DNA of 64,000 nt from a virus. Both the position numbers and the translations under genes were made by a program. The notes beneath the pieces were generated by a model. It was not told where the DNA came from. It saw only the letters and a program-made list of their open reading frames with translations, and did not search any database. Every line of letters starts with the position of its first letter. Positions within the stretch are counted from its first letter, which is position 1. The stretch spans positions 1-64,000 of IMG/VR virus record IMGVR_UViG_3300048838_000628; one strand, given 5' to 3'. Below, piece by piece: positions 1 through 64,000 of this stretch.

Positions 1-1
1 T

Positions 2-451
2 TCTAACAATCCAGAACTGAAACTTGATGATCTAGTATTTGATATAACGCCCTACCCTATTCGCAATAAGCCTAAACGTGGATTTTGGACTTCAGATGAT
101 AGTTGGAGAGAATGGTGCGAAGGTGAAGATTTTCGTGTTAGTCGTTTACAGCATGTTTATCAAGTAGAAGCAAAGCCGCAAAAAATTCTCACAATTCCGA
201 AGGATATAAAGATAAAGGATATTGAATGGTTTTTAGAGCCTTTTGAGTTTCCTGAAAAGGGATTGATGCTTTTTTATTCACTGCACTATTTTTCAATTAA
301 TTTTGAGGCTTTAGCTGCTGCCGGTTATAGCGCACTAACAGTACCAGACGTTCGCTTTAATGATGAAGACGTGTATGATTTATTCTATGGTTGGGATGTT
401 CCTAGCACAGTATTTTTCGATAAAACATTTACTTTGGAGAAGATACAATGA
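2..451 (+). CDS. Conserved phage hypothetical protein, 5'-truncated by the window
   Basis: The frame of ORF 263..451 stays open back to position 2 (SNNPELK...NKPKRGFWTSDDSWREWCEGEDF...LFYGWDVPSTVF). Confidence 0.7.
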   Translation, partial: SNNPELKLDDLVFDITPYPIRNKPKRGFWTSDDSWREWCEGEDFRVSRLQHVYQVEAKPQKILTIPKDIKIKDIEWFLEPFEFPEKGLMLFYSLHYFSINFEALAAAGYSALTVPDVRFNDEDVYDLFYGWDVPSTVFFDKTFTLEKIQ

Positions 452-759
452 ACCTGATTGCAACAACTATTTTTAGTTTTGTTATTGGTCTTTTTATTAA
501 TGACACCGGTTGGATTGATGGGATTCATAAATATGTTTTTACTTTGCTTATAGCTATTGCTTTATTTCTTTTGATTATATATAAGAAACTTAATAAAGAT
601 GATAAACAAAAAGCATCATTATTTTCAACTTTTGCCGTTGTAAGTTATTACGGTTATGCTTTTAACAATTCTTCACTTGGTTGGCAAGTAGCCTTTCTTA
701 TTATTATTGGGATTAATATTCTTCTAGGCTGGAGGCAAATGAGCGATGACGCAAATTAA
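448..759 (+). CDS. Small multi-pass membrane protein
   Basis: About 4 hydrophobic segments; RBS GGAG; ATGA overlap with the upstream gene. Confidence 0.7.
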   Translation: MNLIATTIFSFVIGLFINDTGWIDGIHKYVFTLLIAIALFLLIIYKKLNKDDKQKASLFSTFAVVSYYGYAFNNSSLGWQVAFLIIIGINILLGWRQMSDDAN

Positions 760-1102
760 CGATAACGTATTTATTATTTATGTGCTGTCTTTTATTTTAC
801 TTATTGTTTTGGACGTATATTTTATATATAGGTTTTTTAAGAACCGTAACGTTATCACCAAGCTTAAACTTTATAACGTTGTTTGTGAAAACGACACTGA
901 TGAATTTGAAGATTATTATATTCTAGCCAAGAGTGAAGAAGAAGTTCTAGTTGATTTTATTACTGAACTGGATTTCTTTAAGCGCAACCTAGCGAATGAC
1001 GGTTATATTGATTATGCTTATGGATATACTGCTGTCATATCGTCTACAAATACTCATAGTGATGCAATTACGATTGTTGAATTAGATATGGCGGTGCTAT
1101 GA
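746..1102 (+). CDS. Hypothetical protein with N-terminal TM helix
   Basis: Hydrophobic N-terminus, acidic remainder; coupled overlaps. Confidence 0.65.
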   Translation: MTQINDNVFIIYVLSFILLIVLDVYFIYRFFKNRNVITKLKLYNVVCENDTDEFEDYYILAKSEEEVLVDFITELDFFKRNLANDGYIDYAYGYTAVISSTNTHSDAITIVELDMAVL

Positions 1103-1476
1103 ACACTACAATACGAAACCTAAATGAAAATACGCATCTTCTTTCTGTGGATTATCGAGATTTTTGGAAAAGTTATTTGAAAGAAAACGGTTATAAATAT
1201 GTATTGTGGATTAACTTTGACGCTTTTGAAGAATATACTGACGAAGTAGGCCACAGATATAAAGTAAACAAAAACCTAATTGATCTCAAAGAAAAGCTCG
1301 GCCTTGAAGTTACAGAGGACGAATTTTATCGTAATCTGTTTCATGATAATACACTGTTTTTTGTTTACGATACGCTAGAGGCTCTTTGGGAAGCGTTTAG
1401 AAAAGTCGATGATGAATTTGATTTTTATTACGTAATGATGATAAGAGAAGGCGAAATCGTCAATGAAAACACATAG
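1099..1476 (+). CDS. Hypothetical protein
   Basis: ATGA overlap; RBS GGCGGTG. Confidence 0.65.
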   Translation: MNTTIRNLNENTHLLSVDYRDFWKSYLKENGYKYVLWINFDAFEEYTDEVGHRYKVNKNLIDLKEKLGLEVTEDEFYRNLFHDNTLFFVYDTLEALWEAFRKVDDEFDFYYVMMIREGEIVNENT

Positions 1477-1774
1477 CCCAAATGACGTATATGGAGAAGG
1501 TTACGCTGTTATGTCAGAAAGCCATAACGAAAATTCTGTTCAGATTTATAACAGCGTTTATCGTATTTATAAAACTCTGTTTTGGTTTGGTGTAATTAAT
1601 TTGGCGTTACATTTATCAGGTCTTTTGCTTAGCTTTTCCGCCAGCCGTCTTGTTGTATTTATTCTCTTGTTTTGTATTGTTGCTCTGCATTATATTGCCG
1701 GTAATGCACTTTTAGAAAACATCGCTCTTCGATATTACATATTCAGAAAACTGGAGACAAATTATGTTGACTAG
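1463..1774 (+). CDS. Hypothetical membrane protein (2 TM)
   Basis: Two hydrophobic segments; the real start may be the second Met. Confidence 0.6.
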   Translation: MKTHSPNDVYGEGYAVMSESHNENSVQIYNSVYRIYKTLFWFGVINLALHLSGLLLSFSASRLVVFILLFCIVALHYIAGNALLENIALRYYIFRKLETNYVD

Positions 1775-2120
1775 TTATGAATTTTTCAAGGCCCTTTCTG
1801 CACTAACTACTGATGAAGAAATTCTTGCTTTCGTAAAAAAGAATAAAGAAGTTCGTGATTTTTATACAGGCGATAAAACTTCTGATACTGAATATCTTGT
1901 TCTGACTTTTGATCTTACTTACACTGACGAAGAAGATATACAAGAAGTTGTTGATAAATATTTTGAGGATGGTTATACCCTGACAGAAGAAGAACTGAAC
2001 AAGGTTTGCAGAGAAGCATCTAGTATCATGACCGATAATACAGAGAACCTGCCTCCTACTATTGATTTTTTTGAATTCGCACTTGAAGAAATGTTTAAAG
2101 ATCATCCTAAGAGAAAATAA
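1764..2120 (+). CDS. Acidic hypothetical protein
   Basis: RBS GGAG; overlaps its neighbours. Confidence 0.65.
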   Translation: MLTSYEFFKALSALTTDEEILAFVKKNKEVRDFYTGDKTSDTEYLVLTFDLTYTDEEDIQEVVDKYFEDGYTLTEEELNKVCREASSIMTDNTENLPPTIDFFEFALEEMFKDHPKRK

Positions 2121-2266
2121 TGTTGACACTAATTGTCGTAATCGCTTTCTTTGTTCTTGTTGTTCGTGGCCTGTTAATTTATATTGACAACAATAGTCTT
2201 GACTACGATCCCGAAGATAATTTAACTGTTCGTGATCTAAATGCTGGTTTGCGTAATGACAATTAA
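2120..2266 (+). CDS. 48-aa single-TM protein (not in ORF track)
   Basis: TAATG coupling; MLTLIVVIAFFVLVVRGLLIYIDNNSLDYDPEDNLTVRDLNAGLRNDN. Confidence 0.6.
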   Translation: MLTLIVVIAFFVLVVRGLLIYIDNNSLDYDPEDNLTVRDLNAGLRNDN

Positions 2267-2426
2267 ACGCTTGTCGTCTATAGGTTTGTCTATCTTGTTT
2301 ATTAAATTTTGGCTCACAAGTCTAGCTTTTGCTGTTTATCAACATCTTGAAGCGCCATTGTATATCTTGACGCCGCTTTGCTTTCTAGGTGTAATTCTTT
2401 CTTTAGCATATGGAGTAAAGAAATGA
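2256..2426 (+). CDS. Small membrane protein (2 TM)
   Basis: Track ORF 2241..2426; start at MTIKR preferred. Confidence 0.55.
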   Translation: MTIKRLSSIGLSILFIKFWLTSLAFAVYQHLEAPLYILTPLCFLGVILSLAYGVKK

Positions 2427-2653
2427 TTGACAATCCTTTTATAACTATAGGGCTGATTGCAGCTCCATTTATTGTTGGTTTTTTTATCTACATCACAAGA
2501 GATTATTATAAAAATTCAAAGGCTTGGAAAGAATATGAAAATGCGGTTTATGCTCAAATTTTTGAAGTTGATAAAGAGAAAGAGCGTATTGACAAAGCAA
2601 ACAGAATGTGGGATAATATTTATATAGCACATTTGGAGGACGATAATGGATAA
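2423..2653 (+). CDS. Small single-TM protein
   Basis: Track ORF 2378..2653; ATGA-coupled start MIDNPF with RBS GGAG. Confidence 0.6.
   Translation: MIDNPFITIGLIAAPFIVGFFIYITRDYYKNSKAWKEYENAVYAQIFEVDKEKERIDKANRMWDNIYIAHLEDDNG
2589..2617 (+). promoter_or_regulatory. Sigma70-type promoter (intragenic)
   Basis: TTGACA-17-GATAAT with a TGn extension. Confidence 0.7.
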
Positions 2654-2774
2654 CTTATTTGGTTGCTTGCTGTCTGTGATTAACTTTGTGTTTAAGTTTA
2701 TCGTTCAATTTGTTGGTGCGCTAATTCTTCTGTATATTATCATCTTTCTAGCAAATCTTTTTGGAGGGCATTAA
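2646..2774 (+). CDS. 42-aa hydrophobic peptide (not in ORF track)
   Basis: RBS GGAGG; MDNLFGCLLSVINFVFKFIVQFVGALILLYIIIFLANLFGGH. Confidence 0.65.
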   Translation: MDNLFGCLLSVINFVFKFIVQFVGALILLYIIIFLANLFGGH

Positions 2775-2932
2775 TGGACGAAGTAACTGGTTTGTTGGGC
2801 TGTATTGTTGTGTTCTTGTTTGTACTATTTCGTGTTGCTTTTACGTTTGCTATGTTTCTTTTGTTTCTATGGTTCGTAGTAAACGTTTTTAATGGCAACA
2901 TTTTCAATGTCTTGAACGGACTATTGACATGA
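2774..2932 (+). CDS. 52-aa hydrophobic peptide (not in ORF track)
   Basis: RBS GGAGGG and TAATG coupling; MDEVTGLLGCIVVFLFVLFRVAFTFAMFLLFLWFVV... Confidence 0.65.
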   Translation: MDEVTGLLGCIVVFLFVLFRVAFTFAMFLLFLWFVVNVFNGNIFNVLNGLLT

Positions 2933-3261
2933 GAGATGTTCCAGAAGAAGAACGCCCTTTACGTCTTAAGATATTAAAGCACTTTCGTAGTCTTGGATTT
3001 AAGCTAAACAATAGCTTTCTTGAATCAGATTGCTATTGGAGTGGCTACGATTTTGTGTATTTTGTTAAACCTGTTAACGAAAAGTTTCACGAAGGCATCT
3101 TATATCGTATTCACGTTGTATTTGGTTATGGCCCAAATAAACCACGAATTGTTGGTAAAATTTATTTTGAACGGAACAATAACTTATATGAAATTAGTCG
3201 AGTTGTCCCGCTAGAAGATTATCAAAACATTGTCGCCTATCTTGATGGAGCGAGCGAATGA
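2929..3261 (+). CDS. Hypothetical protein, paralog trio member 1
   Basis: RLKILKHFRSLGFK motif shared with the next gene. Confidence 0.7.
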   Translation: MRDVPEEERPLRLKILKHFRSLGFKLNNSFLESDCYWSGYDFVYFVKPVNEKFHEGILYRIHVVFGYGPNKPRIVGKIYFERNNNLYEISRVVPLEDYQNIVAYLDGASE

Positions 3262-3635
3262 ACAATAAAAAATTATATCGGCCTGAACTTCATTACGAAA
3301 TTGCTGACCGCAAAAAGCGTGCAAAAATTTTATTGTTTTTTCGTTCCAAGGGTTTTAAATTCCCTATTGACAGAAATCTTTGGCGCGATTCGTATAGTGA
3401 TACGGTCTTTCTATTTAAAGAAATTACAGGTGTCAGCTATATTAGTATTAGACTATTTTACTGGAGCGATGGCAATAGTTTCATAAGGTGTGTTGTTGAA
3501 AAAGAAGAACTGTCATTTTCAAGAGATTATAAACTATTACCTTTCGATAACTATGAGGCGATTTACGAACAAATCGAAACTATTCTTTATTTAATGGGCG
3601 AATTCCAAAATCAAATTGATGACGCTTGTTATTAA
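3258..3635 (+). CDS. Hypothetical protein, paralog trio member 2
   Basis: RAKILLFFRSKGFK motif. Confidence 0.7.
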   Translation: MNNKKLYRPELHYEIADRKKRAKILLFFRSKGFKFPIDRNLWRDSYSDTVFLFKEITGVSYISIRLFYWSDGNSFIRCVVEKEELSFSRDYKLLPFDNYEAIYEQIETILYLMGEFQNQIDDACY

Positions 3636-3648
3636 AAAGGAATATATA

Positions 3649-3987
3649 ATGATTGATAATAAAATTCTCACATACTTCAAAGCAGATGACTATTTTGAAC
3701 TTTGGAATAACGGGAAGCGTGTTTGTTTTGAAAAATTTACGCACGATGATTATATCATAGTTAATGTTCACTATTTTGCGGAACGAGAAATGTTTAATGT
3801 CAATATTCGCAAAATAACAAATAATGTGGACGGAACACGCTCATTGATGTATAGTGACGAATCTAATTTCGAGATCAATAAGACTTTTGCTTTGAAAGAT
3901 ATTGAGAAGATCGAAGAATATGTAGGTACAATTTCCAATATGATTATGGAATTGCAGAAATGGTCAATGGAGTATAACAATGCCTAG
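3649..3987 (+). CDS. Hypothetical protein, probable paralog trio member 3
   Basis: Start MIDNKILTYFK after RBS AAGGA. Confidence 0.65.
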   Translation: MIDNKILTYFKADDYFELWNNGKRVCFEKFTHDDYIIVNVHYFAEREMFNVNIRKITNNVDGTRSLMYSDESNFEINKTFALKDIEKIEEYVGTISNMIMELQKWSMEYNNA

Positions 3988-4243
3988 AGCCTATTTTTAT
4001 CTAGCGAACGTCGGTAAGTATCATCTGTATGTTTGCGGTGCGTTAGTTGGCGGTTATACAGAAGCAGATAGGAAGTTTCTTGAATTTCACTTAGACACAG
4101 TAAACGGCAAATATCCAATTCGCGAATTTGCAAATAAGAAAGAGTTCTATGATTATGTTCTAGAAGATATGGGTTTTCTATGTGTATCGCCCAATATTAA
4201 ACAAGTCAAAGAGTTCCTTCGTATAACAGAGGACAGGTTATAA
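3980..4243 (+). CDS. Hypothetical protein
   Basis: RBS GGAG; coupled overlaps. Confidence 0.6.
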   Translation: MPRAYFYLANVGKYHLYVCGALVGGYTEADRKFLEFHLDTVNGKYPIREFANKKEFYDYVLEDMGFLCVSPNIKQVKEFLRITEDRL

Positions 4244-4506
4244 TGTTCGCAAATTTAGCAAGGATTCAAGAGATGCAGCGCGAAAGTATTCGTGCATTAG
4301 AAGATGATGAGTTTCTTAAAAATAAAGAGCTTTATACCGACACACCTATTGACAGAGTATGGTATGATAGATTTATACTATTCAAACACACATACGCGGA
4401 ATACTTTGCAAGCGTAGGATTAAAGTTTATTGTTTGGGAACATAACGGCCAGTGTTATATAAAGTTTGTGAGGAAAGAAAATGCACCTAACAGTACAAAC
4501 ACTTAA
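4243..4506 (+). CDS. Hypothetical protein
   Basis: TAATG coupling. Confidence 0.6.
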   Translation: MFANLARIQEMQRESIRALEDDEFLKNKELYTDTPIDRVWYDRFILFKHTYAEYFASVGLKFIVWEHNGQCYIKFVRKENAPNSTNT

Positions 4507-4711
4507 ATCTTCCGGAACTGATGCTGAATTTGAATCTATTAAGCCAACATCTGATTATATGGATGTATGGGACGCCTTCGAAGCTCTCAAAAAGAAATAT
4601 GCTGAAGAAGGTTACGAAAAGCAGTTGGAAATTGATGACTTAGATGTGAAACTTTACTATGCAATTGAACTAGCGACAAATAAAAAGATCATTATTAGTT
4701 TAATCATGTGA
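4481..4711 (+). CDS. Hypothetical protein
   Basis: RBS GAGGA. Confidence 0.6.
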   Translation: MHLTVQTLKSSGTDAEFESIKPTSDYMDVWDAFEALKKKYAEEGYEKQLEIDDLDVKLYYAIELATNKKIIISLIM

Positions 4712-4718
4712 GGCCGTC

Positions 4719-4892
4719 ATGGAAGAAATCTTTTATGTAGAGCGTTGGGGCAATAACATTTATATCATGAAAAATCATCATACTGGCAAATATAATGAAT
4801 ATGATTATTATAAGATCGACGGTAAAAATTATCGTGTCGAAAAGTGCATTACTTACAAAGAATTAAAAAATGCCATCTCACAAAATAGTTAG
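4719..4892 (+). CDS. 57-aa hypothetical protein (not in ORF track)
   Basis: RBS GAGG; MEEIFYVERWGNNIYIMKNHHTGKY... Confidence 0.55.
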   Translation: MEEIFYVERWGNNIYIMKNHHTGKYNEYDYYKIDGKNYRVEKCITYKELKNAISQNS

Positions 4893-5208
4893 TACGGCTA
4901 GTTTTGTACTTTGCGACAATATTGTACAAAAAGATGAATTAGACATAGACCAAATGTTCTGTGGTTTTAATTTTCACTATAACAAATATGGCTATGTGTC
5001 TCGCCAATATGCGCTTACTTTCTTTTTGTCTGGCGATAAACTATCAGATATAACTAAGCAGCAAAAACAAATTGTAGATATTATCAATAGCCAAAACAGA
5101 TTGAGGTACATCTTGGAGTTCGATCTTGTTAATAAACTAACCTTCTCTACTTATGATGCGAGTGAGAGAAAATATACTTATGAACTTTATGAGGTCAACT
5201 CAACTTAG
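4870..5208 (+). CDS. Hypothetical protein
   Basis: ORF track; fits the gene packing. Confidence 0.55.
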   Translation: MPSHKIVSTASFVLCDNIVQKDELDIDQMFCGFNFHYNKYGYVSRQYALTFFLSGDKLSDITKQQKQIVDIINSQNRLRYILEFDLVNKLTFSTYDASERKYTYELYEVNST

Positions 5209-5428
5209 AAATAGGTTTGAAGTTGTTTATTATATTGCCGACAATTTTTATGTGCCTTGTGAAAATTATGATGGCGGCGATGTTTATACAAATCAATTTC
5301 TGCATGTTCAGTTTTATAAAGATGAACTAATTTTCTTTAAGATTGATTTGTTAGAAGGTTCTCAAAAACTTATCCGCTATGTCAACAAACAAATTAAGGA
5401 CATCACAAATGCCGACTTACAACCTTGA
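5180..5428 (+). CDS. Hypothetical protein
   Basis: Track ORF 5153..5428; start uncertain. Confidence 0.5.
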   Translation: MNFMRSTQLRNRFEVVYYIADNFYVPCENYDGGDVYTNQFLHVQFYKDELIFFKIDLLEGSQKLIRYVNKQIKDITNADLQP

Positions 5429-5957
5429 TTTTCTTAATGCATTCCAAGGAGCAATAGAGTTATTCAAAGTTGATTTTATTGATTATCTTGACCGTCTTGA
5501 TTTAGAGAGCTATGGCGGTGTTTATGGCGAAGGCAGTTTTATGTTTACAAATAAAGCAATAACTCTTATGAACTTCCTTCTTGCCAATAAAGAACGCAAT
5601 GAAATTATGGACAGATATTTACGCATTGACGATGTGCCAAAGAATATTAGTCCTACTGAAGCTTTTTGTTCAGCTTGGTTTATGGTAGAATGTTTGCACC
5701 CTTTGCTTGCAGTTGAGTTTCATAAAGACAAAGAGTATCGTTATCTTAGCAGCTTATTTACTGCTTTGTTAGAGCTGTGCATGTATCTATATAATATCTC
5801 TGATGATTATAGCCGTATGTATAACACAGAGTTTGCTTATTATGAAAAATCTTTTGACGGTATAGTTAGAACCCTAGGAGAAGCAACTATAGAATGGGGA
5901 AATAAAGATTTTGTAGTCCGCGATTACACGATTGGGGGGATTGGTGAGTTGAATTGA
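5409..5957 (+). CDS. Hypothetical protein
   Basis: Start MPTYN after RBS AAGGA (track start 5379). Confidence 0.65.
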   Translation: MPTYNLDFLNAFQGAIELFKVDFIDYLDRLDLESYGGVYGEGSFMFTNKAITLMNFLLANKERNEIMDRYLRIDDVPKNISPTEAFCSAWFMVECLHPLLAVEFHKDKEYRYLSSLFTALLELCMYLYNISDDYSRMYNTEFAYYEKSFDGIVRTLGEATIEWGNKDFVVRDYTIGGIGELN

Positions 5958-6907
5958 GCAATACCGGATATGTTTGCAACACAAAATACATAGTCGATGA
6001 TGATTTCGATTATGATAATAACAAAGATATAATACAGATAGACGCTACTGGTGTAACTATTACTTATCACAAAGATAAAGACCAATATTTTGCTAGATTC
6101 TTTAAAAAGCATTTATCTGTTTATAGTTGTTATCTCGATGTTATCCCCAGAAGCATTGTTTCCAAGATGCACACTTTACGTCGCGTTAGAATGTTTTGCC
6201 AAGAAATGAGAAAAGCGTTTGAATACGGCGATAAAGAAACAATAGCAAAAATTGCTACATTGGCTTTAACATCAAACAAAACTAAAAAACTGTTTATCAT
6301 TAAAACCGCCAAATTCACGGAGCTATCTTATGGACTTCGTTATTTTCCAGATGACGATTTGACTTATAACCACACGATAAGAAATTTTATTAAAGAGATA
6401 AAGAAACACAATATACACAAGAAATATCATACAGAGTTTATTTTTAGTAAAAACAAACCAAATCATATTAGATACATATATAAAATATACTTCTCTAAAC
6501 AACTCTCTGTTAAAATTATCTTTAATATTTCTATGAATGTTACGGTATCATATAAAGACGTAGAAGAAAATCGTGTTATGGTAAGATTTGGCGTTAGAGG
6601 TTTTGAAATAGCCGGTAGCTTTAAACATCTTTATACGGATAATCTGCCAAAACAAAAAGAGATATTTGATATTATCTTGGGTCTTATAGATAAGCTAGAA
6701 GCGCCAGACAACGGACGCATTAAAGAATATATAGCCAAGTATCCAAATTTATCAGATAAATTAAAAAGAAATATTTTAGTGCTTGACAACAGCAACACTC
6801 TGTTGTACAATGCTAGTCGGTGGTTCGAGCTGACAAAAACAAAGACAGCAAATACAAAAGAAGATCACAAATTTTACATGGGTTTATTAGATTTATTATT
6901 GGCCTAG
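5954..6907 (+). CDS. Basic hypothetical protein (317 aa)
   Basis: Long ORF with TTG start; no recognised motif. Confidence 0.65.
   Translation: MSNTGYVCNTKYIVDDDFDYDNNKDIIQIDATGVTITYHKDKDQYFARFFKKHLSVYSCYLDVIPRSIVSKMHTLRRVRMFCQEMRKAFEYGDKETIAKIATLALTSNKTKKLFIIKTAKFTELSYGLRYFPDDDLTYNHTIRNFIKEIKKHNIHKKYHTEFIFSKNKPNHIRYIYKIYFSKQLSVKIIFNISMNVTVSYKDVEENRVMVRFGVRGFEIAGSFKHLYTDNLPKQKEIFDIILGLIDKLEAPDNGRIKEYIAKYPNLSDKLKRNILVLDNSNTLLYNASRWFELTKTKTANTKEDHKFYMGLLDLLLA
6783..6811 (+). promoter_or_regulatory. Sigma70-type promoter (intragenic)
   Basis: TTGACA-17-TACAAT. Confidence 0.75.
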
Positions 6908-6912
6908 CCATT

Positions 6913-7044
6913 CAGTTTACCGGTTAATCTGATTCGGCGTATGCCAAGACACGAGGTGAGTTATAGCGGTTTAATTGACCGTGCAGTATAGCTAAAGGAC
7001 TTGAACTCTGATTAAGCTAACTGTAATAACAACTTCAAAACCGG
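6913..7044 (+). ncRNA. Candidate structured RNA or 5' leader
   Basis: Longest non-coding gap in the arm, with nested complementary segments; no family recognised. Confidence 0.3.
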
Positions 7045-7074
7045 AAATTATTATTTAGTATTAGAAAATTAAAA

Positions 7075-7947
7075 ATGATAAAACGATCAAGAACTGAAGC
7101 TGGTTTAGTTGCTCTGATTAAAGAAAATTTAGAATATGTAGAGGAGTCGAATAGAAAAGGCAGACTCTACGCTGGCGATAATGTGTGTCATCGTATGAAC
7201 GCTATTCTTTCACAGAACAAATCGACAGTGAAGATAGAATCTACGATGATACCTTACACCGAAGTTGGTATTGCTATGGAAAAGCTTATTATTCGTGCTT
7301 TAAATAAAGGTGGTGTATTTGTTGCCAATGATGTGCGAATACCAGAACTTGAAGGTATACCTATGGGCGGTAAAATTGACGCTATTATTTGGTGGCGTGA
7401 TCGTCCTGTTATTGTAGAAGTAAAAACTGCCAGTAACACGATTGTCAAAGAGAAACATCGTATTCAAGCCATGACTTATTCTATGTTTACCGGTCTTGAT
7501 TACATCATTCTTTATATCAATCGCAGTATTGGCAAGCCTAATTTTGGTAAGCTAACTTTAGATACAGAAGCACATTATTTTGCTTACAGCGAAGATGAAA
7601 GTCTAGAGTTATTTAAAAATGTCTGTAAAGCCGCTTATTCAAGCACTACTGGCCTATTGGATAATACAGACATACCATATAATAAAACAGCGTGTAAGAG
7701 CTTCTACTGCCCTTTTATTGGGTACTGTCATGAAGGAAAGAAACTGGCCGATTTTAAATCAATGCCGAAATCAGAATATAAGAAATACAATGCTTTTATA
7801 GAAGAAAAAACACAGTGGTTTATAGATAACAAGTTGGCTATCTATACCGCCTTCTGTGAAAACTTGAACGCCAAAAAGATTGCGAATAAAAAGAACCGCA
7901 AGACAGTGTTAGAGTATTATGAAAAAGTTTTTGGCGTCAGTACTTAA
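7075..7947 (+). CDS. Cas4-like / PD-(D/E)xK exonuclease
   Basis: GKIDAI...VEVKT...HRIQAMTY motifs; N-terminal Cys (NVCHR) plus C-terminal CxxxxCPFxxxC putative Fe-S ligands. Confidence 0.8.
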   Translation: MIKRSRTEAGLVALIKENLEYVEESNRKGRLYAGDNVCHRMNAILSQNKSTVKIESTMIPYTEVGIAMEKLIIRALNKGGVFVANDVRIPELEGIPMGGKIDAIIWWRDRPVIVEVKTASNTIVKEKHRIQAMTYSMFTGLDYIILYINRSIGKPNFGKLTLDTEAHYFAYSEDESLELFKNVCKAAYSSTTGLLDNTDIPYNKTACKSFYCPFIGYCHEGKKLADFKSMPKSEYKKYNAFIEEKTQWFIDNKLAIYTAFCENLNAKKIANKKNRKTVLEYYEKVFGVST

Positions 7948-8248
7948 ATTTATTTTCTTTTTATTCGGTTATCGTATTGAAAAATTTAGGTGGTGTTATG
8001 TATATTTGATACGAGAAGATAAAACAGGCCGACCGCTTTATGTTGGTAAAACCTGTAGATGCGTTGATAAAAGATTTAAAGAACATATATCAGAACGCTA
8101 TAGTAACCAAAAAGTATATAACGCATCTAAAAGAACTAAGTTGGAAGTTATTATACTTAAAAGAACAACAGAGGAGAAAGTATACGACGAAGAACAAAAA
8201 TATATTAAACTATATAAGCAGAAGTTCCGTATGTACAATAAGACATAA
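7919..8248 (+). CDS. Small GIY-YIG nuclease
   Basis: YVYLI...LYVGKT...KRFKEH...E...YN. Confidence 0.8.
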   Translation: MKKFLASVLKFIFFLFGYRIEKFRWCYVYLIREDKTGRPLYVGKTCRCVDKRFKEHISERYSNQKVYNASKRTKLEVIILKRTTEEKVYDEEQKYIKLYKQKFRMYNKT

Positions 8249-8259
8249 AGATTTTGCAC

Positions 8260-8288
8260 TTGACAGCTCGTTCGGGTTGTGCTACAAT
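8260..8288 (+). promoter_or_regulatory. Sigma70-type promoter of the AAA/VWA/SSB unit
   Basis: TTGACA-17-TACAAT with TGn; intergenic. Confidence 0.8.
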
Positions 8289-8348
8289 GACGTTTGTCGT
8301 TCGGTTCCACCACTTCTATCTACTATATCAATAAAGGAAAAATAAGAA

Positions 8349-9800
8349 ATGCCTACTATGACACAAACTATTGCAACGGTTTCTTCGCCTATGTTTACTA
8401 GCGTTTGTAAAGTTAAAGGCAATAAGATTGTACCAAGTAAACCAATTACTCATACTTTTGAAATCAACGGAGTAGAAACAGAAAAAACATATACTGATTT
8501 TGACTTTAACCCTTCACGCCTTGATACAGACGGCCAACCGCTAGTTGAAGGCGAATCATATGTAATGTCATTTACGTTTAAAAATATTGGCAGCGCTGTT
8601 ATTCACAGCGCAATGAAGCATATCCCTAGCCGTAAAAGCTATGTCATTTCGACTGTGCCTGCAACAACGCAGGAAGTTAATAAGATGCATGGTAGCCTAT
8701 CAGAATATTATGACGAACATAAAGTAAAGCACGATAGCACAAAGCTTTATGACGAACTTTCTGGTTATGTTCGTAAAAATGTTCTTGTTTGGCACGGTGA
8801 TGACTTTTCGTGCATTGATTTGACTAATCGCATGGGTAAAGGCGTTTTGTCTAACATCAAAGAAGATATTACACTTGCCGATTATAATCAACTAAAGTCT
8901 GTTGACATTGTTGTTAAGCAAGAAGAACAGACTGAGGCTGGCGGATATTTCTTCAGCGATAAAGAAAAGAAAATTTTGAAGTATATCTCTTATAACGAAG
9001 AAATTCGTAGTGAAACTCCTGATGCAGATGGTCAAATTATCCGTGTAAGATTCACAGGCCCTACTGGTAGCGGCAAGTCTGCATTTGCTGAAGCGTTGGC
9101 AAAGTGGCTTGGTTGGAATTATCATAAAGTTGACATGGAAACGCTTGTTGAAGCAACTGATATTTATGGTCTTAAAGAATTGGTCAATGGCGAAACTGTA
9201 TTTGAGTGGTCAGATTTCACTAAGGCTATTCAGTCAGATGACAATTGGGTAATTCTACTTGACGAAACTACACGAGCTGGTCGTGAAGTAATTAACGGCG
9301 TTCTTGGTTTGCTTGACGGCTCACAGACTGTTCGTGTTCAAGATCAGTTGATCAAGGTTAACACTCGTGGCACTAAGATTATTATTGCCAGTGAGAATAT
9401 TGGTCGTGAATATGGCGGTCTTAAGACGATTGATAAGGCGTTTTCTAATCGTTTTGAGTTCGTTATTGACAAAACTTATTCACCGGAAGTTGAAAAGGCA
9501 TTGTTGTTTAACGCAATTAAAGAAATTGGTCACCCTAAATTTAACAACAATGTTATGAGCAAGATGCAGAAGGCAATTAGTGAAATTCGTGCAAGAGGTG
9601 CCGAGATTGGCGTTAACGACGGTAGTATTTTCTCAACACGTACTCTCGTTAATATCATTAAACACCTTAAGACTTGGGCGCATACCGAAGAAAGCGTAAA
9701 CGAAGCGGTTATGCTAGCTTTTGATTTTGCTTATATCGCTGCACTTGATGCCACACTTGCTAAGGCTTGTGAAGATATTCTTCGTTCACATTTCAATTAA
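8349..9800 (+). CDS. MoxR/CbbQ/CobS-type AAA+ ATPase
   Basis: Walker A GPTGSGKS, Walker B ILLDE, sensor ASEN, and AFSNRF; long N-terminal extension. Confidence 0.85.
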   Translation: MPTMTQTIATVSSPMFTSVCKVKGNKIVPSKPITHTFEINGVETEKTYTDFDFNPSRLDTDGQPLVEGESYVMSFTFKNIGSAVIHSAMKHIPSRKSYVISTVPATTQEVNKMHGSLSEYYDEHKVKHDSTKLYDELSGYVRKNVLVWHGDDFSCIDLTNRMGKGVLSNIKEDITLADYNQLKSVDIVVKQEEQTEAGGYFFSDKEKKILKYISYNEEIRSETPDADGQIIRVRFTGPTGSGKSAFAEALAKWLGWNYHKVDMETLVEATDIYGLKELVNGETVFEWSDFTKAIQSDDNWVILLDETTRAGREVINGVLGLLDGSQTVRVQDQLIKVNTRGTKIIIASENIGREYGGLKTIDKAFSNRFEFVIDKTYSPEVEKALLFNAIKEIGHPKFNNNVMSKMQKAISEIRARGAEIGVNDGSIFSTRTLVNIIKHLKTWAHTEESVNEAVMLAFDFAYIAALDATLAKACEDILRSHFN

Positions 9801-9809
9801 GGAACAACA

Positions 9810-11849
9810 ATGACAGATATACTTGAAATCATTGGCCGGTCGGTTGGTGCTAAAGATGTTAACGATTTCTATGTTAACAACCTGCTAAATTATCGTTACG
9901 GTACAAGACGATATGGTTGGGGGGATAATGGCACACCGACTAATTTTCGTGAACTAAGAACTTATATCAGAGATAGCGGTTTTCGTTATGCCCATGGTTT
10001 ACATAAGCCGCTGCACGTATCTTTCCGTAGCGATGTTGATACTGCCTGTATCATGTATAAACAAAAAGAGGATGCGTTTGAGATTCAAATTGGAACAGTA
10101 TTTCTTACACCAGAATTTTATCAAGAATGCGCTAAAGCAGCTGGTCTACCATACATAGAAAGCAATGCAATTATTGTTGCGCTTGCTATTGTTAACTACA
10201 TGGTATATCATGAGACTTTGCATCAGCGTTATACTGACCTAAGCTCAATGATTAATTTTGGCAAATTTATTATTGATATGACAGATCGCAAATATCATAA
10301 TGAGCTGTTTCAGCAAATTCTCAACTATCTTGAAGATTTGTTTATTGAGCATCGTGTCTTGAAAGTTGAGCGCGAATGGTTATCGGGTCTGATTGGTGAT
10401 TGGCAAAAGTTCTTTTTTAGTCTTGAATCGCTAGAACTTCAAGAAGATGAACAATTCACCGTTCAGAAATACATGGAGTATGCTCGTGGCTGGTTTGGTG
10501 TAAATAAGCCGCAACTTTTGGGCAATACGCCAGAGCCAGCCATGGCAGTTATTGATTATATCCAAAACCATACGCATCTTTTTACTGACACATTTGATCG
10601 CGTTTATATGGCAATGGATATTTATGATTTCTTTGAGGAATCAGAAGAACCGAATATCCAACAGCAGATGCAACAAGCTGCTGAAAGTATTGATGATTAT
10701 GAGAAAGGCGTAGAACAATCGTCACGAGAGATTGTAAATGGTGGGAATTCTTCAAATTCTGAAGAACGTAGCGGTATGTCTAAAGAACTTGAAGAACTAG
10801 CTAATCAAATTAAACAGGCTGCTGCAAATGGTGATGAGGCAGCAAAACAAATTATTAATGCTGCGGATAATGTCTTGCGGGAACTTAGAGACATTAAACA
10901 AATGGAGGAAACACGGACGCCTTTTGATTATAGCGGATATACTCCACCGCAATATTATAACGACGGCACTATTAAATACTACGACGTGCTTGAGATTGGC
11001 AAAACTATTGACTTTACTCCGGTAGAAAAAACCAATTGGCTTGATGCGTTTAAAAACGAAATCAAACAGTTTATGGTTAAAGCGCCGGACGAAAAAGTAG
11101 TTAGCCGTCGTGGTCGGCTTGATGCTAGTCGCCTTTATATGCATCGTTTTGCTGGTTCTATTCTGCGTACACAAAAAGTAGAACGTGATGATAAAGGCGA
11201 GCCAAACGTAATTGTTCTTATGGACGTTTCTGGTTCTACTAGCGGACGTGCCGTTAATGCCGACGGTAATTGGCGAGACGATGAGGCCACAATTTTTAAC
11301 TTTATCACGACTGGCGGATATTTTATTCACAAGTCGCTCTCAAGCGTTGGTATTTCACACAGCATTTACGCCCATACAGTTGGTCGTGGTGCTGGTGCTG
11401 AAATTATCGGCGTAGCGGCTTTTGAAAATGTTCTCAATCCAGTTAGTAAAAAGATTGTGACGACTCCAACTTCTAGTGCGGAGGTTCGCTTTTCTTATCT
11501 AAATGCCGTATATATGGGCGGCAATGCTGATGGTGCAGCTTTGGATTTTGTTACAGAAGCCGCTATTGACAAATCCAAGGAAAACCTTATAATTGTAGTT
11601 AGTGATGGCGCTCCAACCGAAACTGTTGGAAAAACTAAAATGTCTCCAGAAGAACATCTGGTGAGTATTATCAACAAACTTCGGACAGACGGCCATTACG
11701 TAGTTGCCATGACAGTAGTCAATAACAAGGAGGTTATTCAAGCAAACGATAGGATTTATGGTGCTGCAAATAATATTGTGGCATATGATAACAGAACTTT
11801 TATTCAAAGTGTTCGTAGGGTGATTGATAATCTGCTGGATAACAAGTAA
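9810..11849 (+). CDS. VWA-domain partner (CobT-like) with N-terminal HExxH domain
   Basis: HETLH and EDLFIE; MIDAS DVSGS and VSDGAP; GRLD motif. Confidence 0.85.
   Translation: MTDILEIIGRSVGAKDVNDFYVNNLLNYRYGTRRYGWGDNGTPTNFRELRTYIRDSGFRYAHGLHKPLHVSFRSDVDTACIMYKQKEDAFEIQIGTVFLTPEFYQECAKAAGLPYIESNAIIVALAIVNYMVYHETLHQRYTDLSSMINFGKFIIDMTDRKYHNELFQQILNYLEDLFIEHRVLKVEREWLSGLIGDWQKFFFSLESLELQEDEQFTVQKYMEYARGWFGVNKPQLLGNTPEPAMAVIDYIQNHTHLFTDTFDRVYMAMDIYDFFEESEEPNIQQQMQQAAESIDDYEKGVEQSSREIVNGGNSSNSEERSGMSKELEELANQIKQAAANGDEAAKQIINAADNVLRELRDIKQMEETRTPFDYSGYTPPQYYNDGTIKYYDVLEIGKTIDFTPVEKTNWLDAFKNEIKQFMVKAPDEKVVSRRGRLDASRLYMHRFAGSILRTQKVERDDKGEPNVIVLMDVSGSTSGRAVNADGNWRDDEATIFNFITTGGYFIHKSLSSVGISHSIYAHTVGRGAGAEIIGVAAFENVLNPVSKKIVTTPTSSAEVRFSYLNAVYMGGNADGAALDFVTEAAIDKSKENLIIVVSDGAPTETVGKTKMSPEEHLVSIINKLRTDGHYVVAMTVVNNKEVIQANDRIYGAANNIVAYDNRTFIQSVRRVIDNLLDNK
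11566..11593 (+). promoter_or_regulatory. Sigma70-type promoter (intragenic)
   Basis: TTGACA-16-TATAAT. Confidence 0.6.
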
Positions 11850-11860
11850 AGGTATATGAA

Positions 11861-12190
11861 ATGATTACACAGGAAGCTGTTCAAGAATTTAAGCGGCTAC
11901 ATGAAACCTTCTCTCTTATTGATGACGCTGTATTTGTTATTAATATGGGATATGGCAAAGCAAAAGACGGTGGTAAGTATCGCCGTATTTTTTATTGGTT
12001 TGGTCGCTATAGTCCTTCACGGGATTATGAAAATATCGACGGATTGAATTTTGATATTAAGTTGAAGATGGAGTACAAGATTGATGTAGAGAACGGTGTT
12101 CTATATTGCTATTATAAGGATAAGAAATACAAGATGTTACCTTCGGCACACAGTTTTTCACGTTCAAAACTTTATAAGGAGACAGAATAA
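11861..12190 (+). CDS. Hypothetical protein
   Basis: RBS AAGGT; coupled to the next gene. Confidence 0.6.
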   Translation: MITQEAVQEFKRLHETFSLIDDAVFVINMGYGKAKDGGKYRRIFYWFGRYSPSRDYENIDGLNFDIKLKMEYKIDVENGVLYCYYKDKKYKMLPSAHSFSRSKLYKETE

Positions 12191-13038
12191 TGGGTAGCGG
12201 TATTGTTCGTTCGGTTAAATCAACACAGCAGCAGAAGTCTGATCTAAATTATATTAGTCTTAAAGATGACGGCCAAGTTGCTTATTGGACTCCGCTTAGC
12301 AATAATTTTGATCCGCTTTCACCTAGCAATAGCTTTGTTATTTGCTACAATATGATTTTCGTGAAGGTATCACGAGCGCATATTGCAAAGTATGGCAATC
12401 ATGCAGATGGCCGTACACCTTCTGAATGGCTCAGTATTCCGCAGATTGTTCCTGTAAAGGGAACCGTATCACCTTATGAGTGGTTTATCAATAACCGTCA
12501 TAATAGCGATTTTGAAACATTCATCTCTAATTCAGCACAGGGCAACAAACCTTATTCTATCGGCAATGATAAACAAGAATATCGCATGGTTGTTCTGTCA
12601 GACGGCAATACTTATAAAGTTGGTCAGCGCGATACTAAGCCAACTGAATTGGTTTATGACAAGGTTAGTATCCTTTCCATGGGCACTAAGACGTGGGAAA
12701 ATTATATGAGCGTTGTAGAACAGCACTCACAGCTTAGTGACGAGCCTAATCCTGATTATGTTGGCCGCTTGCACAGTATTGCTCGTGAAGGCGCTAAGGG
12801 TAGCCCGCGTACTACTTACTCGGTTAATATCCTACCACCTATCCTGAAGAATTATGATGTGAGCGTTCTGCCGGAAGATTTTAATATTGCCGATACTATT
12901 CGTGGTGGCAGTATTGAATCACAGCTTTACATTATGCGGGACTATGGCGTTGAAAAGTGGGCTGAAGATAGCGGTATTGATTGTCCGCTTGATTTCTCTC
13001 TGATTGAAAAGAAGTCTAGCGACGATGTTCCTTTCTAA
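12190..13038 (+). CDS. Probable single-stranded DNA-binding protein (gp32-like)
   Basis: Acidic C-terminal tail DDVPF; followed by a terminator. Confidence 0.65.
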   Translation: MGSGIVRSVKSTQQQKSDLNYISLKDDGQVAYWTPLSNNFDPLSPSNSFVICYNMIFVKVSRAHIAKYGNHADGRTPSEWLSIPQIVPVKGTVSPYEWFINNRHNSDFETFISNSAQGNKPYSIGNDKQEYRMVVLSDGNTYKVGQRDTKPTELVYDKVSILSMGTKTWENYMSVVEQHSQLSDEPNPDYVGRLHSIAREGAKGSPRTTYSVNILPPILKNYDVSVLPEDFNIADTIRGGSIESQLYIMRDYGVEKWAEDSGIDCPLDFSLIEKKSSDDVPF

Positions 13039-13054
13039 ATAACGTACTAATATT

Positions 13055-13083
13055 GGGGCAGGCAACTGCCCCTCTTTTATTTT
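13055..13083 (+). terminator. Rho-independent terminator
   Basis: GGGGCAG-GCAA-CTGCCCC followed by a T-rich tail. Confidence 0.85.
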
Positions 13084-13093
13084 CGGAGGAAAT

Positions 13094-13462
13094 ATGAGCA
13101 GCAGTTTTACAGAGCTTGATCTTTACAGCTATAAAAGATGGCGCATGACATATTATATCAAGCAAACAGAGATCGATCTATTAACTGGCACAGTTATTAT
13201 TCATTGTGTAGTTTATCAAGACGACGATCAAAAAGAACGTTTTGTTAAATTAGAAATCAAGCACAGAAAAGAAGGATTAGTATATACGTTTGTAGATCAT
13301 TTAACTACATATGCACCATTGCTCAGGGCTTATCTAAATAGCAGTAATATAGTTAGGGTGTTATATGAAATACACGATTATATTATAGATCACCAAAACG
13401 ATATAAGCGCTGATCGTTTTAAGCGTTATGATGATTTCTTAAAGAGAATGATCTATGAATGA
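13094..13462 (+). CDS. Paralog array A member
   Basis: RBS GGAGG; ends RYDDFLKRMIYE. Confidence 0.7.
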   Translation: MSSSFTELDLYSYKRWRMTYYIKQTEIDLLTGTVIIHCVVYQDDDQKERFVKLEIKHRKEGLVYTFVDHLTTYAPLLRAYLNSSNIVRVLYEIHDYIIDHQNDISADRFKRYDDFLKRMIYE

Positions 13463-13853
13463 ATATGATGTTCTGTTATATGAATCCGGTGCTAATTGCT
13501 TTATAATCAATATTGAGATTGTTACTTTACAAGAAGGCACTATTATTTTTGATGGTCGCATGGAGGACATATTAGATACTTGGAATGTTAACATTTGTTT
13601 GTCACATGAAAAAGATTCTAAAAAATTTACTGTTAGTCTCGTCTATGTACAAAACGATGAAAGACTTTACAAAGATTTTCTTGGTTATAAAAAAGGTTTT
13701 TGTAAAACTATTATGGACGACCGCGACTTTCTTCTTACTTTGCCTTTACTATTTAAATCTTATTTAGATAAAATGGCAGCAGAAGAATATAGTGACTACC
13801 CAACTTATTATGATGAAAGATATGAATTTTTACATAACTTAATCTATGGGTGA
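13455..13853 (+). CDS. Paralog array A member
   Basis: Ends YYDERYEFLHNLIYG. Confidence 0.7.
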   Translation: MNEYDVLLYESGANCFIINIEIVTLQEGTIIFDGRMEDILDTWNVNICLSHEKDSKKFTVSLVYVQNDERLYKDFLGYKKGFCKTIMDDRDFLLTLPLLFKSYLDKMAAEEYSDYPTYYDERYEFLHNLIYG

Positions 13854-14238
13854 CACAATGGGACAATATAAAATATATCAATATCTCGGTGTTAGCATAA
13901 GTTTAAATTTAGCACATACATATTTAGAAAACAACGAGAATGAATTTCACATATCATGTATTGTTGTGGCTGATACAGAGAAGTTTTATACTGTTGAGCT
14001 GATTATTAGAAGGCACACAGACGCAATTGAAATAACTTTTGGCGAAGCAGAACTATCTCCTAGTCATTTGTTTATATGCGAAAGCGTGTTGAACAAATAT
14101 TTGACATCAATGGATTTGTCAACTCTAGTCTTGAAGATCAAAAATTTCTTCGATGAAGAATCGCAATTTGACTATTATGAATACGAACACTACTATCAGC
14201 CTAGATATGAATTTCTAAATAAAATACTCCATGGATAA
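13846..14238 (+). CDS. Paralog array A member
   Basis: Ends YYQPRYEFLNKILHG. Confidence 0.7.
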   Translation: MGDTMGQYKIYQYLGVSISLNLAHTYLENNENEFHISCIVVADTEKFYTVELIIRRHTDAIEITFGEAELSPSHLFICESVLNKYLTSMDLSTLVLKIKNFFDEESQFDYYEYEHYYQPRYEFLNKILHG

Positions 14239-14241
14239 GTT

Positions 14242-14577
14242 ATGAGACACAACATATTAGTTGCTAACGCTAAACAACTCTATCTATATGATGACGAAAT
14301 AGAATGTACAATGCGTAAATACATATGTGCTACATTATACATTGACGGTCTTTCTAAAGTCACTATAAGCTATCGCTATAGAGACAAAGAACATCTTGAA
14401 ATAAAATACGATTTTACTGATAATTGTGGGTCATATTATAAAGACGTTATTGATGTAGTTCAAATAGATGTTGTGGCAATCGGTATGCTTAAAACAATTT
14501 ATATCGAACTAAGAAAACATTTTATAAGAGCCGATGTGCAATCAACTATAGAGAGAATGTTATATGAAAAAGTTTAA
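14242..14577 (+). CDS. Paralog array A member
   Basis: Ends IERMLYEKV. Confidence 0.65.
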   Translation: MRHNILVANAKQLYLYDDEIECTMRKYICATLYIDGLSKVTISYRYRDKEHLEIKYDFTDNCGSYYKDVIDVVQIDVVAIGMLKTIYIELRKHFIRADVQSTIERMLYEKV

Positions 14578-14941
14578 TAATTATGAACTCTATAAAAAAG
14601 AAAACCACCGTATAGCCTTACATCTACATAGAGCAAGTTTGCACTCAGGTCATCATATAGTTATCCCAACAACAGTTTATATTAATGATGTCGGATTTAT
14701 AGTTTATTTATTCTTATATTTCAAAGCCAATATTATAAGATTCTCTTTTGAGAATACAGATAAAACGGTTGAAGAATATTTTTATCTTTTTCAGGATTTT
14801 CTTGACGAAATAATGCAAGATAAAAACTTATTATTTGAGGTTATTAAAGCCCTGAAAGAATATAAAGAACACAAAACTTTTGAACCAAAAATATCACCAG
14901 ACATTTCTAAATTTTTTGATATTTGGCTATATGCTGGATAA
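14564..14941 (+). CDS. Paralog array A member
   Basis: Ends KFFDIWLYAG. Confidence 0.65.
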   Translation: MKKFNNYELYKKENHRIALHLHRASLHSGHHIVIPTTVYINDVGFIVYLFLYFKANIIRFSFENTDKTVEEYFYLFQDFLDEIMQDKNLLFEVIKALKEYKEHKTFEPKISPDISKFFDIWLYAG

Positions 14942-15344
14942 CATCATGCAAACTTATTATACAGTGTGTAAACATCGCGCATTTCATGTTATTATCTATT
15001 ATAAAGACGTGATAGAACGCAAATTTTTTCCTGATTCAAAATATGCAACTTTTATAAGAGTGTTTATAAACAGGTCTATGCCAGAAATAGAGGAGATTAA
15101 TGGAGTTTTAAAAATCATTAAAATAGATCAAAATTCTCTTGTTATTGAAATGGGCGGCTTTGGCTTAACTGGCAGCGATTTCGAACCACCATCTGCTGAA
15201 TTAGTTGCTTATATTCAAAACGAGCTTGATAAATTTATGAATAATAGCGAACGGTTGTTGGAGTTTTTTAAAGAACTATACGCTTATTCTATGTTGTTTA
15301 ACAATCGTGAATTAGCTAGAGATTTGGAGGCGCTACTATATTAG
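14931..15344 (+). CDS. Paralog array A member
   Basis: Coupled start MLDNIMQ; ends DLEALLY. Confidence 0.65.
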   Translation: MLDNIMQTYYTVCKHRAFHVIIYYKDVIERKFFPDSKYATFIRVFINRSMPEIEEINGVLKIIKIDQNSLVIEMGGFGLTGSDFEPPSAELVAYIQNELDKFMNNSERLLEFFKELYAYSMLFNNRELARDLEALLY

Positions 15345-15376
15345 CTCAAGATCAATTTTATGACATTATAGACAAC

Positions 15377-15718
15377 GTGTATATCCATTCCTATGCTGAT
15401 TTTAGTAGTATATGCGCATATGAATATGATAAAAGTCTTAATTTTTTTATACGGGTTAGAACCACCAGAGGCAATGAGTCAATATTAATAAGCATCAGGT
15501 TTAATCATGGGGAGATTTTATACGACATACATTCTGACGATAATGTTTTAATAGGGTTCTTGATCGATCTTTTATCAACAGACAACAACGCTTTTGATTT
15601 AGTACGTAGCGCTTGTGATTATGCGCTTGGTAGGCCAGATATTCCTTATGCCGTTGAATTAGCCAATTTAATCTTATATGGAGAGAACAATGAAACTGAT
15701 ACAAAAGAAGCAAAATAA
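15377..15718 (+). CDS. Paralog array A member (possible ATA start at 15338)
   Basis: Contains ELANLILYG near its end. Confidence 0.6.
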   Translation: MYIHSYADFSSICAYEYDKSLNFFIRVRTTRGNESILISIRFNHGEILYDIHSDDNVLIGFLIDLLSTDNNAFDLVRSACDYALGRPDIPYAVELANLILYGENNETDTKEAK

Positions 15719-16139
15719 AACTGCTCGTTATTATTTTGATGTTGAAGAAGACGATGGTATTGTAAACAGCTATTGGATAAACAAAGATGTTCGTGTATAC
15801 GATACAGGGCATGATACAGTTAAAATTTCAACAGGGATTTATACTATTCTACCAGATAATAAACGAGCAAATATTTGGTTTATGTCTTTAGTGCTTGAAA
15901 TTAACCATGACAAGATTGATGTGACTGCTGAATCGTCATGGGACACATACGGTGACAAGATGCGTTTTGCAGAAGGATTTTTGCCATTAGTAACAGACGA
16001 CTTTCTTAGAAAATATTTAATGTCTAAAATTGAGTTTGACAAAAAGCAAGATGTCTATTATGCTAATACGTATAGTAGACTAATTTGGAATTACATCGAG
16101 CCGAAAGAAGAAGAAGATGGCGTGGAGGGTACATCGTAA
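15690..16139 (+). CDS. Hypothetical protein
   Basis: Start MKLIQ after GGAGAG. Confidence 0.65.
   Translation: MKLIQKKQNKTARYYFDVEEDDGIVNSYWINKDVRVYDTGHDTVKISTGIYTILPDNKRANIWFMSLVLEINHDKIDVTAESSWDTYGDKMRFAEGFLPLVTDDFLRKYLMSKIEFDKKQDVYYANTYSRLIWNYIEPKEEEDGVEGTS
16036..16064 (+). promoter_or_regulatory. Sigma70-type promoter (intragenic)
   Basis: TTGACA-17-TATGCT. Confidence 0.55.
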
Positions 16140-16512
16140 AGATAAAAACCAGAATGAGATAGTTTACGTACTTGACAAACTTGGGCTTTCAGTGTACGAT
16201 TTATCTCAAGTGGGCGGCGGTATGGCAGATATTATCGTCGCCTACAACGGTATTAACTTTCTCTTTGAAATCAAAACAGAGAAAGGTAGATTAAACGCAA
16301 CGCAAAAAGAATTTCACAGTAAATGGCAAGGTAGTATAGCTGTTATCAAATCTCCTTATGACGCTATAGCTTGTTTGAAACTATACTTTAACTCTAAGCG
16401 GTTTGATAGATTATCTGACAAGTGGATTGAGAATATACCAAAGCTGCAAGAGGAATATCATGTTACAAAACCCAAACGTCCAGTCAAAAAACGAAAAATT
16501 TCCAAGAGTTGA
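16117..16512 (+). CDS. VRR-NUC-like PD-(D/E)xK nuclease (possible Holliday junction resolvase)
   Basis: RKDKNQNEIV...DLSQVGGGMADIIV...FEIK...LNATQKEFH..W.G. Confidence 0.8.
   Translation: MAWRVHRKDKNQNEIVYVLDKLGLSVYDLSQVGGGMADIIVAYNGINFLFEIKTEKGRLNATQKEFHSKWQGSIAVIKSPYDAIACLKLYFNSKRFDRLSDKWIENIPKLQEEYHVTKPKRPVKKRKISKS
16172..16200 (+). promoter_or_regulatory. Sigma70-type promoter (intragenic)
   Basis: TTGACA-17-TACGAT. Confidence 0.6.
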
Positions 16513-16891
16513 GTGTATTATATCTCATATGTATGTTAGAGCAGAAGCTCAAAATTTTGTATACTTTGCAGCTTACAAGATTATTTTCGAGAAGTTTAGC
16601 TTTGTAATTAAAATTCGCAAACTTGTTCGCACAACCGACGATTTGATCTATGAAGTGAAATTTGCTACTTCCGATAATGACAGCAAACACTTGTTTGGCC
16701 ATAATGCCGGTGAATTTAAAATTGGCGAAACTATTTGTACTTTTGAAACACCTTATATTGATTACGCTAAATTTTATCAACCAACTGATGAAAGCGAATT
16801 TGAGCGCACGGTTCTAAATTGTATATCGGGAGTAGTATTTACTAAGCTCCTTGAACGCATTATCACTAAAGAAGAATTGAGGTATATGTGA
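16460..16891 (+). CDS. Hypothetical protein (array B-related)
   Basis: Start MLQNP after GAGGA. Confidence 0.6.
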   Translation: MLQNPNVQSKNEKFPRVECIISHMYVRAEAQNFVYFAAYKIIFEKFSFVIKIRKLVRTTDDLIYEVKFATSDNDSKHLFGHNAGEFKIGETICTFETPYIDYAKFYQPTDESEFERTVLNCISGVVFTKLLERIITKEELRYM

Positions 16892-17262
16892 ACTCGTTAG
16901 AATATATGGGAATTAAAAAACTAACCGTTGGCAAAATTGCATATAATTTTCATACTTATAAATCAACATCTAATAACATCGGGACTCTATATTTTTTATA
17001 TCTCGAATCTATGAAAAGAGTTTACCTTACTAAATATCTTGCTGAAACAACTCTGAAGCTATTTGATTTTAGTATTGATTTTGAAGAAGCAGAACATAAC
17101 CAAATTAAAATTATATATTCATATGACGAAGGCAGGGTTGGCAAAGAACACAGACTTGAAAATATAGATAGTTATGAATATTGCAAGCGGATTATAGCTA
17201 ATGAGTTAGGCGTTACAATATTCCTGCGTCTTGTAGATGATGGAATTATGCAATGGTTTTAA
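16888..17262 (+). CDS. Paralog array B member
   Basis: LYFLYLESMKRVYLTKY...YSYDEG. Confidence 0.7.
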   Translation: MNSLEYMGIKKLTVGKIAYNFHTYKSTSNNIGTLYFLYLESMKRVYLTKYLAETTLKLFDFSIDFEEAEHNQIKIIYSYDEGRVGKEHRLENIDSYEYCKRIIANELGVTIFLRLVDDGIMQWF

Positions 17263-17624
17263 AATGTGTTGGTGAGAGACAGTTGTTAATTGGTGCTAGT
17301 CCTAAAGAAATAAAATATCTCGTATTTGTATTTAAGACAGACACTACTAGCGAAGTTGATCTTTATTTTTTCTATAAAAAGGAAATGAAAAGATTTTATA
17401 CTACAAAATATATTAATCGTCCAAGAACTTTGTTATATGATTTTATAATAGACGTGAATAAATACGATAATGGCTTAATTGAAGTTGTTTATAAATATAA
17501 CGAGGGGCTTGTTCCGCCTGCTTATATACACACCGCATTTGACCACATATTTTTTGAATCATATATCAACGCTAAAATTGGACTTCGTTTGGTAGATTTA
17601 TTACTACAAGAAAACGCATTATGA
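17253..17624 (+). CDS. Paralog array B member
   Basis: LYFFYKKEMKRFYTTKY...YKYNEG. Confidence 0.7.
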   Translation: MVLKCVGERQLLIGASPKEIKYLVFVFKTDTTSEVDLYFFYKKEMKRFYTTKYINRPRTLLYDFIIDVNKYDNGLIEVVYKYNEGLVPPAYIHTAFDHIFFESYINAKIGLRLVDLLLQENAL

Positions 17625-18004
17625 AATACGATGTACTTATACGTAATGATGTTAACGAAGGTACAGTAAAAACAAAATCGCTTTATATGATTTATGCCGC
17701 GTCTCTTGGTTTTATATTAGAGCTTAAAGAACACGATACAAAAAATTTTCCAATTAATAGAATTGATGGTGTTTGGACACATAAATATTTTGATGCAAGA
17801 TTTGCCCATAATATTTTAAGTTATCATGCGCAGGTAATGGTTAACGCATATTCTAAAATTTATGCAACTGAAAACGGTATTGAGCAATATCTGTTTTGCG
17901 GTGATGAAAGAATAGGCGGCTTAGATAAGTTTGTAATTGAAGCAATTAACACAGAAGAATTTCTACACGTTATAGAAAGAATCATATTCGATGATTACAG
18001 CTAG
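17621..18004 (+). CDS. Hypothetical protein
   Basis: ATGA coupling. Confidence 0.6.
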   Translation: MKYDVLIRNDVNEGTVKTKSLYMIYAASLGFILELKEHDTKNFPINRIDGVWTHKYFDARFAHNILSYHAQVMVNAYSKIYATENGIEQYLFCGDERIGGLDKFVIEAINTEEFLHVIERIIFDDYS

Positions 18005-18302
18005 ATTTATAGTAGATGTTAAGAATAAAAAACAGAAACATATTTATTATTTAGAAAAAATAGCTGACAACGAAAAAGATAATATTTATATCTATGAAGT
18101 TAGACACAACAAAACGTTATTTGGGCACGTATGGGTAGATATGCAAGACCCAGATGAGATAAAAATATACACACAATATACAGAGAGCAAAGAACGCTTT
18201 GCTTATTGTGACTATTTCAAAGAAGCTTTTGGCACATTGACAACCGAAAAGCTTTATGCTATGTTTAGACCAGATATTGTGAAGGGCGGAGATCGTGTCT
18301 GA
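17991..18302 (+). CDS. Hypothetical protein
   Basis: Overlap coupling. Confidence 0.6.
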   Translation: MITARFIVDVKNKKQKHIYYLEKIADNEKDNIYIYEVRHNKTLFGHVWVDMQDPDEIKIYTQYTESKERFAYCDYFKEAFGTLTTEKLYAMFRPDIVKGGDRV

Positions 18303-18699
18303 CAACTATATTAAGATTTTTAAGAACGGGAAGTATGTATATATCTATAGATTTATACTTGGCACGAGAACAACTAACGGTGATATAGGCGATTTTATTG
18401 AATATAAAGTGTATGTCAAAAAGAAAAATATGGAGAGCCTGTTTGTAACAACAGAGTTTTATATTGGCACATTGGGTGTGTATCAAGAAAATTTAGATAA
18501 TCGAATTCTAGATACAGAAAGAGGCAGGATAAGTTTACAGATTAAACTAACTGACAATAAACAGTATGAATTACCGGTTAGTTTGTTGCTAGACTATTTA
18601 AACCACTCTAGTGAAGAATTTCATCAGTTTGTTGTTCGACTTGTTTCTGAAGTTATTGAAATCATAAACAAAGATTTATTACATGAACAAAATAAATGA
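18295..18699 (+). CDS. Hypothetical protein (resembles 19482 gene)
   Basis: GDIGDFIEYKV versus EEGDLIEYHI in the 19482 gene. Confidence 0.6.
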   Translation: MSDNYIKIFKNGKYVYIYRFILGTRTTNGDIGDFIEYKVYVKKKNMESLFVTTEFYIGTLGVYQENLDNRILDTERGRISLQIKLTDNKQYELPVSLLLDYLNHSSEEFHQFVVRLVSEVIEIINKDLLHEQNK

Positions 18700-19102
18700 G
18701 TTTATAAACCATGAACGGTTTGTTTCTATTATGTCTCTAAGCAACGATGCTTTTGGATTGGGTTGCGAATTGCTTATTATATTTAACTCTGACCCATATG
18801 GAGAGAAGTGGCCGTTTAATAAATTCTTTGCCATTAACATACCAAATAGACTGTTAGTGTATATGTGCCCATTTGAAGTACAAATAAATAACGATTATTC
18901 CACTTCTATTGTTTATGACCCTGCGATATTTTATACAATGACCTATAATCCTTATTCTAGTTTAGAGGGCATAGAATTCAATTCTGCAATTGACGGAGTA
19001 CTTGAATCGCTCCCTAATTATATTAGCACTCTGGCCGACGATGTATCTAGTTATCTTATAAGCACAAGCGAAAGATATGATATATGGTCATCCATACGCT
19101 AA
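18683..19102 (+). CDS. Paralog array C member
   Basis: Ends YLISTSERYDIWSSIR. Confidence 0.65.
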   Translation: MNKINEFINHERFVSIMSLSNDAFGLGCELLIIFNSDPYGEKWPFNKFFAINIPNRLLVYMCPFEVQINNDYSTSIVYDPAIFYTMTYNPYSSLEGIEFNSAIDGVLESLPNYISTLADDVSSYLISTSERYDIWSSIR

Positions 19103-19497
19103 TAACAGATCACAGATTTTTTAGAGGTTTAAATAAAGAAATCAACTGGTTTGATGAAGCTTATGAATTTCTTATTAACTACGATACTGATTATGTACCC
19201 AATAAACTGTTTAACGTGTACAATAAAGATACAGATATAGAGTATGGCATTTTGCGCTTTACGGTTAATATTAAAGACGACATAACAACAATAGAATTCG
19301 ATCTAGACTATATAGAAGAACTTATACATATTCCAACTAAAGCTGATAAAAATTATTATTCAGAAGTAATGGCTGATATACGAAATCAAATAGTTGAAAC
19401 CTATTTAGCATCACCTTATTCAAGCGAAGAATCTGAAGAAATCTACGGCTTTATTATAGATACCGAAAACGCTTATAGAGAATGGCTAAAACGATGA
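19084..19497 (+). CDS. Paralog array C member
   Basis: Ends IYGFIIDTENAYREWLKR. Confidence 0.7.
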   Translation: MVIHTLITDHRFFRGLNKEINWFDEAYEFLINYDTDYVPNKLFNVYNKDTDIEYGILRFTVNIKDDITTIEFDLDYIEELIHIPTKADKNYYSEVMADIRNQIVETYLASPYSSEESEEIYGFIIDTENAYREWLKR

Positions 19498-19931
19498 TGT
19501 ACACTTATAGATATTCAGACAGTGATATATTTGTTTATTCTTTAGATCAAAAAGTAAACTACGGTACTGAAGAAGGTGATTTAATAGAATACCATATTTC
19601 TATTGGCTATGATTCTAAAGACCGATTAGTTAGAAAAATTGCGATTGTTTCTAAAGAACTTTTTCAGTGTTCAACATTACCTTTTTCTGTTTATATATGT
19701 GAACAGAGTGTAGACGTAAGTTATGACTTAGATTACATGTCTTTTGAATCCGAATTTAATAAAGATCAAAACGGCACAAGATTTCATCGTTTTAGATCAG
19801 CAGTTAACGCAATACGAGATTATCTAATAGATGACTTGCTAGACCTTGGTAATCCAACAGACGAAACAAAAGCGGTATACGATTTTATTTTATCTACAGA
19901 AAAAGAGTATAGAGAATGGCTGACCCGATGA
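19482..19931 (+). CDS. Paralog array C member
   Basis: Ends VYDFILSTEKEYREWLTR. Confidence 0.7.
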   Translation: MAKTMMYTYRYSDSDIFVYSLDQKVNYGTEEGDLIEYHISIGYDSKDRLVRKIAIVSKELFQCSTLPFSVYICEQSVDVSYDLDYMSFESEFNKDQNGTRFHRFRSAVNAIRDYLIDDLLDLGNPTDETKAVYDFILSTEKEYREWLTR

Positions 19932-22792
19932 CAGAAATAATTCATTTGCATAACCATCTAGCAAGCCATGATACGTATGGCAGTATAGAATATTCTTTGG
20001 GCAAACTAGCAGAAAAGGGTATTAAGTATTACGCCACAACAGAACACGGCACTTTGCATCATGTTATTCGTTTGCTAAATGCTGCCAAAAATTACGACAT
20101 CAACATCATCGTTGGACTTGAACCTTATGTAGAATACAATGACCAAATCTATCACATTACACTTCTAGCAAAGAACAAAGAAGGTTACTATAATTTAGTA
20201 CGACTAAACAATAAAGCAAAGATGCGCGGTGCTGGTAGCATGAAGCGCAACCGTAGCGTCGTTACTATTGACGATTTAATTGAATTCTCTGAAAACGTTA
20301 TTATGCTCTCTGGTTGTCCTGCTTCGCCTTTGCAAACAACAGAACTTGACATGGTTCTTGTTTCGCGTTTAAAGGCGGCCTACGGTGATGATTTTTATGC
20401 AGAGGTACAGATACTAGGAGAGGACGATAAACACGCTCTACGGGGCTTGCAGATAGCAAAAACAACCGGTTCTAAGATCGTTGTGACTAATGATAATCAC
20501 TTTATCTTAGAAAGCGATGCAAAGAGTCATGAACGGTTTATGCGAGTTATTCACGGGTTTGCTTATGATAGCTCAAATAACTTTTGTGCTACAGCAGACG
20601 AGATTGTTGCGCGCAATCCTAAACTAGAAACTCTTATTAGAGAAGGGATCGCTAATACACACGAAGTATTAAGCAAGATCGAATTCTTTAATTTAAACGC
20701 AGAGCCTACTCTGCCTGAAATTCCTGATGCTGAAAACATTTTACGAAAATTAGTTTATGAAGGGCTAAATGAAAAAGTTGTTGCTGGTCTTGTTGAAGAC
20801 AATAACGAAACACGAGAACAGATCGAATACGAACTTAGCGTTATCACAGACAACCATTTTGCGAGTTACTTTTTACTAACTAAAGATATTCTTGATTATG
20901 CGAGAACGAATAAAATTAAAGTGGGTTATGGTCGTGGAAGCGCCGCTGGCAGTATTGTTTCTTACTTGTTGGGGATTACTCAAGTTAATCCTAAAAGCTA
21001 TGGTCTGCTTTTTGAGAGGTTTTTAAATCCTTCACGTATTGAGATGCCAGATATTGATAACGATATTGCTAGTAGTGGTCGCAAACAAGTGCTTGAATAC
21101 GCCAATAGCAAATATGGCGCTTTGCAAGTAGCGGCGTTTGATACATTTGGTTTACGTAGCACATTGACCTACGGCAAAAAGATTGGGGACTTTCATTTAA
21201 ATCAAGACGATATTATTCCAATGCACGAAGAAGATGATTACGAAGGAGTTAAATACGCAGAGTTTGCTAAGAAATATCCTGATTATGATAACTTTGCCAA
21301 GCCATTAGACGGTCAGATTAAAAACATCTCTCGACATGCAGGTGGTATTGTTATTGTGCCAGACCAAGAAAAGGATCATATTCCGCTAGAGCAAAGCCCT
21401 GATGGGGATTTAATTGCCGCGTTTGCTGAAGGGCAAAGCGGCAAAGATTTGGCGTTAGCCGGTATGGTTAAGTTTGACGTTCTAGGATTAACCGCACTTG
21501 ACATTCTACAGGAACTAGAGCATACTACGGGTGTTGAAGCGCCACATCCCCCTATAGGCGATTCTGTAGAGTTTGATATATTCCGTAGCGGTAAGACTTC
21601 TGGCGTGTTTCAGTTTTCTGGTGCAGGCATTACTAGATTTACAAAAGAAGCGCATCCGACAGACTTTGAAGATATTATCGCTATTAATGCAGTATATCGT
21701 AAAGGTACACTTCTTGGCGGTACTGGAGAGCTTTATAAGAAAGTTAAGACAACTGGTAAACCTAGGCTTCTTGGACATGCCGAGATTGATAAAATCCTAA
21801 AGAAAACATATGGCTTGATTATTTACCAAGAAGATGTTATGAAGTTATACGCTTGGGCTACCGATAAGGACTTTGCCCATGCTGACTTTGCTAGAAAGAC
21901 TTTGGTTAAGTTTAATAAAAACAATCCCAAGTCTGTAGCCGCTGTTGAACAGCTGAAACAAGAAATGTTTGATGGTATGGCTAAGAAAGGTGTTAGCAAA
22001 AAGGTTCAGAACGAACTGTGGAGCGAGATCGTTACTCATAGCATGTATAGTTTTAATCGCTCACATGCTGTAGCGTATAGCTTTATTTCTTGGGCTATGG
22101 CGTGGTTTAAGTATCACTACCCTCTTGACTTTTATACTGTGTGCCTGAATTATCGTTCACACGAAGAACGTCAACAATTTATCTTTGATATTATTTCTGA
22201 AGGCTATGAAATTTCATTTCCAGATGTTAATATCTCTGATGAAAAGTTTCGTAATGACGGCAAGAAAGTATTTATGCCATTAAGTGAAATTAAGGGCGTA
22301 GGCGGTGTTGCAGTAAATGAAATTATTAGCAATCGTCCTTTTGTATCTGTTGAGGATATGACACTCAAATGTATTAAGCGTGCGCTAAACAAAAAGGTTT
22401 TATCAGCGCTTTATTTTACCGGAGCGTTAGATTCTATTATTAGCTCTGATGCTGATAGAGAGTTTTTGCGCTTAGACGATTATACTAGATTAAATTATCG
22501 AGAAGTACAGCAAAAATATTTTGATCTAAAGATACCAACCAAAGCAATTTATGATCGCGTACTTGAAGTTCTAGATAAGAAATATAATAATAAAAATAAG
22601 TATAAGCTTTATGCTGGCGTTATCGCAGATAAAGAGCTTAAAAATAAAACAGTCTATAAATATATTGTTGTTCCTGATGGGCAGATGTTTTTTCTATCTG
22701 CTGATGATGAACACAATAAGCAGTTAGAAGTAGGTGACTGGATTTTGTTAGCTATGAACTATCGTAAGATAGAGAAATTGAGCAAACTATAA
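19916..22792 (+). CDS. dnaE: DNA polymerase III alpha subunit (family C)
   Basis: PHP domain HLHNH and TNDNH; GRGSAAGS; LLFERFLNPSR.MPDIDND; HAGG; KFDVLGL; YQE; YSFNRSHAVAYS. Confidence 0.95.
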   Translation: MADPMTEIIHLHNHLASHDTYGSIEYSLGKLAEKGIKYYATTEHGTLHHVIRLLNAAKNYDINIIVGLEPYVEYNDQIYHITLLAKNKEGYYNLVRLNNKAKMRGAGSMKRNRSVVTIDDLIEFSENVIMLSGCPASPLQTTELDMVLVSRLKAAYGDDFYAEVQILGEDDKHALRGLQIAKTTGSKIVVTNDNHFILESDAKSHERFMRVIHGFAYDSSNNFCATADEIVARNPKLETLIREGIANTHEVLSKIEFFNLNAEPTLPEIPDAENILRKLVYEGLNEKVVAGLVEDNNETREQIEYELSVITDNHFASYFLLTKDILDYARTNKIKVGYGRGSAAGSIVSYLLGITQVNPKSYGLLFERFLNPSRIEMPDIDNDIASSGRKQVLEYANSKYGALQVAAFDTFGLRSTLTYGKKIGDFHLNQDDIIPMHEEDDYEGVKYAEFAKKYPDYDNFAKPLDGQIKNISRHAGGIVIVPDQEKDHIPLEQSPDGDLIAAFAEGQSGKDLALAGMVKFDVLGLTALDILQELEHTTGVEAPHPPIGDSVEFDIFRSGKTSGVFQFSGAGITRFTKEAHPTDFEDIIAINAVYRKGTLLGGTGELYKKVKTTGKPRLLGHAEIDKILKKTYGLIIYQEDVMKLYAWATDKDFAHADFARKTLVKFNKNNPKSVAAVEQLKQEMFDGMAKKGVSKKVQNELWSEIVTHSMYSFNRSHAVAYSFISWAMAWFKYHYPLDFYTVCLNYRSHEERQQFIFDIISEGYEISFPDVNISDEKFRNDGKKVFMPLSEIKGVGGVAVNEIISNRPFVSVEDMTLKCIKRALNKKVLSALYFTGALDSIISSDADREFLRLDDYTRLNYREVQQKYFDLKIPTKAIYDRVLEVLDKKYNNKNKYKLYAGVIADKELKNKTVYKYIVVPDGQMFFLSADDEHNKQLEVGDWILLAMNYRKIEKLSKL

Positions 22793-23406
22793 TGCAAGTA
22801 TTCCTACCAATTAAAGTTACTGAAGAAAAAGATATATGGCGCATTTGCGAAATCTTAGACCGCGCTAGAGCAAACAAACAAATTATGGAATGTAAAACTA
22901 TTCTTAATGGAGGTTGGCCTAATCATCCATGTAGCAAGATGTACGCAGAGAACGAGCAGACAATAGCAAGTCTTTTGTTTTATTCTACAAATCTGCTATT
23001 GACATTTAACAAAACCTATGGTATAGTACATAAGACGAACTTTGACGAATTCCTTCCAGAAGAAGAATTTGAGTTCGAGCTACCGCATTGGTTTACAGAT
23101 GAAAACTTCTACAGTCATCATGCTGCCGCACTAATCAGAAAAAACCCAACCTATTATACTCTGTATCCTGATGTGCTTAAAAACGCACAGAACCTATTAA
23201 CTAATGCCGACATTGAATATCTTATGGAGATTGAGGACGAAGAAATAAGAACAGAATTGCTTAAACACAAGTTTAATTTTGAACATAACACCGGCGGAGA
23301 AACAGAACTCTTTGATAAAATAAGTTCAATTTATAAAAAGATGCCGAATATCTATTGGTCACATAAAAGCAATACCTATATTTATTATCCGCAGCAGTAT
23401 TCTTAG
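22792..23406 (+). CDS. Pyrimidine-dimer DNA glycosylase-like protein (MSMEG_6728 / endonuclease V-like)
   Basis: MQVFLP...LDRARANKQIME...GWPNHP...LPHWF...HAAALIRKNPTYY. Confidence 0.75.
   Translation: MQVFLPIKVTEEKDIWRICEILDRARANKQIMECKTILNGGWPNHPCSKMYAENEQTIASLLFYSTNLLLTFNKTYGIVHKTNFDEFLPEEEFEFELPHWFTDENFYSHHAAALIRKNPTYYTLYPDVLKNAQNLLTNADIEYLMEIEDEEIRTELLKHKFNFEHNTGGETELFDKISSIYKKMPNIYWSHKSNTYIYYPQQYS
22999..23027 (+). promoter_or_regulatory. Sigma70-type promoter upstream of helicase (intragenic)
   Basis: TTGACA-17-TATAGT with TGn. Confidence 0.7.
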
Positions 23407-23415
23407 GAGAATGTT

Positions 23416-24738
23416 ATGTCTTGGTTCGGCCCGCTAGTAACTAAGGTTCTGAAAGAAAAAGCATATGAGACTAAGAACTTCTTAGACCAGCTTCCTAAAG
23501 AAGCATACGATGAAATGCAGATCAAGGTGTTAAATTATATTGACGAATATCGTGTCACTTTTGGCGATATGCCAAATCTAGAAATCTTTAAAACAGACTA
23601 TCCGCAATATTATACAGAAGTTTATATCAACGTTCCTATTGAGGATTTGCGAGAACGCTTTAAGCAAGATTCAATTAAATATCTTGTGAATAAACGTATC
23701 AATGAATTTGAAATTGGTAAAGCAAAAGGTGTAGATCAAACCGAGCCGATTTATATTTTGGTTAACGAGATTAATACAGTTAATCAAGCAGGAAGAAATA
23801 AGGTTAAACGTGCCACTGATGTTAAAAACGTGTTTGAAACATTTGGTGGTGAAAGTATTTCTCTTGGTGTACCATTTATTGATAACGTTGTTAAGATGTA
23901 CGCTGGAAATTATTATTGTTTCTATGGACAATCTGGCGGTACTAAAAGCTATTTGATGTCTTATATCGCAGCACAACTAGCTCTTGCTGGTAAGAGGGTT
24001 TTAATTGCTCCATGTGAAGTTGGTAATGACGGTTATATTGCACGAATTAGCGGCATACTAAACAACTTCTCTTTGCGCAACGCTCTATCAGAGATAGAAA
24101 AAGATAAGGCGGCTATTGATAAATATGACCGTATTGCGAATGTAAGCATGAATTACCTTTCTATGGTTCGTGGTGGGGAGATTTATTTTACAGACAAAGT
24201 ATTCCCAACTATTTCTGATATTGAGAACGATTATAAAAATGTTAAACCAGATATTGTTATTGTAGATAGTGTTTATGATCTTGCTGCACGACATGAAAAA
24301 TATAGCAAGAACAAATACGAAGCTGAAGCTGATATTTCTCGGCAGATTAAAGAATTTTGCAAGTCTGGTGTAACAATTGACGATCACGTATATAAGCCGC
24401 GTATTCTTGTAGCCTCACAGTTGTCTCGTAACGCTAACAGTAAAACTGGCAACATGAGCGCATCTGATATTTTTGGTAGCACACAGTTCTTCTTTGATGC
24501 TGACAATTTCTTTCTTGTGTTCCGTTCACCGATTGAAGATAACTATTGTGTAGAGAGCATCAAGACACGCAATAGCGAAATGATTAAAGGCACTTACACA
24601 ATTCACTGGGACACTATGGTATTTGACTTTGAAACATATTTTGGTGTCAATGTATATGACGGCATCAAAACCCTTGGCAAGCATACCAAGAAAGATATTA
24701 CCGATTACGCTCTTAGAGATTTAGGAATTACGCTATGA
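23416..24738 (+). CDS. DnaB-like (SF4) replicative helicase
   Basis: Variant Walker A GQSGGTKS; PDIVIVDS; ASQLSR; DAD; IKTRN. Confidence 0.85.
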   Translation: MSWFGPLVTKVLKEKAYETKNFLDQLPKEAYDEMQIKVLNYIDEYRVTFGDMPNLEIFKTDYPQYYTEVYINVPIEDLRERFKQDSIKYLVNKRINEFEIGKAKGVDQTEPIYILVNEINTVNQAGRNKVKRATDVKNVFETFGGESISLGVPFIDNVVKMYAGNYYCFYGQSGGTKSYLMSYIAAQLALAGKRVLIAPCEVGNDGYIARISGILNNFSLRNALSEIEKDKAAIDKYDRIANVSMNYLSMVRGGEIYFTDKVFPTISDIENDYKNVKPDIVIVDSVYDLAARHEKYSKNKYEAEADISRQIKEFCKSGVTIDDHVYKPRILVASQLSRNANSKTGNMSASDIFGSTQFFFDADNFFLVFRSPIEDNYCVESIKTRNSEMIKGTYTIHWDTMVFDFETYFGVNVYDGIKTLGKHTKKDITDYALRDLGITL

Positions 24739-25613
24739 TAGGCGTTGATGTAAACAAGCTAGGGTTATCTGTAGCAAAGATATATCACAATACAGAAAGT
24801 TATAGCGTTTACTGTCCGTTTGGTACAGAGCGCACACCTAACGCTGTTTACAACCCGATCAAAGATAGTTTTAAATGTTATGCTTGTGGTGTGCAAATAA
24901 ATAAACGTGCATCTCAAAAGATCATCCAGTACACGCTAGGCAGTGTTGAATATAAAGACGTAAAATTTGATAAAGATAAGCAACAAGAATATAAACAATA
25001 TCTCAAGCTGCCTGTAGCATTACATAATGCTTATATACAAAGTAGAGGTTATGATAATAGTGTTATCTCACACTTTGATGTCAGGGAAGATGACACTGGA
25101 ATATATTTCCCTGTTCAACTTGTTGGTGGCGAAGTAGCGGGTGTTCAGAAAAGATTATATCACCCGTGGAATGATTTACGATATATTTATCTCGGTAACA
25201 GAGTTCCGCTTTATAACATGCAAAAAATACGCAAATACACTGGTGAAAGAATTTATATTGTCGAAGGTGTATTTGGAGTGTTAAACGCTTATCGTCATGG
25301 TTTTGAAAACGTTTTCGCTCTACTAGGGGTGTCTAATGTAAACAGAAAAATAGTTAATTCTCTAAAAGAATATGACGTACATCTTATATTTGACGATGAC
25401 AAGGCCGGTTATATAAATGCTATTAAATGGTTGAATATTAATCCACAAGCCAAAGCTATAGTAACCGGTCTTGAAGCTGATGAAATAGATTGGGGAATTT
25501 TACACGATGGGTTATTTACTTCTAGAATTTCTAGACTTGTAGAAAGTTCTGAAGCGGCAGGAGTGCATAAATCAGAATTGGAGTTCTTGTTTGACAAACC
25601 ATTTACTGTATAA
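24735..25613 (+). CDS. DNA primase (Zn-binding + Toprim)
   Basis: YCPF...FKCYACG; YIVEG; FDDDKAG. Confidence 0.85.
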   Translation: MIGVDVNKLGLSVAKIYHNTESYSVYCPFGTERTPNAVYNPIKDSFKCYACGVQINKRASQKIIQYTLGSVEYKDVKFDKDKQQEYKQYLKLPVALHNAYIQSRGYDNSVISHFDVREDDTGIYFPVQLVGGEVAGVQKRLYHPWNDLRYIYLGNRVPLYNMQKIRKYTGERIYIVEGVFGVLNAYRHGFENVFALLGVSNVNRKIVNSLKEYDVHLIFDDDKAGYINAIKWLNINPQAKAIVTGLEADEIDWGILHDGLFTSRISRLVESSEAAGVHKSELEFLFDKPFTV

Positions 25614-26241
25614 TAAGAACGGTGTGAAAAAGAAAATTGATGAAACACAATTATATCCAACACCTACGGAAATTATCACAGAAATTCTAGATGAAATATT
25701 TAGCAAATATCTTTATGATTATTCTAGAATGGGCACAGATACATTTAATATCTTAGATGCTGGTGCGTTTGATGGGCGTTGGGGCGGATATTTCCAAACA
25801 TGGGTACAGGATTACTATAAAATCAAGACGCACGCTACGTATATAGAGTTGCTTGACGAAGCTACAGTTTTAAAAGCAGGACGCTCTTATTGGGATAGAG
25901 ACAAAAGTACCGTCTTGTTTGAAACAAGTTTTCTTGATTATGCTCCAGAAGAAAAATTTAACGTAGTAATTGGGAATCCGCCTTACGGCAAAGAGTTCCC
26001 TTTATTTTGGAAAAAAGCTAAAGAATGTTTAATACCAAATGGATTAATTATGTGGCTACTGCCAACAGAATACCTGAACGGGCAATGGCGCAAAGATAAC
26101 GTTAATCCATATTTAGAACATGTTTATAATCTTAGTAGGCGTATTGACTTTACGGGTAAAGGTAGTCCTAATCGAAACTATTCTTTCTTTGTTTACAACA
26201 TGAGCAAAATTACCGAAGGGTACACTGGACACATACTATGA
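25591..26241 (+). CDS. N6-adenine DNA methyltransferase (motif I before NPPY)
   Basis: LYPTP; ILDAGAFDG; VIGNPPY; RRIDF. Confidence 0.85.
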   Translation: MTNHLLYNKNGVKKKIDETQLYPTPTEIITEILDEIFSKYLYDYSRMGTDTFNILDAGAFDGRWGGYFQTWVQDYYKIKTHATYIELLDEATVLKAGRSYWDRDKSTVLFETSFLDYAPEEKFNVVIGNPPYGKEFPLFWKKAKECLIPNGLIMWLLPTEYLNGQWRKDNVNPYLEHVYNLSRRIDFTGKGSPNRNYSFFVYNMSKITEGYTGHIL

Positions 26242-26930
26242 GATACATGGGCGGTAAATATAAAATTGCTAAAAGTCTTGTTGCTATTTTTAGCCAATCA
26301 GAATATGATACTTATATCGAGCCTTTTGCTGGTGGCATGAACGTTATCGATAAGGTTAAAGGTAAAAGAATAGCTAATGATATTAACCTTTATACTATAG
26401 CGTTATTTGATTCTGTTTCTAATCATGAGTGGATACCGCCTGAAGATATAACAAAAGAACAATATGATTATGTGATGAATAATTATAAAGAGCTGCCGCC
26501 TAACCTAGTTGGGTATGTTCTTTCTGGTTGTTCTTTTGGCGGTAAATGGCGCGGCAGTTACGCGCATCCAAACGGTAAAAGACATTATGGAAACGAAGCA
26601 AGACGAGCCATATTAAAACAAGGACTATTACTTGCTGGAACAGAATTTGTTTCTAAAGACTATAAAGATTTAGAAATTGGCAAAGGCAATTTAGTTTATT
26701 GTGATCCGCCTTATGCTGATACCACTGAATATGGTATTGAAAAAGGATTTGACCACAAAGAGTTTTGGGATTGGGTACGGTTTGCTTCTTTAAACAATAT
26801 CGTTTATGTAAGCGAATTAACAGCACCAGATGATTTTGAAGTTGTTTGGCAAAAAGAAATCAATCACACTTTAGATAAGAAATCAAACAAACGAAAAACT
26901 ATTGAAAAATTATTTAGGTGTAAAAAGTGA
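26238..26930 (+). CDS. Dam-family (D12) DNA adenine methyltransferase
   Basis: RYMGGK; EPFAGG; ANDIN; YCDPPY; FDH. Confidence 0.9.
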   Translation: MRYMGGKYKIAKSLVAIFSQSEYDTYIEPFAGGMNVIDKVKGKRIANDINLYTIALFDSVSNHEWIPPEDITKEQYDYVMNNYKELPPNLVGYVLSGCSFGGKWRGSYAHPNGKRHYGNEARRAILKQGLLLAGTEFVSKDYKDLEIGKGNLVYCDPPYADTTEYGIEKGFDHKEFWDWVRFASLNNIVYVSELTAPDDFEVVWQKEINHTLDKKSNKRKTIEKLFRCKK

Positions 26931-27838
26931 AAAACTTAGGGTTCTATGAAAGCTTTAATCTAGTCTATCCAAAGATAATTTCCGCAATCACAGAACTAAG
27001 CAATGTAATCTTTACACTTCTACGCAACCTAATTACGACAATTTTCATTCCAGTTATTCTTGTATTGGTAGTCGCTGTAGAAATTCCACGAGTGCAATCG
27101 GGTATCGCTTTATTTGATAATAACCCTACACACTCTAATTTTTCGGCCATTGTAATTGTATTGAGCTTTATCGTGTATCAGACACTAGATCACTTTGTTA
27201 AAGAACGCGAAGGCTATATTCGCAAACCAATATGGAACTTAAAAGTATTTGCCTTAAACTTATTATATCGAATTGGAGTTGGTGAAAAACGTTATGTCCC
27301 ACAAAGCAGCAAATACTCTTTTGTATCTGGACTGCTGAAATGGGGCATTATTATTATATCATTTATTGGTACAATGCAGCCACAAATTGTAGCAACCGGT
27401 GAAGAAGTTTGGTATACTGCAATTGTAAAAGTATTTCTAAACTCCAACCTAGAAACGTTTACCGGCTGGATTGTTGGCCTGATCTTCACATTTATGCTTG
27501 TGTACGCATCTGGTACGCTTGCGTATCATATCGCTGCTACTGCGTCTGAAGCACTTAAAGAGATTCAGATACGTGGCAAGATAATCGAAAACAATATTCG
27601 TAGACATACTATGTTGACACCAGAGCAATTTGGGCGTATGATTAGAAGTAGGAAAATACGACACTTTAAATATCTGGACGATGATAAGTTTAGCTATGAT
27701 GAAACTGGCAATATTGCAATTTTCTATGATTCGATTAATGAGACAGAACTGGAGTTTAGTTTAAATGAAAGTGCAGACAAGGCGCGGCTATTCAAGTACC
27801 TCAACGAAAACAGAGGTCTTGAGAATAATTCGGATTAA
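26927..27838 (+). CDS. Multi-pass membrane protein of unknown function
   Basis: About 4 hydrophobic segments plus a soluble C-terminal domain. Confidence 0.7.
   Translation: MKNLGFYESFNLVYPKIISAITELSNVIFTLLRNLITTIFIPVILVLVVAVEIPRVQSGIALFDNNPTHSNFSAIVIVLSFIVYQTLDHFVKEREGYIRKPIWNLKVFALNLLYRIGVGEKRYVPQSSKYSFVSGLLKWGIIIISFIGTMQPQIVATGEEVWYTAIVKVFLNSNLETFTGWIVGLIFTFMLVYASGTLAYHIAATASEALKEIQIRGKIIENNIRRHTMLTPEQFGRMIRSRKIRHFKYLDDDKFSYDETGNIAIFYDSINETELEFSLNESADKARLFKYLNENRGLENNSD
27614..27642 (+). promoter_or_regulatory. Sigma70-type promoter (intragenic)
   Basis: TTGACA-17-TATGAT. Confidence 0.65.
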
Positions 27839-28175
27839 TGATCGTCTTTTGATTTTCAATAATCAAGAAGAATTTGACAATACTATTAATGGAATTTATA
27901 GTCAGCTTGTTGCCGTTGGAGACTTTCTTTATATTGACTACAGCGGCGAATATGTTATTATTAACAAAAACACAATCAAAGAAATTGAAACTTATACAAG
28001 TCAGACAGGCTTCGTTAACTTTATTCTAGAACAGATCAAAGAGATTTCTGGTATTACTGAATTGCACAAAGCAAAAGCAGATAAGGATTTCTTCTTTGAA
28101 CTTTCTACAACTTACACTAAAGAACGCTTTGTAGTCTTACAAGAAATGTTTAATCAACTCATGAGAGGGTATTAA
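27765..28175 (+). CDS. Hypothetical protein
   Basis: ORF track; the true start is probably the TTG at 27819 after GAGG. Confidence 0.55.
   Translation: MKVQTRRGYSSTSTKTEVLRIIRINDRLLIFNNQEEFDNTINGIYSQLVAVGDFLYIDYSGEYVIINKNTIKEIETYTSQTGFVNFILEQIKEISGITELHKAKADKDFFFELSTTYTKERFVVLQEMFNQLMRGY
27874..27902 (+). promoter_or_regulatory. Sigma70-type promoter (intragenic, upstream of thyX)
   Basis: TTGACA-17-TATAGT. Confidence 0.6.
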
Positions 28176-28177
28176 TC

Positions 28178-28894
28178 TTGGAATACGTATTGGGTGACGG
28201 CATTGGGTACATTGATTTTGTAGATATTATGCCGAAGCATGATTTACACGAATATTCAAATGGTGATAAAATCTCTACAATTGAAAAACGTGTTGTTGAG
28301 GCTGCACGTGTTAGTTTTGTTGGTGACGGGGCTTCAACGGAAGATAGAAATTTAGCACGTGATTTAAAGCTGCTTAAGTTCTTACTTGCAAACGGGCATA
28401 CGACGCCACTAGAACACGTTAACGTTACAATGGCTATCAAAACACCGCTGTTTGTCAGCAAACAGATAATGAGGCATAGGACTTGGAGCTTTAACGAAAT
28501 CTCACGACGATATACAAGCGTAGAACCTGAATTCTATATTCCCAAACAGTTTCGCAAACAAACGCTTACTAATCGTCAAGGTTCTGGTGAGTTTATGAAA
28601 GATAAGCAAAACGCTTTCTTTGCTGGCTCTTTAACAGAGCTTTGCGAAAACGCTGTAATAACATATAACTACGCAATCTCACAAGGTATGAGTAAAGAAC
28701 TTGCACGTATGTGGCTACCACAAAACATGTACACTTGTCTTGTTGGAACTGTTGATTTAAAAAACATGATTGATTTTGTTAATAAACGTGTTGCTACAGA
28801 CGCACAATGGGAGATTAGAGTTTATGCTGCCGCTATGCAAAGATATATCGCCAAGGTTGCGCCTAATATAGCAATTCTATTGTGGGCATTATGA
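28178..28894 (+). CDS. thyX: FAD-dependent thymidylate synthase
   Basis: AARVS; HTTPLEH; RHRTWSFNEISRRY; ELAR..LP; AQWEIR. Confidence 0.95.
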   Translation: MEYVLGDGIGYIDFVDIMPKHDLHEYSNGDKISTIEKRVVEAARVSFVGDGASTEDRNLARDLKLLKFLLANGHTTPLEHVNVTMAIKTPLFVSKQIMRHRTWSFNEISRRYTSVEPEFYIPKQFRKQTLTNRQGSGEFMKDKQNAFFAGSLTELCENAVITYNYAISQGMSKELARMWLPQNMYTCLVGTVDLKNMIDFVNKRVATDAQWEIRVYAAAMQRYIAKVAPNIAILLWAL

Positions 28895-29136
28895 AAAACT
28901 TAATCTCTCTTTATAAGCAAAAAGAAACGTTAGAAACTCGTGTTGTTTTTTTAGAGGAACAAATTTTAAACTGGGGAGCTGACGGGTTTACTGATATTTA
29001 TAATAGTCGCGAAGAATATGTAAGAGCAACATCTGAACTAGAAGAAATAAAAGATCATTTAATTAAACTAGAGGAAAAGATAGAATATGAACTCGGAAGA
29101 AAGATTATACGTAGAAACAAGAATGAATGGAGCTGA
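28882..29136 (+). CDS. Coiled-coil hypothetical protein
   Basis: Heptad pattern. Confidence 0.55.
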   Translation: MGIMKNLISLYKQKETLETRVVFLEEQILNWGADGFTDIYNSREEYVRATSELEEIKDHLIKLEEKIEYELGRKIIRRNKNEWS

Positions 29137-29410
29137 TCTGTTTGAAAAGCGTGATTATGATATTCACTTTCAAGCAGAGTTTGAAACTCCAGACAACATC
29201 GCTATTTATATCAGCTTTGCAATTGAAAACTCTATAGTTGCAGGCTTTACTGTAAATCTAGAATTCTATGAAGATCAAGAACTAACTACAGATGTTCTTC
29301 ATGAAGCTATTGAGCATTTTATTGGTGAGAATATGGCTACACAACAGCAGATTGATAGACTTTATCTACGGGTAACTACAGAAAATTATAATACCGGAAT
29401 GGTGCATTAA
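29123..29410 (+). CDS. Acidic hypothetical protein
   Basis: Track ORF 29087..29410; start uncertain. Confidence 0.55.
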   Translation: MNGADLFEKRDYDIHFQAEFETPDNIAIYISFAIENSIVAGFTVNLEFYEDQELTTDVLHEAIEHFIGENMATQQQIDRLYLRVTTENYNTGMVH

Positions 29411-29694
29411 TGTCATTAGATTTAAATAATAATCCAGAGTACAAGCATTTTAAAGAAATGCTGGCACAGCTTGTATCGGCACTTGATGATCCTAAGTACA
29501 CAGAGTTTGAAGCACTTGCCAAAGAACTTACTGACGAGCAAATGCTAAGAATTTTTTATCACAAAGTTAGTCATCAAGTTTTAGGCGCAATTACAGTTGA
29601 TCCATATTCAGAGCCAATTTTGCTTTATGATTTAAATATGTTTATGATGTTCTTAAGGGAGCGATATGAAGGCATTCATTCTACCGGGGAGTAA
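29410..29694 (+). CDS. Hypothetical protein
   Basis: TAATG coupling. Confidence 0.6.
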   Translation: MSLDLNNNPEYKHFKEMLAQLVSALDDPKYTEFEALAKELTDEQMLRIFYHKVSHQVLGAITVDPYSEPILLYDLNMFMMFLRERYEGIHSTGE

Positions 29695-30172
29695 TATTCT
29701 TTCACCTAATAACGGTGATGCAGGTTATGATTTAACATTTAATAGCGAATTATACACAAAAGATTCTACTTTAGAAGTTACGTCACCACTTGCTGAAGTT
29801 TGCTGTTATGGCGGGGCTTTGCACTTTTCTACACTAAACGAACCATCTTATTTTCGTGTATTGATTAATACAGGTGTAGCAGTACAAACGCCACATGGAC
29901 ATTTTGGCAAAATCTTAGATCGCAGCTCTATGGCTAAGAAAGGATTTTATATTAGCGGCGGTGTAATTGATAACGGATACCGTGGATTTATTCATATTAT
30001 TTTTAATCTAATTCTTGGTGCCGATGATTTTCGTGTTATTGCTCATGGGGACAAGATTGCCCAAATGGTTATTCTGCCGCATAATAATACAGAACTATTT
30101 CTTGTCGACACTATCGAAGATTTAACTCCTACCGTAAGAGGCGCTAAAGGTTTTGGGAGTACAGGACGATGA
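29666..30172 (+). CDS. dut: Trimeric dUTPase
   Basis: DAGYDL; RSS; GVIDNGYRG; GDKIAQ; RGAKGFGSTG. Confidence 0.95.
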   Translation: MKAFILPGSNILSPNNGDAGYDLTFNSELYTKDSTLEVTSPLAEVCCYGGALHFSTLNEPSYFRVLINTGVAVQTPHGHFGKILDRSSMAKKGFYISGGVIDNGYRGFIHIIFNLILGADDFRVIAHGDKIAQMVILPHNNTELFLVDTIEDLTPTVRGAKGFGSTGR

Positions 30173-30402
30173 GTATTTTTATGTTGCTATTCACAAAACA
30201 CATTCAACGAAGACTAAATGATTATGACCAGACTTTGCTACAAGAGATTAAAGATTTAACTGGTAAAGACGTTTCGGCACTTCAGCACTATAGCATGAAT
30301 TATATTGTTGCTGAACTAGAAGCGGGCAAGCAATTTGCTTTAGCCAACAGGCTTAAAGAGGCGATGAGAGAAGTTTATAAAGGTTTGAATGATGACATCT
30401 AA
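30169..30402 (+). CDS. Hypothetical protein
   Basis: ATGA coupling. Confidence 0.55.
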   Translation: MSIFMLLFTKHIQRRLNDYDQTLLQEIKDLTGKDVSALQHYSMNYIVAELEAGKQFALANRLKEAMREVYKGLNDDI

Positions 30403-30640
30403 ATTATATATTGCCTATACAGAATATCAACCAGAAGATAACGAAGAACATTCTTCGCGCATTATCGGTATTTTTGATACCAAAGAAGGAGCAGCCGAAT
30501 GTTTGATTGTTTGGATGGATCACATGAGAGAGATTAATAAAAAGCACGGCGATAGAGCAGATTATTTTACTAATAAAGACAAGCCAATGATTGTTGAAGT
30601 TGAACTAAATATGCCTATCAAATACGGACTTATTATATGA
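30389..30640 (+). CDS. Hypothetical protein
   Basis: IIGIFDTKEGA pattern of the kind seen in small phage proteins. Confidence 0.6.
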   Translation: MMTSKLYIAYTEYQPEDNEEHSSRIIGIFDTKEGAAECLIVWMDHMREINKKHGDRADYFTNKDKPMIVEVELNMPIKYGLII

Positions 30641-31419
30641 AACCGTTTGGAATCGTTTACAGGGTTACAAACACTGTGAACGGGAAAACATATATAGGCA
30701 TAACAACACGAAGTTTAAGTATAAGAAAGTCTGGACATTACAATAGAGCAAATAACGGTTCCAAAAACAAATTTCATAGAGCCTTGTTAAAACATCGAGA
30801 AGATTGTTTTGTTTGGGAAACAATTTGCTCTTGTAATGATTTGCTGGAACTTGAAGAAAAAGAAAAATATTATATCTCGCTTTTTAAAGAAGATGAATTA
30901 TATAATATAACTGAAGGCGGCAGAGTCGGTGCTTTAGGATACAAACATACAGATGAAGAAAGAAAAAGACGATCTGATAAATTAAAAACGGCTGGTGGTA
31001 TTAGGCGCTCTGATAAATTAAATAAGCCAATAGTTTGTATAAACAATAACGATGTGTTTGCTTCTATTTCTGATGCTGGAAGATTTTTTGATATATCCGA
31101 TAAAAATATTGGCAAGTTGTTAAAAAGGGGATATGGAACTTTAAGAGGTCTAATGTTCAGATATGCAACAGAAAAAGAATGGGCAAATATTGACAAAGAA
31201 AAAACACAATATAACGAACAAGAATTAAAAGAAATGAAAAAAGCTAACAGTTTAAAACCAAACGGTAGGCGAGTTAAGTGTTTAGAAGATGAACGTATAT
31301 TTAAAAGCGCGTCAGAGGCGGCTAGATTTTATAAAATAAGAGCTGGCGGAATAACAAGAGTTTGTAGGGGTGAAAGAAACAAGTATTCTAATATGAGGTT
31401 TGTTTATGTGGACAACTAA
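30637..31419 (+). CDS. Free-standing GIY-YIG homing endonuclease with NUMOD-like repeats
   Basis: GIVYRVTNTVNGKTYIGIT; YN..EGG; KHTDE; two copies of VxC...F.S.S(D/E)A.RF. Confidence 0.9.
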   Translation: MKPFGIVYRVTNTVNGKTYIGITTRSLSIRKSGHYNRANNGSKNKFHRALLKHREDCFVWETICSCNDLLELEEKEKYYISLFKEDELYNITEGGRVGALGYKHTDEERKRRSDKLKTAGGIRRSDKLNKPIVCINNNDVFASISDAGRFFDISDKNIGKLLKRGYGTLRGLMFRYATEKEWANIDKEKTQYNEQELKEMKKANSLKPNGRRVKCLEDERIFKSASEAARFYKIRAGGITRVCRGERNKYSNMRFVYVDN

Positions 31420-31873
31420 ATCAACAGAAAAGAACGATGAGTTTACAACCGGCTCTAAACGTGGTAGTCAAGAAGGTAAAACAAGATACGATTTAATTGA
31501 TCCGTATTTTCTCAAAGAACTTGGCGATCTTATGCACCGTGGTGAAAAAATATATGGAGAAAATAATTGGAAGTTGGGGCAGCCTATTTCAAGAACTTAT
31601 GCTTCTTTGCTTAGACACACCGTAGAGCTTGTTTTGTATCCCAAAGATGAAGAAAATCATTTGGCGGCAATTGCTTATAATACAATGGTTATCATACATC
31701 ATATAAGAGCCATTGCAGAAGGCGAGCTTCCAAGTGAACTGGCCGATACCGACTGGTCTAAGTTGTTAATTGAAAATTATAATGCCAGAAAATCGAACGC
31801 TACAGCCCCTAATTTAAACGATAGTGGCGATGTGGCTACGATCATAGCCGTAAACAAAAAAGATCGCTTGTAG
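31406..31873 (+). CDS. DUF5664 family protein (dATP/dGTP diphosphohydrolase-like)
   Basis: GKTRYDLI.P..L...M..G...YG..NW..G.P.SR.Y.S..RH...HLAAI.YN. Confidence 0.8.
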   Translation: MWTTKSTEKNDEFTTGSKRGSQEGKTRYDLIDPYFLKELGDLMHRGEKIYGENNWKLGQPISRTYASLLRHTVELVLYPKDEENHLAAIAYNTMVIIHHIRAIAEGELPSELADTDWSKLLIENYNARKSNATAPNLNDSGDVATIIAVNKKDRL

Positions 31874-31891
31874 GGGCATCCAGAGGGCAAA

Positions 31892-32332
31892 ATGCATATC
31901 AAATCACAAGTAGTGTCGGACTCGGAGTTCTGCAATAAAGACATGAGTTATTCTGTAGTGCATTATAGCGACTTTAACAGAATGAACATGTTCGGGATTA
32001 TTTTACATCACAGTCAGTTTATTAACTGTACGTTTCGTAATTGTGACTTTTCATATGCCGATTTATCCAGTTGTGATTTCATAGACTGTATATTTCATGA
32101 CTGCGTATTCTATCGAGCAAATATAGAAAACTGTAAAGGATTAGTTTATGACAACATTCGGTCTAGTACTTTTAAACCTTTTCTTTTTGGTGGTAGTGTT
32201 GTTTACTGGACGGAAAAGGCAATAGGCGACAAGAGGTTTATTGTAAATTACTACGAAGATATTCTTCTAGAGGATGAACTAAACGAGCTAGAAGAACGCT
32301 TTAAAGCTTTTATCAACCGAAATAGTATATAA
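31892..32332 (+). CDS. Pentapeptide-repeat protein
   Basis: SQFIN-CTFRN-CDFSY-ADLSS-CDFID-CIFHD-CVFYR-ANIEN. Confidence 0.85.
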   Translation: MHIKSQVVSDSEFCNKDMSYSVVHYSDFNRMNMFGIILHHSQFINCTFRNCDFSYADLSSCDFIDCIFHDCVFYRANIENCKGLVYDNIRSSTFKPFLFGGSVVYWTEKAIGDKRFIVNYYEDILLEDELNELEERFKAFINRNSI

Positions 32333-32362
32333 AAAACTGGGGAGCTTGCGCTCCCCTTTTTT
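32331..32362. terminator. Bidirectional Rho-independent terminator where the two arms converge
   Basis: AAAAAA-CT-GGGGAGC-TTGC-GCTCCCC-TTTTTT. Confidence 0.9.
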
Positions 32363-32367
32363 GATTC

Positions 32368-33687
32368 CTAGCTATTCTTACTAATAAGCCTTTGCTTCAA
32401 ACTCTCTGTTAGTTCAATCTCTGAAGCTAGGTTTATGCTTCCACCAGCGTCCATTGGCACAAATGCATTAGGGCTAATAGAATAAGCAGTCCAACCTAAT
32501 TCAAGATTGCCGTTTCTAGGATTGATAAACAAATAAGCGCGCCAATCGTAGCCATTCATGCGAACGTTTGATTTAACAAATTCGTATCCTACTTGATCTT
32601 TCTGAAGATTAAATAAGATACTAGCCGACGTAGTTGGTGAGGTGCGAAAACGTAATGAATCGCTACCAGTATACATAATCTTTCTTAGTTCTCCACCTAG
32701 AGCCATATTTATCTCCTTCTGTTCCTCGTTACTAAAATCTCCATAACATAATTGTTCTATTAGCTTCTCATAACCAGATATATCATAATACTCTTTCCAC
32801 ACTCCTTGTCCACCCCAACAAAAATAGCAAACACCTTTTATGTTTATTTCTTTCTTGTATAGAGCGTTCCAAACAGATTGTAATTGCAAGAAAGCATATT
32901 GCTCCCAAGAAGCAAGATCAGTTTTCCATGTCATGAAAGCAAGAATAGATTTGCCTATTCCCATATGAGATGGCGAAAATCCTGGAACGGATGACTGATA
33001 ATTATAATAAGCGTGAATTGTGTCAAAGCCCCATTCGGTTATAATGATGTTTGGCAAATTGCCAAAGTTTGCAATACAGTAATCGTTTATGTGTTTAAAT
33101 CTACCAAATAGATTTGGCCGAGTGTGATTTAAGTCTTTAACCCATTTTTGATAATCTGTACTGCCACCATATTCTGCATACCAGTTTGTTGCTGCATATT
33201 CATGTAGACCAAGATAAAGATAATCTGGATTATCGCAAATAAGTTTAAACAAAGGTTTTAGCATTTCATACTGTGCAGGATTATTATTAGGAGTTTCTGG
33301 TGTTCCTACAGAGAAGTTGCATAAAACAACTTTAGTTTTATTTTTAATTGCTATCTTAGCGCACTCTATTTCCCAATCAACCATGGCTTTTGTAATAGCA
33401 GGCTCGTTGTTGGTGTGCAAGACAAGTCCATAATTTGCGGCTGCTGAATAAATGTTCCACCACGTTTCAGGCGATATTTGCATCCATAAGTTATCTTGGT
33501 TAGGAAGGGCCATATCTCGATATATGACGTTCATATAAGGGAACCTGCCTTTCATCTCAGCAGCAAAAGGCATAGAGTTTATAACCAGAATACTTTCTGG
33601 CTGGTCAACAGATAAATAACTAATTAAATCTGTTTTTTGCTTATCTGTTATAAACAAACCATCTATGTTAAGCCCCATGCGTTTCAT
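32368..33687 (-). CDS. Putative lysin: clan GH-A-like TIM-barrel glycoside hydrolase with C-terminal SH3b-like domain
   Basis: NEP (acid/base), LGLHEY, IITEWG (nucleophile); C-terminal LRFRTSPTTS...W...GW. Confidence 0.65.
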   Translation of the reverse strand: MKRMGLNIDGLFITDKQKTDLISYLSVDQPESILVINSMPFAAEMKGRFPYMNVIYRDMALPNQDNLWMQISPETWWNIYSAAANYGLVLHTNNEPAITKAMVDWEIECAKIAIKNKTKVVLCNFSVGTPETPNNNPAQYEMLKPLFKLICDNPDYLYLGLHEYAATNWYAEYGGSTDYQKWVKDLNHTRPNLFGRFKHINDYCIANFGNLPNIIITEWGFDTIHAYYNYQSSVPGFSPSHMGIGKSILAFMTWKTDLASWEQYAFLQLQSVWNALYKKEINIKGVCYFCWGGQGVWKEYYDISGYEKLIEQLCYGDFSNEEQKEINMALGGELRKIMYTGSDSLRFRTSPTTSASILFNLQKDQVGYEFVKSNVRMNGYDWRAYLFINPRNGNLELGWTAYSISPNAFVPMDAGGSINLASEIELTESLKQRLISKNS

Positions 33688-34394
33688 TTTTTTTTACCCT
33701 TTAAATACATACCTTGAAAGGGCATGTTACTACCTGTGCCAAGTTGTGCTATAGCTTCGGCAAAAGACTGTACAGAGTAGCGCATGTAGGCTCTTGTGTT
33801 TGGATCGTGAGTTATAATATCCCCATCGTATCCAACAACAACTAAGAAATGTCCGTAATTTTTGCCCCTAATTAGCTTGTCATAGTTCACAAGCATTAGA
33901 ACAGGAATGTTCTGATACACGCTTTTTAATATCTTACTCATATGCAAAGGCCGAAAATATTCTGGCGAGTAATTATGTTTCTTTGCTAAATATATTAACT
34001 GGTTAAAACTAACAAAGTCCCTACCAATTAATTGTATATCAGAGGCCAAATCGTTAACAGAGCGATCAAACCCGTTTATGTTTCGCATTAAAATAGATAG
34101 AGATGCAAGACCGCAGTCATTAGGATGTTTGCTGCTGTCGGCATCATTTTGTGAGACATAATCTGTAGTTATAACGTGTTCTTTTAGCTCCACATAATCA
34201 TGTACGTCTTTGTGTACCCAAAAGTCCTTACCGTTGTAATTGTAATTGACCCATTTTTCGTTCTCTTGTATATATTCGGCAATCACACCAATTGATGTTA
34301 AATACCATTCAACACGAGAATTAATGTCTGGTGCAGCACGACAATTAACATGACTGTGGTTGCTTGCCCCTAACGCATTTATATAAACTTGCAT
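33684..34394 (-). CDS. Putative endolysin: SH3b-like domain + C39-like cysteine peptidase
   Basis: VNCRAAP...WV; YVSQ...NDCGLAS...GHFLVVVGYD...HDP. Confidence 0.8.
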   Translation of the reverse strand: MQVYINALGASNHSHVNCRAAPDINSRVEWYLTSIGVIAEYIQENEKWVNYNYNGKDFWVHKDVHDYVELKEHVITTDYVSQNDADSSKHPNDCGLASLSILMRNINGFDRSVNDLASDIQLIGRDFVSFNQLIYLAKKHNYSPEYFRPLHMSKILKSVYQNIPVLMLVNYDKLIRGKNYGHFLVVVGYDGDIITHDPNTRAYMRYSVQSFAEAIAQLGTGSNMPFQGMYLKGKKK

Positions 34395-34405
34395 AGCGCC
34401 TCCTT

Positions 34406-34432
34406 AAAAAGATGGGGCGGCTTTCGCCGCCC
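34406..34432 (-). terminator. Terminator-like hairpin between holin and lysins
   Basis: GGGCGGC-GAAA-GCCGCCC followed by CATCTTTTT on the - strand. Confidence 0.75.
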
Positions 34433-34459
34433 ACTAGGGGAATCTAGTTGAAACGGTGA

Positions 34460-34873
34460 TTAACCGATTCTCTGTAATTGTGAAGCTGCTTCGTGCTTAG
34501 AAATCTTTTCTTCAGAAATCTGTGCTTTAGTAGCATCTAACAGCGATTCAATAACGCTTTCTAGCAGATCAATAGATACTTCTTCATATCCTTGTTCCGC
34601 AAGCCACTGACGAGCCTTATCTGTAGCAAGGCGTAACTTTTCTTTTGCTTCAAGTTTAAGCTCTGCACCAACAATTTCAGCGATACGAATACCGAAACGA
34701 GCAGCGCTTTCATAAGCCAAGCGTACATCTTCAGGACGTGACATAAGAAATTCTTCCCAACGGCCACGAACCCAAACAGTAACATATCCAACCACTACCG
34801 GAACAAGAACCGCCACAAGTGCCGCCAGAAGGTTGATAAGGTTTTGCAGAACTGGCGTCCAATCAATTTCCAT
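34460..34873 (-). CDS. Holin (LL-H-like)
   Basis: One N-terminal TM helix; A..AE...KEKL..A...L...IE pattern. Confidence 0.75.
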   Translation of the reverse strand: MEIDWTPVLQNLINLLAALVAVLVPVVVGYVTVWVRGRWEEFLMSRPEDVRLAYESAARFGIRIAEIVGAELKLEAKEKLRLATDKARQWLAEQGYEEVSIDLLESVIESLLDATKAQISEEKISKHEAASQLQRIG

Positions 34874-35519
34874 TTTGAATCTCCTTTAACTGTCTTTCTA
34901 ATTTACTGATAACGATTTCTTTTTCTCGTAACTGTATTTCTAAGGTTTCAATAACGGTCACAAGCTCTTTGTTTAAAATAGTTAATCGCTCAACTTCTTT
35001 ACGTAAGCTTTCCATCTCATTGCTCATCTCACTCACTTGCTGTTTAAGACTCATTATAACAAACGAATTTTTTGTTGCAGTTTCAAGTCTCTGATTGGCT
35101 TGCTTTAAATCTTCAATGAGATTATCGACTTTTCTTTGTAGCTCTTTGCGTTGTTCTTCGTTAACAGCAAACTCTTTCTTTGTTTCTTCAAGCTCTTGTT
35201 TAATTGCTTGACGATATTCTTGGCTATCTCGCAGCAACATCTCCTGCATCATGTTAGCCATTAAAGTTCGGTTTTTAATTTCTTCTGAATATGTCGTTTC
35301 AGCATTTTGCGCCTTAAGCATTTCTACTTCATCTCTATTTTTAGCAGCAGCAATACGATTACGCCAGTAGAGAAAAAGTATTAAAATGAAATTTAAGACT
35401 ACGGCAGAAATAACATATGAGATATTATTAGAAGAAGCTGTTTGAAGTTCTTGCAAGAGTTTTAGAAACTCGTTAATCTCCTGCCCCATCTGATTCGTTA
35501 CTATCGTTGCTAGCGGCAT
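34863..35519 (-). CDS. Membrane-anchored coiled-coil protein (lysis accessory)
   Basis: One TM helix followed by a long heptad repeat. Confidence 0.65.
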   Translation of the reverse strand: MPLATIVTNQMGQEINEFLKLLQELQTASSNNISYVISAVVLNFILILFLYWRNRIAAAKNRDEVEMLKAQNAETTYSEEIKNRTLMANMMQEMLLRDSQEYRQAIKQELEETKKEFAVNEEQRKELQRKVDNLIEDLKQANQRLETATKNSFVIMSLKQQVSEMSNEMESLRKEVERLTILNKELVTVIETLEIQLREKEIVISKLERQLKEIQNGN

Positions 35520-35658
35520 TAAAAACTCCTAACAGTTGTAAGAACAGTTCGGCAATGGTTTTATTCTTACCATCGTCTAACCTATAAGTTGTGCCGGAAG
35601 GCGTATTTGCAAGAACCAGTAAAACCTCGCGCAGCAATTCTTCTTTAATTTTTACCAT
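35473..35658 (-). CDS. Small hypothetical protein (possible fibre chaperone)
   Basis: Start MVKIK after AAGGGG. Confidence 0.55.
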   Translation of the reverse strand: MVKIKEELLREVLLVLANTPSGTTYRLDDGKNKTIAELFLQLLGVFNAASNDSNESDGAGD

Positions 35659-35675
35659 TTTATTTCCCCTTTTTA

Positions 35676-37475
35676 TTATGCCAACATTGTTTCTTTTGCT
35701 ACCCAAACTGAACTTTCACGACGCTCAAAAGCAAGATTGTTGCCGTCTTTAATAATGCGCCATGTGCCGTCTACGGCGGGATCGCCTAAGTAGAAAGCGG
35801 CTTCGCTTCGTACACCGTCGACATTGACGCTACCACGCTCAACACCAGCGGTTAAGAATTTAATCTTATTAGAACCAGTTAGCGCAAGACTTCCAGTTGA
35901 AACTGTTTCAATAAATGCATCGCCAGCAGCAATACCGGCAGTGGTCGTATAACTTGCACCAGCAACACCGGCATACATATAGGGATTACCAAAGCGCGAA
36001 ATACGAATAAAAGCCCTACCGTTAGTTGTATTGCTATCAAAACCTGCGATAACGCTATCGCCATCTCGGAACACACCTAGCTTAGCATCTGTTGATTCTG
36101 TGCCAAGAAGCAAAGAACCATTGCTACCTTCTGGAATAAATCTAGCCACACGTCTTGTGCCACCAGAATTATTTACGTTAATATCAAGGCAACCAACACG
36201 AGAAGCATGATTGCTTACTAGCCAGAAGTAATTTAGACTACCAATTTCTGTATCTTCAGTTGTTGATGTTTCAACAGCAGCTTGTATTTTTAGACCAATT
36301 CCATCAGCAGGTGTTCCAGTAGTGTTTTTGGTGAACCTAATAATTTCAGAAGTGCTATTGTTTAGCGCATCTTCAAGTAAATAATCACCACCACCTCCAA
36401 CAGAAGCATTGATAATAGGATTAAGCGGGTCTGTGTTATCAACAGTAACGTTTGTTCCGGCTACAACACTTTCTAGTTTAGAATCGAGTGCAGCATCTAA
36501 ATCTGTTTGATCTGATAACGTACCCGTAATGCTTCCCCAAGTACCACCACCGCCAGACATTGTTTCAATCTTATCTCTGATAGCGTTTTTGGTAGGAGCA
36601 TCCGTATTCCCATTCCATGTAGTGGCGTCATAAGCATCATCAGATACGTTGATAATCGTAGGCTTGTTTAATATCTGTGCGTCACCAGAAACAGCGTCCC
36701 AGTCAGCGTTTACATTAGCTTCTGCTGTAGTGCTGATAATGGGGTTATTTGGATCGGTATTATCAACAGAGACAAGACCCGTTCCAGAAACTCCATCAAC
36801 CTTAGCATCAAGAGCAAGCTGCAAATCTGTCTGGTCGCTTAGTGTTCCAGCAATATCGCCCCAATCAGGTGAACCGCTAGTGGCCGGTTTATCTTCTAAA
36901 ATCCAGTCGCTACCAGCAGTACGGTAAACGAGAATTTTGCCATCCGTAGGGCTTCCTACTGTGCTATCTAAAGGTGTACCACGCAAAGCCACAACAGTTA
37001 ATGCGCCAGAACCAGTAGCATCACCTGTGTGCGTAGCATTATTTACAATAGTCGGCTTATTAAGAATTTGCGCATCACCTGATACCGCATTCCAATCTGC
37101 GTTAACGTTTACTTCAGCACCAGTAGCAATACCAGAGAGTTTTGTTTTCTCTGTTGCCGTAAAGACTTTATTTGTAGTTCCGTCTGTGTGATTGTCCGTA
37201 TCAAATGCATCACCAGATACACCTTGAGGGTCATACGTAGCAATAAGCATGTCCCCAAGACCTGAAGCGGCTGCGAATTCAAGGCCGTCCTCTGTGTTAT
37301 TAACAACCACAACTTGACCAGAAGCACCAGTGTAATCGCTTGGCGTGTCTGTAAGATCAAGAAATTCTTCAGCACCACCGCCACCATTTGTTTCTAAATC
37401 ATTTACAAAATTTGTTAAAGTGTTTAACCACGCTCTTAAATCAAAAGGATTGCGCGGTGGCTGAACTATAGGCAT
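35676..37475 (-). CDS. Tail fibre protein 2
   Basis: G/T/D-rich; EKTKLSGIATGAEVNVNADW fibre motif; internal repeats; position in the operon. Confidence 0.8.
   Translation of the reverse strand: MPIVQPPRNPFDLRAWLNTLTNFVNDLETNGGGGAEEFLDLTDTPSDYTGASGQVVVVNNTEDGLEFAAASGLGDMLIATYDPQGVSGDAFDTDNHTDGTTNKVFTATEKTKLSGIATGAEVNVNADWNAVSGDAQILNKPTIVNNATHTGDATGSGALTVVALRGTPLDSTVGSPTDGKILVYRTAGSDWILEDKPATSGSPDWGDIAGTLSDQTDLQLALDAKVDGVSGTGLVSVDNTDPNNPIISTTAEANVNADWDAVSGDAQILNKPTIINVSDDAYDATTWNGNTDAPTKNAIRDKIETMSGGGGTWGSITGTLSDQTDLDAALDSKLESVVAGTNVTVDNTDPLNPIINASVGGGGDYLLEDALNNSTSEIIRFTKNTTGTPADGIGLKIQAAVETSTTEDTEIGSLNYFWLVSNHASRVGCLDINVNNSGGTRRVARFIPEGSNGSLLLGTESTDAKLGVFRDGDSVIAGFDSNTTNGRAFIRISRFGNPYMYAGVAGASYTTTAGIAAGDAFIETVSTGSLALTGSNKIKFLTAGVERGSVNVDGVRSEAAFYLGDPAVDGTWRIIKDGNNLAFERRESSVWVAKETMLA
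36657..37118 (-). repeat. Internal duplication in tail fibre
   Basis: AE(V/A)NVNADW(N/D)AVSGDAQILNKPTI occurs twice; WG.I.GTLSDQTDL..ALD and VDNTDP.NPII also occur twice in the gene. Confidence 0.85.
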
Positions 37476-37481
37476 AGTTTT

Positions 37482-38660
37482 TTACTCCCAATCCCAAACC
37501 ATAGTCGTGCAAGTAATTGAGTTGTTTGTACTAGCGGCATTCCATACAACTCTTACGTCCATCGTGTTACTCGTAGTTGTATTTATTGTCGTATCACACT
37601 TTAAAGCTCTCTCTAACGATGTGATAGTACCAGCGTTTGTATATGACAGAATACCGGCTCCCTTAATGCTTCCAGATGCGCCAGTTGTACGTAGAATAAA
37701 TACGGCTTCAATATACCACGAGTTATCTGTTCCTGCGGCACTTGTAAGAGTTACGGGGGCAGAAACAAGTGTTGTTCCACCATAACGTATCTGTATTGTG
37801 ATTGTTCTATCAGTGTGCGTTGCAGTATAATAACCGCCAGCTTTTAATCTAAGAACTTGACTTTCTACTAGATAGTTGGCAACAAATGTCATGTTCGAGT
37901 AGTAAAAGCCGCTTGTATCAACAATGCTTGTTGCAGTTACAGTGTTAGTAACAGTCATATCATTAAGCGAATTGTACATCAAACCCTTTTGACGTATTGT
38001 GGTGTTTGTGTTTCTTGACCACATTGAGTTATTCTGAAAGAACAGATCGCCACCAGTAGTACCACTTGGAATACCGTCTGCGCGCTTAACAATGTTCAAG
38101 CCTTTTTGAGCATATATGGTCATCGCTGTTTCATAACCAGTATCGCCCGTTGGCGTTGTTGAGAACAACAAAGATGCGCCAGTAGTCGTGTTTGTCCAAG
38201 CTTCAGTTGTAGTTGCTCGTATTAATGCAGCAGAAGTAAGTGTAGAACTATCTGCTGTTCCTGAAAAGAAAATGTTCCCAAGATCATGATTAATACTTAC
38301 TCCACTAACAGTAATAAAATCAGCACCATGAAACTTCCTTAAATTAATATTAGGTGCCGTATTGGTAGTTGCAGCATAACTGTTTACAACAGAGTTATTA
38401 AAGAAAGCATTATTGGGTGTTGTAGAACCAATAACACTAGGCGCGCCCCAATTAACTCTAGCGTTATCTAAAACGCCTGTCTGTATATGGGCTGCGTCCA
38501 ATAGAATAAAACTAGGAACAGCAGCACTTGAGGCAACACCAAAGACTTTATAAGCATCTTGAGATGTAAAGTCAAATGTAGAACCGTTTACCGCGTCTTT
38601 CAAACTATAAAGCCATAAGCGAATGTTGCAAAGATCGCTAGGTGGATCACTAATTGGCAT
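37482..38660 (-). CDS. Tail fibre / receptor-binding protein 1
   Basis: Thr-rich and beta-rich; located after the tail tip genes. Confidence 0.7.
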   Translation of the reverse strand: MPISDPPSDLCNIRLWLYSLKDAVNGSTFDFTSQDAYKVFGVASSAAVPSFILLDAAHIQTGVLDNARVNWGAPSVIGSTTPNNAFFNNSVVNSYAATTNTAPNINLRKFHGADFITVSGVSINHDLGNIFFSGTADSSTLTSAALIRATTTEAWTNTTTGASLLFSTTPTGDTGYETAMTIYAQKGLNIVKRADGIPSGTTGGDLFFQNNSMWSRNTNTTIRQKGLMYNSLNDMTVTNTVTATSIVDTSGFYYSNMTFVANYLVESQVLRLKAGGYYTATHTDRTITIQIRYGGTTLVSAPVTLTSAAGTDNSWYIEAVFILRTTGASGSIKGAGILSYTNAGTITSLERALKCDTTINTTTSNTMDVRVVWNAASTNNSITCTTMVWDWE

Positions 38661-38668
38661 TTTGCCTC

Positions 38669-40474
38669 CTAAACTTCAAATACTACGATAGCGGTTAGAT
38701 CAAGCGTATCGCTTGTAGTCCAACTGCCGCCAGACGGTCTAACAGCTATTTCAAATGTTGCTCCAGCAGTTGTAGGAACAACTACAAAATTTGCAATGTA
38801 ACGACCGTTATTAACTGTTTTAATTCCGTTCTGCGTGTCAATAATAAAATCGTTCTCTTTATAGAACTGTTCAATATAACCAGAACTTGTAAGATTGTGT
38901 ACAACACTCTTACCATCAAGATCAAGAGCAAAATAAGCTACAACACTTGCACCTGTAGGAATTGGTCTAATATCACCAAGAAGCCAATCAGCAGTTTTGT
39001 TAACAGTAAACTTATACCAATCAAAACCGCCAGAATTATAATTATTTGCCGTACTTAACGGTATGTTGTAACTGTAATAACCGATGTTGTGCATCGGTGA
39101 AGTAACAAGGAAATATTCACCACTTTCCCGCAACTGCCTACCAAGAGAAATCAAAATCTTTTCTTGTGAAGCATCTCGTTTAAAATCGTTTGTCGATTGC
39201 AAAACATAACTTATATTTCGTTCTTCTTGAGAGATGCTCATAGTGTATGATTTAATATAATAAGTAGCGTTGTTTAAAGAGAACGCTTCTATTTTCTTTG
39301 TATTTGCTTGCCCGGTCATTGCATTGTATTTACTCATAAAATGAGAATAAGCTAGTTCGACTGTGTTCCCCGGCATAATATCTGTTGAAAATTCTGAACT
39401 ACTAATTTCAATTTCAGTATCGCCTTGAGATTCTTTTATCTCTGTGATACCTTTGCCGTACACTGTGTCACCGGCCTGTTGTCTTTCTGTAGCAGTTGGG
39501 TTTTCTAAAGTATCGGGTTGTATCTCTTTATAATAGAAAGTCAAGTATTTCTGGTCATAATCAAAATTAGTTACAGAGCTTTCGTAAGTAAAATTATTTG
39601 GAGCATCAATAATATAAGGCGAAATAATACTGCCATATGTACTCTTATCGCTTGCCATAACAATTTGTGGCGTGGTGGCTGGTGTACCTGTTTTATATTC
39701 CCAACCGTAGCCATAAAAGCCCGTTGCCCTTGGCTCATTTGGAATGCGAATATTAAACTCATCTATGTTCTTTTCGTTGTATTGTAGACCGGTTGATTCG
39801 TTAAATACTCCACACTCAATTGAGTGAACAACAGCAAATAATCCGCCACCATAGTGTACGAGTTTGTTACCTCCATATCTGAAATAAAACTTTGGCACGC
39901 TTTCAGATATTTTCTGCAACTGTGCTAAAATGCTTTTCTCATCTCGCAAATCAATTCTTGTTGCAGTTGATTTAGAAAATATACTATGAAACCTAGTTAT
40001 TTCCCAATAAGCATATTGATTATTTCCGGTTGTTGGGCCGGGGATAGAGATATTCTTTAATATTGAATAGAAGCCCGCTAATGCCGTTTTATTGTTAACA
40101 ATTGTGTTAGGAACGGCAGCGGTGTAATTGAGCAAATAAAGCATATCGTTACAATCAAAGGTTATTTGTCCATCAAGAATGTTGATATTTGTTTCGTATA
40201 ACATTCCAGTAACAATAATTTTGCCATCTTCTTCAACTTCAACATAATAGTTCTTATTTTTAACGATAGGAAAGTCGTTCATAAAGTTGAAGTTGTTTAC
40301 GTTTGTTGTTACTTTAAACGTAGTAAGCTCAACTATACTACGGCTAATCTCTACGCTATCTGCCAAAAATTCAAGAACCGGAGAAGCGTGTGATAAAATC
40401 TCAAAATTTATAGAGACATAACCACCACTACTTGAAAGTCGATTTACGCCTTCATAAATAGATGTTTTAATCAT
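38669..40474 (-). CDS. Tail tip / hub protein (Tal-like)
   Basis: Second gene after the tape measure; beta-rich; IMPG..V pattern. Confidence 0.6.
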   Translation of the reverse strand: MIKTSIYEGVNRLSSSGGYVSINFEILSHASPVLEFLADSVEISRSIVELTTFKVTTNVNNFNFMNDFPIVKNKNYYVEVEEDGKIIVTGMLYETNINILDGQITFDCNDMLYLLNYTAAVPNTIVNNKTALAGFYSILKNISIPGPTTGNNQYAYWEITRFHSIFSKSTATRIDLRDEKSILAQLQKISESVPKFYFRYGGNKLVHYGGGLFAVVHSIECGVFNESTGLQYNEKNIDEFNIRIPNEPRATGFYGYGWEYKTGTPATTPQIVMASDKSTYGSIISPYIIDAPNNFTYESSVTNFDYDQKYLTFYYKEIQPDTLENPTATERQQAGDTVYGKGITEIKESQGDTEIEISSSEFSTDIMPGNTVELAYSHFMSKYNAMTGQANTKKIEAFSLNNATYYIKSYTMSISQEERNISYVLQSTNDFKRDASQEKILISLGRQLRESGEYFLVTSPMHNIGYYSYNIPLSTANNYNSGGFDWYKFTVNKTADWLLGDIRPIPTGASVVAYFALDLDGKSVVHNLTSSGYIEQFYKENDFIIDTQNGIKTVNNGRYIANFVVVPTTAGATFEIAVRPSGGSWTTSDTLDLTAIVVFEV

Positions 40475-41676
40475 TAGTAAACCCTATGTAAGTGCAAAGC
40501 ACCAACTTCGTTAGTTGGCCATGCTAAAGTAAAGGATATGTCTACTTTATTTCTAATTCCTATTAGTTCTCCGGGGCATCTTGTTGAGAAATCCCATTTA
40601 GGGATAAATAATTCGTTAGTACGACTATCATAAACAGGATAGCCATCTTTAATCATAAAACTATGAGGATAGACATCGTTTTGCGAATATAGTACTATGT
40701 CCGTTGACAATCCTGTAGCTGCCAATCCAACGCTATTTGCTACACCATAAGACCTAAGGTTATCATCTAAATATTCTAGGTTTAAAGTGCTTGTAGTTGC
40801 TATAATATTAAATGGCGAATATTCTGAATTAACCGTGATAACCAAATCATGCCCTGTGCCAAATTCTATATGGCCAAAAGCGTGTAAGGTTCTTACAGAG
40901 CCAGAATGTGGCGAACTAACAGTATAGCTTCTCATAAGAGAGCTTGTGCTTAAGCTCTGTGCATACACAAATGAACTATCGTTCCAGTCATCCCAATAGG
41001 CCGTATCGTAAAGTAAAAAGCTATTAACAAAACGACGTTTAACCCAAACAAATTCAGGTTCATAATGAAATGGCGCTACTTGACAAGGATGATGTATTAG
41101 ATTAGTAACACCAACAACCTTCTCTTGAACGCCTAGGGTAATGTCTAACGGCGTCCCATTTTCTTCTAGTTCAAAAACATTTGGGATAACATCTCCATAA
41201 ATTGGGATATAAAGATACTTATTCAAAGGCTCCCAATATGGGTTTGCTTCTAATTCAAAAGATATTTCTAATGACGCTAAAGGATCAGAAACGCTTTCGT
41301 CTAGCGTATAAGTTCTTTCAACAGAGCTAATGCGCCCATAAGTATGATACCAACGAACGCATTCGCTCACTCCGCAACAAATACTGCAAGAAGAACCGAC
41401 CTCACAGCAAGCATTAGGCAGATACCCTATAATATCAATATAGGGCCTGCCACCGTTTCGCATTAAATCTACTAGCTGTCTAGACGCCGTGTTGCCCCTG
41501 TGTGCTGCTATTGTTCCAGAAACGCTATAGCTAGCAATCTCTGGTAGGGGATATAGAGAGTTATAAAATACAGTAGAACTGAACTCGTTCTGCAAACCCT
41601 CGTTCTTCCATTCCACAGGCGTGCTGTGTTCAGCAAATCCGCGTATTACAACATCACCTACCTGATAGATAAACAT
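40474..41676 (-). CDS. Distal tail protein (Dit-like) with Cys cluster
   Basis: First gene after the tape measure; FELEANPYW; CCEVGSSCSICCGVSEC. Confidence 0.6.
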   Translation of the reverse strand: MFIYQVGDVVIRGFAEHSTPVEWKNEGLQNEFSSTVFYNSLYPLPEIASYSVSGTIAAHRGNTASRQLVDLMRNGGRPYIDIIGYLPNACCEVGSSCSICCGVSECVRWYHTYGRISSVERTYTLDESVSDPLASLEISFELEANPYWEPLNKYLYIPIYGDVIPNVFELEENGTPLDITLGVQEKVVGVTNLIHHPCQVAPFHYEPEFVWVKRRFVNSFLLYDTAYWDDWNDSSFVYAQSLSTSSLMRSYTVSSPHSGSVRTLHAFGHIEFGTGHDLVITVNSEYSPFNIIATTSTLNLEYLDDNLRSYGVANSVGLAATGLSTDIVLYSQNDVYPHSFMIKDGYPVYDSRTNELFIPKWDFSTRCPGELIGIRNKVDISFTLAWPTNEVGALHLHRVY

Positions 41677-44600
41677 TAAACCCCCGATGCACCAGAAAGC
41701 TTCAAAGTTCTAAAAGTCTCTCTTGCTTTGCGCTTTTCCATCTTCTTTACAACAGCCTCGGCCACAGCTTCAGGACTACCAGCCCCATTTACCGTTATAT
41801 ACGTGTCACCTTCGTTGATATTCATACTACTCATACCAACACCGGCAGCAGCGTTTATCTCACGTGTACGGCCCGCAGGAGAGTAAATTTGACCATTCTC
41901 GTTGGAGATTAAATAGGTCTTGCCCTTGCTAGTCCGATACGTTTCAAACGGTAACCCGTTTTCGAGAACCTCATATTTACCACCAGCGCGAACACCACCA
42001 CCATAGAAACTTGTACCATCTGTTGGTTGAATGCCCTCGCCTGGTCCCAATCCTACATTAGAGTTCAAGAACGCAACCTTCATACGCGCTAATGACAGAA
42101 TTGCATCTTCGATCTTATCAATAAATAGGTCGAGTTCGCTACGAGCAACTATAAGGTTTAATTTAAGTATTGTTGTAGCAATAGTAAATGTAGAACTAAA
42201 GACTACAAGGTTTAGAATAATTTGCGATAGTGCAATCGTAACCTTGTTTGCCATTATAGCGGTCATGACTGAAATAGTTTCAAGTTCGCCAACAACTTTA
42301 TCGACAGATTTTTTAAGGTCGCTAACGTTGTCATCAATGCCTTTTTGTAGACCTTCAATGATATTTTCGCCAACGGTTTCATATACAGTTGAAGGAGATT
42401 TAATACCAAGAGCATTTTTAGTGCCTTCGTCTAGATATTGTCCAATCCCTTTACCGACATTTTGCAGTCTTGTTGTATTTTCACTTGTTATTAATCCAAG
42501 TTCTAAGCCTTCAAGAATACCATTTAAGTAATCATTGCTAAGAGCGCGAGTATATTGATTTTCGGGATCATAAAGCGAACTTATAAACCCCCTAGCAATA
42601 CTCTTTGCATCTTCATCACTAATAGCATCTTCTTGATTGTGTAATAATCCGTTAATTATGCTCGTATAAAGATCGGCTCCAGCTTGTGGCCCAAGCAGAT
42701 CATAAATCGGTCCCATGCTAGATTGTAGTTCTGCCACAACACCGTTTATTTCCGATTGTTCTAATGGGCGAAGATTGCCAGATGCTAAAATACTCAACAT
42801 ATTAAAGCCAGCAAATTCTTCTGTGGCCATTAACTGATTTACTAAAGCATCGCTTTCATTTAATGTAGCAAGATCATCAACAACTCTAGTCTGTAAATCA
42901 GCTTTTGTTGTTTCACTAAGCCCAGTATCTTGAGCAACAGCGCCTTTTATAAAGCTATCTATTAATCCAGTTACGCCCTCTATTGTCAAGAAGCCGCTTA
43001 TATTTTCTTGATCCAAACCAAGCTCCCCAAGAGCAACATTTCTTAGCAATGCTTCTTTTAGATTTGTTGGCATATTCTTTAAGAACGGCAAATTAGCAAG
43101 CTGTTCGGTTGTAAATTGCGTTTCTGGATCAATACCAAGCATTCTGAAAACGTTAAATGCATCATTAGCGCTATCGGCGTCACCAGAAGTAAGTAAAGTA
43201 TTGATTGCGGCATAGCGTAAGCGTTCTTTAGCTTCTGCACTTAAGGTATAATTTTCTGGATTGCTTAACGCGTCCCTGAACGATGTAGCAACCAGCTTAC
43301 CAAATGAATTAGTAAACCCAAACGTACTATCAAGCTCAAGAGTAGAAAATTTGAACTGCTCTCCAAAAGCCAATCCACCTATTAATTTATCTCGTTCTAA
43401 TTGAAATGGGCGCTCTTTATTGGGATCAAGCTCGTTAAATATTTGTAGGTCTAAAGCAGCAATCTTAATACGAGTAATAATGGTATCAATGATTGCAATA
43501 ATGCCTCGCAAAGAGTTTTCAGCTTGTATTCTAAATACGCTAGCTGGCCCAAGGCCAATAGCCTCCATGACATTAAATGTAGAATTTGCTATACTACCAA
43601 AGAACGCCTGTAGAGCATCCCATATGCCCTCTAGCGCCTTGTCAGCGTTCGCTTGAACCTTGTCTTTATCGCCCTCTATTAAACCTTCGATAACGCCAAA
43701 TGCACCCGATGTAGCGGTTAGTAGAGAGGGTAGGGCTTCGGCAATACCGCCAATAAGCAATTGCAAACCAGCAAATCTAGCAACTGTCATAACCATTGAC
43801 GCTACTTTTATTCTGTTCATAAATGCTATAAAAACAGCACCTATTTTTAGTAGCGAGTTAATATCGTCAGAAGTGAATTCTTCTGTCAAAACGTTAAATG
43901 TTTTACCAATATTTTCGATTAACGGTAGTATAAACGTCTTAAGTTCTAACAAAGCAACGCTACCAACAAGCAATGCTGCGCCAGCAACAATATCGTTTAT
44001 GAACTTCAATATACCAGACACAAACGTGGTTATGCTTGTAAAATCTATTCTGTTGATTTCATCAATTATGTCTTTAACGTCTTCTATTAAAGCGTTAAAA
44101 TAACTAACAAATGGATTACTGCCAGATTTTGCAGAACTTGGCATAATGCTGTCGTTTTCCATAATACCAACACCGGCTTTTAAACCGTTTGCGGCATTTT
44201 TATCCGGGTTCATTATTTCGCCAACAGCTGCTAGGGCAAGATTAATCTGTTCACCAATATAACCAACAGCTTTGACGATCTCATTGCCAATTTCTGTTTT
44301 TTCTAATTCTGTTCTAAGATTAAAAACATCGTTTTCAATAGCCATAGCCAACATGTTAGATACAAAAGCTATAGCGCCAAACGGAAAACCAAACACAAGA
44401 GCTAAACCAGCGGTTATGCCAGAGCGAACAAAATTATCGACATTAGTCTCTAAGAAGGTTTTTGCTTCGGTATAATCGCCATTTGCAATATCCGTAAGAA
44501 CTCTGCGTATATTAAGTATTGCAAGGTCTATACTTTCGCTCATATTTTCTGGTTTACCGATTTCTTTGATGCGTTTTTCTAGTTCTTCGTTAAACCCAAA

Positions 44601-47600
44601 AAGGCTTCTCGTTATTGTCTTTGTTGGCATTCCAAATTGGTTATCTGTTAAACCGCCAGATTGTGCGAAAGCGTATTCTTCTTCTGGAGTGCCAAGATTT
44701 ATTTCACGTTCACCAAAACCAAACTGATTAAGACCGCTACTAAGCAAAGTCTGTAAAGCGCCAACAGGAACAAGAAGTGCTGTTCTAAAAGCTTCTTTCC
44801 AGTCTTTGTTTTTAATGTCGTCAATTAGTTCACTAATACGTCTTGTAAAAGGATTTTCTGTTATTTCTATTCCAAGAGTCGTTAGAACCGATTTAAAGTT
44901 CTCTTTAAGGTTTCCAACAGCTATTGCTAGTTCATCAGAACCTTGCTTTGTTTCGCCACTAAATAGTAGACCAATAGCTTTCCTGGAATCAGCGAAGTCT
45001 TTGTTTAGCCCGCGCAAGTCGTTTCTTAAATCTGTTATTTGGTCAACTGTAAGATTCTTACCAAACACTTTAGCTGCACCAGCGAATCTTTTTGTCGTCT
45101 TTTCACTATCGGTCATTTGGTCTTCAAGGCGCTTCATTTCTTCATATTGATCTTGGAGCATATCGGAAACATCTTCGCCTTCAGAATTATATTTAGACCA
45201 AATCTTTATTGTATCACCGTAGTGATATACGCTATCTTTAGTAAGACCGTTCCACTCTCTTAGCTGGTCTACAGAAACACCATAACGCTGTGCAATTCCC
45301 CAAAGACTATCGCCTTGAGCAAGAACAAGTTCTTGATACATGCCAAGCGCAGGATCGTATAACGTCTTTAGTCTGTCAAGCTCTGGATTTGTTTTTCTTG
45401 GCCCGCTTTCACCAGCAGCGCCGCCAGTTGGCCCGCTACCAAAAGTATTATCTATTAACGCTTTTAGTTCATCAATTGGTGTTCTAATTAAACGGATAGA
45501 TTCAACAAAACCGCTTAAGAAAACATTTACTCTTTGTATGGCATTACCGATTGCATCTGCAAGAAACTTAACCAATGGAGCAAATATATTGCCAATTGTT
45601 ATTTTAAGATCATACATACGGTTCTTAAGTCTCTGAATAGAAGCGTCCGTAGTTTCATTACGGATACGTGCCTCATTCATAAGAGCATTATTTTCACGCC
45701 AACCATCGTTACCGACTTCAACGGCTTTATTAACCAACTCGTTAGCGTTACCAAGACGACGCAACATGTCAGAAACACGAATACCGTCTAAGCCAAGCTG
45801 ATCGAACAAAACAACCTGTTCCTCAAGAGGGTATTTAGAAAAGCCCTCAAGCATATCCAAAAGAAACTCCGCCGGTTTTTGTTTCTGCAACTCTTTTAAT
45901 TCAGCACCAGTCATTCCGGCAGCTTTAGCAAATAACTCAAGTTCTGTTCCACCTTTAGCTAAAGCGTTAATGCTTTTCTGCATAAACTGGCTAAAAGCTG
46001 TACCGGCTGCTTCAGGGTTAAGACCGACCGATTCCATAGCAGCAGAGAACGAAAGAATCTCCGGCACAGAAAGACCGAACGAGACACCGACACCGGCAAT
46101 GCGATTTGACATTTCAGCAATACCGCTTTCAGTAGCGGCAAACTGATTGCCAAGCGTAACCATTGTACTGGCAACTTTATCAAAATCTTTACTTCCAGTA
46201 ATGGCCGAAAACTGTCCAAGGAACGTAGCTGCTTCTTCGCCACCAAGATTAGTGGCAATTGTCATAGCACCGACGGTTTGAGTAAACTTTTCCATCAATT
46301 CAATAGGTATACCAAGCGTACCAGCAACTTCAGCGATCTCAAGAATAGTTTTTGAAGCATCTGATAGACCAGATAAAACACTATCATTGCCAGTCGCCAT
46401 ATCTCTAAATTGTTGTGTTAATGTGGCCTGTACTTCTTTTTTAGTTTCTTCTGGTATTTCAATTGTTTTGAAAACCTGCGCTAAACCTTTTTCAAATTCA
46501 ATTGCCGTTCCAGCAAAAACAGAGCCTAGTCCACCAACAAACATTCTAAGATCATTTATTGCAAAACGTAAGCGATTGCTTATTTGTTTAAATATACCGC
46601 CTATTGCATCACCGGCTTTTCTAAAAGGGAAAGTTATAATATTGGCGATATTAGAGAAAATTGATTTAGTAGTGTTTACAACACCTTTAAATGCGTTTAT
46701 AACTGTTTTTGCTAAAAACTCTACAACAGCCTTGATTTTACTAAAACCAGATTTCAAGCCTTCAACAATATTTTCACCAAAGCGCTTAAAAACGGCACTA
46801 GGGGAGCGAATTCCCCATGAGAATTTGGCACCACGATTTACTTCGTTACCAAAATCTTTACCAAGGTTAAAGCCTGCACGTTTATCAAATCCGCCAGCTT
46901 TCATGCCTTTGGATAATTGCTTAACAGAATTAGCAAAACCTTTAAAGTTTATATCTTTCATATTAACGCCAGATAACTTTTCTAGCGTTTTTGCAATAGC
47001 AAGGATTGATTCAGAGAAAGAGCGAAATTTATCTACTGTATTTTTATTAACGCTGCCAATATCTTTCATAATAGCTTTAAAGCCACCAAAAGGTAGTAAG
47101 GGTATGCCATTAAGCATTCTGCGTATAGTTCCAAGACTTTTTATAACAGTTTCTACGCTAACGCCTTCATCAATACGAGCAAGAACGCGAAATACCTTGC
47201 CTATATTTACGACAGCTTCAGCAAAACTTGAAAACTTTTTAATGTCATCTGATTTAAAACCAGATATACTCTTAACAATGCCCTTGAAGCCGCCAATGTT
47301 GAACAAACCTGTAGCACTAAGCATTCTGCGTATTTTGTTTAAGTTTTCAACAATATTTTCTGTGCTTAAATCTCTTGAGTCCACAGAAAGCGATCTAAAG
47401 GCTTTGATAATACCAAGCATACCCTCTGTAAATCCACGTACCTTTTCTACTTGCTGAATAGATACGCCACCTTCGTTTTTCTTAAATATATTAAAACTAA
47501 AGCTTTTAAAGCCGTCTAGTTTTTTAAACAGTTTCGACATACTTTCAAGCATATAAAGCGATTCAACCAAAAAAGAGTTTAACTGTTTAGAAGCATTTTG

Positions 47601-48788
47601 TATATTTAGCTTTTCAACACTTTCGATTACCTCAATAGTGTTTTTAAAGAACTTTAATACTACACCAAACTTATCAAGTACAAACTCAATTTGATTAACA
47701 TTTTGTATTTTAATATTTCCGATTTTAATAAACACAACTTCTATATCATCAAACACGGCAGCAAATGATTTGAATATAGCCTTATCACCACCAAAGTTAG
47801 TGTTTTCAAGAGCAGAAGTAATTTTATCAACGGTCTTAAATAAGCGAACTAAATAGTTAAGGTTTTTTGTTGTATTTTTATCAATAACGATTCTTGCAGC
47901 AGCCGCAGCAAAAAGAGTTGATTGTATAAGAACTTGTCTAAGGTCATAGATATATTTATCTGCAAGTAATTGCTTTATTTTAACTCCATAAAGCGCGTGT
48001 GAATCGGCGTATGCTTTAACAACCTTTAATGTTCTATCTATCATTTTTAGAATATTGTTTAACGGTTTTGTACCGTCATCTTTTGCAGCAGTTGTAACAT
48101 TGCCGATTATAAATTCAACTTTATTAGATATACTTATAATTACATCAGTAAACTTTTTTAACGAAATCTCAAAATCTTCTGATTTTCCAACTTCGTCTAT
48201 CTTCTTTTTCATTCTTTGAATTGCCGAAACCATTGTATAAATAGGCGTAAGAACTTCTTTATCAAAAGCAACAACTTTTGCAACCCTATCGGCTGTAGGA
48301 AAGTTAATTCTATTAAACGCTGTAACAAATTCTTTGAAAGTATTTACGGCACGTACGCCGCCCTCTATTGCGTTTTGAGCAGTTGTTAAACCGCTAAACT
48401 TTTCAATTAAATTTATAAACGCGTACATGCTGCCAGTTATACTGGTGAGCGCTTGAGAAGTTTTGTTGCTATCAGCACCAGCTGAAAGCATTTGCTTTAC
48501 AAATGTATTAACAGAGCCACCCATTATTTCAAACTTCTTGTTAACACCCGCCATGCTTGGCAAGTTCTTTATTGTTAACGAGAAGCTAAGTATTTCCATT
48601 CCAAAAGCTTTCATTGCCGCTATTTCAAGACTTTTATTATCAAAAACTTTTAATAGCGCTCTAATGCCATCAGCAGTATTGGTTAGTTTTGATTTTAAAT
48701 CACCCTGAAGTTGTGAGAATTCATAAAGTGCATCGTTTAACTTACCAAAAGCTTCAACATCAAATTCTAATCCAGCACCAGTGGCCAT
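41676..48788 (-). CDS. Tape measure protein (TP901-type core) with internal LysM domain
   Basis: 2370 aa, helical; LGNQFAATES...RIAG and EAAGTAFS core motifs; GDSLWGIAQRYGVSVDQLREWNGL. Confidence 0.92.
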   Translation of the reverse strand: MATGAGLEFDVEAFGKLNDALYEFSQLQGDLKSKLTNTADGIRALLKVFDNKSLEIAAMKAFGMEILSFSLTIKNLPSMAGVNKKFEIMGGSVNTFVKQMLSAGADSNKTSQALTSITGSMYAFINLIEKFSGLTTAQNAIEGGVRAVNTFKEFVTAFNRINFPTADRVAKVVAFDKEVLTPIYTMVSAIQRMKKKIDEVGKSEDFEISLKKFTDVIISISNKVEFIIGNVTTAAKDDGTKPLNNILKMIDRTLKVVKAYADSHALYGVKIKQLLADKYIYDLRQVLIQSTLFAAAAARIVIDKNTTKNLNYLVRLFKTVDKITSALENTNFGGDKAIFKSFAAVFDDIEVVFIKIGNIKIQNVNQIEFVLDKFGVVLKFFKNTIEVIESVEKLNIQNASKQLNSFLVESLYMLESMSKLFKKLDGFKSFSFNIFKKNEGGVSIQQVEKVRGFTEGMLGIIKAFRSLSVDSRDLSTENIVENLNKIRRMLSATGLFNIGGFKGIVKSISGFKSDDIKKFSSFAEAVVNIGKVFRVLARIDEGVSVETVIKSLGTIRRMLNGIPLLPFGGFKAIMKDIGSVNKNTVDKFRSFSESILAIAKTLEKLSGVNMKDINFKGFANSVKQLSKGMKAGGFDKRAGFNLGKDFGNEVNRGAKFSWGIRSPSAVFKRFGENIVEGLKSGFSKIKAVVEFLAKTVINAFKGVVNTTKSIFSNIANIITFPFRKAGDAIGGIFKQISNRLRFAINDLRMFVGGLGSVFAGTAIEFEKGLAQVFKTIEIPEETKKEVQATLTQQFRDMATGNDSVLSGLSDASKTILEIAEVAGTLGIPIELMEKFTQTVGAMTIATNLGGEEAATFLGQFSAITGSKDFDKVASTMVTLGNQFAATESGIAEMSNRIAGVGVSFGLSVPEILSFSAAMESVGLNPEAAGTAFSQFMQKSINALAKGGTELELFAKAAGMTGAELKELQKQKPAEFLLDMLEGFSKYPLEEQVVLFDQLGLDGIRVSDMLRRLGNANELVNKAVEVGNDGWRENNALMNEARIRNETTDASIQRLKNRMYDLKITIGNIFAPLVKFLADAIGNAIQRVNVFLSGFVESIRLIRTPIDELKALIDNTFGSGPTGGAAGESGPRKTNPELDRLKTLYDPALGMYQELVLAQGDSLWGIAQRYGVSVDQLREWNGLTKDSVYHYGDTIKIWSKYNSEGEDVSDMLQDQYEEMKRLEDQMTDSEKTTKRFAGAAKVFGKNLTVDQITDLRNDLRGLNKDFADSRKAIGLLFSGETKQGSDELAIAVGNLKENFKSVLTTLGIEITENPFTRRISELIDDIKNKDWKEAFRTALLVPVGALQTLLSSGLNQFGFGEREINLGTPEEEYAFAQSGGLTDNQFGMPTKTITRSLFGFNEELEKRIKEIGKPENMSESIDLAILNIRRVLTDIANGDYTEAKTFLETNVDNFVRSGITAGLALVFGFPFGAIAFVSNMLAMAIENDVFNLRTELEKTEIGNEIVKAVGYIGEQINLALAAVGEIMNPDKNAANGLKAGVGIMENDSIMPSSAKSGSNPFVSYFNALIEDVKDIIDEINRIDFTSITTFVSGILKFINDIVAGAALLVGSVALLELKTFILPLIENIGKTFNVLTEEFTSDDINSLLKIGAVFIAFMNRIKVASMVMTVARFAGLQLLIGGIAEALPSLLTATSGAFGVIEGLIEGDKDKVQANADKALEGIWDALQAFFGSIANSTFNVMEAIGLGPASVFRIQAENSLRGIIAIIDTIITRIKIAALDLQIFNELDPNKERPFQLERDKLIGGLAFGEQFKFSTLELDSTFGFTNSFGKLVATSFRDALSNPENYTLSAEAKERLRYAAINTLLTSGDADSANDAFNVFRMLGIDPETQFTTEQLANLPFLKNMPTNLKEALLRNVALGELGLDQENISGFLTIEGVTGLIDSFIKGAVAQDTGLSETTKADLQTRVVDDLATLNESDALVNQLMATEEFAGFNMLSILASGNLRPLEQSEINGVVAELQSSMGPIYDLLGPQAGADLYTSIINGLLHNQEDAISDEDAKSIARGFISSLYDPENQYTRALSNDYLNGILEGLELGLITSENTTRLQNVGKGIGQYLDEGTKNALGIKSPSTVYETVGENIIEGLQKGIDDNVSDLKKSVDKVVGELETISVMTAIMANKVTIALSQIILNLVVFSSTFTIATTILKLNLIVARSELDLFIDKIEDAILSLARMKVAFLNSNVGLGPGEGIQPTDGTSFYGGGVRAGGKYEVLENGLPFETYRTSKGKTYLISNENGQIYSPAGRTREINAAAGVGMSSMNINEGDTYITVNGAGSPEAVAEAVVKKMEKRKARETFRTLKLSGASGV

Positions 48789-49475
48789 TTATCCTCCAAG
48801 CATATCGTTAATAATAGCTGGCGTAAACTTAAGATCAGCGTCACCAAGCTTTTGTTTAATTTCGTTTCTAAATTTAGCATCTTTAAGCTCAGTGAAAATT
48901 GTGTCATAAAGCCCGCGTCCAAACCAGCCGCCCATTTTCTTGCCTTTTGGATAAATAAACCACTCACGTAATTTTGATTTGCGTTTGCCCCAAAGATGAA
49001 AACGCTTACCGCTAGTTCTTGCTGAACTTTCAGGCCAATCTTCGTTCTTTGGAAATGCAGCAGGCTTCTTGGAAATCGCTTCAGGATAACCTTGATTGTT
49101 TTGTGTAAAACTAGAAGCGACTTTATGACCATTTGGAAATGTCGTATAACCCAAGGTGACCCTACCTTTACGGCCAGCGCTTATATAATGAAAAATCTTA
49201 TGAGGCTGACCACTACTATTTACTGCACTAATTTGTACATTATAGATTGACTTGCCTTTTTTAAAGTCAAACGAAGATTTGACATAAACCTGAAAACGCA
49301 CGGCTTCATCACCAAAGCGACCATCTTCATTTAAATATCCAGCAAGCTCATTAAGTTTGTCTTTAAACACTTTTGCTATTTCGCCTTCTTTGCGCTTAGC
49401 AAGACCTTCGGCATATTTATCTGGTTTAAATCCTTTAACAAAATCTATAACGTCACCTAAATCTACTGTTGTCAT
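48789..49475 (-). CDS. Basic tail-completion/neck-like protein
   Basis: Position in the operon; highly basic. Confidence 0.5.
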   Translation of the reverse strand: MTTVDLGDVIDFVKGFKPDKYAEGLAKRKEGEIAKVFKDKLNELAGYLNEDGRFGDEAVRFQVYVKSSFDFKKGKSIYNVQISAVNSSGQPHKIFHYISAGRKGRVTLGYTTFPNGHKVASSFTQNNQGYPEAISKKPAAFPKNEDWPESSARTSGKRFHLWGKRKSKLREWFIYPKGKKMGGWFGRGLYDTIFTELKDAKFRNEIKQKLGDADLKFTPAIINDMLGG

Positions 49476-49870
49476 TTGTTTCCCTTCCTTGCACTTTCAA
49501 CCTCGCGGTAAAAATCTTCAATAGACTCAATTTGATTTTTTACTATCTCAACTGCCATTGTTTTACCACGAAGTTCGGGTTCGTAATCATTCCAAATATG
49601 GGGAGGGATATTTAGTTTCGATCTTATAAATTCTTCTTGTATTTCAAACGGTATTTGCTGGATGTTGATGCGACCATATAGCTTTTTCTTTAACTCTCTG
49701 ATCGCATCTTTACCAGCTTGGTCTAAATCTTCTTTTTCGCCGTCTAAACGTTTGTTTAACTTCTCATTTTCTTCGTATAATGTTTCTTCTGTCGAAAGGA
49801 GAGTGTTCTTGCTATAATAATTAAGATAGAAGTTCATCCAGTCGATCACGGAGAAAGGAGATGTCATCAA
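49472..49870 (-). CDS. Tail assembly chaperone, second (T-like) ORF
   Basis: Overlaps the 3' end of the upstream chaperone in the +1 frame; NIPPHIW..Y.P pattern. Confidence 0.6.
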   Translation of the reverse strand: MMTSPFSVIDWMNFYLNYYSKNTLLSTEETLYEENEKLNKRLDGEKEDLDQAGKDAIRELKKKLYGRINIQQIPFEIQEEFIRSKLNIPPHIWNDYEPELRGKTMAVEIVKNQIESIEDFYREVESARKGNK

Positions 49871-50600
49871 GACCCTCCTGCGAGTTCAAGATGCTAATGC
49901 CCGTGTACACGCGCTTAACCGCATCCTGAAACACATCGCTAATGGGCTTGTACTCATTAACGATCTGTGAGGCAACTGCAATCATTACCTCAAACGGGTT
50001 GTTCTTGTCAATCAGTGGGGCAGGGGGCATGTATTCGTCAAGTAGTTCGTCCAGAGGATCGCGCTCTACTTTTGCACCGTCCCAATAACTTTCAGGAATT
50101 ACCACATCAAACTTGCTCTCAATAGATTTGTTCTTATGGATTGTAAATACGCTCTTACGCATAATTGCCCATGAGATAACCTGAAATAGAGCCAGTGTAT
50201 AATGCGGTGTATGCTCTCGCTTAACTGATTGAATAAATGTAGAAATTTTGCTCTGTGGCACGTTACGGAAAGCACGACGATATTTCTTAACAAGATCGCG
50301 AACATCATTATCGTTTTCGTCAATTGCTTCCGGGTCTTTAATACCGCGAGTAATTAGAAGTGTACGAGTGCGCTTCATAATTTCTTCAGCAGTTTTGTCG
50401 TTAAAGCCCAGTGTTAGAACGCGCATAGGATCGACAACAACGTTTTCTTTGTCGTAATAAGCGCCATCTTTTTCAGTAAGGACTTCGCCAGTATCGACGT
50501 TAATATGCCAGTTAAAGTAAACCTCATATTCGTCAAATACTTCGTTAATTTCTTCTTCTGTAAGTTCCTTACGCTTGTCTTTCGTACTGATAATAGCCAT
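49821..50600 (-). CDS. Tail assembly chaperone (G-like)
   Basis: Directly follows the tail tube gene and its terminator; acidic. Confidence 0.6.
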   Translation of the reverse strand: MAIISTKDKRKELTEEEINEVFDEYEVYFNWHINVDTGEVLTEKDGAYYDKENVVVDPMRVLTLGFNDKTAEEIMKRTRTLLITRGIKDPEAIDENDNDVRDLVKKYRRAFRNVPQSKISTFIQSVKREHTPHYTLALFQVISWAIMRKSVFTIHKNKSIESKFDVVIPESYWDGAKVERDPLDELLDEYMPPAPLIDKNNPFEVMIAVASQIVNEYKPISDVFQDAVKRVYTGISILNSQEGLDDISFLRDRLDELLS

Positions 50601-50623
50601 TTTATTTCCCCTTATAGTTTTTT

Positions 50624-50653
50624 AAAAGAAAGGGGCGGTTTTTAGGCCGCCCC
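50624..50653 (-). terminator. Rho-independent terminator after the major tail gene
   Basis: GGGGCGG...CCGCCCC followed by TTTCTTTT. Confidence 0.85.
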
Positions 50654-50663
50654 AGTTGCATTA

Positions 50664-52172
50664 CTAGCAACCGCCACCAATGCAAAGATTGCAAGTAGCG
50701 ATCTGAACAAGATTGCCGTCAGCCGTGACAGCAAGGAAGTAGTTCACACCTTCGTCAAGCAAGGGCGAACCCGCAACGATCTGATTAATAACACCAGCGC
50801 CAGCAAACGGCGAAACTGTCTGCCAGTTCTGATTGGTCAGAGCTTCACGTTTGCGCAGAGCCGCACCAGCACCAGCCAGAACGCGATAACCGAATTCGTC
50901 ACCAGCCAGAGCGCCAATAACAACATTGCTGGCAGCAATAGCGATCTTAGTGTAGCTTGAAGCAAGATTGTCGGCAGTGTAGTTTTCGTAGATGTGACCA
51001 TCTGCGCCACCAAAAACAACGTGACCCGAACCAAGGATCGTGACCGAAGTCAAGTCCGTAGCAGCCGTGCCACCAACCTGTGTGCTAATGTCGGTAAACG
51101 TAACACCGTCATAAGCATAAGCAGTAGCGCTTGAAAGAGCAAGGTACATCAGACCAGTACGCGAGTCATAAGCTGCGTCCAGAATGTCTTCAGTGTCAAT
51201 ATCAGTCAAAGCCGTGAAGGTCACGCCGTTATCGCACGAATAGAAAACTTCACCAGCCGTACCGAGAGCGTAAACCTTGCTGAACGCTTCGATAACCTTG
51301 TTGACGCCGGTTGAAGCTGCACTCAAAGTTGAGAGAGCGAAAGCCGCACCACCAACCGAGTAAGCAACACCACCATCGGTACCCGTGCCGCCAACAACGT
51401 CAGTATAACCAACCACATAGTTACCGTTAACATAGGCAGCTGAAGAAATATCGGCAGCAACCAAATCGCCAGTAATCGCAGTTGTCGTAATAGCAGTAAA
51501 ACTAGCGCCACCATCAGTCGAAAGCAGAGCATCGGCGCCTTCGCCAGCAATAAAGATCGTCTGGTACGCGCAGTCCACGCTCTCGCAACGCTCGTTAACA
51601 AGCACAACCGTATTAAGACCAGCATCGTGGTCAAACATCAGCTTGTTCTCAAGGCCGTAATAGTGACGCAGGTTACCAACGATAGCCAGAGTACGCATTG
51701 ACGTAATCGGATTTTCGTTGTCGTCATAGCCAACAATCGCAGCGTTGTACTGACGCACTCCCATGTTGAAGTCTTCGCCTAGCCAGAAGTAGCTATCACA
51801 GCCATCATCGCAGCTTGACGGGACAAAAAGAATATCGTACCGTGCGCCAGCATACTGCGCCTGATAGATACGATCCGTAACCGAAATCATCTTATTCGGA
51901 AGCATCATGTTCACGGTCAAGCCCTTAACCTTGTCACCGGTCAGAGTACGCTCAACGAGAACATTACGACCATTCAGATGACGGTACTCAGGAAGAATCT
52001 TGCGTTCCGTGAGATTATAGCTGAAAGCTTCGTCCACACGATGACCGCCAAGATAAACCAAATCAACCGGATTATCTTTACGGGCCGCATACATCTTCAT
52101 CGTACCAGAGTCAAGCAACGCACCGGTTGCCTGCTCGTCCTGCTCGCCCCCGCTAAAATAAACAATAGGCAT
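50664..52172 (-). CDS. Major tail tube protein with C-terminal Asp-box/beta-propeller domain
   Basis: Position, GC-richer codon usage like the capsid gene, downstream terminator; LSTDGGASF and SCDNGVTF Asp-boxes. Confidence 0.65.
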   Translation of the reverse strand: MPIVYFSGGEQDEQATGALLDSGTMKMYAARKDNPVDLVYLGGHRVDEAFSYNLTERKILPEYRHLNGRNVLVERTLTGDKVKGLTVNMMLPNKMISVTDRIYQAQYAGARYDILFVPSSCDDGCDSYFWLGEDFNMGVRQYNAAIVGYDDNENPITSMRTLAIVGNLRHYYGLENKLMFDHDAGLNTVVLVNERCESVDCAYQTIFIAGEGADALLSTDGGASFTAITTTAITGDLVAADISSAAYVNGNYVVGYTDVVGGTGTDGGVAYSVGGAAFALSTLSAASTGVNKVIEAFSKVYALGTAGEVFYSCDNGVTFTALTDIDTEDILDAAYDSRTGLMYLALSSATAYAYDGVTFTDISTQVGGTAATDLTSVTILGSGHVVFGGADGHIYENYTADNLASSYTKIAIAASNVVIGALAGDEFGYRVLAGAGAALRKREALTNQNWQTVSPFAGAGVINQIVAGSPLLDEGVNYFLAVTADGNLVQIATCNLCIGGGC

Positions 52173-52177
52173 TTTTC

Positions 52178-52399
52178 TTACTCCTTAAGCAAACGTTTGG
52201 GTAACTCAAATTCTTTTGGAAAGTCGGGGAAGTTCTCTAGAATAAGGTTTGCGGGAATCCAAAACTTAGTCTTTCCATCCGTCACCCGTACTTGATTACC
52301 TCTAATTCCAGTCAAACGTGAAAGCTTTACTGTTTGAGGAACCGGAGGGGCTTTCTTTACTTCTACCATTACTTCTTCTTTTACTTCGATTTCGTCCAC
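52178..52399 (-). CDS. Hypothetical protein
   Basis: GTG start; fills the gap between genes. Confidence 0.55.
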   Translation of the reverse strand: MDEIEVKEEVMVEVKKAPPVPQTVKLSRLTGIRGNQVRVTDGKTKFWIPANLILENFPDFPKEFELPKRLLKE

Positions 52400-53671
52400 T
52401 TAGAGACTACTCCCTTCAACATTGTAGCACTTATACTGGGACATTTCGCGCAAAGCCATAGTTATACCCTGATAAGGAGGATAACCAGACAATAGTGCGA
52501 TTGTTTGAGGCGTTAACAATTCTTTATATTCACTACCATAACTCTTACCGCTACTGCTGGCCTCTAATACGGCAATACGTGGGACTTCACGATAGTATTT
52601 AATCTTTTGCTCTGCACATTGATCGCAGTCACACCATGCACGCACACAGTCAGCTAGTCCGATAGCAAGTTTAGATAAGATTTGTGAAACACCATACTGT
52701 ACGTCGCCGCTGTAAAGCGGTTTAATACCACTAAGATAATTCACCGCAACCTCTTTTGGAGTGCATTGCAAACAATATCTTTGCATTACTCCGTTGTCAT
52801 CACACATAGAGGTTTTTGGCACTAACCACGTTTCTTGACCAATTGTACGTCTTTGAAAACAAACAGGAACAGCTAATTCGTCACAATTGCCGCCATAACA
52901 ATCCGTACCATTACAAACAAAATAACCTTGTTCACATTCGTCAACATAAGTATAAAAAGCTAGAACTTCATCAACATATGTTTCTTCAGCATGTGGCAAA
53001 CAAGTCTCTTGTTCATCAAGAGAAGGCTTTTTAAGTAAATAGGCGGGAATAGTAACTGTGCAAGTATCGCCATTAATAACAATACCGCGCAAAGGACGAA
53101 TTTCGTATTCTCGATCTGCAAATGTAGGATCAACAATATAGTTTGCATCAGCAGATGTGAAATAAAGCTTAATGCGGCTCTTATCCATACCTACCGGTAC
53201 AGTGAACGTTACAGTGAAATTTTGCTGTAAAGCGCCACTGACAACAGGTTTAACTACTTCTGCTAAACCGAGATACATTAACCCGATTTTTCCTGTTTCT
53301 TGAAAACCACAAGAATTTTGCAATCTTACTGCAACATATTCTCCTGATTTTAGACGCATTCGATTCAAATTGTTCGTTAAACGATATTGAATTCTCTCGT
53401 TTTCCACTTGTTCTGTAGATGGGTGTAAATTTGTTTCCCAATAAAACACCTGCTCTGCGTAAGTTAACATTCCGATTAAATCATCACGCGACCAATGAGA
53501 TGCCTGAACCCAAGGTCGCTGTAACATACAAAAGCATTTTTCTGTTTTTTGGTTTGGATAGTTAAACACACTATCGCCAGAAAGATCAATTCCAGCAGCA
53601 TAGAAAGGCTCAATGCCAAAAAACTCTACAAATTGCAACAAAGGCATTAGAGTATTACTTCTCATCTGCAA
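52400..53671 (-). CDS. Cys-rich head-tail adaptor-like protein
   Basis: Position; L..AE...ET adaptor-like helix and VAVNYLSG; 18 Cys in 423 aa. Confidence 0.55.
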   Translation of the reverse strand: MQMRSNTLMPLLQFVEFFGIEPFYAAGIDLSGDSVFNYPNQKTEKCFCMLQRPWVQASHWSRDDLIGMLTYAEQVFYWETNLHPSTEQVENERIQYRLTNNLNRMRLKSGEYVAVRLQNSCGFQETGKIGLMYLGLAEVVKPVVSGALQQNFTVTFTVPVGMDKSRIKLYFTSADANYIVDPTFADREYEIRPLRGIVINGDTCTVTIPAYLLKKPSLDEQETCLPHAEETYVDEVLAFYTYVDECEQGYFVCNGTDCYGGNCDELAVPVCFQRRTIGQETWLVPKTSMCDDNGVMQRYCLQCTPKEVAVNYLSGIKPLYSGDVQYGVSQILSKLAIGLADCVRAWCDCDQCAEQKIKYYREVPRIAVLEASSSGKSYGSEYKELLTPQTIALLSGYPPYQGITMALREMSQYKCYNVEGSSL

Positions 53672-54074
53672 GCCTCCCTATAAAAATAGTTGCTGTACTA
53701 CACGCTAAAATAAGCATAGCAATAATGAAAACCGGATTTAACGCTACTAGAATGACATTCAGCGTGCCTACCCAAACAGACATACACCAGATACAAGAAA
53801 ATAATTCAGCAAAATGATTAGTATAAATCTTATCTAAACCTGTAGAGTCCATTCCTAGCTCAATGGCTTCTTTAAGCGTTAGGCGTTTTTCAATTATTTG
53901 TTCACCATCGTGTTTTTCATAATAAACATAACGAACGCCAAAGATATGACGAATAATCGTAAAAATATGCAAAAAGCCAATTTCGTCAATAAATAGACTG
54001 CTTAAGCGCCAAGTTGCTAGAAATAAAACTATAACAACAACTGGATTAAGCAACCACAATAAGGTCTCCGGCAT
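53655..54074 (-). CDS. DUF1360-like membrane protein with CxxC
   Basis: LATWRLSSLF..E.G...F..IR and ELFSCIWCMSVWVG; about 3 TM helices. Confidence 0.75.
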   Translation of the reverse strand: MPETLLWLLNPVVVIVLFLATWRLSSLFIDEIGFLHIFTIIRHIFGVRYVYYEKHDGEQIIEKRLTLKEAIELGMDSTGLDKIYTNHFAELFSCIWCMSVWVGTLNVILVALNPVFIIAMLILACSTATIFIGRLADEK

Positions 54075-54237
54075 TTGCGTCTTCCTTCATCACGTAGAAT
54101 TGCTGAAGCGGTTTTCTGTACCCATAAACCGTTTTGCTAGTCTGGCCTTGGTAATATCCCGCTTGATCGCCAACATACCGCACAAGGGTGTATTCATCCA
54201 TGATATTAACTTTTGGCTTCTCTTTACATTTACACAT
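54046..54237 (-). CDS. Small protein with N-terminal CxC
   Basis: MCKCKEKPK; RBS GAGGA. Confidence 0.7.
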   Translation of the reverse strand: MCKCKEKPKVNIMDEYTLVRYVGDQAGYYQGQTSKTVYGYRKPLQQFYVMKEDANAGDLIVVA

Positions 54238-54239
54238 GG

Positions 54240-54623
54240 CTATTCCTCTTTCTTCTTGCGCCGCGTTTTCTTAACTGGTTCTTCTGTTTCTTCTTCTTGT
54301 TCAACTACTTGTGCTTCAACTTCATAACTCATGTCTTCGTCTTGAGATACTTGTACAAGAACATCAAGAACGGCTTCCGGCTCTACAACCGGCTCTTGTA
54401 CCTGATAGATGCTGAAAAGAGAGAAGTTCTTAACTTTACGAGTTAAAAGAAAATCTACATCTTGCGGATGTACTTGCTGAATTTGCTTGTTCTTGTTATC
54501 AAAAACGTACATGTTCCGCATAGGAGACACAAACGTAACCTGTTTACTACCGTTATAGATTAACTGAATTCCATCTTCGTAAACCATTGTTGTATTAACC
54601 TTTTTAATTTTTCCGCAACACAT
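54240..54623 (-). CDS. Small protein with N-terminal CC, related to the adjacent CxC protein
   Basis: MCCGKIKK; L.Y.G...Y...V...DV versus L..Y.G...Y...V...DA; acidic then basic tail. Confidence 0.7.
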   Translation of the reverse strand: MCCGKIKKVNTTMVYEDGIQLIYNGSKQVTFVSPMRNMYVFDNKNKQIQQVHPQDVDFLLTRKVKNFSLFSIYQVQEPVVEPEAVLDVLVQVSQDEDMSYEVEAQVVEQEEETEEPVKKTRRKKKEE

Positions 54624-54624
54624 T

Positions 54625-55677
54625 TTACACCATACCTAGTAATAAATCACCATACACTCTGCCAATAGCTTGATGTGCGCGAGTGTTAAAATGTACCTGA
54701 TCTATCATGTACTCTGTAGCCCAATCAGGATTTGCTAAGAAAACGCCTCTAGCGTCTAGTAGAGCAACGCCCTCAACTACTGCAATATCCTCTATTTCAT
54801 CGCTGTAAGCCTCTACAGCGCTATTTGCTGGCTCATCGGTACGTGGGGGCACATTCATCAATATCGGCGTCACAGAGGCCGTTTCTAGGGCATTTATGAT
54901 ACTTATAACGTTAGCCCTAAAGGTCGGCATTGCAGTTCCACCAGCAGCGTCGTTTGTACCCGTTTCAATCATACAGAAAGTTGGCTTTGGTGAATGACCA
55001 GTAATGTTACCGACACGTGCAAGCACTTGACCTGCGTTATTTCCACCTTCGCCATCAATTACCGGAATAACATAATGACGCAAGTCTCCGTACACCTTTG
55101 CAATTGCTGTAGATGTAAACGAGAGACTGTTATCGTCAAGTTCTGCTGAAGATGTGCCTATCCAGATTAACTGGCTATCGCCTAAAGCGCCTATGGCGTA
55201 TTCCGCCGTTGCCAAAGAGTTAATCTTCTGGATTACCACATCTTTGAAAGTACGTACTTCTGTAGAATTATCTGCTATTCCTGTAACACGAAATTCAACA
55301 CGCCAGTTAGTATCTGTAGCGGTTTTGAAATTTAATTTGTAGTTTCTGTGTATTGCCGAAGTGTCATAAATCTCTGGCATGTAGCGGATTAAGCCACTAT
55401 CAGCCTCTTTAACACCAAACTGGCAAAAACGGTTTAAATCACCTTTGGCACGAAAACGTAATTGGTAATAAGTATTTTGCTCTAACGTAATGTCCTGATA
55501 CACTCTAGCGTAACCTGCGGCATCGCCGCCTGCTGCACGAGTTAGTGTAATTTTAGTACCATCGTCTTCTTCAAATGATCCAGAGATACCGCTAAGAGCA
55601 GATATTTCTGTTTCCCAAGTGCTTAATTCAATTGAGCTACCGAAGTAGCTCGGTAGGGTTAAAATTCCATTAGGAAT
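54625..55677 (-). CDS. CBM-like domain + SGNH/GDSL hydrolase (start unresolved)
   Basis: ALGDS, GGN, GTND, D.VHF; the frame is open upstream of the track start (55503) to 55689 with no ATG. Confidence 0.75.
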   Translation of the reverse strand: MPNGILTLPSYFGSSIELSTWETEISALSGISGSFEEDDGTKITLTRAAGGDAAGYARVYQDITLEQNTYYQLRFRAKGDLNRFCQFGVKEADSGLIRYMPEIYDTSAIHRNYKLNFKTATDTNWRVEFRVTGIADNSTEVRTFKDVVIQKINSLATAEYAIGALGDSQLIWIGTSSAELDDNSLSFTSTAIAKVYGDLRHYVIPVIDGEGGNNAGQVLARVGNITGHSPKPTFCMIETGTNDAAGGTAMPTFRANVISIINALETASVTPILMNVPPRTDEPANSAVEAYSDEIEDIAVVEGVALLDARGVFLANPDWATEYMIDQVHFNTRAHQAIGRVYGDLLLGMV

Positions 55678-55710
55678 AATTTCCTCCTTTTAGACCGGGG
55701 CTTCTTGATT

Positions 55711-55977
55711 TTACGGATCGGGACGTCGCCGCCAATCCGGCTGCACTTTATGGATAGCGCTATCTTCAATTGCTACGCATTCCGCGCGTTGTCTAGGGTC
55801 TAAGAACTCAAACGACTTCCACATCTGATAATACTGTTCAGATGTCATCGAATGAATTTCCATACGTTCGACGACGCACGGGGGCGGATTACTGCCGCCG
55901 TGTTCGAGCCAATCGTTTAGATCTTTTAATGCTGATGCAGCGGCACGAAAGCGTTGCCCAATCCTATCAAGATCCAT
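55711..55977 (-). CDS. Hypothetical protein
   Basis: RBS AAGGAG; lies inside the GC-richer cassette. Confidence 0.55.
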   Translation of the reverse strand: MDLDRIGQRFRAAASALKDLNDWLEHGGSNPPPCVVERMEIHSMTSEQYYQMWKSFEFLDPRQRAECVAIEDSAIHKVQPDWRRRPDP

Positions 55978-56029
55978 CTCACACTCCTTACATCAGAACG
56001 AGCCCGTAGGCAATTCGCATTCTGTCGAC

Positions 56030-58066
56030 CTACGACGGCTCGTACTCTACGAGCTTTAGTTTGCCATTTTCCGCACTCGGATATGGCAATGCGACGGAGA
56101 TTGGCAGGTAGAATTTTGATTGAGACCGCCACTGTATCGGGTCCCACGACGGGTTCCACAGTTGAACATCGAAACTGTACAGTTTCTCGGTTGTCCAAGT
56201 GGTATCGTCAGACGATCTGTAGGCCAGCAACCCAAAATCATCTGAGTTGTTATATCCGACGATAAACACCGTGTTGTCGCTGCGCCGAACTGCAATTCGG
56301 GGAGGGGATAGCACCGGATTAGCCAACCCCACAAACGTACCAACGATGTGTGGTCCAACGCCGGTTTTTACCCACGAAGTCCCGTTATGCCACGTGTGGA
56401 AAAAGCGTGAATTACTATCGACGTCGTTTTTAATGTATGCAAGATGCGGATTGCCATAACTGTCCGCGTCAATGCTTAATTGCGACGTTAATCCGGAGGA
56501 TTTAGCAACCGCATCGATGATATCACAGTTTGCGAGCGTAATTGGCACGGTCTGCGCTGAGCCATCGCTTTGTTCCCAATTTGCCCCGTCCCAGCGCACA
56601 TATGACACATCGTGGTTAGCCAGTGACGAGATAGTTTCCCGCCAGATAAAGCCGAAGTGCATATAGCCACCCGCGCCGAAATCGTTATCAAATGCGGGTT
56701 GTCCCCAATAGGCGTTCTGATCCGGCGTGCTGTTTTTACCGTCGATCAGAAGCCCGGCCGTCGTTCCGGTTGCTGCCCCCCATGTCTCTGTCCCCGCGTT
56801 GTATACGTAGAAATACAGGTCACCGTCACCACTGTCACCATCGCGAAACATATAATATAATGTTCCGGCAGGATCGGTGAAAAATGTGGGATATGTCATC
56901 GCAGATTCGTTCGTCCCCAGCATCGACAGTTCCGCTGAAAGTTGACCGTTGAACGTATTTAGCGGCAGCGTAGACCGGCGGTATTTCATAGCCGACGTTC
57001 GCGTGTCATAGACAATGTGTAAATAGCCGTTAACGTCAATGCCGATGTTGATGACATAGTGGAAATCATCGACTGTTTGTTGTAGTGTTGGAAGCGACGG
57101 GTTAGTACCGTCATAGGCGTACCACGTCCAAGCGCCGTCAAGTACGCGAACCCCAATTCTCGCGTATTGGTTATCATCCCAATATGCAATTGCCTGGTAG
57201 GTTGTCGATCCAATAACGACGCTGTATATCGCGTTCTCGCGAAAAGTCGCGCCGTTGGAATTGTTAGACGTGAGAGAGTCGGTTGCGATTATAGTAGCCG
57301 TTTCTGCCACCGTTACCGGTTGCGCCAGATCGTTCCACATACCCTGAACGTCTGTTAGCGTTAGTGTTGTCCCACCCCAATAGGCCACATAAGCCAACGC
57401 GCCATCGAGGACGCGCGTATTCGCGGCAGATGCACCAACTAATGCAATGGTGAGATTGCCAACCCATGCGCCAAGGGTCGCAGGTGATTGACTGTTTATC
57501 AGCGCGCCATTAAGATACATTTGCACAGAGTCATCGCTCTTGGAATAGACGAGCGTTAACTGCATCCAACCTTGATTGGCGTATAGGCTACTCCCCTGAT
57601 CCGTCGTGCCGTCCGCCGTATATCTCCATCCGAGCTGGTTAACTGTGTTTTTCTGCAGGAATACAAGATTGGTCCCATCGGCAAACAGATGGAAGAATCT
57701 ATTGTCGCGACTATCGTAATAGGCGTCACCCATACGCACGCAAATAGATACAGATCCCTCACTTTGGTTAAACACGCTGGCCAATGCAGATGTGAACACA
57801 TTCCCGATACTGCTTGCCCCGTCACTGACCGGCGACATTTCACCGGGAATAGGACCCGGAACAGATTGCAAGCTCCATCCCGATTGCGTCCCCTCATATC
57901 CTGCCGGAACGGAAGTGATTGCAGCCCCGGACGCAATATCTACGAGAGGGTAAACAACTGACGCCCCGTAGTTAGCAACCAATCGCTCGGCGTAGTTCAT
58001 AAGCGCGCCCGCCCCGCTGCGCCACGTCGGGATGTCTACCAGTCGTCCTATGCTAATACGTGTCAT
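56030..58066 (-). CDS. LamG-like domain + BNR-4 beta-propeller protein (virion accessory / sugar-binding)
   Basis: W.QLTLVY...MYLNG (LamG); D.H..INIGID..GYLHIVYD, TYPTF and FRDGDSGDG (BNR-4). Confidence 0.8.
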   Translation of the reverse strand: MTRISIGRLVDIPTWRSGAGALMNYAERLVANYGASVVYPLVDIASGAAITSVPAGYEGTQSGWSLQSVPGPIPGEMSPVSDGASSIGNVFTSALASVFNQSEGSVSICVRMGDAYYDSRDNRFFHLFADGTNLVFLQKNTVNQLGWRYTADGTTDQGSSLYANQGWMQLTLVYSKSDDSVQMYLNGALINSQSPATLGAWVGNLTIALVGASAANTRVLDGALAYVAYWGGTTLTLTDVQGMWNDLAQPVTVAETATIIATDSLTSNNSNGATFRENAIYSVVIGSTTYQAIAYWDDNQYARIGVRVLDGAWTWYAYDGTNPSLPTLQQTVDDFHYVINIGIDVNGYLHIVYDTRTSAMKYRRSTLPLNTFNGQLSAELSMLGTNESAMTYPTFFTDPAGTLYYMFRDGDSGDGDLYFYVYNAGTETWGAATGTTAGLLIDGKNSTPDQNAYWGQPAFDNDFGAGGYMHFGFIWRETISSLANHDVSYVRWDGANWEQSDGSAQTVPITLANCDIIDAVAKSSGLTSQLSIDADSYGNPHLAYIKNDVDSNSRFFHTWHNGTSWVKTGVGPHIVGTFVGLANPVLSPPRIAVRRSDNTVFIVGYNNSDDFGLLAYRSSDDTTWTTEKLYSFDVQLWNPSWDPIQWRSQSKFYLPISVALPYPSAENGKLKLVEYEPS

Positions 58067-58164
58067 GGTCTCAACTCCTCACCGCGCGGTTCTTTCCACG
58101 CCAGATAAACGATCCCCACCAACAGCGCCAAGGCTGCGATATTCCCTATTATGTAAAGGATCAT
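58063..58164 (-). CDS. 33-aa single-TM peptide
   Basis: MILYIIGNIAALALLVGIVYLAWKEPRGEELRP; ATGA-coupled to the next gene. Confidence 0.5.
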   Translation of the reverse strand: MILYIIGNIAALALLVGIVYLAWKEPRGEELRP

Positions 58165-58165
58165 C

Positions 58166-58531
58166 TTATTCGCCCTTAACTTGCTTAAGCGCTTTCTCCC
58201 ACGCTTCAGCAGATACACGATACGTCCCACGGGTATGCCAAGTATTAGCGCCACCGTAACTAGCGACAAATTTCTGTAAACTATCTGTAGCAATCAAGTA
58301 AATATCGCCAGTCTCGGTTCCTAGAAGAACATGAGCGTAAGAGAAATAACTATCGTAAACTACAGTGATGTTCCCAAATGAATGAGTGCGTTCAGGAGTT
58401 TTAAACCCTGTAATGCTGTTCCAATCTACAACTTCGCCTTCCAGCAAAGCCAAAGAAAGATCGAAACTTCCTTCAGACCAATAGGGCTCTGACCAGACAA
58501 CTGCTATAGCGCCATCTTTAAATATTCTCAT
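58166..58531 (-). CDS. Hypothetical protein
   Basis: Start MRIFK immediately after the upstream stop codon. Confidence 0.6.
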   Translation of the reverse strand: MRIFKDGAIAVVWSEPYWSEGSFDLSLALLEGEVVDWNSITGFKTPERTHSFGNITVVYDSYFSYAHVLLGTETGDIYLIATDSLQKFVASYGGANTWHTRGTYRVSAEAWEKALKQVKGE

Positions 58532-58532
58532 G

Positions 58533-58931
58533 TTAATTGCCAGTATACAAATAAAGTGTTCTTTCAGCAGCCTGATTAACCGCTGTAGCCGCGCCAACTG
58601 TCACAGAAAGAATCTTCATGTAACGCATTCGCTGAATAGGAGCCCAAATCTCAGCAGGAAGGTGATAAATACCTTTTGCATTGGTTTTAATACCGGAAAT
58701 ACGTACTTCGGTACCTTCGTGGTCATAAGCTGTTGCTAAATCAACTGTATCACCATTAGGCGCAAACTGGAAGATAATATCGGCAGCAGTCCAAACAGAA
58801 GGAACAATAATAAAGCCACCACGCGGCTCGCTAAAATGCCATAAATCAATAGGGTCGAGATGCGTGTTAGAGCTAATTGGAATTGTCACGCTTGTAGCAA
58901 ATGTTTCGTTAAGCCTAGCCGTTGTAGTCAC
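58533..58931 (-). CDS. Putative head accessory protein
   Basis: Follows the capsid gene; VPSVWTAADIIFQ...D..G.E pattern. Confidence 0.55.
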   Translation of the reverse strand: MTTTARLNETFATSVTIPISSNTHLDPIDLWHFSEPRGGFIIVPSVWTAADIIFQFAPNGDTVDLATAYDHEGTEVRISGIKTNAKGIYHLPAEIWAPIQRMRYMKILSVTVGAATAVNQAAERTLYLYTGN

Positions 58932-58945
58932 TTTTTACTCTTTCT

Positions 58946-58972
58946 AAACAGGAGGGGCGGTCAAGCCGCCCC
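58946..58972 (-). terminator. Terminator-like hairpin after the major capsid gene
   Basis: GGGGCGG-CTTGA-CCGCCCC followed by TCCTGTTT. Confidence 0.75.
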
Positions 58973-58987
58973 AAACCTAAAGTCTAA

Positions 58988-60670
58988 TTACGCAGCTTCG
59001 TCGTAGGTGACGATAGTAACAGTCGCGGTATCGCTACCGGCTGCATTGGTAATGGTGTAAACATAGGTGTCAACACCCTCAAAGGTTGCGCTCGGAGGCA
59101 CATACGTGAACCCGCCATCAACAGTAATAGTAATCGTACCGCCTTCGGTCGTAGCAACAGTTGTAACTGCCGTAGCTGCCGGAGCAGGAGTACCAGTGTC
59201 GTTTACCAACAGACCGCTACCAGCGGCAACAACTAGCGAACTAGCACCAACTTCACGGGTGTAGAAGTCATTGTTCGCAACAGGAGCAACCTGAGTTACG
59301 AACCCACTAGCCTTCGGGTAACTAACCAAGTTACCTTCAAAGAAGAATGTACTCAAAGGATCACCAGACTTTGCACCATAGATGCTATCGCAAGCAACAT
59401 CGATAATTTTCATTTGTGCCCAAGGACCGGGCATGTCAACGCGCCACTGAAGTTCAGTGTGGATGCGATAGCAAGTGTGGTCAAGCGTCTTCCACGACAG
59501 AATGCGCGAATTATCGCTAACCATGTACTCGCTACCAGCCGGAGGAGTAGCCGCAACAGCCGACATATCCTTAACCTGAATACGAACCAGCGGCGTATTA
59601 CCGACATTGGGCGTCAGGATCAGAATAGTAGCAAGAGCAGGGTCCCCAGGTTCCGCACCAGCCGACAACAGACCGTAGTCGTAGGGGAAGAACACAACCG
59701 GAACGCCATGGAACGTCAAGGTAACATTCTGACCGGCCATAAGCGTGTTCTTAAGCTGATTCAGCATAGCCTGAACTTCACTTTCCATCATCCACTCTTT
59801 GTTGCCGCCGCAATGCGTGTGGCAAACCCAAGCGTCAATCAGACAGTTGAGATGTTCAGTCGGGATAAGGCCAATGTGTGTCGGCATACCGGACAGCGAA
59901 GAATGGGCAATACGCTGGCGGGTCAAGCGAAGGAACGAGGCCACATAGTCATAGAAAGCATAGCCGTCAGTAACAGCATCGCCATTAAACGTAACACCAG
60001 TAGCGCCATTCTCAGGAGCAAAGCTGTTGCCATTATAGTCAATAACCGTGCTGTCCATAGACGTACAGGCTTCACCGGTTTCGGGATCAGTGTAGCCATA
60101 AGTCACTAGCTGAAGCAGACCATCGGCCTCGCCAGCGTTCGATTTATTGCCGTTGATAATAAATCTCTGAAGGTCTTGCAGCATAACAGTCGTCTGACGA
60201 ACCACGTCCCACTCATAGTCGTCATCGATCATATTCCCGCCGATGTCATAAATCGGGCGCTGTGACGAATAACGAATAGGCAGGTCGGTAATGTCACGCG
60301 TGTCTGATGACTTGCGCATACGGCCCCAACCCTCTAGCAGATACGAACAGCCACCAGACTCAACACCAGTACCCGGAGCGCACGCATCAGCATGAGCGCT
60401 AGAAACAGGTGAACCATCGGCAGTACCAGCAGGTGCAACATAAGTCAGGAAATTACGCTTAATCAAATGAACATTGCTGTTCACAAAACCAATAGCATCA
60501 AGAGCGCGATTGTAGCCACCCAAAAGGGTGAAAGAAACAATAGCGTCTTCCGAATCGAGATCAAACAACGGCTGGTTATACAAACCATCAACCGGCCCAA
60601 TCGACAGCGCTTCCGTACCAGAATCACGCTTGATGAAATTACCGCCCTTTGAATTACGTTTCTGCATCAT
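58988..60670 (-). CDS. Major capsid protein with C-terminal Ig-like (Big_9/cadherin-like) domain
   Basis: Follows the protease/scaffold gene; IING....EADGL motif; PVANNDFYT...LLVNDT...DGGFTY.P...G.DTY.YTI...TATVTI. Confidence 0.8.
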   Translation of the reverse strand: MMQKRNSKGGNFIKRDSGTEALSIGPVDGLYNQPLFDLDSEDAIVSFTLLGGYNRALDAIGFVNSNVHLIKRNFLTYVAPAGTADGSPVSSAHADACAPGTGVESGGCSYLLEGWGRMRKSSDTRDITDLPIRYSSQRPIYDIGGNMIDDDYEWDVVRQTTVMLQDLQRFIINGNKSNAGEADGLLQLVTYGYTDPETGEACTSMDSTVIDYNGNSFAPENGATGVTFNGDAVTDGYAFYDYVASFLRLTRQRIAHSSLSGMPTHIGLIPTEHLNCLIDAWVCHTHCGGNKEWMMESEVQAMLNQLKNTLMAGQNVTLTFHGVPVVFFPYDYGLLSAGAEPGDPALATILILTPNVGNTPLVRIQVKDMSAVAATPPAGSEYMVSDNSRILSWKTLDHTCYRIHTELQWRVDMPGPWAQMKIIDVACDSIYGAKSGDPLSTFFFEGNLVSYPKASGFVTQVAPVANNDFYTREVGASSLVVAAGSGLLVNDTGTPAPAATAVTTVATTEGGTITITVDGGFTYVPPSATFEGVDTYVYTITNAAGSDTATVTIVTYDEAA

Positions 60671-60678
60671 AGTCTTAA

Positions 60679-61986
60679 TTAACCCTTTGTCACTTTAATT
60701 TTTTCACGATTAGCGCGGGCACGTTCACGCGGGGACATTTCTTCTTCGTCCTTAGTTTCAGCTTCCGGCTCAGTAAACTGTTTGTAAACAACTTTAACAT
60801 TACGATTACGAACCGCAGTTGACAAGCTTAGTGTCGCTTCCTGAATCTTTTCATTGTCCTCGCGTTCAACAGAAGCAAGACGCTCTGTTAGTTCATCAAT
60901 ACGCGCACGAGCAGTTTCAAGTTCAGCAACCAATTCACTACTGTCAAAAACGGGGACAGTGATCTTTTCAGCAACCTTGATAGCAATTGCGTCGATAATT
61001 TCTTCAGTAATCTCAAGCTCTACTTCTTCGGGAGCTTCTTCTTCGACAACCGGTTCTTCGACCACAACTTCAGGCTCAGGTTCAGGATCACCGTCGCGTG
61101 TAATCATTTTTTCATCTTCAATCTTTCGGCTGCGCACATTGGCGTCATCCAAAAGCGATTCAACTTCGTCTTCGGCTTCTGTGCCGAGAAATTCGAGCAA
61201 GGCTTTCTTTGCCCGATCACGGTCATAACCCATGTTTCCACTCCTTAAACTAGAAATAGTAGTAAAGTAGCTCGCCGCAGCATTTTCTTTGAGCAAAGAA
61301 CACTCAATTAAGATACCGCGATTGAACGTACTGATTTCGGTGTTACCAATTCGGATCACTTCAGGTTCTTCTGTAATCCTAAATCCAATGCTTATGCCCC
61401 AAACACCATCACTATTATCGCCCAACTTTTCAGCAATTCGAGAGCCAATAGTGGTAGTTTCGTCAACAAGACCGGAGATAATGAGAAACTTCTCATATCT
61501 GAATACTTTTTCCACAGTGCCAAAGCGCACCGCTTCACCGAGATGATAAAAGGTTAGATATGCTTTATCTTCTTGATCTTCGTAGGCTTCTTCAAACGAA
61601 TCAAATAAAGCCGTTGTGTCAAGCTCAGCAACTCGATTCAAAACAGCCGCAGCCGCAATTCCATAAAAATATAGTTGACCATCAGCATTTCTACGAACGA
61701 ATGTACGAGAACGCTCAGCGGGTACTTCTACATACTCAATTGCAACTTCAGTGGGTTCGCTAAGAGTAACAGAGTCATTAGCGTAATCAACACCTAAACG
61801 GTATAGCTTCCCATTGTCAGTTACAACAATGTAGTCGCCTTGTTCTGAACGCATGTATTCTAAAAGATAAGGATAATCAAACCCCGAAGAAGTTTCTAGT
61901 GCCTCATAAATCTGAGTAAAAAACTGGTCGTTTGTCAACTCCCTGTTAACACCCAAAAGGCTTTTAAAAACATTTTTTAAGCCCAT
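60679..61986 (-). CDS. Prohead protease fused to a scaffold region
   Basis: LTFYH, WGISIGF, ECSLL...AA; acidic coiled-coil C-terminal half. Confidence 0.75.
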   Translation of the reverse strand: MGLKNVFKSLLGVNRELTNDQFFTQIYEALETSSGFDYPYLLEYMRSEQGDYIVVTDNGKLYRLGVDYANDSVTLSEPTEVAIEYVEVPAERSRTFVRRNADGQLYFYGIAAAAVLNRVAELDTTALFDSFEEAYEDQEDKAYLTFYHLGEAVRFGTVEKVFRYEKFLIISGLVDETTTIGSRIAEKLGDNSDGVWGISIGFRITEEPEVIRIGNTEISTFNRGILIECSLLKENAAASYFTTISSLRSGNMGYDRDRAKKALLEFLGTEAEDEVESLLDDANVRSRKIEDEKMITRDGDPEPEPEVVVEEPVVEEEAPEEVELEITEEIIDAIAIKVAEKITVPVFDSSELVAELETARARIDELTERLASVEREDNEKIQEATLSLSTAVRNRNVKVVYKQFTEPEAETKDEEEMSPRERARANREKIKVTKG

Positions 61987-61998
61987 AAATGCGTTTCC

Positions 61999-62580
61999 TT
62001 AACACTCATAAGTACAGCCGTGGTTATTTATCCACGCCTCTAAATAATCCGAACCAAAAGTTTGTTCTATCCATAGCATAGGCGGTTTGGCATTTTTTGT
62101 TAAATTGCATTTAGCACATGTCAAAGCAATATTAGAAGAATTATTATTGCCGCCTTTAGCCAGCGGTATAATATGATCTATATGGTATTTATCCTCAATA
62201 GAGCAATAACAATAAAAACATAAGCCGTTTTGTGCCTTAAATTTCTCTAAAATATCTGAATCAGCAAAAGTCCCCTCAGCATTTCGTAGCCTGGCTCTAC
62301 GCTTTGCTCGACTTATTTTTTGACTGAGTTTAAATTTGGAACGATTTTTGCTTCTATATTCGCTAATCTTGTTTTTGTAATATTTTAGATTATCATAATA
62401 TTTTTTTGATTGTTTTTGTCTAATCTTAGACTTATTTGCTTCAACATATTTTTTATTCATTTGGTTCTTACATTTTTTACAACAATTCTCAAAACATCCA
62501 CCATATCTTTTTCTCCACTGAAAAAATTCTTCAGTTAATGGAAGTTCCTCGTTACATTTTGGACAAATCTTCATGTCCAC
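61999..62580 (-). CDS. HNH endonuclease with N-terminal Zn finger
   Basis: CPKC...CKKC; CFYC...HIDHIIPLAKGG.N...N....C..CN..K. Confidence 0.9.
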   Translation of the reverse strand: MDMKICPKCNEELPLTEEFFQWRKRYGGCFENCCKKCKNQMNKKYVEANKSKIRQKQSKKYYDNLKYYKNKISEYRSKNRSKFKLSQKISRAKRRARLRNAEGTFADSDILEKFKAQNGLCFYCYCSIEDKYHIDHIIPLAKGGNNNSSNIALTCAKCNLTKNAKPPMLWIEQTFGSDYLEAWINNHGCTYEC

Positions 62581-63980
62581 TAGTACGCTCTTTTCCTTAG
62601 CATTTCATCGCCATTTTTATATAATACTTCTACATTGCCATTTGGAAACTCGTATTCATATAATTTATCTGGCGCGTCATAATTACCGATAATCTCGCGT
62701 TTTGAATTATATGAATAGGTTATGATCGGTTCATCAGGATAGGTTTTAGCAAAGCGACGAATCTCAAAGTTATCTCTGGCACGCTGGCGAACATGCTGAA
62801 GGTCTGTGACCGTTAGACTTTTATCTTCAATTCCAGCAATCCAGTCACGAGGCAAAATACCACTTTTGGCAAGAAGATAACGTCCTTCTTGTGCATCAAT
62901 CAATTCGCTATCTTTCATAGACTTAATATTCGCAATGACAAGAGCGTTGATTTCTTCTTGTGCTAAGGTATCATCATCGTTACGCATGTTAAAATCGAAT
63001 AATACGCTCGGCGGCAAGAAATAAGATTGTATTTGATCTTGAAAACTTAATGCAAATTCTAATTCACCCATATAAGTCGTGTTTTTTCGCATAGCGTCGA
63101 TTTCACGACCGCGCCCAAAAGTTCCCGATTCCGGCGTCCAAAACTGATAAATGTTTGTACCAAATGCTAAAGAATACGCTTTCATAATATTATCCAGCCA
63201 ATCGCGCAAATTGAAGTTATCAGGAAGTTCAGATAAGCCAATTAAATCTAATTTTGCATTAGGGTCTTTAACAAACAACCCAAAAACACCATCATATGTT
63301 GCCGTATCTTGGTTTTCTTTTTCTTGCTGAAAATTAGCTACTGCTGAATCCCATTCTTGGCGTCCTACCCCTGTTGCAAAAAGAATTCCTTTTGGCGGGG
63401 CTACTCCTAGCTTTTCAAGCTGATGATAGTGCAGACCTATCATCAAACGGGTAAACAACAGCGCTCTTTCAATTGCGCAAAAGCCAGCGTAATTTAGCTT
63501 TTCTTGAACAGCAGGCATCGAATTTCCGTGAATATAAGTTTCCCGACGGAGTTTCTTTTTGCCTGTCGCTGGATAATAATACATTGGATAATCACGCGCA
63601 CCTGTCATACGCAGACGCGAGGGATCAACATGCCACATGGTATCCGAAACCTTATTCCCGTCAACTCCAATTTCGGAGACATAACCTAAATTCGAAGAAT
63701 ACCAAGCTGTAGAATTTAGGGACAAGAATTGCCGCCAACCTTCGTTGTTATGGACAGTATGAAGCTTTTTAGCAAAATTACTTACTAAACGTGCCCCACC
63801 AGTTAATGTCCAGGCCCTATTCTTGTCCCTTGCTACTGACGCCGCTAATACACTGGCTATTAAGCTCTCTGATCTCCAGAAATGTTGTAGCGCTTCGTCA
63901 CGCTTCCGCGTATCGGCTTCATAAGGTGGTAAGACCTGATCCGATCTAGTAACCATGTTAATAATACGACGAAACATCAT
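62580..63980 (-). CDS. Portal protein (frame open to the window end; possibly 5'-truncated)
   Basis: Position before the protease; VDPSRLR, PKGIL and AFG motifs; size fits a portal. Confidence 0.75.
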   Translation of the reverse strand: MMFRRIINMVTRSDQVLPPYEADTRKRDEALQHFWRSESLIASVLAASVARDKNRAWTLTGGARLVSNFAKKLHTVHNNEGWRQFLSLNSTAWYSSNLGYVSEIGVDGNKVSDTMWHVDPSRLRMTGARDYPMYYYPATGKKKLRRETYIHGNSMPAVQEKLNYAGFCAIERALLFTRLMIGLHYHQLEKLGVAPPKGILFATGVGRQEWDSAVANFQQEKENQDTATYDGVFGLFVKDPNAKLDLIGLSELPDNFNLRDWLDNIMKAYSLAFGTNIYQFWTPESGTFGRGREIDAMRKNTTYMGELEFALSFQDQIQSYFLPPSVLFDFNMRNDDDTLAQEEINALVIANIKSMKDSELIDAQEGRYLLAKSGILPRDWIAGIEDKSLTVTDLQHVRQRARDNFEIRRFAKTYPDEPIITYSYNSKREIIGNYDAPDKLYEYEFPNGNVEVLYKNGDEMLRKRAY

Positions 63981-64000
63981 CTCGTCGTTGTCAAACCTAT

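Follow-up and report, generated by a model that had tools for sequence, protein, structure and literature searches.

A conserved CxxC membrane protein of the DUF1360 family in the virion-assembly block of two phage lineages: a candidate factor for virion disulfide formation

The gene for a small membrane protein of the DUF1360 family is a fixed member of the virion-assembly block in two phage lineages, one of them uncultured, between whose tube proteins no relationship is detectable, and this placement of DUF1360 within a morphogenesis block is new. The family is defined by a CxxC motif that never varies. Cryo-EM studies from 2024-2026 describe some tailed-phage particles in which hundreds to thousands of disulfides act as covalent staples, although these particles are built in the reducing cytoplasm. 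In two 2026 papers, the phage machinery responsible is called not known or the question is left open. DUF1360 offers a concrete candidate gene for this task. The single most likely role is that of a redox-active thiol-disulfide factor that would promote disulfides in virion proteins late in infection, an assignment that we make tentatively.

The window, i.e. the whole stretch of 64,000 nt analysed here (positions 1 to 64,000 of IMG/VR record IMGVR_UViG_3300048838_000628), carries this gene in a block of late-strand ORFs (Table 1) at whose head stands a 466-aa ORF, first read as the portal gene. The inventory of ORFs and cysteines given in the original prediction was reproduced in its counts. 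This holds for the 18 cysteines of the 423-aa ORF next to the DUF1360 gene, for the three shell-position proteins with eight cysteines each (capsid-like, tube-like and Dit-like), for the Cys-free set of the tape measure and the ORFs 49821-50600, 49472-49870 and 48789-49475, and for the ORFs 62580-63980 and 60679-61986 with one cysteine each. In the tube-like protein the motifs CDDGC, CESVDC and the terminal CNLCIGGGC were found as described (Cys 121, 125, 196, 201, 313, 494, 497 and 502). The functional names had been derived from gene order, and they are used here in this positional sense: no Pfam or PHROG match names the portal, protease, capsid, tube, Dit or adaptor protein, and the Dit-like protein has no match to either collection. 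Two results of limited strength concern one locus, L006, namely a weak BLASTP match of the capsid-like protein to a 470-aa ORF, and weak BNR/YCF48-type Pfam matches of the tube-like homologue. In relatives, a gene of about 99 aa stands in the slot of the 73-aa protein, and glycosyltransferase cassettes fill the slot of the SGNH/GDSL hydrolase. The ORF of the HNH/endonuclease VII homologue had been overlooked in the first reading.

Table 1. Features of the late-strand gene block in the window
Feature	Position	Strand	Evidence or remark
Dit-like protein, 400 aa	40474..41676	-	gene order; 8 Cys, six within residues 90-106
Tape measure protein, 2370 aa	41676..48788	-	Cys count; 0 Cys
Tube-like protein, 502 aa	50664..52172	-	gene order; ~500-aa family; 8 Cys
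73-aa protein between 415-aa and tube-like genes	52178..52399	-	ORF; Cys-free
Cys-rich 415/423-aa protein, adaptor/neck position	52400..53671	-	18 Cys; virus-only family
DUF1360-family membrane protein, 139 aa	53655..54074	-	Pfam PF07098 27.9 bits (cut-off 21); phrog_781
63-aa MCKCK-start protein	54046..54237	-	ORF; 29-nt overlap with DUF1360 start
127-aa MCCGK-start protein	54240..54623	-	ORF; acidic stretch and basic C-terminal tail
SGNH/GDSL hydrolase (context)	54625..55503	-	Lipase_GDSL_2 64.4 bits
Capsid-like protein, 560 aa, with C-terminal Ig-like domain	58988..60670	-	Big_9 37.5 bits, residues 462-553; 8 Cys
HNH/endonuclease VII homologue, 193 aa	61999-62580	-	phrog_1035, E 1.1e-28; 13 Cys

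Taken together, the late genes are not enriched in cysteine, with 0.84% (1.09% without the tape measure) compared to 0.98% in the plus-strand genes, and the enrichment is confined to four proteins (4.3, 2.0, 1.6 and 1.4%). The contrast between the Cys-free tape measure and the shell proteins, which the original prediction itself called weakened, is not supported: tape measures with no or one cysteine were found in 6/6 actinophages counted, with and without DUF1360.

For the membrane protein itself, the description as a small DUF1360-like protein with a CxxC at the start of a transmembrane helix was confirmed: the segment ELFSCIWCMSVW is present, cysteines are located at positions 94, 97 and 125, and the Pfam match has an E value of 2.3e-6, covering profile positions 48-98 of 102 only. 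A six-frame search of the whole record with PF07098 yielded 24.5 bits. The family motif consists of a Trp-Arg pair which ends the first hydrophobic segment and of C-x-[WY]-C-x-S-x-W which opens the second one; the window's protein has all of these residues (W22, R23, C94, C97, S99 and W101). The profile is matched by 1,785 cluster representatives. Among 157 DUF1360 relatives the CxxC is kept in every one and the WR in 142, while 81 have exactly two cysteines, those of the CxxC. The motif is likewise kept in 66/66 DUF1360 ORFs on related viral contigs and in each of the 13 actinophage copies inspected at the sequence level. Only four columns are invariant across 64 sequences, and these are Arg23, Glu31, Cys94 and Cys97.

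The protein has three hydrophobic segments, and members of the window's clade carry an insert of about 30 residues in the cytoplasmic loop. The mean number of Lys and Arg residues over 143 members is 0.10 at the N-terminus, 5.15 in loop 1, 0.22 in loop 2 and 1.15 at the C-terminus. These counts, a heuristic used in place of a topology program, indicate an N-out, C-in orientation in which the second segment begins on the cytoplasmic side, with the CxxC at this end. The motif thus probably faces the cytoplasm, where virions assemble. In the predicted arrangement it lies level with the invariant Arg that ends helix 1 and the invariant Glu just past this helix. No function of DUF1360 was found in the literature; the papers containing the word merely list it.

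The genomic position of DUF1360 is fixed in both lineages. In IMG/VR, 79 loci carry a member of the 415-aa family, and in 63 of these DUF1360 is encoded upstream in the same orientation, with a gap of -19 to +23 nt between the two genes in 27 of those 63; eight of the 16 loci without an upstream DUF1360 have less than 700 nt of upstream sequence. The actinophages examined, which have hexon/penton capsids, carry it immediately before the portal gene on the upstream side in 8/8 annotated genomes, examples of such a 'membrane protein' in cluster-B-type actinophages being Halfpint gp9, Sting gp39, prophiT49-1 gp51 and Zooman gp66. The tube-like protein of the window and the Jabs-type tail protein have no detectable kinship (hhalign probability 0.08%). 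The DUF1360-positive actinophages examined all share capsid and tail types and hence count as one lineage, so that the number of independent lineages behind the association is about two. Within the window's lineage, five records lack DUF1360 in the fetched flank. Two of them have it elsewhere and the other three are 62-85% complete; there is no clean DUF1360-free relative among these five. Searches of 50,697 phage records with three DUF1360 tblastn queries gave matches in actinophages only, and those Agrobacterium, Bacteroides and coliphage virions that the literature names as rich in disulfides seem to do without DUF1360, provided that their records are part of the searched collection. Matches to the 415-aa family in a genome collection comprise eight contigs from bins of mixed taxonomy, including two assigned to Chloroflexota. 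In all likelihood these contigs belong to phages and were mis-binned, and they therefore provide no host assignment for the lineage; scanning genome-collection contigs for DUF1360 revealed no confirmed match.

A connection to known virion disulfides is found on the actinophage side. The Jabs virion contains about 1,700 disulfides according to the preprint. In prophiT49-1, whose gene 51 is DUF1360 (31.9 bits), cysteines occupy the published Jabs disulfide numbers in MTP (19/60/79/131), MCPh (271/281/347/563), MCPp (97) and TT (93), where the link to Jabs is made through Cys numbers and protein lengths that are identical, instead of an alignment with Jabs, and the positions are those of the preprint's main text. 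Of the 11 phages of this MTP type, 10 have the complete MTP quartet and the 11th has two of the cysteines, and all 11 carry a DUF1360-type gene. PF07098 was found in none of five mycobacteriophages (whole records), whose capsid proteins contain 1, 0, 0, 0 and 0 cysteines and whose tail-tube proteins contain 0, 1, 3, 0 and 1. The low capsid Cys content of these DUF1360-negative phages speaks for a link of DUF1360 with virion cysteines.

How might DUF1360 act? As a thiol-disulfide factor it could oxidise virion proteins directly at the membrane. By an alternative route, it would oxidise a cytoplasmic thiol carrier, e.g. thioredoxin or a low-molecular-weight thiol. In either case electrons would go to a membrane acceptor such as quinone, with acceptor, substrate and activity all being putative. 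Against an oxidase speaks that DUF1360 contains a single Cys pair and three helices and that no cofactor motif is recognised in it, as well as the overall Cys content of the late genes and the retention of DUF1360 beside 415-aa proteins that have lost their cysteines. In the broadest version of this proposal, DUF1360 would represent a new class of membrane thiol oxidase on the cytoplasmic face, the missing phage machinery that makes or licenses virion disulfide networks. It would be common to two or more phage lineages that are unrelated, and it might be used in the building of cross-linked shells inside cells as well, the Bacillus subtilis homologue being, we believe, the sporulation protein YjcA; this version we regard as doubtful.

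A membrane role that has nothing to do with virion cysteines, such as lysis timing, superinfection exclusion or the anchoring of late transcripts or assembly, appears rather improbable. Here, the CxxC would be structural and the association an inherited coincidence. Such a coincidence is compatible with the small number of lineages, with the Cys-poor proteins of Ribeye and Jabberwocky outside the tail tube, and with cluster-B-type phages, which have other membrane proteins and a holin in the structural operon. The family also occurs in cellular genomes, with Bacillus subtilis above the cut-off. However, accessories for exclusion or lysis rarely hold one place while the neighbouring protein diverges to 18-20% identity. 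Moreover, the sole invariant residues, an Arg, a Glu and two Cys, lie on one membrane face, which argues for chemistry rather than mere anchoring.

In the window's lineage, the usual neighbour of DUF1360 is the Cys-rich 415/423-aa protein. For its ORF, a start at the ninth codon is more likely; the resulting length of 415 aa agrees with P0010, the gene call of the database. The protein belongs to no Pfam or PHROG family, and among 62 members of its own family no Pfam family is common to more than two (best E 0.022). Its sequence profile has no significant match in the PDB, where it met ETV6 fusion constructs through a short motif shared by chance and, at only E=1, a chain named 'adaptor/neck protein'; an Atlas search gave no usable match. 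By hhalign, it is not recognisable as a portal (probability 0.2% against actinophage portals), and the match to the 9-Cys actinophage adaptors (10% over 18 columns) is not counted as homology. A portal role for it was dropped, the 466-aa ORF at the head of the late-strand ORFs being the one first read as the portal. The L005 homologue is recognised by BLASTP (E 4e-8). In seven sequences with identities down to 38%, 14 cysteines and His227 are invariant. Among 73 sequences of the family, a block of three to five cysteines, which reads CxxC-x4-CxxC in some members such as L004 and C-x4-C-x4-C-x7-C in the window's clade, is gone as a unit in 13, and a Cys triad is jointly missing in four. The block columns 364/375/383 show six changes each, with 4/4 independent pairs in the same direction (p 0.125); no other Cys-pair test in this family was significant. 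Losses of this kind fit zinc no less well than disulfides, and some Cys clusters of virion proteins, chiefly those of the 415-aa protein, may bind metal instead.

A possible, if somewhat unlikely, explanation is that DUF1360 is a membrane-anchored helper at the portal vertex or neck. Its CxxC would bind Zn or Fe-S, perhaps across a dimer, or would hand metal to the Cys clusters of the neck protein, and disulfides would arise spontaneously in air at lysis. Consistent with this, DUF1360 has as its fixed neighbour a gene at the portal or neck, whichever of the two lineages is considered, the Cys block and the triad of the 415-aa family are each lost together, and Cys counts in this family are often odd. 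Precedents are lambda gpL, which carries an Fe-S cluster, and MerT and MerF, small membrane proteins whose cytoplasm-facing Cys pairs pass on metal. Likewise, the bonds in virions may arise spontaneously, at lysis or later. In the Jabs preprint the source of the bonds is called an open question, and its authors favour a late, possibly spontaneous oxidation at or after lysis. NBD2 gp39 forms disulfides, as does gp13 with cysteines engineered at matching positions, and the paper states that cysteines in the right places can become oxidised spontaneously where oxygen is present; the Milano paper has no passage on how the bonds form. However, most DUF1360 members have only two cysteines and would have to dimerise to build a metal site, and there is no conserved His beside the CxxC. 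The hydrophobic x-x resembles the redox motifs of DsbB and VKOR more than typical zinc knuckles. In addition, DUF1360 persists where the neighbouring protein has lost all Cys clusters: it still adjoins the Cys-depleted 415-aa protein in L038 and L052 (one and three cysteines, respectively), relatives whose tube-like proteins keep their cysteines.

For the reading of DUF1360 as a thiol-disulfide factor, the tube-like family of about 500 aa, which has conserved cysteines, is of interest. In a matrix of 67 sequences with changes counted on the tree, columns 103/123 changed nine times each, 7/7 independent pairs going the same way (p 0.016), and columns 302/381 changed 13 times each, with about 8.8/9 the same way (p 0.004). 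Among the control column pairs listed, 103/302 and 123/381 are unlinked. The two pairs appear to have been gained and lost together, as would be disulfide partners. The window's own tube-like protein lacks the pair 103/123 and has one cysteine aligned, at column 302 alone and at 19% identity, so the co-varying pairs are evidence for the family only and not for this protein. Cys counts in the family are even in 42 and odd in 25 sequences; these sequences are related and parity is therefore not counted as evidence.

The original prediction had further included a complete relay, in which the DUF1360 oxidase would pass disulfides via the MCKCK and MCCGK proteins, as soluble shuttles, to the virion proteins. 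We consider this very unlikely. The two mini-proteins, described there as related and as shuttles, gave no BLASTP alignment with each other at E<=100 and share just the N-terminal Cys and Lys. For the 63-aa protein a single homologue was detected, in L094 (a 3.6-kb locus from the metagenome scan), and this one has neither the N-terminal Cys nor any upstream start. The M(S)CCGK start is kept in four homologues of the 127-aa protein at 53-63% identity, which would favour a relay; with 87% mean column identity to each other they are close relatives, too close for this conservation to tell much. Homologues of either mini-protein were found in no other fetched locus. Proteins starting with MACGCxK do occur just upstream of DUF1360 in two distant loci, L017 and L035, which are however the only such cases among 55 DUF1360 loci, and in the annotated gene tables the actinophage DUF1360 genes are without a mini-protein partner. 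The mini-proteins are unrelated and clade-confined, at most clade-specific accessories.

If DUF1360 is indeed an oxidase, this would establish a new enzyme class and a function for a Pfam family of unknown function, and the protein might serve to form disulfides in the cytoplasm of bacteria. Should it have another function, its strict pairing with genes of the portal or neck would still suggest that head-tail assembly includes a membrane step so far unrecognised.

The closest known counterparts are the actinophage genes of PF07098/PHROG 781, which correspond to the window's gene in HMM family, in three segments, in the Arg...CxWCxSxW pattern and in their place in the late operon. They differ in the downstream partner, which is the portal in actinophages and the 415-aa neck/adaptor-position protein in the window and 63/79 related contigs. 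DsbB and VKOR are membrane thiol:quinone oxidoreductases, and DUF1360 resembles them in that a membrane helix opens with a CxxC whose two middle residues are hydrophobic, and in a conserved Arg nearby. In DsbB and VKOR, however, the CxxC is periplasmic or luminal and there are four helices and two Cys pairs, whereas DUF1360 has a predicted cytoplasmic motif, three helices and one pair. Kinship with VKOR or DsbB, which had been considered before, found no backing in sequence or in the Atlas model. In Pfam, the protein matches DUF1360 itself at E<=0.01 and none of the DsbB, VKOR, Erv or thioredoxin folds, and its profile has no relative among PDB sequences at E<=10. Out of ten Atlas structural neighbours, only a viral DUF1360 cluster exceeded a TM score of 0.5, based on a poor model (pLDDT 0.64). 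The poxvirus E10R-A2.5L-G4L pathway and the Erv oxidases of large DNA viruses likewise provide a virus-encoded route to disulfides in a reducing cytoplasm. Those enzymes are FAD-dependent and work with thioredoxin-like partners; in DUF1360, by contrast, no flavin motif was seen, and none of the 20 window proteins scanned has a Pfam match to an Erv-family domain. With Jabs, Milano, PD491P1 and NBD2 gp39, the window shares cysteines in shell, tube, connector and Dit-like proteins, a Cys-poor tape measure and, at the level of the tube-like family, co-varying Cys pairs. The phage of the window is known from its genes alone, and the Cys content of its structural proteins lies below the 2.1% of Milano.

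The 139-aa protein in the late gene block of the window adds a new member to a known family whose function is unknown. It matches Pfam DUF1360 with 27.9 bits (threshold 21), the match covering the second half of the model only, and it also matches phrog_781, a PHROG family of unknown function. The stretch LFSCIWCMSVW is identical in its eight close homologues (34-63% identity). Searching 1.84 billion cluster representatives with a profile yielded 1,785 DUF1360-type proteins at E<=0.001, and CxxC was present in all 157 readable sequences (the 8 close homologues and 149 listed matches), mostly as C-x-[W/Y]-C-x-S-x-W; in 81 of them this pair provides the sole cysteines. Only Arg23, Glu31, Cys94 and Cys97 are invariant in an alignment of 64 sequences from the phage lineage. 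CxxC is the defining feature of the family. The orientation in the membrane was estimated by a heuristic count of Lys and Arg rather than by a topology program. The means for 143 members are 0.10 (N-terminus), 5.15 (loop joining segments 1 and 2), 0.22 (turn joining segments 2 and 3) and 1.15 (C-terminus). By the positive-inside rule this places the N-terminus outside and the C-terminus inside, and both CxxC and the invariant Arg where the membrane meets the cytoplasm. CxxC thus probably faces the cytoplasm, the orientation required by the original prediction, in which this protein is a thiol oxidase, two mini-proteins are its shuttles and the virion shell is cross-linked by disulfides.

The IMG/VR record holding the window comprises 82,023 bases with direct terminal repeats, and its late block runs on the minus strand of the window from 63980 to about 32400. 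The 423-aa gene is followed downstream by a 73-aa ORF, the 502-aa tube-like ORF, three Cys-free ORFs, the 2370-aa tape measure and a 400-aa ORF. All cysteine counts of the original prediction were reproduced by a scripted count on the window ORFs. One ORF of 193 aa with 13 Cys had been overlooked; it is a homologue of HNH/endonuclease VII proteins (phrog_1035, E 1.1e-28), sits between the gene in the portal position and the head gene next to it, and is probably a homing endonuclease. Besides DUF1360, Pfam named a BNR_4 protein, an SGNH hydrolase and, at the end of a 560-aa protein, an Ig-like domain. The remaining late proteins of the window matched no Pfam or PHROG family, so that portal, capsid, tube, Dit and adaptor are names given by gene order alone. 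Cysteine content is 0.84% in the late genes versus 0.98% in the genes of the other strand, and this counts against the oxidase reading. The Cys-free tape measure had been set in contrast to the shell proteins; this contrast was not supported, as tape measures are as a rule free of Cys whether or not a phage has DUF1360.

Features of the window and of related loci (L-numbers are fetched viral or metagenome contigs and actinophage records)
Feature	Record	Position	Strand	Basis
127-aa mini-protein, MCCGK start	window	54240-54623	-	ORF
63-aa mini-protein, MCKCK start	window	54046-54237	-	ORF
DUF1360 protein, 139 aa	window	53655-54074	-	Pfam, phrog_781
423-aa Cys-rich protein	window	52400-53671	-	ORF
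502-aa tube-like protein	window	50664-52172	-	
193-aa HNH/endonuclease VII homologue	window	61999-62580	-	phrog_1035
Aminotransferase and triple glycosyltransferase genes	L006	3481-9978		
415-aa family member	L006	10298-11542		
Tube-like protein	L006	11831-13324		
~250-aa adaptor	L099	17546-18304		
~250-aa adaptor	L100	16832-17593		
~250-aa adaptor	L103	24966-25736		
~250-aa adaptor	L109	24560-25303		

The mini-proteins, regarded at first as related to each other and as shuttles, did not bear this out. No BLASTP similarity was found between the 63-aa and the 127-aa protein. The former has a single homologue in all fetched loci (L094), which carries neither an N-terminal Cys nor a start codon further upstream, while M(S)CCGK is kept in four homologues of the latter, all close relatives (87% mean column identity). 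Frames starting with MACGCxK were detected within 600 nt upstream of DUF1360 in 2 of 55 distinct genes (L017 and L035), so the mini-proteins are not general partners of DUF1360. The N-terminal Cys pair and basic residues of these two proteins echo those of the window mini-proteins. In the 127-aa protein a long acidic stretch precedes a conserved basic tail (EEPVKKTRRKKK), a charge pattern recalling scaffolding or DNA-contacting proteins.

What does accompany DUF1360 in uncultured phages is the family of the 423-aa protein. Seven distant loci came from an IMG/VR pattern scan based on the DUF1360 alignment, and in all seven DUF1360 is followed by a ~405-440-aa protein, then by proteins of ~99 aa and ~500 aa, two small proteins and a Cys-free tape measure. 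The window protein is a distant homologue of these ~415-aa proteins, as seen by BLASTP (E 4e-8 to L005) and by alignment. A second IMG/VR scan with the 415-aa family itself gave 79 distinct loci. In 63 of these, an HMM of the 157 DUF1360 sequences located a DUF1360 ORF that lies upstream and shares the strand. The two genes are spaced by -19 to +23 nt in 27 of the 63 loci and are separated by one small ORF (284-710 nt) in 18; the other 18 show one gap of 49 nt and 17 of 953-7,707 nt. Among the 16 loci without a match, eight offer less than 700 nt of upstream sequence, and a whole-record search of five further ones found the gene elsewhere in two, the other three records being 62-85% complete. 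CxxC is kept in 66/66 DUF1360 ORFs (E<1e-10) on related contigs.

In several relatives a ~1,000-aa triple glycosyltransferase and sugar-modifying genes lie directly upstream of DUF1360; in the window this slot holds the BNR_4 protein, the SGNH hydrolase and the two mini-genes. The slot is an insertion hot spot for carbohydrate-active genes, which may point to virion glycosylation. In L006, a related contig, a DegT-type aminotransferase and a ~1,000-aa protein with GT4, two GT2 and helix-hairpin-helix domains precede DUF1360, and similar ~1,000-aa ORFs occur in L003, L004, L005, L007 and L008. The same phage module was also seen on eight contigs of 45-82 kb from genome collections (L086-L093) with bin names as diverse as Tepidiformaceae, Dehalococcoidia, Methanothrix, Nitrosotalea, Ignavibacteriae, Flavobacteriaceae and Gammaproteobacteria; most likely these are mis-binned phage contigs.

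The cysteines of the 415-aa family bear on a rival explanation, namely that DUF1360 is a metal-binding or assembly helper. Within the window clade, where identity falls to 38%, 14 Cys and His227 never vary. Across 73 members, a triad (C46, C347 and C349 of the window protein) is conserved to 92-95% and is lost jointly in four, and a block of 3-5 Cys (C258, C263 and C271) lies within an insertion that is wholly absent in 13. On the tree, the three columns of this block change six times each, and all four independent pairs change jointly; some members have the block as CxxC-x4-CxxC. Cysteines so spaced and lost three to five at a time fit metal binding no less well than disulfides. The Cys clusters may be metal sites, a point against the oxidase reading, and the helper role is possible, if somewhat doubtful. 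In two loci (L038 and L052) the 415-aa protein has 1 or 3 Cys, yet DUF1360 still adjoins, so that DUF1360 is not tied to these cysteines; the tube-like proteins of both loci retain theirs. Most members outside the window clade contain SDxDGDGxDE, a stretch resembling the DxDxDG calcium-binding loop and absent from the window clade.

The pattern in the ~500-aa tube-like family is a different one. Two cysteines that are repeatedly gained or lost jointly are the usual evolutionary mark of a disulfide. Among 67 sequences, whose median identity with the protein of the window is 19%, six Cys columns are conserved to 81-97% and two further pairs co-vary. Columns 103 and 123 occur jointly in 13 sequences and never singly, with nine changes each on the tree and 7/7 independent pairs in the same direction (p 0.016). 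Columns 302 and 381, present in 35 and 34 sequences, change 13 times each, about 8.8 of 9 in the same direction (p 0.004). Among the results listed, the control pairs 103/302, 123/381, 302/559, 381/559 and 559/703 showed no link. The window protein itself lacks the pair 103/123 and has a single Cys aligned to the pair 302/381, so the co-variation speaks for disulfides in the family and not for those of the window protein. The C-terminal ~300 residues of the window protein and of its L006 homologue, which has weak BNR/YCF48 Pfam matches, carry repeated Asp-box-like motifs (S/T-x-D-x-G-x-T-F/W), suggesting a beta-propeller that decorates the tail tube.

A second lineage was reached by tblastn with the DUF1360 protein of a relative, which matched one isolate, Microbacterium phage Zooman. 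Its gene 66 is a DUF1360 gene (own HMM E 6e-20; Pfam 42.6 bits) and as query retrieved 221 actinophage records, including 103 from Mycobacterium and 97 from Gordonia. Eight annotated actinophages were inspected: Zooman, Halfpint, Evaa, Sting, Ribeye, Jabberwocky, prophiT49-1 and Forza (L095, L099, L100, L103, L104, L105, L109 and L110). In each, DUF1360, annotated as 'membrane protein', directly precedes the portal gene, even where the terminase lies 15 kb away; in Halfpint and Evaa it opens the rightward late operon. Separate 'major capsid hexamer' and 'pentamer' proteins, or a matching gene pair, are annotated in five; Forza has an annotated hexamer protein, and Jabberwocky and Zooman carry neither label. 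A single morphogenesis module appears to be common to the actinophages examined. The tail protein of the type known from phage Jabs (see below) has no detectable kinship to the tube-like protein of the window lineage (hhalign probability 0.08%), so the two DUF1360-bearing lineages look independent at that level. In cluster-B-type members, the 'head-to-tail adaptor' of ~250 aa has 8-9 Cys (3.1-3.6%) at conserved positions, which parallels the Cys-rich adaptor-position protein of the window; hhalign between both families was not significant (probability 10%).

This lineage includes a prophage with the disulfide cysteines mapped in the Mycobacterium abscessus phage Jabs. According to a preprint (bioRxiv 2026), Jabs builds its T=9 capsid from distinct proteins for hexons and pentons and has about 1,700 disulfides; the residues named are C271, C281, C347 and C563 of MCPh, C97 of MCPp, C19, C60, C79 and C131 of the 352-aa tail tube and C93 of the terminator. 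The M. abscessus prophage prophiT49-1 has Cys 271, 281, 347 and 563 in its capsid protein, 97 in a penton-type protein, 19, 60, 79 and 131 in a 352-aa tail protein and 93 in the terminator-position protein; the match is one of residue numbers with the published positions, not of aligned sequences. Gene 51, directly before the portal, is DUF1360 (31.9 bits). The tail-tube quartet is found at matching positions in Halfpint, Evaa, Sting, Ribeye, Jabberwocky, StAugustine, Tomlarah, Phinky and PiperSansNom, and two of the four are kept in MellowYellow. With prophiT49-1, all 11 phages have a DUF1360-type gene. In two of five, Phinky and MellowYellow, the gene escaped Pfam; a DNA pattern for CxWCxxxW gave one match in each (0 control matches), inside ORFs of 114 and 103 aa with several hydrophobic stretches and the family motifs. 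In L5, TM4, Che8, Cjw1 and Giles, five mycobacteriophages of other capsid and tail types, whole records gave no PF07098 match; their capsid proteins have 1, 0, 0, 0 and 0 Cys and their tail tubes 0, 1, 3, 0 and 1. The lack of any link between DUF1360 and virion cysteines had been named as the finding that would speak against the original prediction; the link observed runs in the predicted direction and does not refute the idea.

A simple alternative is that virion disulfides form by oxidation at lysis. For the authors of the Jabs preprint, spontaneous formation versus catalysis by oxidoreductases of host or phage is 'an open question'. Disulfide-linked virions are also reported for Qbeta, Milano, PD491P1 and tails of the tail-tube protein-3 family, as stated in a study of NBD2 gp39 (Protein Science 2026). 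Three DUF1360 queries against 50,697 phage records matched actinophages only by tblastn, which is insensitive for such short proteins; other disulfide-rich phages thus appear to manage without DUF1360. The support for a redox role of DUF1360 is circumstantial, from about two independent lineages, and we hold this role, tentatively, as the single most likely reading.

Full-text literature searches gave bare listings of DUF1360 only and, in the literature searched on phage-encoded disulfide formation, no proposal of such a protein. New are the strict pairing, in dozens of uncultured phages, of DUF1360 with a 415-aa family confined to viruses, the invariance of CxxC throughout the DUF1360 family with its predicted cytoplasmic placement, and the link to a disulfide-stapled actinophage lineage. 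The kinship to VKOR or DsbB that had been considered was not recovered. A Pfam scan of the 139-aa protein listed DUF1360 and no known oxidase, a DUF1360 profile search of PDB sequences gave nothing at E<=10, and the weak ESM Atlas model (pLDDT 0.64) has a viral DUF1360 cluster as sole neighbour above TM 0.5. Nothing points to a cofactor, electron acceptor or substrate of the putative oxidase; a membrane role unrelated to virion cysteines is, in our estimate, unlikely. In DsbB and VKOR, CxxC lies on the opposite side of the membrane from that predicted for DUF1360.
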